A stretch of 32,000 bases of DNA from NCBI GenBank assembly GCA_003144275.1, contig NJBF01000013.1, forward strand, positions 1 to 32,000, given 5' to 3'. The notes beneath the pieces are model-generated. The model was given only the letters and a program-made list of their open reading frames with translations, ran no database searches and was not told the DNA's origin. A program made the translations under genes and the position numbers. Positions 1 to 32,000 of the stretch are shown here, in pieces. The stretch comes from Candidatus Heimdallarchaeota archaeon B3_Heim (lineage in GTDB: Archaea > Asgardarchaeota > Heimdallarchaeia > Hodarchaeales > Hodarchaeaceae). Numbering within the stretch: the stretch's first letter is position 1; each line of letters opens with the position of its first letter.

Positions 1-301
1 GATTTGGTATTTCATCAGTTTTCTTTGGCTTTGTAGAGGTTTTTTTCTTTGTCGCAGTTTTAGTTGTCTTTTTTGCCGCAGCTTTCTTTCTTTTTGTTGG
101 TTTTGTCTTTGCTGCATTTTTTGTCTTAGCTTTAATTGTCTTCTTTGTTTCAGCTTTCTTTCCTTTCGTTGCTGTCGCCTTTGTTGTCTTTACTGTTTTT
201 TTTGTCGTAGTCTTTGGCGATTTAGACGAATCAACCTCAGTTGATTCCGCTGGGGCAGTTTTTGTCTTACTTGTTGACGCTTTCTTCTTTCGTGGCGACA
301 T
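1..301 (-). CDS. 5' part of a gene with a ~95-aa Lys/Thr/Ala-rich low-complexity N-terminus (runs off the window edge); identity unknown, possibly aIF2-gamma by gene order
   Basis: Not in ORF track. Manual translation from ATG at 301: MSPRKKKASTSKTKTAPAESTEVDSSKSPKTTTKKTVKTTKATATKGKK...KKKTSTKPKKTDEIPN, 100 codons with no stop; GAGG SD-like motif upstream; 20 nt after the rps6e stop. Confidence 0.8.
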   Translation of the reverse strand, partial: MSPRKKKASTSKTKTAPAESTEVDSSKSPKTTTKKTVKTTKATATKGKKAETKKTIKAKTKNAAKTKPTKRKKAAAKKTTKTATKKKTSTKPKKTDEIPN

Positions 302-321
302 AAGAATCCTCGAAGTTTAGT

Positions 322-696
322 TTACAGTAACTCTTCTATCGGGCTACTTCCTCTTTCGGTAATTTTCAGATTAATCTGATAAATATCTTCACTAATCAGA
401 GAACCCCGAACACGTTTTCGTCTTCTCCGCCCTTTCCTTTGTGGTTTGTATCCTACTCCTCTGTGACCGATGAGTATTCGTTTTGGCATTGCACCGTCTA
501 CACCCGGGGCCATTGGAAAACCTGAATGATCAGAACCGCCAGTTATCTTGAATTTATACCCTTCAAAACCAATAGTTGAACCTTCCAGCTCATCCCCAAC
601 GGACATTCCGATTAATGGGCGAGTCATAGAGTCTTCATCTATTTCCTTCTTATAGCTCTGTTTCGCATCAGCTAAATTTAATTGAAATCGAACCAT
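322..696 (-). CDS. rps6e: 30S ribosomal protein S6e
   Basis: LIGMSVGDELEGSTIGFEGYKFKITGGSDHSGFPM...RKRVRG matches the eS6 signature; lies downstream of infB as in many archaea. Confidence 0.96.
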   Translation of the reverse strand: MVRFQLNLADAKQSYKKEIDEDSMTRPLIGMSVGDELEGSTIGFEGYKFKITGGSDHSGFPMAPGVDGAMPKRILIGHRGVGYKPQRKGRRRRKRVRGSLISEDIYQINLKITERGSSPIEELL

Positions 697-965
697 ATTC
701 TCATCTCTTACCTTTTTACAATACTACAGAGGTGTGAATTCCTTGTAACCAATAGTAATATCGCTAACAGGTCAATGGTGTCGTTAGATGTTCTTAAGTT
801 CCAGATTCTTATTTCTTCTTATGAAAGATTTTAAGTCTTTACCGAAGAGCTTTTTCCTATTGGTTAGTTTGTTAGAGAAGAAAAAATGTTACCAATTCCA
901 TTCTACAAATATCTGAGCATTCGCCCAATCTCGTGCAATGAACACATATAGGATACAAACTTTAG

Positions 966-2759
966 TTAAACAGCCCAATATTTATTAACAGTTCTTCGTT
1001 TTATTTCAATTAGATCACTTAAAGCATCCATTTCTGATCCAGATAGAATTTTATCAGCCAATATCTTTCGAGCGTGAATCTCTGGAACATTTACCCAGAG
1101 TTCGTCACCTTCTTTAACTTGACGACCAGCGGTGGGGCCTTTGATAGCAACAGCAACTTGATTACTCACTTGAGCTTTTGGTAAATTTTCTCCACTGTCT
1201 TGAATTTGCAATAGATGTCCAATTACTTTGTTATCACGATTTATTAAGTCCACTTTCGGAGTCAAAATCCCAGATAGGACTTCTACACCTACAATACAAG
1301 GTTTACACTGCCTAAATATGAAGGGAAGAACTTTAATCTTACTTGGTCTAATAATATCTTTCAGGGCTTCTAATTCTTCTTCTTGTTGTACTTTGTATTG
1401 ATATTCTTGGTATTCTTCACTAAGCTGATAGATAATATCACTTTGCAAAATTGGGATTTGTAATCTATTACTTTCTTCTTGTGCATCTTCGAGAACGGTT
1501 GTTCTAAATGCCAATATAATACCAAATGTTTTATCTTTCTCCTTTGCAAGAGAGGCCTGGTAAATATCTTTTTTTGTAACATCACCCACCGCCGCGAAAC
1601 GAATCTGTATACTCGAGTCTCTTAAAAAGTTTACAAGAGCTTCCAGAGAGCCTAAAGCATCAGCTTTCACAATAACACCAGCTTCATCTGTTTCCACTAA
1701 AATACTTGCAAGTTCATCTTCAATTCGTTGAACTGCATCCTTTTCACTTTTTTCAGTAACAACATACAATGAGGATCCTGCAATTGCATCTTCAAGCTCT
1801 GGAGCAACAATTTTCACTCCTATTGCTGCTATTGCTTCATCAACATTTTCAAACTTATTTCTTGGATCACGAATCTCATCTAAATCTTTTGGTAGTAGAA
1901 GTGCCCGTACTTTGGTAGATATCACACCATTTTTTCCTGCTAGCACTATTTGGGAATTATTTCGAATAATACCATCAAATAGAATAACATCAATAGTTGT
2001 TCCAAGCCCTACCTCTTTTTTAACTTCAAGTGCTACTCCTTTTCCACCGTCGAGATGAAGTTCCAGTTGTGTTTTCAGATACTGTTCGGTTAAAGTTGCT
2101 AAGACAAGAAATAGTTCTGGAATACCTTCTCCTGTTACAGCGGAGGTGGGAATTATCGCAATTTTCTTAGCAAAGTTTTTAATTTTATCGTATCTTTCAG
2201 GTTCCAAGTTAAAATGGCTTAATTCAGTCATAATTTCGTAAATGACAGTTTGGAGAGCATTTTGAGCACTAGCAGACTGTTTTTTTAGTGATTGGACAAG
2301 TGATAACTTTGGATAACTTTTCCAGCCAGGTAGTCTATCGATTTTGTTTGCTGCGATTAAGAAGGGTACTTTATTTCTTACTAGAATTCGTAATGATTCA
2401 ACTGTTTGAGGTTGAATCCCCCTCCGTACATCAATTACAAGAATTGAAAAATTGGCTGTGCTGGCTCCTCTTGATCTCAAATTCATAAAGGCTGCGTGGC
2501 CCGGAGTATCAATTATTAGGATTCCAGGTATATGTAATTTCTTCTTCGATTCACCCAATAACTTACCACATAACGCATTAACAGTTTCAATCGGAAAAAA
2601 ACTTGCACCTATATGCTGGGTTATCCCTCCCGTTTCTCGTGCTTGCACTGCCGTGCCTCTTACTTTATCTAGCAAACTTGTTTTTCCCGAATCAACATGA
2701 CCCAAGATAACGGTAATTGGACTCCTCATTAAACTTGTAGACTCGTTTTCTTCCGTCAA
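966..2759 (-). CDS. infB: Translation initiation factor aIF5B (IF-2/eIF5B)
   Basis: LRSPITVILGHVDSGKTSLLD, GGITQHIGA, IDTPGHAAF, NKID, IVKADALGSLEAL; 597 aa, typical archaeal length; TTG start. Confidence 0.98.
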   Translation of the reverse strand: MTEENESTSLMRSPITVILGHVDSGKTSLLDKVRGTAVQARETGGITQHIGASFFPIETVNALCGKLLGESKKKLHIPGILIIDTPGHAAFMNLRSRGASTANFSILVIDVRRGIQPQTVESLRILVRNKVPFLIAANKIDRLPGWKSYPKLSLVQSLKKQSASAQNALQTVIYEIMTELSHFNLEPERYDKIKNFAKKIAIIPTSAVTGEGIPELFLVLATLTEQYLKTQLELHLDGGKGVALEVKKEVGLGTTIDVILFDGIIRNNSQIVLAGKNGVISTKVRALLLPKDLDEIRDPRNKFENVDEAIAAIGVKIVAPELEDAIAGSSLYVVTEKSEKDAVQRIEDELASILVETDEAGVIVKADALGSLEALVNFLRDSSIQIRFAAVGDVTKKDIYQASLAKEKDKTFGIILAFRTTVLEDAQEESNRLQIPILQSDIIYQLSEEYQEYQYKVQQEEELEALKDIIRPSKIKVLPFIFRQCKPCIVGVEVLSGILTPKVDLINRDNKVIGHLLQIQDSGENLPKAQVSNQVAVAIKGPTAGRQVKEGDELWVNVPEIHARKILADKILSGSEMDALSDLIEIKRRTVNKYWAV

Positions 2760-3044
2760 TACGTTCGCTCCAGTACTTCTTCATTATCTTTACAAATCAT
2801 TCTGTATCTTGATCTGAGAAGATGACAAATGAATGAACTTAATATATCATTTCAATTCGCATCATTTTGATAAGCACCCAGTCTCACCTAGATTCAATCT
2901 TAAATGTTGATCCAAGTAGCTTACATGTCATAAAATAGAAAATCCTAACACATTGAATTACTTACCGTTGATTGATGGCGAAAATTTATGACCCTATCCC
3001 AAGTGTATTGATTTGTGTTAGAATTATACGGAGACTGAAACTCT

Positions 3045-3452
3045 TTGCGTAGGGACAATACTCATTATTTCATTTACCCAGAATATTTCGATAAAGCACT
3101 TAAACGCAGCGAAGGACGAAGATTATCTATTGAAGATTCATTGGACAATCCTTCAATATTAGAAATTCGATTAGCGGCAGAAAAATTGGGTCTCAATTAT
3201 GAGATTAGAGAATCTGGGAGCTATCCTCGCCAATGGTGGAATCCAAAGGGCTTAATTCTCGTCGAGAAAAAAGAATCAAAATTAAAGACAATGCGAACTT
3301 TGAGTTTTGAGATTGACAAAAATATTAAACCTGCGCTTGAGAAAAAAAGAAAAGAAGTCAAAGAAGCGAAGAAGAAAAGAAGTTCTAAACCTAAAATCAA
3401 AATATCAAAGAAAAAAAATCAATCAGAATTTCGTCCAAAAAGACGAAGATAA
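3045..3452 (+). CDS. srp19: Signal recognition particle protein SRP19, with basic C-terminal tail
   Basis: IYPEYFDKALKRSEGRR...P...EI..AAEKLGL...SYPRQWW...G.ILVEK is the SRP19 pattern. Confidence 0.93.
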   Translation: MRRDNTHYFIYPEYFDKALKRSEGRRLSIEDSLDNPSILEIRLAAEKLGLNYEIRESGSYPRQWWNPKGLILVEKKESKLKTMRTLSFEIDKNIKPALEKKRKEVKEAKKKRSSKPKIKISKKKNQSEFRPKRRR

Positions 3453-3581
3453 TACTTGAATATAGAATTATTCACTTCTACTGGAATCACAACAAAAAAA
3501 ATCAGAATTTCATGGGTAGTTCAAGCTTAGAAGCAATTGAAAAGGGTTCAACAATGTTTGTATTTTGTTGAGGGGGCTAGA

Positions 3582-4223
3582 ATGCGAAAAAAACGCGATG
3601 TATACACAAAACGAGCAAAACAGGAGGGCCATCGGAGTCGTGCCTACTATAAACTTTTACAGATAGACAAGAAATTCAAGATCTTTAAGCCCAAACAAAT
3701 CGTGATCGACCTTTGTGGGGCTCCTGGCGGGTTTTCTCAAGTAGCTCGTGACTGTACAAAAGGAAATGCTTCTATTATTCTAGTAGATTTTGCTAGAATA
3801 AAATCAATACCAGGAATCAATAAAATTATTAAAGGAGATATCACCCAGCAATCCACCGTTCTTGAAATTCGTGAATCGGTTGAAGAATATTGGTCTACCT
3901 ATAACAGTATTGTTGTTCTCGCTGACTGCTCACCAAATGTATCAGGGAATTGGCCAACCGATCAAGCTATCCAAATATGGTTATCTGATGTTGCTCTTGG
4001 AATCTCCAATTATTTTTTAGCCGCTAAATTTGTTTCCAAGGCGTTTCAAGGAGAATCGTTTAAAAATTTCATTGATAAAATCAAATTGTTTTATACAGAT
4101 GTGAAAATTAACAAACCTCCGACTTCTAGAAAGACAAGTGCTGAAATATATGTCATTGCACAGAAGAGACGTGACCTAGGATTGAAATTATACGATACTA
4201 ATTCACTTCGCGCCGATGAATAA
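3582..4223 (+). CDS. rlmE: RlmE/FtsJ/RrmJ family rRNA 2'-O-ribose methyltransferase
   Basis: SRAYYKL, DLCGAPGGFSQ (SAM loop), LADCSPNVSG, FVSKAFQGE, KPPTSRKTSAEIY give the K-D-K-E tetrad; start moved to ATG 3582 (GAGGGGG SD upstream) from the track's 3537. Confidence 0.93.
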   Translation: MRKKRDVYTKRAKQEGHRSRAYYKLLQIDKKFKIFKPKQIVIDLCGAPGGFSQVARDCTKGNASIILVDFARIKSIPGINKIIKGDITQQSTVLEIRESVEEYWSTYNSIVVLADCSPNVSGNWPTDQAIQIWLSDVALGISNYFLAAKFVSKAFQGESFKNFIDKIKLFYTDVKINKPPTSRKTSAEIYVIAQKRRDLGLKLYDTNSLRADE

Positions 4224-5411
4224 GTGATACAAGTGGAATTTTCAAAAATCATTGAGGGAGGAAAAGAGTACTATGTCCCTTCTCCAATTATTAACAATAG
4301 AATTCCTAGAAAGTCAGATGAAGTGTTTTTCAATCCCCATCAAAAAATTAACCGCGATATTTCCGTCTTAGTTTTGAAAGTATTTGCCAAATTAAATAAT
4401 AATGATAATATTTCAATTTGTGAACCTTTTGGAGGGATAGGTGTCAGAACTTGCCGTTATGCGTTAGAAGTTCCTTCTTCTACTATTCATTACAACGATG
4501 TTAATCCAAAGGCTTTCAGAATTGCTCAACACAATTTTTCACACTTATCAGAGCCGTATAGGGATAAAATTTCTGCTCACAACGGAGAATTCACAGATTT
4601 CCTAAATTCATTATATCTAGATCATCCTATAATGGATTTTATGGATATAGATCCTTATGGTTCACCTATACCCTTTGTACACAGAAGTCTAAAATTCGTT
4701 ACAACACAGGGGTTACTTGCTTTCACAGCAACAGATCTGGCAAGTCTTTCTGGATTATATCCAAGAGCAATGTATGCGAAATACGGTATTGGAATGTTTG
4801 AGGATCGTATCGGTAATGTACATGAGTTAGCTGCACGTTCATTAATTACAGGAATCCAAAGTATAGGTTTAACTCAAAACCAATCTTTACTTCCAGTTTT
4901 CACGCTGTATTACAGGCATTTTATTCGTACATTCATGATTAGAATTCGTGGGGTTGATAAAGTTCTTGATCGAACAGGTTTTCTTTGTAAATGCGATCAT
5001 TGTAATACAATGTTTCAAAGTCCCCTAACTGCAAAAGGAATAGTATGCTCGTTCTGTGAAAGCAATCGAATTCTCAGAGTAGGTCCATTATATCTTGGAA
5101 AACTTCACAATGAGTCTTATTTAACCCCTCTTAACGATGATCCCACTATTAAAAATAAATATAATTCGAAAAATTTGTCGAAGATAATTAATCTAATACA
5201 TGAAGAAAACAAGCTAAATATTCCTTGGTCTTACGATTTACCGCACGTGGCGAAAAAAATCAGTCGACCAATTCCCCCTATGGACTTTATTATAGAAAAA
5301 CTAAACGAATTAGGTTATAAGTGCCATAAAACTCATTATTCTGGTACTAGTTTGAAAACAAATGCAAATTTCTCTGACCTCTGTGAGATAATCAAATTAT
5401 CTAGTGATTAA
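4224..5411 (+). CDS. trm1: tRNA (guanine26-N2)-dimethyltransferase Trm1
   Basis: VFFNP...NRDISV, EPFGGIGVR, IDPYGSP, TATDLA, CxxC/CxxC Zn ribbon, VGPLYLGKL, THYSGTSLKTNA; GTG start abuts the rlmE stop. Confidence 0.95.
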   Translation: MIQVEFSKIIEGGKEYYVPSPIINNRIPRKSDEVFFNPHQKINRDISVLVLKVFAKLNNNDNISICEPFGGIGVRTCRYALEVPSSTIHYNDVNPKAFRIAQHNFSHLSEPYRDKISAHNGEFTDFLNSLYLDHPIMDFMDIDPYGSPIPFVHRSLKFVTTQGLLAFTATDLASLSGLYPRAMYAKYGIGMFEDRIGNVHELAARSLITGIQSIGLTQNQSLLPVFTLYYRHFIRTFMIRIRGVDKVLDRTGFLCKCDHCNTMFQSPLTAKGIVCSFCESNRILRVGPLYLGKLHNESYLTPLNDDPTIKNKYNSKNLSKIINLIHEENKLNIPWSYDLPHVAKKISRPIPPMDFIIEKLNELGYKCHKTHYSGTSLKTNANFSDLCEIIKLSSD

Positions 5412-5525
5412 ATTATCCAAGAAATTATCCGAAAAAAGATTTATTCTCAATTCAAAATACTCCATTCGGAAAAAGAATCACGTCTGCTTCCTTTATTAAT
5501 TGGATGTTACTATCTATAAAATATC

Positions 5526-5638
5526 AGGGACGTAGTCTAGCATGGTTTTAATTGTTTTCTGGATTAACACAGAGACAATGACTAGATGATTCTTGGTTTG
5601 GGACCAAGAGGTCGCGGGTTCGAATCCCGTCGTCCCTA
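5526..5638 (+). tRNA. tRNA-Pro(UGG) with a ~36-nt intron in the D-loop (approx. 5550-5585)
   Basis: Acceptor AGGGACG/CGTCCCT+A73; anticodon arm CTTGG-TTTGGGA-CCAAG (TGG at 5599-5601); T-arm GCGGG-TTCGAAT-CCCGT; D-arm GTCTAGCATGGT...ATGAT interrupted by a hairpin-forming insert; CCA not encoded. Confidence 0.92.
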
Positions 5639-5928
5639 CTTTTCTTATCTTCTCTGAGAGTTTCTAATTTTGAATAAAATTAAGACTATCAATATTATTT
5701 AGTTAATTGAAGTAACATTACTTTTCATGCTCTTACTGGTTAGAAAAAGAATCAGACTTTTATAATATTCTCACACTAATCTTTGTCCCTTAAATGTCTA
5801 TAGAATGATGAGAATAAATTATCGAACCTTCACCAAAAACCTATGATCGTGAAAGTCAGAAACGTTTATGGATCATTAGTGAACGGTTGACTGGAATTCC
5901 AACAAATTGAGGGAGTTTTACATTAGTC

Positions 5929-8064
5929 TTATTCTTGAAGTTCCGCCAAAAGCTCTTCACTAAGCGTTTTCGGAGAGGGAAATTGTATTCGGTTGACAGA
6001 AAGCTCTTGACGTTGAACAGTTTCTTCCTGAACTTCTTGAGTACGTAATTGGATACGGCCTTTAATTTGTACAGTCTTCCCTTCGGATTCTTTCCGCATT
6101 TCTTCGAATATTTGATCATCTGTCTTTCCTTCCTCAACCATCCCTTTAATATCACCGCTTTTAAAACCAGTTAAGATTTCACCTGACATTCCAAAGAATG
6201 TTACTTTAATTGTTCCTGTACCGTCGTCTAGTAATCCACTCACTCTTAAGCGAATAGTTGGATCGACTTTTCCATGTTCTCGACAGCTCCATTCTTCTCC
6301 CTCTTCGGACTGATCTACCTTCTTTTTACAGATAGAACAACCCCAATAATAGGGAGATTGCTGGAATAATCTGATTACCTTTCCCACAACTTCGATAGTA
6401 TCACCATCAGCCTCCTTTGATAATTCAGCTAAATGAGTTTTAATATAATCAATAGAAGCTTGACCAGAATCAGTAATTTGCTCTTTCCTTTCAATTTTTT
6501 GTAGCTCAGAGGGAATATCGCTAAATCCTTGAATCTCACTTTGGAAATTTAGATGAATTTCATTCTGACCCTCTTGGTTTTCACGAATTCCACCGTATAG
6601 TACTTTAATGTAATTTGTGGTTTGAAAGTCAATTTCTTCTAACTTCAGAACGTTTTCATTCCAAGCAACGATTCTTGTTGTTCCTGAGCCATCTTCTAGT
6701 GTTAAAGAACCTACTTTCCCAGTAGAACCATCAGAGCGATTAAATTCTCTGATTTCCGATTTATTTTGTAATATGCCATGAACACACGCAATCCCTTTTT
6801 CGGGATTAAGGGTAGCAATATCATTCAAAGGTGGGTCTACATCAACACTCTCTCCTTCAAGCTCTGAAAATTTTGTATTTGCAGTAGTATGGAGTTCAAT
6901 CGTTTGAAATTTCGATAGTGATACACGAAGATTCTCAATCAAAATTGTTTGATCCTTAAATGTATCGAAATCAGAGTTTGTTTCATTCCAGAGTACAATG
7001 GCTGTTACCCCAGTGTTATCAAAAATAAAAGCACGACGCACACTTCCATTTGATCCATCTTTACGGGAAAATTCACGAATATCATTTAGTGGCCCTTTCT
7101 TCACTTTTACTGACACATATTCGTCCTCAGAACTAATAGCTTCAATGTTTTTCATGGGGGTACTTCTTTGTGTCCCTTCAGGTACAATAGTTTCCTCCAA
7201 AGGCGGTAAAGATTTGTGGCCAATTTTCGTGACATATGTAGAACGCGTAGAATGAATCTCTGGATTTCCATCACGATCTAGTTTTACATTGGCTCCCTGA
7301 ATTAGGAGTTCATCTCCCCGTGTGAAAATAAAGGCTTCCTCTGCTCTTTGATCCCAAAAAACAATTCTTCTGGTAACTCGTTGACCTTTTATGTGTAAAT
7401 TAGCAACACGACCTTCTGTCCCATCAGCTCTGTTAAATGTAACAAGCCGGCCAAGTTTAATAACTGTTCCTTTTGTATCAATTTCTTGAAGTTCTTCGTC
7501 TAGAACATCAAGGTCAATAATCTCGTCTTTTGGATCTGGATAAATATCCTTCTTTACATCTGTTAGAATTTTAATAATCCCACGGTCACCTATATGAAGT
7601 TCTAAGTTTCCAGTCCGTCCCGATTTTGTATAAGCTTGCTTTAGATTAATTATTAACCCACGTTGAAGCTGATTTTCTGATATCTGTTTCGCTTTCATTC
7701 CCCAAAGTATTGTTCTGATGCTATCAGTACCATCATGTAGTAGGATTGGTGCTAATAGTCCTTTTCCTCCCTCTCGTGTAAATTCTATTGGATGAAAGAT
7801 ACGTAGAATAACACCAGATATATTAACTCCTGATAATCCAGGTTCCATTTGTTTTAAGCTTTTAATCGTCAATTCAGGTTGTTTTTTAGTGTCAGGTCTT
7901 CCAAGTGGGACATTAAAATCTTTTGCTATTATATGGGCGGCAGCAATATCGTTTATGAGAAATTCTAATTCTTCTTTTTTCTTGTCGATTTTCTGTTTGA
8001 TATCAGCTCTTGAAAGGCCTGTATGCTGAGAAATCTTCTGAATCAAATCTTCTATGTTAGTCAA
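5929..8064 (-). CDS. rpa: Replication protein A large subunit (multi-OB-fold ssDNA-binding protein with C-terminal Zn-ribbon OB)
   Basis: Helical N-terminus typical of archaeal RPA; repeated OB motifs (F.R.DG..G.V...D.TG...IV.W); CSICKKKV...CREH Zn site; LSVNRI at C-terminus. Confidence 0.92.
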   Translation of the reverse strand: MTNIEDLIQKISQHTGLSRADIKQKIDKKKEELEFLINDIAAAHIIAKDFNVPLGRPDTKKQPELTIKSLKQMEPGLSGVNISGVILRIFHPIEFTREGGKGLLAPILLHDGTDSIRTILWGMKAKQISENQLQRGLIINLKQAYTKSGRTGNLELHIGDRGIIKILTDVKKDIYPDPKDEIIDLDVLDEELQEIDTKGTVIKLGRLVTFNRADGTEGRVANLHIKGQRVTRRIVFWDQRAEEAFIFTRGDELLIQGANVKLDRDGNPEIHSTRSTYVTKIGHKSLPPLEETIVPEGTQRSTPMKNIEAISSEDEYVSVKVKKGPLNDIREFSRKDGSNGSVRRAFIFDNTGVTAIVLWNETNSDFDTFKDQTILIENLRVSLSKFQTIELHTTANTKFSELEGESVDVDPPLNDIATLNPEKGIACVHGILQNKSEIREFNRSDGSTGKVGSLTLEDGSGTTRIVAWNENVLKLEEIDFQTTNYIKVLYGGIRENQEGQNEIHLNFQSEIQGFSDIPSELQKIERKEQITDSGQASIDYIKTHLAELSKEADGDTIEVVGKVIRLFQQSPYYWGCSICKKKVDQSEEGEEWSCREHGKVDPTIRLRVSGLLDDGTGTIKVTFFGMSGEILTGFKSGDIKGMVEEGKTDDQIFEEMRKESEGKTVQIKGRIQLRTQEVQEETVQRQELSVNRIQFPSPKTLSEELLAELQE

Positions 8065-8365
8065 AATATTTCAATCCTCTTTTTTCAGTTTAGTTAGTAT
8101 AATGCGATTTAAAGCCTTCTTGTTTGATAATAAGCATACAACAAAGAAATAGCAGAGTAATTATACCAATTTTTGTATGGATGATTTTTCTTGTTTATAT
8201 GTTAGTCAAAGTATATTCTTGACCTAGCTTATATATTCATAAAAAATGAATATGATAGATTTTGTCTTACTAAAATTGACATAGTTTCCTTTAGTTGATA
8301 TAACGGTAACAAATCAAGGAATTATGATGATTAAAAATCCTTCTGTAGATAATATCAATAGATGA

Positions 8366-8953
8366 TTACCAGTTTTGATATTTAACACCCAATATCCCTA
8401 CAATCAGATTACGAAGCATGTTACGGAATTCACGACACCCATCCTTTGTTTTAAATGAAATAGAATGTACTTCCAATTTTGGAAGGGAGTATGTTGTCAG
8501 AATATCGATGTTCTGTTTTAACAGGGCCGTGTTTACCTTATCTATTTTGTTCATCAGTACAAACGGGGGATATTTCGTTGTTTCGCCTAAAAATTGTATC
8601 ATTTCAATATCGATTGGTATTATCCCTTTTTTTTCTAAATTTTCTGTAACAATATGAAATGTAGATGTATCAATAACATGAATTCCAAAGATTATAGAAT
8701 TGTTAGGCTCATCTAGGAATTGAACGATTTGATCCTTAATTTTATCTTCCAGTGTTCTTGATCGTTTTGTAATTCTCCCAAACCCAGGTAAATCGACTAA
8801 GAAGACATCATTAACTAATTGTATAGGGGCAATTCTTAAGGTTGTTCCAGCTTTTTTTCCAACTGGTCGCCTAGTACGGGCCAAATAATTAATCACAGTT
8901 GTTTTACCAGCATTAGGACGACCTGTTACTGGAATATTGTAGGTAATTTTCAT
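8366..8953 (-). CDS. engB: EngB/YihA/YsxC family GTP-binding protein
   Basis: G1 GRPNAGKT, G2 AGTT, G3 DLPGFG, G4 NKID. Confidence 0.85.
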   Translation of the reverse strand: MKITYNIPVTGRPNAGKTTVINYLARTRRPVGKKAGTTLRIAPIQLVNDVFLVDLPGFGRITKRSRTLEDKIKDQIVQFLDEPNNSIIFGIHVIDTSTFHIVTENLEKKGIIPIDIEMIQFLGETTKYPPFVLMNKIDKVNTALLKQNIDILTTYSLPKLEVHSISFKTKDGCREFRNMLRNLIVGILGVKYQNW

Positions 8954-8955
8954 AA

Positions 8956-9597
8956 TTAAAACTTTAATAGAAAGGTAAGTAATAGACCAGAAATTATTGG
9001 AACAGTGAGATTATCATTTAATTTATCTCCTGTAGTTAATTCAATTATGGCTGAAAGAAGTGATACTAAAATATTAACTAATAGAAAATAATATACAATG
9101 ATTGTTTGCGGATCTCGAATGCTAAACAGATCAAAGATCGGTGCAAATTCTGGGTTTATCGAAACGAGAAAGAAAATAAATGTACTACTAATAAAAGCAG
9201 CCAGAAAAAATGCTAAGAAACCTTCGACGCTTTTATTCTGAAAACGCTGATATCTATGCTTTCCAAATCTCGTTCCAATCACATTGGCAAATCCATCGCC
9301 AAAAGCCATTATACAAAATACAGATGCTGCTATCCTTAGATCAAGAAAAGTAACTGAAATTAGGACCATGAGAATATACAAAAGTGGACCATATAAATAG
9401 CCAGTTCTGATATCTCTCTCACGTGATGCCATAGCCTCAAAACCCTTTTTCCACATTGTTGGACGAGCAATGACTATTATAAAAAACAATGCTACAGTTG
9501 TTATCAAAACTAACAACATGCGAGGTAGGATAGCTATTAAAGGAGTTAAGAACCCAAATCCGATATGGATTGTCTTTCTCTTCGTTTCTTGATCCAT
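8956..9597 (-). CDS. Dolichol/phytol kinase-like CTP-dependent integral membrane protein (SEC59/cytidylyltransferase family)
   Basis: RKTIHI, GPLLY, FGDGFANVIGTRFGKH, KSVEGFLAF, DNLTVP; multiple hydrophobic helices. Confidence 0.85.
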   Translation of the reverse strand: MDQETKRKTIHIGFGFLTPLIAILPRMLLVLITTVALFFIIVIARPTMWKKGFEAMASRERDIRTGYLYGPLLYILMVLISVTFLDLRIAASVFCIMAFGDGFANVIGTRFGKHRYQRFQNKSVEGFLAFFLAAFISSTFIFFLVSINPEFAPIFDLFSIRDPQTIIVYYFLLVNILVSLLSAIIELTTGDKLNDNLTVPIISGLLLTFLLKF

Positions 9598-9639
9598 CTA
9601 GTTCCTTTCCAACTAATAGAATCAGAGATTCTGTACCCC

Positions 9640-9936
9640 TTACGATTCATCAGTTATATCCGATCTTTCTTCTGACACTGGGGTCTTTTGGCTTTCCTCA
9701 GATTCCTCAACCAAAGTATCTAACCAATCCCCAAACACATCAACTCGTTCTTCAATCGGACGGACGGGCTTAGTTGTTTGTATTTTGCATTTTCCACAAA
9801 ATATTACAGCCGTACGGATCTTTCGATTTATGTCAATGTTGATTGAATTTGTAGTGCCACAGATAGGACAATCGAACACAGTAGGTAATGTCGGAATCGG
9901 TTTTGTTCTAACAATTCTTTTTCTTTTACGTCCCAT
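9640..9936 (-). CDS. elf1: Transcription elongation factor Elf1 homolog
   Basis: MGRKRKR...LPTVFDCPICG...CGKC...VDVFGDWLD, acidic tail; Elf1 Zn ribbon. Confidence 0.93.
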   Translation of the reverse strand: MGRKRKRIVRTKPIPTLPTVFDCPICGTTNSINIDINRKIRTAVIFCGKCKIQTTKPVRPIEERVDVFGDWLDTLVEESEESQKTPVSEERSDITDES

Positions 9937-9941
9937 ACTAT

Positions 9942-11096
9942 TTACTTCCTTCTGTCGCTTTTTGTATGCTTCTTAATTTGACGAAGTCGTCTATCACGCT
10001 TTGTTTGTTTCGAAGCTCCAATAGATGCTTCTTCGGACTCTTTTGTCCTTTTGTCTTCTACTATATCTTTAACTTTTACTACGCTTATTTGTTGGCCTGA
10101 ACCAACCATAAATAGAAAAAATCCACCAACCAAGAATATGATAGCTAGTGTGGTCATTCCGAGTAGAAATGGACCATTAAGATCAGTATTCGGCGGCGGA
10201 AGATTTTCTTCCTGAATTTCAGTACTTAACCATTTAATAAGATTTCTCCATAATTTCGAATTATCAGCTGCTTCATACCATGAAGATCCTAAATAAGGAT
10301 CCACAACATCACTAAACATTATCGTAGATCCTCCCATTGCCACACGGGCATTGAAACCTTCAGCTCTACCAGCTAGAACTAATACTGCTATATTAGTCGA
10401 AAAAGTATGGGGATCTCCTAAAGGTGAATCAGCATATGCTTCTGTTGAGCCAACTATTAATTCCTCACGTGCATCTTGAATAGAGCAGCTTGAGGTAATT
10501 ATTGTACTAATATTCTCATAATCAGAAAAAATTTCATGATTTGTTTCATTAATGTCGAGAACTAAATATTCAGATTTTCCTGCATTTAAAAAGTCATTTT
10601 TCACAACATCATTGGGTTTTCGTAACTCTATAGCCTCAGTATCCGTCCAAAATCGAGCTAAAATTGATAATTCCTGCTCATTCAGGATATAATTTAGATA
10701 ATCACCATGTCCATCAAGGGAAGCATTGGTTTCAACCAAAGGATTGGCAAGAAGAAGCATTGATTTTTCTTCACGGAGATAATCTCTGATGTGAATTCGT
10801 TCTCTGAAGGTTATAGATTCTTGTGGATCAGTTATTATGAAGATATCCACTCCCTCAAAAGTAGTTTCATTGAATGCTTGGGAATTAAATACTACCTGCA
10901 TTCCTAATTCTTCGAGATCGGTGAGTGCTTGACTATATAACGTTCGATTAAAAAATTGTCCATGGGCTTCATCAAAGAGAATAATTACTGGGTTTTCTTC
11001 ATCGAAAACCACACTATTAGCACCTACAACGAAGTTAAGACTTACTAAAAAGCATAGAAGAGAATAAAATAATATACGTTTAATGCTAACTGACAA
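9942..11096 (-). CDS. Type-I membrane protein with GIFT/DUF4350 (GldG/IFT52/OST48-like) extracellular domain
   Basis: N-terminal signal-like hydrophobic segment; ILFDEAHGQ...L..LG..V...DIFIITDP...NSKLWRNLIKWL; single C-terminal TM (FLLGMTTLAIIFLVGGFFLFMV); basic cytoplasmic tail. Confidence 0.7.
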   Translation of the reverse strand: MSVSIKRILFYSLLCFLVSLNFVVGANSVVFDEENPVIILFDEAHGQFFNRTLYSQALTDLEELGMQVVFNSQAFNETTFEGVDIFIITDPQESITFRERIHIRDYLREEKSMLLLANPLVETNASLDGHGDYLNYILNEQELSILARFWTDTEAIELRKPNDVVKNDFLNAGKSEYLVLDINETNHEIFSDYENISTIITSSCSIQDAREELIVGSTEAYADSPLGDPHTFSTNIAVLVLAGRAEGFNARVAMGGSTIMFSDVVDPYLGSSWYEAADNSKLWRNLIKWLSTEIQEENLPPPNTDLNGPFLLGMTTLAIIFLVGGFFLFMVGSGQQISVVKVKDIVEDKRTKESEEASIGASKQTKRDRRLRQIKKHTKSDRRK

Positions 11097-11344
11097 TATC
11101 TTTTCCTCAACACCATAGTCACAATAAAATTCACTTAAGCCATTACTTAAGGTAGAATTTTCAAAAAAGAGGGAATTTGAGAATATCTTTTGTGTCTTTT
11201 TATTCCTCTTCTACTTCCAATTGAAAAAGCCAAAATTCTAAAAACCACAACGAATTTCTTCCTCTTGGTTTAAGACAAGTAATAAAGGTATTTGTTTACT
11301 ATTTAACAAATCTTATTTGAGTCACGTTAATTGGAGAAATAATC

Positions 11345-11791
11345 ATGGTTTCCGCACAGATGGTTCCCGGTAAATTCTTGATAGAAGTCATTGCTGAGGA
11401 ACTACGATCAAATCAAAACATATTTCGACCACCGACTTGGGCAGAATATGTTAAAACTGGTGTGTCTCGTGAAAATGCCCCAGAAAACAGAAAAGACTGG
11501 TGGTATACGCGCGTAGCATCGGTATTAAGAAAAATATATATTAAAGGTCCAGTAGGAGTTATACATCTAAAGAAATCATATGGGGGTCGAAAAAATCGTG
11601 GTAGTAGGCCCGAAAGATCTGAATCTGGATCAGGGGCTATTATCAGGTTGGCTATTCATCAACTTGAAAAAGCTGGATATGTAACCATCGCCAATACGAG
11701 TGGTAGAATAGTTACTCCAGCTGGACGAAGCTTTGTAGATAAATTGGCAATGAAAGCAAAAGAAGAACTACCAGAGCTTGCCAACTATTAG
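11345..11791 (+). CDS. rps19e: 30S ribosomal protein S19e
   Basis: PTWAEYVKTG...DWWYTRVASVLRKIY..GPVGV..L...YGGRK.RG.RP...GSGAIIR...QLE; GGAG SD upstream. Confidence 0.97.
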   Translation: MVSAQMVPGKFLIEVIAEELRSNQNIFRPPTWAEYVKTGVSRENAPENRKDWWYTRVASVLRKIYIKGPVGVIHLKKSYGGRKNRGSRPERSESGSGAIIRLAIHQLEKAGYVTIANTSGRIVTPAGRSFVDKLAMKAKEELPELANY

Positions 11792-11918
11792 TTTAGTGAC
11801 TTAATCAAGGAATAGATCAATTTTCAGGAAAATTATCTTGAAATAGGATTGAAAGTTCCTAACAAGTAAAATTTAATAAATCAATTTCTCAACATCTAGT
11901 CAGAAAGGGGTATAAACG

Positions 11919-12272
11919 ATGGTTGATGAAGATAGCGAATTGGAAGAACTTCGAAAAAGACGAGCTGCTCAGCTCCAAAATGACCAAATAGAGCAAGCCC
12001 AATTACAAAAGCAGCAAGAAGAACAACGTCGTCAGGTTGAAATTCAACGTCAAATAGTCCTGAAAGGAATATTAACTGACGAAGCACGTGAACGTCTTGG
12101 ACGGATCAAATTAGCAAAACCTGAATATGCTACCACTTTGGAAAATCAATTAATACAACTTGCATCAACTCGCAGAATCTCAGAAAAAATCACGGATGAA
12201 CAGTTAAAATCTCTCCTTAAACAGATGACTCAATCAAAGAGAGAAAGTAAAATTACTTTTAAAAGACGGTAA
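11919..12272 (+). CDS. PDCD5-like double-stranded DNA-binding protein
   Basis: ELEELRKRR..QLQ...ILTDEARERLGRIKLAKPE.A..LENQLIQLA...KITDEQLK.LL...KITFKRR; usual neighbour of rps19e. Confidence 0.93.
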   Translation: MVDEDSELEELRKRRAAQLQNDQIEQAQLQKQQEEQRRQVEIQRQIVLKGILTDEARERLGRIKLAKPEYATTLENQLIQLASTRRISEKITDEQLKSLLKQMTQSKRESKITFKRR

Positions 12273-12283
12273 AGGGTTATTAC

Positions 12284-12733
12284 ATGAGTACGAATTCACA
12301 ATTCTCTTGGACACGTATGGAGGGCATAGGGCTTATATTAACCTCACTAGGTTTAGTGTTAATTTCACAAATACCACCAACATTTTTCGCACTAACTTTA
12401 ATAGAATTTGATCTTGAGGTATATTTTCTAACAATGGTTGGTGTAATTGTAGGAACAATTATTCTCTTAACAGCAATTTCTTGTTCACTTACAGAAGACT
12501 GGGATGATTCTAAATCACCAACTTTGAAAACAGTTATCAATTTTTCTCTTATAATCACTTTCCTTTTCATTTTGGGATTTTTTATCTTTTTTGTGTTACA
12601 ACCAAGTTTTCCCCCCGAAATGCGTAATCTAGATTCAAATCAACGTTATCTTGCAGCTTATACCACAGGCTTGAGCTTAATCGCCATCCTTTTGGTGATT
12701 TTTTATAAGGGGAGAGCGTTCTTCAACAGATAG
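12284..12733 (+). CDS. Hypothetical membrane protein (about 4 TM helices)
   Basis: 149-aa ORF 11 nt after PDCD5, same strand, four hydrophobic stretches; no family recognised. Confidence 0.7.
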   Translation: MSTNSQFSWTRMEGIGLILTSLGLVLISQIPPTFFALTLIEFDLEVYFLTMVGVIVGTIILLTAISCSLTEDWDDSKSPTLKTVINFSLIITFLFILGFFIFFVLQPSFPPEMRNLDSNQRYLAAYTTGLSLIAILLVIFYKGRAFFNR

Positions 12734-12859
12734 CCTTTATAATCTGTTAGGTTCTGATTTATGAGTGGTAACATCTATTTTCTAGAAGTCTGGTACCATT
12801 CGGGATAACACAGTTCAAAGAATGAATTGATTATACATTTAACTAGGAGAATCTACCTC

Positions 12860-13639
12860 ATGACGGGATTACTCAGAAAAACCAATTTAGATTCTGATCT
12901 CATTTCAAAGATATATCACTATTCAGAACTAGGATCCACAAATAACGTCGCCAGGAGCATGATTTTAAAGGAAAAAAAGCAAGGTTTTGTAATTTTCTCA
13001 AAAACACAGAGCTCAGGGTATGGTCAGCGAGGGAATTATTGGGAATCTCCTGAAGGTGGTTTATGGTGTTCATTTGCGATCAAACCTGATATAAGTCCTA
13101 GTAAAATTGGCCTTATTCCAAGTTTGTGTGCTTTGAGTGTAGCAAAAGCTCTTAAATCATATAATATCTCCACTCGGCTCAAATGGCCAAATGATATATT
13201 AAATTCAAGTGATAATAAAAAGATAGGAGGCATTATAGTTGAGGGCAAGGTATCTTCAACGATCTTGGAATATTTAATTATTGGAATTGGAATTAATGTA
13301 AATAATACTCTTGACCAGTACTCACTCCCATTAAGAACGAACATTACTACAACCTTGGAAATTACAAAAACCAATATTTCATTGTTTGAATTATTAAATA
13401 CCATCATAAAATATCTTGAGGAGGGATTATACAAGATAGAAAGTGGTGAAGAAAAGGTTATCCTTCTAGAATGGAAAGAGTGGGATAATATTTTAGGGAG
13501 GGAAATTGTAATAACCTCAAATAATATAGAATATGAGGGAATAGCAAAAGATCTAACTTTATTTGGGCAAATAATTTTGGAATTGGATGATGGTAGAAAA
13601 ATCACGTTTTCATCTGGACACGTTTCTCTTTGTTTATAG
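12860..13639 (+). CDS. birA: Biotin-protein ligase (BirA-type, no N-terminal HTH)
   Basis: STNNVA, QSSGYGQRGNYWESPEGGLWCS, KWPNDI, KIGGIIVE, IIGIGINVN, C-terminal SH3-like G.A......G..IL; start moved to ATG 12860 after AGGAG SD. Confidence 0.92.
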   Translation: MTGLLRKTNLDSDLISKIYHYSELGSTNNVARSMILKEKKQGFVIFSKTQSSGYGQRGNYWESPEGGLWCSFAIKPDISPSKIGLIPSLCALSVAKALKSYNISTRLKWPNDILNSSDNKKIGGIIVEGKVSSTILEYLIIGIGINVNNTLDQYSLPLRTNITTTLEITKTNISLFELLNTIIKYLEEGLYKIESGEEKVILLEWKEWDNILGREIVITSNNIEYEGIAKDLTLFGQIILELDDGRKITFSSGHVSLCL

Positions 13640-13674
13640 AAAAATGAAGTAGAGGTATATAGAGGTGAATAAGT

Positions 13675-14232
13675 ATAGTCTATAACATAAAGACTGGACA
13701 AAATACAGTTCTAAGAGGTTTAATCGCAGAGGAATTTGCGCGGTATACCCTTATTCAACGCTATCCATTAATAGTTCTGAGACCATCTAAAGTAATTGAA
13801 ATATTATCACCAGATCTAATTGAAGGTCCTCATTTTAAATTCTTAATTCAATATCAACAAACAATGGATTTCATCGGTTTTGGCCCCATTCAACAAACTG
13901 ATACCTCTATCCCATTATCAATAAGTGATTTAGTAAGAAATTTCTTTTATCAACAAGATGGTTTGATAAGATTTTTACCGTCTAATTCATTGCAAAACAG
14001 ATTAAATGGTTATATCATTGAAGTCAAGTCACGATCAACAAAAAATCATTGGAATCCGTTTATTTACTCGTTTTCCCCTAAACAAGAAGAAATGTTTTCA
14101 AAAGTGTCGAAATATAGGTTTAAAGAGATTCTCTGCGGTGTTACACTTGCAAACGGTTGGGAAATCTCAGTGCTTTTCACAGATGTAAAAGGAAAAATAC
14201 TCTCTAAAGATTATTTTAAATTAAATCAATAA
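13675..14232 (+). CDS. Putative PD-(D/E)XK superfamily nuclease (185 aa if started at ATA 13675; ORF track calls only 13864-14232)
   Basis: Frame is open from 13669 to 14232; extension encodes RGLIAEEFARYTL (motif I), then MDFIG (D), IIEVKS (E-x-K), SFSPKQ; GAGGTGA SD at 13662-13668. Confidence 0.6.
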   Translation: MVYNIKTGQNTVLRGLIAEEFARYTLIQRYPLIVLRPSKVIEILSPDLIEGPHFKFLIQYQQTMDFIGFGPIQQTDTSIPLSISDLVRNFFYQQDGLIRFLPSNSLQNRLNGYIIEVKSRSTKNHWNPFIYSFSPKQEEMFSKVSKYRFKEILCGVTLANGWEISVLFTDVKGKILSKDYFKLNQ

Positions 14233-15379
14233 AAATGGGTTCTGAATTAGTGAGAACTTTAGGCCTATTTCTTGTTATAAGAACATCATTTTCTAAACGA
14301 AATCCGCCTACATCCTTCTCATAAATGCCAGGTTCAATAGTTATTATCATTCCTTCTTCAATAGGACTAGGAGTCCAATGTTTTAACATGGATTCGTTAG
14401 TTGGCTTTTTTCGTAACACCGGGGAGTCATGCACAGTTAAACCAATTCCATGGCCTAGAGAATGTGGCATCCGATAACCTTGCCCCTCTATTATATTTAC
14501 CGCGACATCAGCAACTTCATGTAGATATTCTGCATCTGATAACGCATCTATTGCCGCATCATGAGCGAGTTTTACTGTATCCACAATTGTTTTCATTTTA
14601 CTGTTCATTGGTCCCATTATGAATGGAAGGGTAACATCTGAAGTTAAGGCGTCCGCTTGTACCCCGAAATCAATTAATGCAAGACCTTTCTGATATAGTG
14701 ATTGCTTGGGATCAGCACGTGGATATGTGTGTATCTGCCAAGATCTCGCACTACTAGCTACGAGTGATTCAAACCCTACTGCAAATGCTCCTAATTCTCG
14801 CATCCTACTTTCTACAAAAACTGCAAGATCCATTTCAGTTTTGACTCTGGATCGTGAAATCATTATCTCTTCAATTTCTTTGACCAGTTGATTACTTATG
14901 TCAACTGATTTTTGCATTAATGAAATTTCATAGTCGGATTTTGTTGCTCTTAATTCCGCTAGCAGATTGTCTATAATTTTCGGATTGAAAATTATCTCGG
15001 TGTTGGGTATAGCATCTAAAAGGACTTGAACTTTATCATATGGGATACCTCTTGGGATCCCTACTTTGGGATTTGAGGAAGTTCTTTTCTCAAAAAAGTC
15101 AATTGTAGCGGCTGAAATTACTCCATGATAATCTGCGACATCAACTATTTCATCAGCTTCAGAAATCATCTTTGCTAATTGATAATCCCATGGAATAAGT
15201 GTGGTTTGACGATTCTTGATATCTACAAAAAGTCCAGCTTCTTCTGGATGGCCAGTTAGATATTTTACATTTACATCTCTGTGGGCCTCTGAATCAGAAA
15301 TGAAGAGAAAATCTAGCTCGTGGGCCTCCAATGAATCATATAACTTTGTTAATTTTTCTTGCGTAATAAAACGTGCCAC
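14216..15379 (-). CDS. pepQ: Xaa-Pro dipeptidase/aminopeptidase (M24B family)
   Basis: Metal ligands LIDFG, SDVT, HSLGHGIG, TIEPG, RLENDV; N-terminal creatinase-like domain; GTG start; overlaps the convergent ORF by 17 nt. Confidence 0.9.
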   Translation of the reverse strand: MARFITQEKLTKLYDSLEAHELDFLFISDSEAHRDVNVKYLTGHPEEAGLFVDIKNRQTTLIPWDYQLAKMISEADEIVDVADYHGVISAATIDFFEKRTSSNPKVGIPRGIPYDKVQVLLDAIPNTEIIFNPKIIDNLLAELRATKSDYEISLMQKSVDISNQLVKEIEEIMISRSRVKTEMDLAVFVESRMRELGAFAVGFESLVASSARSWQIHTYPRADPKQSLYQKGLALIDFGVQADALTSDVTLPFIMGPMNSKMKTIVDTVKLAHDAAIDALSDAEYLHEVADVAVNIIEGQGYRMPHSLGHGIGLTVHDSPVLRKKPTNESMLKHWTPSPIEEGMIITIEPGIYEKDVGGFRLENDVLITRNRPKVLTNSEPIFIDLI

Positions 15380-15608
15380 TAGGAATCACCTGAACCTACT
15401 TCGGGTTGCTAGAAAAAACAAATCAAGAATTTTAAAAACCTGCTCTTGGATAATAACAATAAAATATCTAGATAAATAGCAACACCAATTCCAAATAATA
15501 ACATCAAAAGGATAGTATCACAATACAGCTGATTCTATAGCCAGGTTCCAATTTATCGAACAAAATTGGTTCAGATTAAGCAGAAAATGATCATCTTTCC
15601 TCATACGC

Positions 15609-15839
15609 TTAATCTACTTTAATCTTATGCCATTTCTTGTTTGAGGAAGCAGGTTGTTCGGTCTTTCTCGGAGTTTTTCCCGTGTATCGTCTTTTTTGCT
15701 GTTTGAGGAGATTTCTCTGAGTCATTTTGCTAATTTTACTTGTAATCAATTGCAATTCAGAATTGTTTGGACGATAAGATTTTAATAACTTCTGAAATTC
15801 AAGAAGAAGCGCATTTACCTTTTCCTTATCTACTACCAT
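15609..15839 (-). CDS. Small basic hypothetical protein
   Basis: 76-aa ATG ORF filling otherwise empty space, helical N-half and K/R-rich C-half; no family recognised. Confidence 0.5.
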   Translation of the reverse strand: MVVDKEKVNALLLEFQKLLKSYRPNNSELQLITSKISKMTQRNLLKQQKRRYTGKTPRKTEQPASSNKKWHKIKVD

Positions 15840-16080
15840 CCTGTTTAACCAAAAAATTTAAGAAAAATAAATATTTGGGAGCGGTTATACTATTCTCTCC
15901 TAAATTCCTTATTATCCAAATCATTGTTAAAGTAAATATATTAATTCTAAAATTTCCAGATTGAATATCTACATGCTTTCAGTCCCCATTTTATGAACTA
16001 TTAGGTAAATGAAAGTATGTTAACTAATTAAATTAATACTAACTAATTATTCTATTAGCATTGTTATGGAGTAATATCAA

Positions 16081-18516
16081 ATGCCAAAATTTACTATCGA
16101 AGAAGCTCAAAAACTTCTCATTCATCGTGAATTTGTACGAAACCTAGGAGTTATCGCTCACATCGACCATGGGAAAAGTACACTTACAGATTCGCTTCTT
16201 GCCGCAAGTGGATTGTTAGCAGACAAAATAGCTGGAGAAGCTAGAGCAACAGACACACGAGATGATGAACAAGAACGTGGAATTACTATAAAAACTACAG
16301 GAATCTCTCTAGTCCATGAATTAAACAAACAGACTTACCTTGTAAATTTACAAGATACTCCTGGACATGTAGATTTTTCTGGCGAAGTTACATCAGCTTT
16401 ACGTGTTGTAGATGGAGCTCTTGTCGTAGTGGACGCTGTCGAAGGGGTTATGGTTCAAACGGAGGTTGTAACTCAACAAGCACTTGCTGAACGCGTTCGT
16501 CCCGTCCTTATCATCAACAAAGTGGATCGATTAATAACTGAAATGCGTATGACACCCGAAAATGCGTACGAACAGTTTAAAAAGATAATAAGCGATTTCA
16601 ACTTGTTAGTTGAAACATATGCTCCTCCTGAATTCAAAAAAATATGGAGAGTTGATCCTAGAGAGGGAACGGTTGCATTTGGGTCGGCCATTCATCGTTT
16701 TGGTCTGACTATACCAGCACTTGCAGACATTTGGCACGAAAAAACTGGTCAACCCAAAGATAAATTGATTAAAAATTTGTGGATGAAGAATAACTTCGTA
16801 AATGGTGTACTTAAACCAACCTATGAAATCTATGAAAAAGCCGAAGAAAATGATACCGCTTCGTTAAAAAAGGTTGCAGAGCAATTAGAACTTCGTTTAG
16901 ATGAAGGAGTATGGCTCGAACCTCCAAAAAGGATCGCTAAAGCATTATTGGAGAAATGGTTACCTGTAGAAAAAGCCGTACTGGATATGGTAGCAAATTT
17001 CTGTCCTTCTCCCATCGAGGCGCAGAAATATCGATTTAAAAGTTTTTGGACTGGGGATTTCGAGTCAGCTGAAGGAAAGGGTCTTCTGAGCTGTGATTCT
17101 AATGCTCCAGTAATGATTTCTATATCTAAAATGATCCCGGGGAGAGCAAAACGGATAATTGCAATGGGAAGAGTCTTCTCTGGAACAGTTAAAGCAGGAC
17201 AGAAGATAACTGCACTTCTGCCTGGATACAAACCAGGAAGTAAAGAACGAACATTTACCACGAATATACAACAAGTGTCAATGCTAATGGGAGCGAAGGC
17301 GGAAAAAGTCGATTTTATTCCGGCAGGGAACATCGTTGCTTTGCAAGGACTCCGCGGAGCGACAGCCAGTAGTACCATTACAAGTTTAGATACGGTTCTT
17401 CCATTCAAAGCTCTGAGCTATGCAGTAGAACCAGTAGTTACAATTGCAATCGAAGCAAAATCTCCTAGTGAGCTACCCAAGCTTGCAGAGGGATTACAAC
17501 TTATGGAATTGGTTGATCCTTCGCTTAAAACCAAAGTTAATGAAGAAACTGGTGAATTTTTGTTATCTGGAACAGGTGAACTTCATCTAGAAATTGCTGT
17601 TAAAGATCTACAAGATTTACAAAAAATTGAAGTTACCCAAAGTGAACCTATCGTTGTTTTCCGAGAATCAGTAGCAGGTGAATCCTCTCACCAAGCTTTA
17701 GCAAAATCTCCCAATAAACATAATCGATTATGGGTTCGAGCTGCCCCATTAGAAAAAGATGTCATTAAACTAATTGAAGCTGGAACTATACACCAATACA
17801 CAGATCGAAAAGAGATGGGACAAATTCTGCGAGATCAGGCTGGGTGGGATGTCAAAGTCGGTCGTAAAGTATTGGGTATGGGCCCAGCTGAAAATGATCC
17901 AAATTTCTACATTGATTCAACTAAAGGGGTCCAATACTTACGCGAAGTAAAGGATTATCTTATTCAAGGGTTCCGTTGGGCAGCAAAGGAAGGTCCTTTA
18001 TGTGGTGAACCATTTTTCGGTATTAAATTTTCATTAGAAGATGTTAAGCTTCATGAAGATCCTGTGCACCGAGGAGCGGGACAAACAATGCCTGTCTCGC
18101 GAAGAGCATGTTTCGGTGCAGTTTTATTGGCATCTCCCATACTTCTTGAACCTGTTTATAAGGTTCAAGTTCAGGTTCCAGAGCAGTACCTCGGTAATGT
18201 CTTTAAAGTTCTTACAAAGAGAAGAGGTAGAGTTATCGATACTCAAAAACGAGAAGGAACCCCCCTAAATGTAATCATCGCTGAAGTTCCAGTTTCAGAA
18301 TCTTTCGGAATTACCACTGATTTACGTTCAGAGACTTCAGGCTTCGCATTTTCTCAAATGGTCTTTGATCACTGGGAAAAGGTACCTGGAGATCCCACAA
18401 AAGAAGAAGAACTAGGTGGCGGGATAGCTCGCAAATTTGTAATGGAAACTCGAAAACGTAAAGGATTCCACAACCCTAATCCTCCAAAGCCAGAAGATTA
18501 CTACGATAAACTCTGA
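16081..18516 (+). CDS. fusA: Translation elongation factor EF-2 (811 aa, eukaryote-like)
   Basis: [50 protein letters not shown], diphthamide loop [11 protein letters not shown] (His663), LRSETSG. Confidence 0.98.
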   Translation: [811 protein letters not shown]

Positions 18517-18565
18517 TTTCATCATTTAATTTCTTCTTCTTTTTTCCTTCATTGATTTTCTTTAG
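18517..18565 (+). terminator. Oligo-T/pyrimidine tract after EF-2 (archaeal-type terminator)
   Basis: tttcatcatttaatttcttcttcttttttccttc directly after the stop, facing the convergent tRNA-Arg. Confidence 0.4.
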
Positions 18566-18627
18566 GATAGGATCTATTTTTTTGATCTCTAAGGAAAAAA
18601 AGTAACTTTATTTATTGAAAAAATAAA

Positions 18628-18702
18628 CGGATCCGGAGGGATTTGAACCCACGACATTCTGCTCCGAAGGCAGACGCTCTATCCATGCTGAGCCACGGAT
18701 CC
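18628..18702 (-). tRNA. tRNA-Arg(UCG), intronless
   Basis: Reverse complement GGATCCG-TG-GCTC-AGCATGGATA-GAGC-G-TCTGC-CTTCGGA-GCAGA-ATGTC-GTGGG-TTCAAAT-CCCTC-CGGATCC-G; CCA not encoded. Confidence 0.96.
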
Positions 18703-18887
18703 AGTAAAATTAACTTCACATGTTTTGTAAAAAGCTATTTCTAGAGTAGATTAGGAGACAATAGTTAGATTAATAAGAATTTATTGGGACTCAGATTCAT
18801 TACTTAGCTTGTCATGAGGGAAGTCTTTTCTAATTTTAAACAGTTTAGCTGTTTATTCTCAGAATTTAAGACTGAGGGGGAATTTAC

Positions 18888-19163
18888 TCATCTTGACTTA
18901 CGTTCGTCTGCAGATCGGATTTTCACTTGATGTCTGTGAATTGCACAGGAAACGCAGAAATATCGAATATATGGGACTCGAGCAATTTGGGTTCCAGCTT
19001 GACGTAATTCCTTAGCAATCGTGAAATCTACTAAGTTTTTATAGCTAGTCTTACGCTTGGCCTTATCTCTTGGGACTAATCTCCTACATGAAGAGCATTG
19101 AACTTTGCCTAAGCTACCTTTCCCGCCTTTACTTCGGCCACCAGATTTTCGTTTTTTACCCAT
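18888..19163 (-). CDS. rps26e: 30S ribosomal protein S26e
   Basis: MGKKRKSGGRSKG...VQCSSC...VPRDKAK...YFCVSCAIHR..VKIRS..ERK. Confidence 0.96.
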   Translation of the reverse strand: MGKKRKSGGRSKGGKGSLGKVQCSSCRRLVPRDKAKRKTSYKNLVDFTIAKELRQAGTQIARVPYIRYFCVSCAIHRHQVKIRSADERKSR

Positions 19164-19239
19164 TACGAGAACACCTTTAATATAAGAGAATACGGTAAAA
19201 GATTTGGTTAATTTGGTAATAACCTTCTATTTCATGTTT

Positions 19240-19911
19240 TTAATTGGTGTTTTTAATCTCTCCCATGACTGGAGCAATGGTTTTCTTTGTCACGAAGATG
19301 GCTAAATTCTCTAAATTTAAGTGATACGGTTGATCCAAATCAAAAAAAGCAGAAACTTGGGGAATTTCTCCTGTTAAAAACTCGTGAACACTTTTTCTTA
19401 TAACATTCACCTGTTTAAAATACTCTTCTGAATACCGTTGGTACTTTGTTAAGAGTTCATTTGTCAGGAGAACGAAGTATGGTGCCTCATCAGAGGACAG
19501 AATTTTCTCACTAATTAATTCGTATAAATGTTCTTGATTTTTCCCGTTCATAATGAAAAGAAGAAAGCCAGGCATTGGTAAAAGGAATAAAATCATAATT
19601 GATGAAAATTGGCCAAATTGTATATCAAATTGCGACAGGGATTCATTTGAAATTATTAGTGCAGAGATAATTAAATTCAAGGAAGCAATTATTGTTGCTT
19701 GAAAGGATCCTCTTCCAGTCCAGTATAACTTGCCAGAATATTGGTAGAAGGGGTCTTTATGCGTGAAACTGATGCCTTTAAAGTTTAATACAGTATAAAA
19801 TACAATAGTCCACGGTAATAAAGACAGTAGTAAAAGATAGCTATCATAGAAACCGAGGCTGAAGACGACTAAAAAATTGATTAGCGATAGAATAAAAAAA
19901 AGGGAGGGCAA
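19240..19911 (-). CDS. Hypothetical membrane protein (3-4 N-terminal TM helices plus ~100-aa soluble C-terminal domain)
   Basis: 223-aa ORF, TTG start with AGGA upstream, co-oriented between the roadblock gene and rps26e. Confidence 0.65.
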   Translation of the reverse strand: MPSLFFILSLINFLVVFSLGFYDSYLLLLSLLPWTIVFYTVLNFKGISFTHKDPFYQYSGKLYWTGRGSFQATIIASLNLIISALIISNESLSQFDIQFGQFSSIMILFLLPMPGFLLFIMNGKNQEHLYELISEKILSSDEAPYFVLLTNELLTKYQRYSEEYFKQVNVIRKSVHEFLTGEIPQVSAFFDLDQPYHLNLENLAIFVTKKTIAPVMGEIKNTN

Positions 19912-19945
19912 AGAAATTGCATTCCTGTTGTAGATAGTGTTTTGA

Positions 19946-20380
19946 TTAACTCAAAAGATCTTTTAGCTCTGAAACAAGGCTAGATATGTCTTTTTCCTCT
20001 TCTTTAAATATTTCAGGGATTTTATGACTATAACGTCGAAGAACACGTATTGCTAGTCCGAGAGAATGTGCTTCATTGGATGCACCAATTAGGATAAAAT
20101 CTTCTGCCGAACTTAATACAGTGTAACCCTTCTCTCCACGAACCAAGACTTCCCACAATTGTCCATGATCCATTCTGTCAACAACCATCCCACCTGTAGA
20201 AAGAACTGCAGCTGAAAGGGCGGAGAATAAATCTGGATCGGCATCTTTTTCTGAAAAGAATGCAACACTCATTCCAGTACGAGTAACTAGTGCTAACGCT
20301 TCTAAATCAGCATAACGTACGATTTCTTGTAATAATTTGATTAATTTCTTTTTTTGCTCAACTGTAAGTGCAAAGGCCAT
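19946..20380 (-). CDS. Roadblock/LC7 (MglB/LAMTOR-like) domain protein
   Basis: ALVTRTGM...DPDLFSALSAAVL..G..VV..M..G.L.EVLVRGEKGY......FIL......SLGL....LR. Confidence 0.88.
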   Translation of the reverse strand: MAFALTVEQKKKLIKLLQEIVRYADLEALALVTRTGMSVAFFSEKDADPDLFSALSAAVLSTGGMVVDRMDHGQLWEVLVRGEKGYTVLSSAEDFILIGASNEAHSLGLAIRVLRRYSHKIPEIFKEEEKDISSLVSELKDLLS

Positions 20381-20688
20381 TTTTCCACCTTCAGAAAGGT
20401 TCTCACAATATCGATTATATTTTTTGTATTTGATATAAGATTTTAAATGGAGATACTGGTCATTACGACTAATAAGCTCTAATTAGGTAATTATCATCGG
20501 GTAATGATTTAAACCTTACTAAACCTCGAATCAGAAGAAAGTGATTTTCATTATTCTTTAATCAGGGATTTTTAGCTAGAATTCGAATTGATTCTTGAAG
20601 AAAATCCTAGAAATTACCAATACAACGGATCGATTTTATTGATGGGAGTTAGAAAGAATTTAACTAGCACAGATCTGAGAGAGTCACA

Positions 20689-21678
20689 ATGGATACTTCA
20701 TGCAAAAAAGTTATTCTTGGTTTGTTTGTTCTAGACAAAATTATTACTTCAGAATCAGAAAGATCCTTATCAATCAATACTGAAAACTCTGATCTATCGC
20801 TTGGGGGGCCTCCCACATTTATGTTGTTTATTTCTGACATTTTCAGGGAACTGATACCTGTTATGGAAGAACCTATTCTATTTGCATATATTTCTAAACA
20901 AACAAGGGAATTGCTGGATAATCTTTCGATCTTTGAGGAGAAAAATAGTCAATTAATCCCTTGTTATAAAAGCCCAAATTTCATACTAGATTACTCCCGA
21001 CCATCTACTGAAAGGAACTTAATGCTATTTGATCCTCCAGGTGAGTTCAATTGTAATCCATTTATATGGCAATTTGATAAGCCTCCTATACTTATTATTA
21101 GTTCAGTTTATCAAGAATTTAATTCATCCGAAATCTTCTCTTTTTTAAGAAATAAGGGGAGCTTCTTAGTTTTTGATCCTCAAGGTTGTTTCAGAAAGAT
21201 TTCATCTGACGGGAAGATAATCTACTCTGAATGGTTTTCTCGTGAAATTTTATCACAAATCAATTGCATTAAACTTGCTGACAGTGAAGCTATACTCCTT
21301 GGGTTGGGAAATGACCTTGTAGATATTACTCAGCAACTATTAGCAATTGCTTCGAATTACGTGATTATTACTAAAGGGAAGAAGGGAGCACTGTTGGGAA
21401 TAAAGAGTATTACTTTGGAAAAGAAAAGTATATTCTCCGTCCCATCGTATCCTGTAGATAATGTAATTAATGAAACAGGGGCGGGAGATGTTTTTTTATA
21501 CAGTTTTGTAAGCTTTTTACAAATACTTGAAGATGAATTGGAAGCAATCGCGTATGCTACAAGTTTAGTGTCCATGCTAATTGAATATGGTTTTGATAAA
21601 GAAAAATATATATTGCACGAAATTAAATATCGACAGAAAGTGATCCGTTCTAGAATCAAAAATATTAGCCCTGATTAA
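20689..21678 (+). CDS. PfkB/ribokinase family carbohydrate kinase, substrate unknown
   Basis: LGGPP, FDPQG, VIITKGKKGA, INETGAGDVF (anion-hole GAGD). Confidence 0.85.
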   Translation: MDTSCKKVILGLFVLDKIITSESERSLSINTENSDLSLGGPPTFMLFISDIFRELIPVMEEPILFAYISKQTRELLDNLSIFEEKNSQLIPCYKSPNFILDYSRPSTERNLMLFDPPGEFNCNPFIWQFDKPPILIISSVYQEFNSSEIFSFLRNKGSFLVFDPQGCFRKISSDGKIIYSEWFSREILSQINCIKLADSEAILLGLGNDLVDITQQLLAIASNYVIITKGKKGALLGIKSITLEKKSIFSVPSYPVDNVINETGAGDVFLYSFVSFLQILEDELEAIAYATSLVSMLIEYGFDKEKYILHEIKYRQKVIRSRIKNISPD

Positions 21679-21733
21679 ATAACGAACAAGTAGGAATCTT
21701 CTATTCCATTACAATTATAGGAGATCTAAAGTT

Positions 21734-21952
21734 TTAATCAACCTTTATATAAAGGATATTGTTTCCCCGAAGAAACGCTCGTCCATATCGTTTAGTTATT
21801 TTTCCATCCTCCATTTCAGAACAGTTTTCTAAAATTAAGTTCATATATTGGTCAGTTATTTTTAATCGTCCCGTATACGACTGATTACTTTTCAATGTAA
21901 CAGTGATTGTTTTGCCGATTGATTTTTCTAATGTTTGTAATGGATTGGACAT
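21734..21952 (-). CDS. Sm-like (LSm/SmAP1) RNA-binding protein
   Basis: NPLQTLEKSIGKTITVTLK...YTGRL...DQYMNLIL...YGRAFLRGNNILYI (Sm1 and Sm2 motifs). Confidence 0.95.
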   Translation of the reverse strand: MSNPLQTLEKSIGKTITVTLKSNQSYTGRLKITDQYMNLILENCSEMEDGKITKRYGRAFLRGNNILYIKVD

Positions 21953-22051
21953 GTTACTGGTTCCTCAAAATTCGAATATAGTAAAAATAAGATCAAATTC
22001 CTCTCATTTTGATAAATTCTAAAAATGTTTCTTCACCTATACTGAGGAAAA

Positions 22052-24256
22052 TCACTCTTCTTCTGAAAATGATTCTTGGTAAAGAATAGAATCAGGAAAT
22101 TGATACATTGCGATATATTCTTCTTTAAAGTCATTTAAGATATTTTCAAAACTAAATTCATCCACACGAGTGTTTCGTAAAGCGACTTTCTTCTTAATGA
22201 GCAAAGACATACGCTTTCGCCTCAATTTCTCCTGTAATTGCAGCTCCTGTTTCCTAATCTCCTCCTTGACTGATATATCGGTCAGATACAGCTCATTGTA
22301 CACCCAAATTTCAAGCGGTGGATCAATAAGCGTCCGATCTCTATTGGCATACTCACTCAATGGTAGTTCTAGGCAAGGAACACAATTCTCATTAAAAACT
22401 AGTAACGCTTGATCAGAAAATTTTGGACTTTCTTCTGGTATAATTACCCCTCTTATTCCAAAATCAATTAGCTTGAATGCCGTTTGTGCTCCTCCACCAC
22501 TAGGGTCAAGCACTAATACAATATCACCCTCATGTAATCCATAATTGGTGTTAGTATCCCGAATCGATGAATCAGAAAAAGATTTTAGCGGCTTTAGAGG
22601 AAATTCATGACCTTGAACCCAAAAATTCTTAATTTCTTTTAATTGTTTTATTTCTAATTGGTTCTTTCTGATCGTCTGTCGAAATAATTTATTTTCCTCT
22701 TTGATCTGGCCGACTTCTCTTTCAACGACATTAGTCACTTTTTTTCGAGTCTGTCTGGAATTTCTGATTTTAGTCTTCTCAAGTGAAGTAATTAATCGTT
22801 TTATTTCCCAATTCTGATCGCGTGATTGGTTTCGCCAATATTTTACTTCTTGGTCAAGCTTATCCATTTCGTCCGACATAGTTTCAAATTTGGCTTGCCA
22901 TTGGATATTTTCATTTTTCAACGAAGTAATTAAATGCTTAAAATCGGTCTCTTTAATTTCTGTAACAAAAGAATCCTCTCTTCCATGTATTAAAGATATT
23001 GCATTGCTTATACTATTTCCTGCAAGGACTAACCGCTGTATCTCAGAGAGATGGGAAATTAAAGATGGATGTGTTTCCTCTATTACTCTTTTAACTTTTT
23101 GAAACTGGGATTTGAGGAGATTGTAGCCTTTTAGTGCTCCAAATAAAGCATCTCTTTCATGAGAGTTCAGATGACTATAATTCACAGTTAAGTCAGAATA
23201 ATCTTGTAAATAGGATCGTTTATGAGAAACAGAAGCAAGTACTGAAGGGGTTAATAATTTGCCCCCCGTTATTTTTGCTACTCGTTCGACCATAGCCGGC
23301 GCGGGAATAACATCTGCAGCAACACAACAAACTTTTCCATATCTAGTAGAAATACGAATAATTTCCGAAATACCACATTCTCGTTTTGAACCCAAATAGA
23401 GGACATTTCCACGATTACAATCCAAAATAGCAATTCCTGTTGTTGTACCTGGGTCTAGTCCTAGAATAATATTTTTTAATGATTTTACTGAAGGGGCCAT
23501 AGCCACATCCAGTGGTTTAAAGTCTAAAGTGGCCCTAGTCACCCTCTGAACAATAACCTTCACTAAATCTGTATTTAGTTGTTTAGTTTTCATTTGAATT
23601 GATGCAATTAACTCGTTTTCTAATTGAATCAGATAAACACGCTTTTGTGGATATTTGAAAATGTCCCATTTCAGATTCTTCTCTTTGAGAATCAATTCTA
23701 CTTCTTTTGCGGCCTGTTGGACTGCTACTCTACTAACACGTTCAAAACGAGGGGCTGACCAACCCCCTCTTCCAGGTGATTTCTTTCTTGTTATTCCAAT
23801 CTTGATTTCTTCTTCGAAACCCTCGACAACGTGGCCAACTCGTTTAACACACAATTTAGCAGCCACTTCAGCAGCTTCAATAGCTGCTAACTTTTGAGAG
23901 TTATAAGAAAAACTTAGATCTTTCCTGAGATTGTGTTTCGTAATGAGATGTGATAATTTTTCCATCCCAGTACGTGGATTTCCAGTCACTTGTACTAGTA
24001 GGGATGTGGGAGGTATTAGTTCGAGTAATCTAATGATCCCTTGAGCATTTGGAGCTAACTCAAAGATATTGTCAATTGCGATGTAGTCTGGTTTGATATC
24101 CTGAATTTTCTTTAATAATTGTCGCTTGGTAATTTTAGTATGTTTCTCGAGATGATTAGTACTCATAATAACTAATGAATACACCCGCGACGTTTTCTTC
24201 CCTCTTTCCTTAAATGCTAAAACGTCTATACCAAAGATGATCAATGAACTCTTCAT
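22052..24256 (-). CDS. DUF460 family protein (RNase H-like folds plus long coiled coil)
   Basis: IFGIDV, YIAIDNIFEL, LVQVTG, PGRGGWS..RFER, ILGLDPGTTTGIAILD, SHERDAL, then heptad-rich region. Confidence 0.85.
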   Translation of the reverse strand: MKSSLIIFGIDVLAFKERGKKTSRVYSLVIMSTNHLEKHTKITKRQLLKKIQDIKPDYIAIDNIFELAPNAQGIIRLLELIPPTSLLVQVTGNPRTGMEKLSHLITKHNLRKDLSFSYNSQKLAAIEAAEVAAKLCVKRVGHVVEGFEEEIKIGITRKKSPGRGGWSAPRFERVSRVAVQQAAKEVELILKEKNLKWDIFKYPQKRVYLIQLENELIASIQMKTKQLNTDLVKVIVQRVTRATLDFKPLDVAMAPSVKSLKNIILGLDPGTTTGIAILDCNRGNVLYLGSKRECGISEIIRISTRYGKVCCVAADVIPAPAMVERVAKITGGKLLTPSVLASVSHKRSYLQDYSDLTVNYSHLNSHERDALFGALKGYNLLKSQFQKVKRVIEETHPSLISHLSEIQRLVLAGNSISNAISLIHGREDSFVTEIKETDFKHLITSLKNENIQWQAKFETMSDEMDKLDQEVKYWRNQSRDQNWEIKRLITSLEKTKIRNSRQTRKKVTNVVEREVGQIKEENKLFRQTIRKNQLEIKQLKEIKNFWVQGHEFPLKPLKSFSDSSIRDTNTNYGLHEGDIVLVLDPSGGGAQTAFKLIDFGIRGVIIPEESPKFSDQALLVFNENCVPCLELPLSEYANRDRTLIDPPLEIWVYNELYLTDISVKEEIRKQELQLQEKLRRKRMSLLIKKKVALRNTRVDEFSFENILNDFKEEYIAMYQFPDSILYQESFSEEE

Positions 24257-24283
24257 AATGAGTAAACCAATTTATCTGTGTTA

Positions 24284-25180
24284 TCAATCCAATATTTGTA
24301 TTATTTCTGACATGTCATAATGAATTTTCACTAGGAATTTTCTCTCAAAAAAATTTAAGATATTCTGACAATCACGAGTCAAGATTTCTACTGCGTGCAG
24401 TTCCTCTGTATTTACATATTGCGGCCAGTCAATCAGTACGGGATAATTTTCTTCATTTAAACGAATATTGTACTCACTTAAGTCACCGTGAATATATCCG
24501 TGTTGGACGCACTTTTTAACTTCTTGAATGATGTTCTGGAAAAGGATGGCTATTTCCTCCTCAGAACCAAAATCACTCCTTCTTATTCGAAAGAGATCTT
24601 GTCCATGGATAATTCTCATTGTTACTAGATGCCTATTCTGAACTATTGGTTCTGGAACACTAACTCCTTTGGTATAAAGCGCTTTCAACGCTTTATGTTC
24701 TCTTTCTGCCGATAACCGGCTTTCATATAAGGGCGAAAGGTGTCTTTTCTCCGCAATGAAGGTTCTACTTTTTCTAGTTGCCCGAAAATCAAGTTTACCT
24801 AGTCTGTGAAATTTGATAAGAAATTCTTTACCATCATCAGCCATCCCAAGATGCACATTGCTCTCTTTACCAGCGCCAATTTCTGGTCCTAATTGTGCTA
24901 ATACATTCTTTTCTACAAGGGCTTTTAATGCTAAGGCATCATACCCAATGAAAGTTAAAGCTGTTCCTAAATAATGGCGTTGAACAATGAAAACTAAGTT
25001 CATTTTTTTTAAACGTTTTAATGATAATTGAATTTTCTTCTCGGTGTATTTCATAAAACGAATTATTTCTTCGATGGGAACAAATTCATGTTTTGCCATA
25101 AGAATTTCAATTACTGAAAGTATTCGAAAATCTAGCCTATTAAGATCTCTAAATGATTTGGTAACTGATAATGGAGCCAT
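24284..25180 (-). CDS. rio2: RIO2 family atypical protein kinase
   Basis: N-terminal winged helix (DFRIL..IE..M.KHEFVP), GYDALAL, IGAGKESNV, HGDLSEYNI, IDWPQ; start moved to ATG 25180 from the track's 25219. Confidence 0.93.
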   Translation of the reverse strand: MAPLSVTKSFRDLNRLDFRILSVIEILMAKHEFVPIEEIIRFMKYTEKKIQLSLKRLKKMNLVFIVQRHYLGTALTFIGYDALALKALVEKNVLAQLGPEIGAGKESNVHLGMADDGKEFLIKFHRLGKLDFRATRKSRTFIAEKRHLSPLYESRLSAEREHKALKALYTKGVSVPEPIVQNRHLVTMRIIHGQDLFRIRRSDFGSEEEIAILFQNIIQEVKKCVQHGYIHGDLSEYNIRLNEENYPVLIDWPQYVNTEELHAVEILTRDCQNILNFFERKFLVKIHYDMSEIIQILD

Positions 25181-25380
25181 TTTTATGCCCATGGATATAT
25201 TAATGGTCAGTAAGTGCAACTGTCGTCATCAGTCCATAGGATGTACATTTGTTAATCCATTCGACCTCCGTAGACCGTCTTTTTCATCATAGGGGAACAA
25301 TTTGAAACATTTTAATCCTATTATCCCCTTGTAGCTCTGTGAAAGTCAGCTTATTTTACATTAATGTTTTTTCTGTTATT

Positions 25381-25410
25381 AAGAAAAAAAAGGGGGGAAG
25401 AGATGAAAGA
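25381..25410 (-). terminator. Pyrimidine/oligo-T tract after the PGF-CTERM gene
   Basis: Minus strand reads tctttcatctcttccccccttttttttctt immediately after the stop at 25411. Confidence 0.45.
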
Positions 25411-27336
25411 TTATCTCTTTCTTTTTCGATAGAGTACTGCGAGCCCTATGCCTACAAATAGTGTCAGTAGGGTGAACCCTGGTGTACCATCTTCTGTTGT
25501 AGTGGTTGTAGTAGTGGTTGTAGTAGTAGTTGTAGTTGTTGCTTCAGAAGTTACATCAGCAATTACTGTTATGGATATTTCATCATTAGTAGAGTTACCA
25601 CCCACGTTATAAGCCACAAGTGTAACATTATAGGTTCCTGGATTAAGAGTTAATGTGAATGAATCAAAAGGAGAAATACTATCTGTTTCATTAACTTCTC
25701 CTTCTAGTAGAAGATCAACACGCTCTACATTAGCACTGACTTTATAATCGATCGAAAATGGATCTGTTGAGAATTGTGCGGTAGCTGTTTGAATTGCTAT
25801 ATCAGGGAAGAAATTTTGTACTCCAGCTGTACCAAAGAGAACCCAATCAAAGTACACGGGAATAATAAGTTCATTTTCATGAAAACCACTGGGAACAAAT
25901 GAAAAATCACTAAATGCTGTTTCTGCGAAAACGATGATCCGATCATTATCATTTGATAATCTTTCCGCTGCAACTAAAGGAATTTTTTCTCCACCAACAC
26001 CATCGTTGGTATCATCCCAAATAACATTAACACTAGGGCCCGTTTCATCACTCTGATAGTTATATTGGGATCCATTTACTAAAATTTGAATATTGGGTGA
26101 ATATGAATCAATATACAGCGAACTTGGCCGATATAGCTGAAAATATGGTACAACATCAGTTAGAGCAGGAAAAGACATACCTAATGGAGAATAGAAATTA
26201 TCTGTATCAATATAATGAGCTTGATACCATGCAGGATCGGTATCAATAGTGTAGACATTATCGTCATTGACACGAATTCCTGTTCCAATAGATGTTAATA
26301 GATCATTAATCCCACCAATCTGAGTGTCACCATAATGATCACCCTTTCCAGTTACAACAAGTGATCGTTGTTCGTTATTAGCTAACCAATCAGATACCGC
26401 TGCTAATTCAGAGGTAGAGAAGTTGACTTTCAACGCTGTAACAAGCAAGAAGTCAACATCATTAAGATCTGCACTTGATAAACCATTTCTATCCTTTATC
26501 ACTTCAAAACCTATACTCTGAAGATAAGAAATTAAAATTTCTAATTTATCCTCATTAAAAGAATCATTGACATATTCATTACTATGACCATAATCGATTA
26601 AAGCCTTTTTCGACGATTCTTGAACAAGCTTTGGTGCTAGAAAATCGCCAATTCCTTGTTTCCAAAGGGAGGCTACGCATCTAATAGCTCGGGTCAATTG
26701 TTCTTCAACTATTGCTTTAATGGTGGCGTTATTAACAACTTCACTATTTCGTGTATCATCTGGATATGCATCTACGATGATATCATAATACTGATGAGCA
26801 TAGGTTGCTGCATCAATTGCATACTGTCGTACATCATCAATATCTTCGTCTAAAACAATTGAACCAAGAGTAAATTGTGAATAATAGTAGTTTATATCTC
26901 CTTCAAAGGCACTATGGCCGATCCACCAAGGTCCAGTATGAATAGGTATGTTTAAATCACTGATATAATGAGCCATGACACCTCCGGCTATAAGTCCGTC
27001 TTTATAATTTCCTTGGGAGAGATTACCTACGAAGTAATTATACCAGCGTTCTACAGCTAGATGACCTGTAGTTGAATTATCATCAGGATCATAAAGATGA
27101 TTTGGAGTATCTCCAAGATCATGCCAGGAATCAGGTAGTATAGACCCTCCTTTAACGGAAGATAACATACCTGTAAATAATTCTTCCCAGTCAGAATCAA
27201 GATAATTCATAGCTGCCGCAGCAATCTCCATGTGTGTTGATAAACCCCATTGAATTGTAGCAGGAGTGGAGGTTGCAGGAACTAATGGTAAAAACGATAA
27301 TACAATTAGAAAACAGATGAGTTTTTTTTGTTTCAT
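25411..27336 (-). CDS. Surface protein: Zn-dependent phospholipase C / S1-P1 nuclease domain + GIFT/DUF4350 domain + Ig-like domain + Thr linker + PGF-CTERM-like anchor
   Basis: Signal peptide; WGLSTH, PD, HLYD, HYISDLNIPIHT, HSAFE (Zn ligands); ALIDYGH...DFLLV; TPGF-TM-RKRKR at C-terminus. Confidence 0.8.
   Translation of the reverse strand: MKQKKLICFLIVLSFLPLVPATSTPATIQWGLSTHMEIAAAAMNYLDSDWEELFTGMLSSVKGGSILPDSWHDLGDTPNHLYDPDDNSTTGHLAVERWYNYFVGNLSQGNYKDGLIAGGVMAHYISDLNIPIHTGPWWIGHSAFEGDINYYYSQFTLGSIVLDEDIDDVRQYAIDAATYAHQYYDIIVDAYPDDTRNSEVVNNATIKAIVEEQLTRAIRCVASLWKQGIGDFLAPKLVQESSKKALIDYGHSNEYVNDSFNEDKLEILISYLQSIGFEVIKDRNGLSSADLNDVDFLLVTALKVNFSTSELAAVSDWLANNEQRSLVVTGKGDHYGDTQIGGINDLLTSIGTGIRVNDDNVYTIDTDPAWYQAHYIDTDNFYSPLGMSFPALTDVVPYFQLYRPSSLYIDSYSPNIQILVNGSQYNYQSDETGPSVNVIWDDTNDGVGGEKIPLVAAERLSNDNDRIIVFAETAFSDFSFVPSGFHENELIIPVYFDWVLFGTAGVQNFFPDIAIQTATAQFSTDPFSIDYKVSANVERVDLLLEGEVNETDSISPFDSFTLTLNPGTYNVTLVAYNVGGNSTNDEISITVIADVTSEATTTTTTTTTTTTTTTEDGTPGFTLLTLFVGIGLAVLYRKRKR
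25495..25539 (-). repeat. ACN codon repeat encoding 15 consecutive Thr (surface-protein linker)
   Basis: + strand tgt/agt/ggt triplets, 45 nt, mixed synonymous codons. Confidence 0.9.
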
Positions 27337-27429
27337 ATAATAAGAGCCTCAGATTGATTTTTGTTTATCGATTAATTGTTAAAATCCGTCTTGGTTCCTT
27401 TCAAATTATGCTTTTTGAATTTTCCCTTC

Positions 27430-27471
27430 TATCAAATATAATCTTATCACTATTTATTATATCAAATATAA
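27430..27471. promoter_or_regulatory. 12-bp direct repeat TATCAAATATAA x2 (30-nt period) in the divergent intergenic region
   Basis: Copies at 27430-27441 and 27460-27471; regulatory role is inferred. Confidence 0.35.
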
Positions 27472-27602
27472 GAAATTAAAGGAAATTTGTTAGGGAGGAA
27501 TTTTTATAAAACTAGACATGAATAAGTATCTCGACTCTTTTTCACTACTGAATATGATTATATAGGTGAAACACAAAAAATACATTTTCAGAGGTTTATT
27601 TT

Positions 27603-30371
27603 ATGAAATTAAAATGGTTTTTAATAGTAATTACCTTAGTTATGCTTTTTTCTCCCTTAAGTGATACTATTGTATCCATAACAAGTGTACCAATCGATGA
27701 TAGGAATTATCAAATAAACCCCTCATTTGAGGAAGGTGTTCCTAATATTCCAAATTTAGATAAAACTCCAACTCATTTGAAAACTATTGATGTATCAGAA
27801 ACTAAAGCCAGGATCCTATTTGATGAGGCCCACACGACTCTCTACGCCAGTTTTATGGCAGCAGGACCAATTTCCACAATGGGTGGATTTCTAAATACTC
27901 TTGGTTATGAGACGGATGTCAATCAATTTAATGAATTGACACCAACATATTTGAGTGATTATGATATTTTGGCAATCTTCCTGCCTCAGAGTTCATTTAC
28001 GACTGCAGAAGTCCAAACAATCCTAGATTTTGTAAATTCAGGAGGATCGTTAATTATTGCGGGAACTGCTTATGGTTATCCTGAATATCATACTTCATCG
28101 ACGCTAAATCCTATTACAGAACCAATGAATGTATCTTATAATGATGTATTGGGTATCGATCAGTATATAACGAGTTTTCTGGATCATCCATTAGGTACAA
28201 ATATTACAAAGCTCACACTAAAAAAATCAACGATTTTTACAGTTGATTCTGGTGCTAACGTCCAAATTGTTACTAATATGTCGAGTGGAGATCCTGCTTT
28301 TGCATCCCGTGATTATGGAAATGGAAAAGTATTTTTTTCATGCACTGGAGATATTTTTACTAATCTAAGAGGGCCAGAAATACTTAAAGGTTCAGAGCAC
28401 TTCCAATTTATAGCTAATATCTTTAATTGGCTTGCAGATGAACCAATTCATTTTGTTGATGAACCAGAATGGATGCAAATACCTCTGTTAGACGATTATA
28501 CGACAACTGAAACCGAAAGACGAAACTACAAAATGCTATTAGGCACGAGTCATGTACACTCTGATGAAGGCAGTAGTGATTCAAGTACTCCTGTTAGTAA
28601 TCAAATCGATTATAGTAGAGACGCTGGACTTGATTTCATGATATTAACAGACCATCAGTCAGATACTCCTCATTTATCATGGCAGCCAGCAGCAGATTAC
28701 CTAGCAGCAAATAGTATTACTGATCTTAATATTATTAATGGTATTGAAGAGGATGCCGCTCATCTTAATCATTTTCATTCTTTCGGTATGGATACAATCC
28801 AAAGTCCAGGATCAATTCATCCCGCAAATGAATGGCAAGGAGCGTATGATACATACAAAACAGAAGGTGCTGCAATATTTCAAGCACATCCTCTTCTTTC
28901 ACGGCTCCCCTCAGCGATTACAGCCATAAATCAGTATAATTATACCTATTTACCATGCATGGATGGGTTTGAAATTGTTAATGCTGGTTTTTTTGGAAAT
29001 GATGAAGGCGGAATAGGAGAAGTTGCATTGTTGTACCCCTTTGTCAGTGGATCTGATGCCCATAGCATTTGGGGAATTAATCGATCACTGATGTATGTCT
29101 TTGTAGAAGAAAATACCGACGAGGCCATAACAGAGGCTATATTAAATCGTCAAGTTATCGTAATAAACTATTATCAAGATGTTTATAGTAGTGGTTTTTG
29201 GGTAGATGTTTGCTATCAAAATATGACAATTGGAGACAAACAATGGCTTGAAGAATTTAGCTATCGTAATAACACTGCTCATTCCCAGTATAAAATAGTC
29301 TCTGAGCTAATTGATAACGCCACAATTGCTGGTTGGGAAATTACAGAGGCGACTTCTCTGCTTTCCAAGGCTGAAGATGCAATTCGTGATATGAACTATG
29401 ATAGAGCAATGAATTATTTAGAAGAAATTATCGCTTCTTTATATTCTATTGATACATCAACTGATACTACTGGTTATGACGCTTCTGAGGATATTGAAGT
29501 CAGTTTGTCCGTCCAAGATTTCTTTTCAAATGATGTATCGTATACTGGATATGTAGAACTCCTCAATTGGGATAATACAATGATTTTGGATTCTGAATCT
29601 GGTTTGGATCTAGATACAGCAATTCTCACAATTCCCTCTATTATTCCTTCAGAAAATTATACGATAAATGTGCAATTTAAGATTAATGGAACTCTTCTTA
29701 CCAAGGCTCTTACGGTTCAACTATTTGCTGATGAATTAGCTCCAACAGTGCAATTTGTAGATATTGATAGCGGTGATATTTTTGATACTAGTTCCTTTAA
29801 CCTTCAATGGACTGGTTCTGATCTAGGAACAGGTATAGATCATTATGATCTTTACATTAATACAGAGCTAGCTTCAACGTTGACTAATACCTCCTATATG
29901 TTAAATCTTCAAGAGGGTGATGGATTATATTCTCTTGAAGTTCTTGCATTTGATCTTGCAGGAAATAATGGAACTACAGATGAAATAACAATAACTGTCG
30001 ATTCAACTGCTCCTAGTATTAGCATTACATCACCAACAACAGGGAGTACGACTGGGCCTTCCATTTCATTAACATGGACTTTATCGGAATCAGGAAGTGG
30101 AATCTCGAGTATCGAAATTCTACTTAATGGAGTTCTGACGAAAACATTTACTGACGATTCCGTACTAAGTTATGATTTAGAACTAAGTGAAGGAACTCAT
30201 ACAATTACCATTCAAGCAACAGATAATGCAGGGAATATAGACGAAGATGAGATTACTATCACTGTTGAAATTGTAACAACCACTACAGACTCTGAAACAT
30301 CTTTTATTAGCTGGTATCTTATAATTCCCATCTTAAGTGGTTTTATGATTTGGAGGAGAAAACGGAAGTAA
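27603..30371 (+). CDS. Surface protein: GIFT/DUF4350 domain + PHP (CehA/McbA-like) metallohydrolase + helical linker + Ig-like repeats + C-terminal TM anchor
   Basis: Signal peptide; ILFDEAH...YDILAIFLP...FVNSGGSLIIAG; PHP ligands HVHS, LTDH, GIEE..H..H, AHP, GFEIVN, SGSDAH; two Ig-like repeats (AFDLAGN / ATDNAGN); TTTT-TM-RRKRK. Confidence 0.8.
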   Translation: MKLKWFLIVITLVMLFSPLSDTIVSITSVPIDDRNYQINPSFEEGVPNIPNLDKTPTHLKTIDVSETKARILFDEAHTTLYASFMAAGPISTMGGFLNTLGYETDVNQFNELTPTYLSDYDILAIFLPQSSFTTAEVQTILDFVNSGGSLIIAGTAYGYPEYHTSSTLNPITEPMNVSYNDVLGIDQYITSFLDHPLGTNITKLTLKKSTIFTVDSGANVQIVTNMSSGDPAFASRDYGNGKVFFSCTGDIFTNLRGPEILKGSEHFQFIANIFNWLADEPIHFVDEPEWMQIPLLDDYTTTETERRNYKMLLGTSHVHSDEGSSDSSTPVSNQIDYSRDAGLDFMILTDHQSDTPHLSWQPAADYLAANSITDLNIINGIEEDAAHLNHFHSFGMDTIQSPGSIHPANEWQGAYDTYKTEGAAIFQAHPLLSRLPSAITAINQYNYTYLPCMDGFEIVNAGFFGNDEGGIGEVALLYPFVSGSDAHSIWGINRSLMYVFVEENTDEAITEAILNRQVIVINYYQDVYSSGFWVDVCYQNMTIGDKQWLEEFSYRNNTAHSQYKIVSELIDNATIAGWEITEATSLLSKAEDAIRDMNYDRAMNYLEEIIASLYSIDTSTDTTGYDASEDIEVSLSVQDFFSNDVSYTGYVELLNWDNTMILDSESGLDLDTAILTIPSIIPSENYTINVQFKINGTLLTKALTVQLFADELAPTVQFVDIDSGDIFDTSSFNLQWTGSDLGTGIDHYDLYINTELASTLTNTSYMLNLQEGDGLYSLEVLAFDLAGNNGTTDEITITVDSTAPSISITSPTTGSTTGPSISLTWTLSESGSGISSIEILLNGVLTKTFTDDSVLSYDLELSEGTHTITIQATDNAGNIDEDEITITVEIVTTTTDSETSFISWYLIIPILSGFMIWRRKRK

Positions 30372-30414
30372 TATTTGGTTTAAATCACTATATCCGGTCA
30401 TCGTGGTTATATAT

Positions 30415-30470
30415 GCTATTGAGGTGACAACTCTCAACTTCAATAGCCCCTTCTATTTCTTTTTCTTATT
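30415..30470 (+). terminator. Hairpin followed by pyrimidine tract downstream of the PHP surface protein gene
   Basis: GCTATTGAGGTGA...TCAACTTCAATAGC stem (30415-30447), then cccttctatttctttttcttatt. Confidence 0.45.
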
Positions 30471-30645
30471 GCGTAATTCCGTACGTTGTGGGATCGATGT
30501 TTACAGTATACAGAATAAAATCTATGCTAAATGAATTACTTTCCTAATTTAATCAGCTAATAGGAGAAATTCGATTATTAAATTTTGTCTAGAATATCAT
30601 AAAAAAGAGGGGAAGCGAGGAGAGAGATCACAGAAGCTGAATCAA

Positions 30646-31713
30646 TTACCTACCAAAAGCCATCACGTTTATTGGTTCTATTTGTATCATTACTTCCTCT
30701 CCTTCTTTGAATAGCTCATCTATATCATAACGATGAATTGTCATCTTTTTCCTCCCAAATCGCACCTCAATCCGCTCGAAGCTACCCATGTACATAATAG
30801 ACACTATTTTAGATTTGACTTCATTTATTTGTCCTTTGGGTTCACGGTAAACATTAACTTTCTCTGGCCGTATAGCTATATAAGCAGGTGCACCATTCAC
30901 TGCTTCAATTGAATAACTGGACTTTAGATTAAGATCTGTGCCTTTTACATTGACTTCTGAAGAATCGGAGCTTACTTTTTCGAATTTTCCTTGAAGCTCA
31001 TTTGCTTCTCCAATAAACGAAGCAACAAAAAATGAACTCGGCTTTTCGTAAATATCTCTTGGGGATCCATGTTGAATAATTTCACCTTCATTCATAACCG
31101 CTATTGAATCACTGATACTTAACGCTTCACTTTGATCATGAGTAACAAAGATCGCTGTGAGGTCTAACTCTTTGACAAGGGATCGAATTTCTTTTCTTGT
31201 TTCGATTCTTAGTTTAGCATCGAGATTTGAGAGTGGTTCGTCAAGTAAAAGTACATCAGGATTAATAACAAGAGCCCTAGCAACAGCTACTCGTTGTTGT
31301 TGGCCACCTGATAATTGTAATGGGGTTCGATCAAGATACTCATCCATTTTCACCATTCCAAGTGATTCAACGACTCGGTTGTGACGGAGCTCTCTTTCCA
31401 CTTTTCTTACTTTCAACCCATATTCAACATTCTCTTCAACATCCATGTGAGGCCAAAGGGCATAATTTTGGAAGACCATCCCTGTATTTCTATCCTGTGG
31501 AGATAAGCGTGTTATTTCTCTATCATCAAAATAAATTTTACCTGTATCTGGGATATTGAAACCTGCGATAGTTCTAAGAGTGGTACTTTTACCACAGCCA
31601 CTTGGACCTAGAAAAGTTAATATTTCGCCCCCTTTTGCTTCTATAGTCACGTTTTTAACAGCTTCAAAGTCGCCAAATCGTTTTGTAACGTTTTCTAGCT
31701 TTACAGTAGTCAT
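30646..31713 (-). CDS. ABC transporter ATP-binding protein (PotA/FbpC/MalK-like, C-terminal TOBE domain)
   Basis: Walker A GPSGCGKS, Q-loop VFQNYALWPH, LSGGQQQRVA, LLLDEP, VTHDQ, FVASFIG. Confidence 0.93.
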   Translation of the reverse strand: MTTVKLENVTKRFGDFEAVKNVTIEAKGGEILTFLGPSGCGKSTTLRTIAGFNIPDTGKIYFDDREITRLSPQDRNTGMVFQNYALWPHMDVEENVEYGLKVRKVERELRHNRVVESLGMVKMDEYLDRTPLQLSGGQQQRVAVARALVINPDVLLLDEPLSNLDAKLRIETRKEIRSLVKELDLTAIFVTHDQSEALSISDSIAVMNEGEIIQHGSPRDIYEKPSSFFVASFIGEANELQGKFEKVSSDSSEVNVKGTDLNLKSSYSIEAVNGAPAYIAIRPEKVNVYREPKGQINEVKSKIVSIMYMGSFERIEVRFGRKKMTIHRYDIDELFKEGEEVMIQIEPINVMAFGR

Positions 31714-32000
31714 TTTACATCCGCCATAGAATCATTAACTATCCTCATTTATTCTCATTGTTTGCAAACTTTGGGATAGAATTTCTTATATATCTTTTGA
31801 ATTTTTCAATTTGAATAATACTCATCTCTAAAAAGTGTTTTCTGGTTCTCTATACTGTTATCTTTACACAAAAGTATGTTGAATCCACTATATACCGATA
31901 TTTAGTTATTCAATCTACAACAATATCTTAATAAACTACTCAAAGATTTATTACTGGGACTAGAATGTCTCTAAATTTATCTAGTTCGAGAGAATAATAA

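Follow-up and report, generated by a model that had tools for sequence, protein, structure and literature searches.

EF-2 is among the few universal proteins in which a single archaeal order has discrete insertions in common with eukaryotes. It has been used as evidence for an origin of eukaryotes within the Heimdallarchaeia (Narrowe et al., 2018, PMC6143161; Eme et al., 2023, PMC10307638), and also as a prime example of a possible gene transfer from proto-eukaryotes (Forterre, 2025, PMC12395588). The stretch of DNA analyzed here, 32,000 nucleotides of contig NJBF01000013.1 from Candidatus Heimdallarchaeota archaeon B3_Heim (assembly GCA_003144275.1; hereafter the window), contains such an EF-2 gene and raises the question of what this protein is and how it came by its eukaryotic features. 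An initial annotation, made from the letters alone, had described it as a genuine and markedly eukaryote-like EF-2 of the Hodarchaeales type. Our analyses confirm this observation and support its interpretation: the gene very probably encodes the native, sole and functional translocase EF-2 of its host, which has the architecture of the eukaryotic family and split off before the eEF2/EFL1/Snu114 duplications. The phenomenon itself is already published, as the annotation had suspected. Narrowe et al. (2018, PMC6143161) and Eme et al. (2023, PMC10307638) described the 'eukaryotic-type EF-2' of the Heimdall LC3/Hodarchaeales clade, with indels shared with eukaryotes, a position as sister to eEF2, Ria1/EFL1 and Snu114, one EF-2 gene, no aEF-2p and a complete set of archaeal dph genes. 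All of this is reproduced here with no qualitative difference; the window contributes a further clean example that is well embedded in its surroundings and comes from a well-sampled genus, but no new kind of observation.

The coding sequence spans positions 16081..18516 of the forward strand, on which all features described below are located, and forms an intact open reading frame of 811 codons plus stop with an ATG start. All strings quoted in the initial annotation recur in its translation, namely the N-terminal MPKFTIEE, a P-loop string of nine residues, an effector string of 15, the G′ segment, a further string of 20 residues and the terminal PEDYYDKL; the yeast eEF2 strings that it had cited agree with a HMMER-aligned fungal eEF2 chain (7old). 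The protein displays the five-domain order G-II-III-IV-V, with the Pfam families GTP_EFTU, GTP_EFTU_D2/EF-G_D2, EFG_III, EFG_IV and EFG_C all above their cut-offs. Its G domain (residues 19–210, 16135..16710; GTP_EFTU E-value 6e-49) harbors the P-loop AHIDHGKS (residues 26–33), DTPGH (92–96) and NKVD (146–149) in invariant or nearly invariant columns, and so carries the GTP-binding patterns GxxxxGK[ST], DxxG and NKxD. By motif comparison, switch I contains the sequence TDTR (residues 57–60, 16249..16260), both threonines of which match the TDTR of eEF2 and Snu114, whereas canonical aEF-2 has LDYL or LDFD at this position. The G domain is followed by the helical sub-domain G′ (residues ~211–307, 16711..17001), which was recognized from the indel table, span lengths, HMMER alignment and fold, and domain II features an insertion, LPGYKP...TFT (residues 380–393, 17218..17259), that is common to eEF2, Snu114 and EFL1; the count is 21 residues here versus 12 in archaeal aEF-2. 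Motif comparison further identifies the domain IV tip loop SPNKHNRL (residues 543–550, 17707..17730), the decoding-centre loop of functional translocases, and an 11-residue diphthamide loop (residues 658–668, 18052..18084). The latter had been called intact and indeed holds the target histidine His663 (codon 18067–18069); H663 and R664 are almost invariant across the alignment. Finally, HMMER and motif comparison show the C-terminal YYDKL (residues 807–811, 18499..18513) to be eEF2-like (Y/F-LDKL), in contrast to the FIDEA or similar endings of canonical aEF-2. Against TIGR00490, the equivalog model for aEF-2, the protein scores 694.8 bits, below the curated cut-off of 738.45, with a match that is split in two at G′. 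By that model it is therefore no canonical aEF-2, and scores under this cut-off explain why public records call these proteins just 'GTP-binding protein'.

In an alignment of 66 sequences, 71 columns in 11 segments are common to Hodarchaeales and eEF2/Snu114/EFL1 and missing in canonical aEF-2, while no segment shows the opposite pattern. The eukaryote-type segments within G′ are residues 217–234, 240–247 and 259–284. The long G′ insert noted in the initial annotation is thus present, but it can be refined to a net insertion of ~54 aa within a helical sub-domain of ~100 aa. The span compared measures 75 residues in the window EF-2 and only 20–26 in 16 canonical aEF-2 representatives, whose lengths of 710–736 aa agree with the annotation's figure of ~730 aa for a typical aEF-2 without most of the insert. 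In proteins of the eukaryotic family it measures 92–98 residues, which leaves the window G′ ~20 aa shorter than that of eEF2, Snu114 and EFL1 alike. The HMMER alignment matches the insert to eEF2 residue for residue via the conserved blocks LW..F..L.P.. and WLP...A.L.M, and the 11 common segments agree in position and length class. G′, the domain II insertion, the small domain IV/V and C-terminal insertions, TDTR and YYDKL are homologous to the corresponding features of eEF2, Snu114 and EFL1.

The epithet 'markedly eukaryote-like' applies to the indels and to some of the motifs, but not to the common core, which is equally archaeal. On the common columns, the highest identity is to a Bathyarchaeia aEF-2 (51.5%), with eEF2 at 45–46%; among the diagnostic sites, seven are eukaryote-like, 10 archaeal-like and seven neither. 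Judged by its sequence, the core is intermediate, as archaeal as it is eukaryotic. Over the solved chains, HMMER yields 680–725 bits for eukaryotic eEF2, 548–622 for archaeal aEF-2, 464 for Snu114 and 389 for EFL1, the top PDB matches being eukaryotic eEF2 at 700–725 bits. The full-length AF2 model has a pLDDT of 87.7, with values of 86–95 in G′. In Foldseek searches with this model, the lowest E-values belong to eEF2 chains and the best full-length superposition is with Snu114 (TMq 0.90), as compared with a TMq of 0.80 on archaeal aEF-2 (TMt 0.88–0.90). When G′ was modeled alone, as the annotation had suggested, the best 50 matches among 350,542 chains were all eEF2, Snu114 or EFL1; since the E-values of these matches are weak (7.8e-3 at best), we put weight on their exclusive identity instead.

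The phylogeny was reconstructed with IQ-TREE under LG+C20 from 723 columns without the inserts, and metagenomic eEF2-like representatives were labelled according to where they branched with respect to named animal eEF2, Snu114 and EFL1-like proteins. The resulting maximum-likelihood tree groups Hodarchaeales with eukaryotes (100/100) and recovers both the Hodarchaeales (100/96) and the eukaryotes (100/100); the split between this group and the remaining sequences also holds without the insert flanks (581 columns, SH-aLRT 100). Accordingly, the Hodarchaeales EF-2 is sister to eEF2, EFL1 and Snu114 and lies outside the monophyletic eukaryotic clade, although, as the tree is unrooted and has no bacterial outgroup, 'sister' assumes a root among the remaining archaeal sequences. 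The window EF-2 shares its clade with the LC_3 protein (P0047), a homolog of 828 aa from a different genus with 64% identity, in keeping with its assignment to the Hodarchaeales type; a branch of length 0.40 (100/100) separates it from canonical aEF-2, and the outcome that the initial annotation had named as a refutation, a place with the canonical short aEF-2 and unrelated inserts, did not arise.

These relationships do not by themselves tell how the gene arrived. In the scenario of Da Cunha and Forterre, it is native today, but an ancient transfer from a proto-eukaryote into the ancestor of the Hodarchaeales displaced an Asgard-type aEF-2, and Forterre (2025, PMC12395588) names the Hodarchaeales EF-2 explicitly. 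We consider such a transfer possible but on balance unlikely; it contests the evolutionary part of our reading alone, not the function. It would fit the restriction of the long EF-2 type to one order of the class and the position of the aEF-2 of other Heimdall families, which in the free tree do not adjoin the Hodarchaeales and eukaryotes, but lie inside the canonical archaeal radiation, far from the Hodarchaeales, an arrangement not predicted by vertical descent. Moreover, an AU test rejects a clade of Hodarchaeales and other Heimdall aEF-2 without eukaryotes (p 0.004). The same test, however, does not reject the clade expected under vertical descent, which unites Hodarchaeales, eukaryotes and other Heimdall aEF-2 (p-AU 0.07, delta lnL 25), and the placement of the latter is itself suspect, given their long stem (0.92) and the absence of dph: dph2 is found in 22 of the 23 genomes with a long EF-2, as against none of 17 other-family genomes of the class. 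Furthermore, because the Hodarchaeales EF-2 branches off below each of the three eukaryotic paralogues and its G′ is shorter than theirs, any donor would have to predate their duplications. The core retains archaeal states, and so does the first half of the diphthamide loop (HEDPVHRG versus HADAIHRG in eEF2). The partner enzymes are likewise of the archaeal type. A search for dph genes, which the initial annotation had proposed, recovered dph2 (230 bits), dph5 (176 bits) and dph6 (173 bits), all over their curated cut-offs; their products are of archaeal size, their nearest solved relatives are archaeal, and among solved structures they match archaeal enzymes only. Composition and synteny show nothing foreign either, but signs of this kind would not outlast an ancient event anyway. 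Shared vertical ancestry with eukaryotes thus appears somewhat likelier to us than an ancient transfer, but the data do not settle the matter.

The GTPase activity, translocation and diphthamide modification of the window EF-2 are inferred from conservation, and by analogy with eEF2 and aEF-2, the GTP-bound form would bind the ribosome, where the tip of domain IV, made up of the SPNKHN loop and the His663 loop, would enter the decoding centre and drive tRNA–mRNA translocation. His663 would be converted to diphthamide by a three-enzyme pathway of the archaeal type, consisting of Dph2, Dph5 and Dph6, which are encoded elsewhere in the genome. Canonical aEF-2 (TIGR00490; M. nitroreducens 6U45, P. 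horikoshii 5H7J, Bathyarchaeia P0085) has the domain order, the domain IV loops and the diphthamide site in common with the window EF-2, which probably also has the same function but is ~75 residues longer and has 11 extra insertion segments, TDTR and YYDKL. With eEF2 (S. cerevisiae 1N0U, C. thermophilum 7OLD, human 4V6X) it shares the five domains including G′, the domain II insertion, TDTR, the GKS P-loop, SPNKHNRL, the diphthamide histidine and the Y-DKL C-terminus. It differs from eEF2 in its position outside the eukaryotic clade (100/100), its identity of just 45–46%, its shorter G′ and its archaeal dph pathway; the G-domain insert of the sampled animal eEF2s is missing. A search of the genome for a Dph3-type CSL zinc ribbon (PF05207) gave no match, a weak result for so short a family at 94% completeness.

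Since the protein groups with a family that produced non-translocase paralogues in eukaryotes, it might instead be a neofunctionalized paralogue in the manner of aEF-2p, EFL1 or Snu114. We regard this as highly improbable. The gene is the sole member of the EF-2 family in the genome: neither an aEF-2p nor a second EF-2, whose presence the initial annotation had wanted checked, is encoded in the 94% that is covered, the remaining match being a weak G-domain hit (E-value 3e-6), and the single-contig genomes G009 and G015 likewise showed no second, canonical EF-2. Domain IV of the window EF-2 has intact tip loops and its diphthamide histidine, features that are degenerate in aEF-2p, EFL1 and Snu114, and the dph pathway has been kept. 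Snu114 and EFL1/Ria1 carry all insertion segments of the window EF-2 (occupancy 1.00), but are extended at the N-terminus or internally, their domain IV loops are degenerate and the context of the diphthamide histidine is missing. They form long branches inside the eukaryotic clade, with stems of 0.7–0.9 as opposed to a short 0.12 for the Hodarchaeales. The paralogue aEF-2p is known from dph-lacking Asgard archaea, Korarchaeota and Bathyarchaeota (Narrowe et al., 2018, PMC6143161). It belongs to the same superfamily and shares the G domain, but has only 650–700 aa, with neither the tip loops of domain IV nor the diphthamide loop nor the C-terminal tail, and forms a clade of its own. It is found in sister families of the class, where an EF-2 of ~745 aa is accompanied by a paralogue of ~660–700 aa, and is absent from this genome.

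There is even less room for the idea, raised by Da Cunha in 2017 for LC3, that such a gene is an assembly or binning artefact, composed of archaeal EF-2 and eukaryotic eEF2 fragments or carried in on a contaminating eukaryotic contig. The genome is a draft of 103 contigs with an estimated contamination of 3.9%, and the best public sequencing run contains at most 0.25 of the sampled words, so that raw-read coverage provides no check and the evidence for linkage comes from bridging contigs, not from read depth. A Logan contig from marine sediment (run of 2016) spans positions 15949–18656 at ~96% identity, with indels solely downstream of the stop codon, and contigs from three further studies cover 16324–17633, 16789–17190 and 16560–16851; the independent contigs of these four studies together span the entire gene and both G′ junctions. 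The 811-aa form recurs in all 20 genomes of the genus that have a match, with identities of 83–98%, and in both second-family genomes of the order. It is complete in 18 of the former and in both of the latter; in three genomes of the order it is present as pieces at contig ends. Three of the assemblies that carry it are single contigs. Its neighborhood is conserved in the order M24 peptidase, EF-2, eS26, membrane protein and Roadblock. As the initial annotation had argued from its seamless setting, the gene has no intron and matches its neighbors in GC, GC3 and codon usage, and its identity to any eEF2 is just 45%. Forterre himself has withdrawn the chimera reading (PMC12395588), which for this genome is effectively refuted and to which we attach a negligible probability. 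In the same comparison, a few 'joints' were seen at 16181–16353 and near the tRNA, with short sides of 20–70 nt and 88% likeness; we attribute them to conserved sequence from other organisms.

Equally negligible is a canonical aEF-2 with non-homologous insertions that arose at the same sites by convergence, for although G′ and the domain II loops are known insertion hot spots in translational GTPases and the G′-only Foldseek E-values are weak, the insert aligns with eEF2 at the level of residues, all 11 common segments have the same position and length class, the best 50 G′-only fold matches come from eEF2, Snu114 or EFL1 without exception, and insert-free trees give the identical grouping.

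Given a native translocase that split off before the eukaryotic duplications, its lineage would have parted from that of eukaryotes at a time when G′ had yet to gain its final ~20 aa. Going one step further, the Hodarchaeales EF-2 might conceivably be a relic of a stage at which the eukaryotic EF-2 family was only partly assembled, a speculative reading that we think rather improbable. It draws on the increase of the G′ span from 21 to 75 to 92–98 aa, the lack of any contrary indel and the fact that TDTR is already present, the threonines of which are the regulatory phosphorylation site of eEF2 in animals and yeast. If it were true, the order in which the insertions were acquired, and perhaps the phospho-control of translocation, would be older than eukaryotes and testable in an archaeon. 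An eEF2-kinase-type alpha-kinase (PF02816) had no match in this genome, nor in any of the control genomes, so that the negative result carries no weight.

In the surroundings of the gene, an Rfam scan of positions 15000–19500 returned tRNA only, and a scan for sigma-70 promoters and terminators remained at chance level, the sigma-70 model not being relevant to archaea. Upstream, EF-2 is adjoined by a divergently transcribed ORF for a basic protein of 76 aa, which has neither a Pfam match nor a usable Atlas match. This ORF is conserved, and its product could be a lineage-specific partner of EF-2.

From its sequence, the single open frame at window 16081-18516 (+), 811 codons with an ATG start, appears to encode the native, functional translocase of a Hodarchaeales archaeon, of the kind termed 'eukaryotic-type EF-2'. 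All motifs quoted in the initial annotation are found in its translation, and its Pfam set is complete (GTP_EFTU, domain 2, EFG_III, EFG_IV and EFG_C). Among PDB sequences, eukaryotic eEF2 scores highest (725 bits for C. thermophilum, 700 for yeast and 699 for human), followed by archaeal EF-2 (aEF-2; 548-622 bits), Snu114 (464) and EFL1 (389). The archaeal alignments are interrupted at residues ~214 to ~291, and those with eEF2 run continuously across this stretch, with recognisable conserved blocks. The match to TIGR00490, the NCBIfam equivalog for aEF-2, is broken into two at the helical G' sub-domain and scores 694.8 bits, below the curated cut-off of 738.45. This shortfall is the probable reason why Hodarchaeales EF-2 is uninformatively annotated, its orthologues being labelled only 'GTP-binding protein' in public records.

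The inserts of this protein are homologous to those of its eukaryotic relatives, by alignment as well as by predicted structure. The MAFFT L-INS-i alignment comprised 66 sequences: 16 from Hodarchaeales, 17 canonical aEF-2, five aEF-2 and six aEF-2p (the paralogue of archaea without dph genes) from other Heimdall families, six animal-type eEF2 (five of them named), 11 eEF2-like representatives, three Snu114 and two EFL1-like proteins. At 71 columns in 11 segments, Hodarchaeales, eEF2, Snu114 and EFL1 have residues where canonical and other Heimdall aEF-2 have gaps, and no segment of this alignment has the opposite occupancy pattern. The segments include residues 217-234, 240-247, 259-278 and 279-284 in G', 380-385 and 391-393 in domain II, and 602-603, 725-726, 772-775 and 780-781. 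The full-length AlphaFold2 model (pLDDT 87.7; 86-95 in the G' blocks) obtains its best Foldseek E-values with eEF2, and superposes with a TMq of 0.90 on Snu114 and of 0.80 on archaeal aEF-2 (TMt 0.90), so that the archaeal chain is covered and about a tenth of the EF-2 model is not. When residues 196-322 are modelled alone (pLDDT 77) and compared with 350,542 chains, the 50 top hits are exclusively eEF2, Snu114 or EFL1 (TMq 0.6-0.67), with weak E-values that reflect the small size and helical nature of the domain.

Trees were computed with IQ-TREE (LG+C20+F+G4 PMSF) from the 723 columns with an occupancy of 80% or more, which leaves the inserts out, and without a bacterial outgroup, so that 'sister' presumes a root among the other archaeal sequences. 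The 16 Hodarchaeales and 22 eukaryotic sequences are separated from the 28 other archaeal ones with support of 100/100 and a branch length of 0.40; this split is retained (SH-aLRT 100) after cutting the insert regions with generous flanks (581 columns). Hodarchaeales EF-2 thus groups with the eukaryotic proteins and not with canonical short aEF-2. Hodarchaeales (100/96) and eEF2+EFL1+Snu114 (100/100) are each monophyletic, with all 11 eEF2-like representatives inside the eEF2 group; aEF-2p forms a separate clade, and the aEF-2 of the other Heimdall families is nested in the canonical archaeal radiation on a long stem (0.92). The same grouping was obtained with 100/100 support by Narrowe et al. 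(2018, Fig. 2; PMC6143161), and the same pattern was published by Eme et al. (2023; PMC10307638). The gene is therefore one more case of a kind already described, as the initial annotation suspected in calling it a Hodarchaeales-type EF-2 that is probably not new, although this kind retains its intrinsic evolutionary interest. Its nearest database proteins (83-95% identity), each 811 aa long, carry the names Hodarchaeales, Hodarchaeota or Heimdallarchaeota; EF-2 of Heimdallarchaeote LC_3 has 828 aa and 64% identity. The top-scoring 50%-identity cluster representative after Hodarchaeales is an EF-2 from Candidatus Ranarchaeia (P0122/P0272, 1233-1246 aa; 52% identical). These proteins carry ~500 additional residues, possibly an intein in the G domain, N-terminal to their last 496 residues; they have no G' insert, and their placement near the base of the Hodarchaeales+eukaryote clade is poorly resolved.

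The description 'markedly eukaryote-like' holds for the inserts, the GKS P-loop, the YYDKL end and switch I (TDTR, versus LDYL/LDFD in canonical aEF-2), but the protein core is no more eukaryotic than archaeal, and the diphthamide loop (HEDPVHRG) is in its first half that of canonical aEF-2. Raw identity over shared columns is highest with a Bathyarchaeia aEF-2 (51.5%; eEF2, 46%). At sites with differing eukaryotic and archaeal consensus, Hodarchaeales are eukaryote-like at seven, archaeal-like at ten and neither at seven, and G' spans 75 residues, compared with 92-98 in each of eEF2, Snu114 and EFL1 and 21 in other archaea. By these sequence measures EF-2 is intermediate, which fits a lineage split preceding the eukaryotic duplications.

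Such a likeness may also stem from transfer: Forterre (2025; PMC12395588) argues that the Hodarchaeales ancestor replaced its own EF-2 with that of a proto-eukaryote. The AU test rejects a clade of Hodarchaeales and other Heimdall aEF-2 without eukaryotes (p 0.004), but not one that unites all three (p 0.07, delta lnL 25), so that the single-gene data are compatible with either reading. We lean moderately towards vertical descent and consider transfer the less probable, though serious, alternative, because aEF-2 from other Heimdall families evolves fast and comes from genomes without dph genes, because Hodarchaeales EF-2 retains archaeal states, and because it is served by archaeal-type diphthamide enzymes. 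The host genome encodes a single EF-2, with no second paralogue, and one each of Dph2 (337 aa), Dph5 (266 aa) and Dph6 (228 aa), all above curated cut-offs and with archaeal proteins as their nearest solved enzymes; a CSL-type Dph3 was not found in this 94%-complete genome. EF-2 is thus presumably diphthamide-modified. Elsewhere in the order, 22 of 23 genomes carry dph2, the exception being 71% complete; none of the 17 from the class's three other families does. Most of these 17 encode an aEF-2 of ~745 aa, in which the diphthamide loop is altered, and an aEF-2p of ~660-700 aa; two yielded no EF-2 match above threshold. This correlation between dph genes and EF-2 type was published in 2018 and 2023 (PMC6143161, PMC10307638). 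In the ~745-aa proteins (loci L028-L034), the histidine is kept, H-x-D-P-A-H-T-G-F replaces the usual H-R-G, and SPNGHN stands for SPNKHN, which is consistent with relaxed constraint after diphthamide loss.

A chimeric or contaminant origin is rejected by relatives' frames, gene order, independent contigs and native composition, in agreement with the initial claims of a genuine gene of similar composition to its neighbours. Among 40 related genomes searched, 18 of the same genus and both of the order's second family have the complete 811-aa frame, and in three further same-genus genomes contig ends split it into pieces; three EF-2-bearing assemblies are single contigs. Many related genomes also preserve the arrangement M24 peptidase - EF-2 - eS26 - 223-aa membrane protein - Roadblock. 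Independently assembled Logan contigs from four studies (marine sediment, cold seep) match the locus: one of 2,708 nt covers 15949-18656 at ~96% identity with just two 1-nt gaps, both 3' of the stop codon; one of 1,310 nt (16324-17633) spans both G' junctions; two are shorter (16560-16851 and 16789-17190). GC (0.407), GC3 (0.271) and synonymous-codon distance (0.083) lie inside the range of 23 other window genes. One same-genus genome has a second EF-2 match (G020:C131:414-968 (-)). It lies in an open frame of 886 aa with 54% identity between its G domain and EF-2 residues 25-214, and may represent a contaminant, an EF-2 family protein from a different organism or a true additional paralogue.

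The window corresponds to contig 21 in a genome of 3.95 Mb (103 contigs, estimated 94% complete, 3.9% contaminated), and EF-2 is flanked by an ordinary archaeal/Asgard housekeeping set: eS6, aIF5B, SRP19, FtsJ, Trm1, RPA, Elf1, eS19, PDCD5/TFAR19-like, BirA, M24 peptidase, tRNA-Arg, eS26, Roadblock/LC7, DUF460 and RIO2. The tRNA-Arg(TCG) gene (18627-18703 (-)) lies 110 nt 3' of the EF-2 stop, convergent with it; metagenome contig depth is raised up to 10-fold across it because the sequence is common to many organisms. In the 700-nt gap 5' of EF-2, a divergent 76-aa ORF (15609-15839 (-)) with a Lys/Arg-rich C-terminal half matched no Pfam family and had no usable Atlas match, but is a real gene judging by its conservation at the same position in 18 related loci (50-96% identity). 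The gene for the PDCD5/TFAR19-like dsDNA-binding protein (11919-12272 (+); Pfam E 1e-28) is less than 5 kb from EF-2; a TFAR19-related marker and EF-2 are among only five non-ribosomal markers that place Hodarchaeales directly sister to eukaryotes (Forterre, Table 2; PMC12395588).
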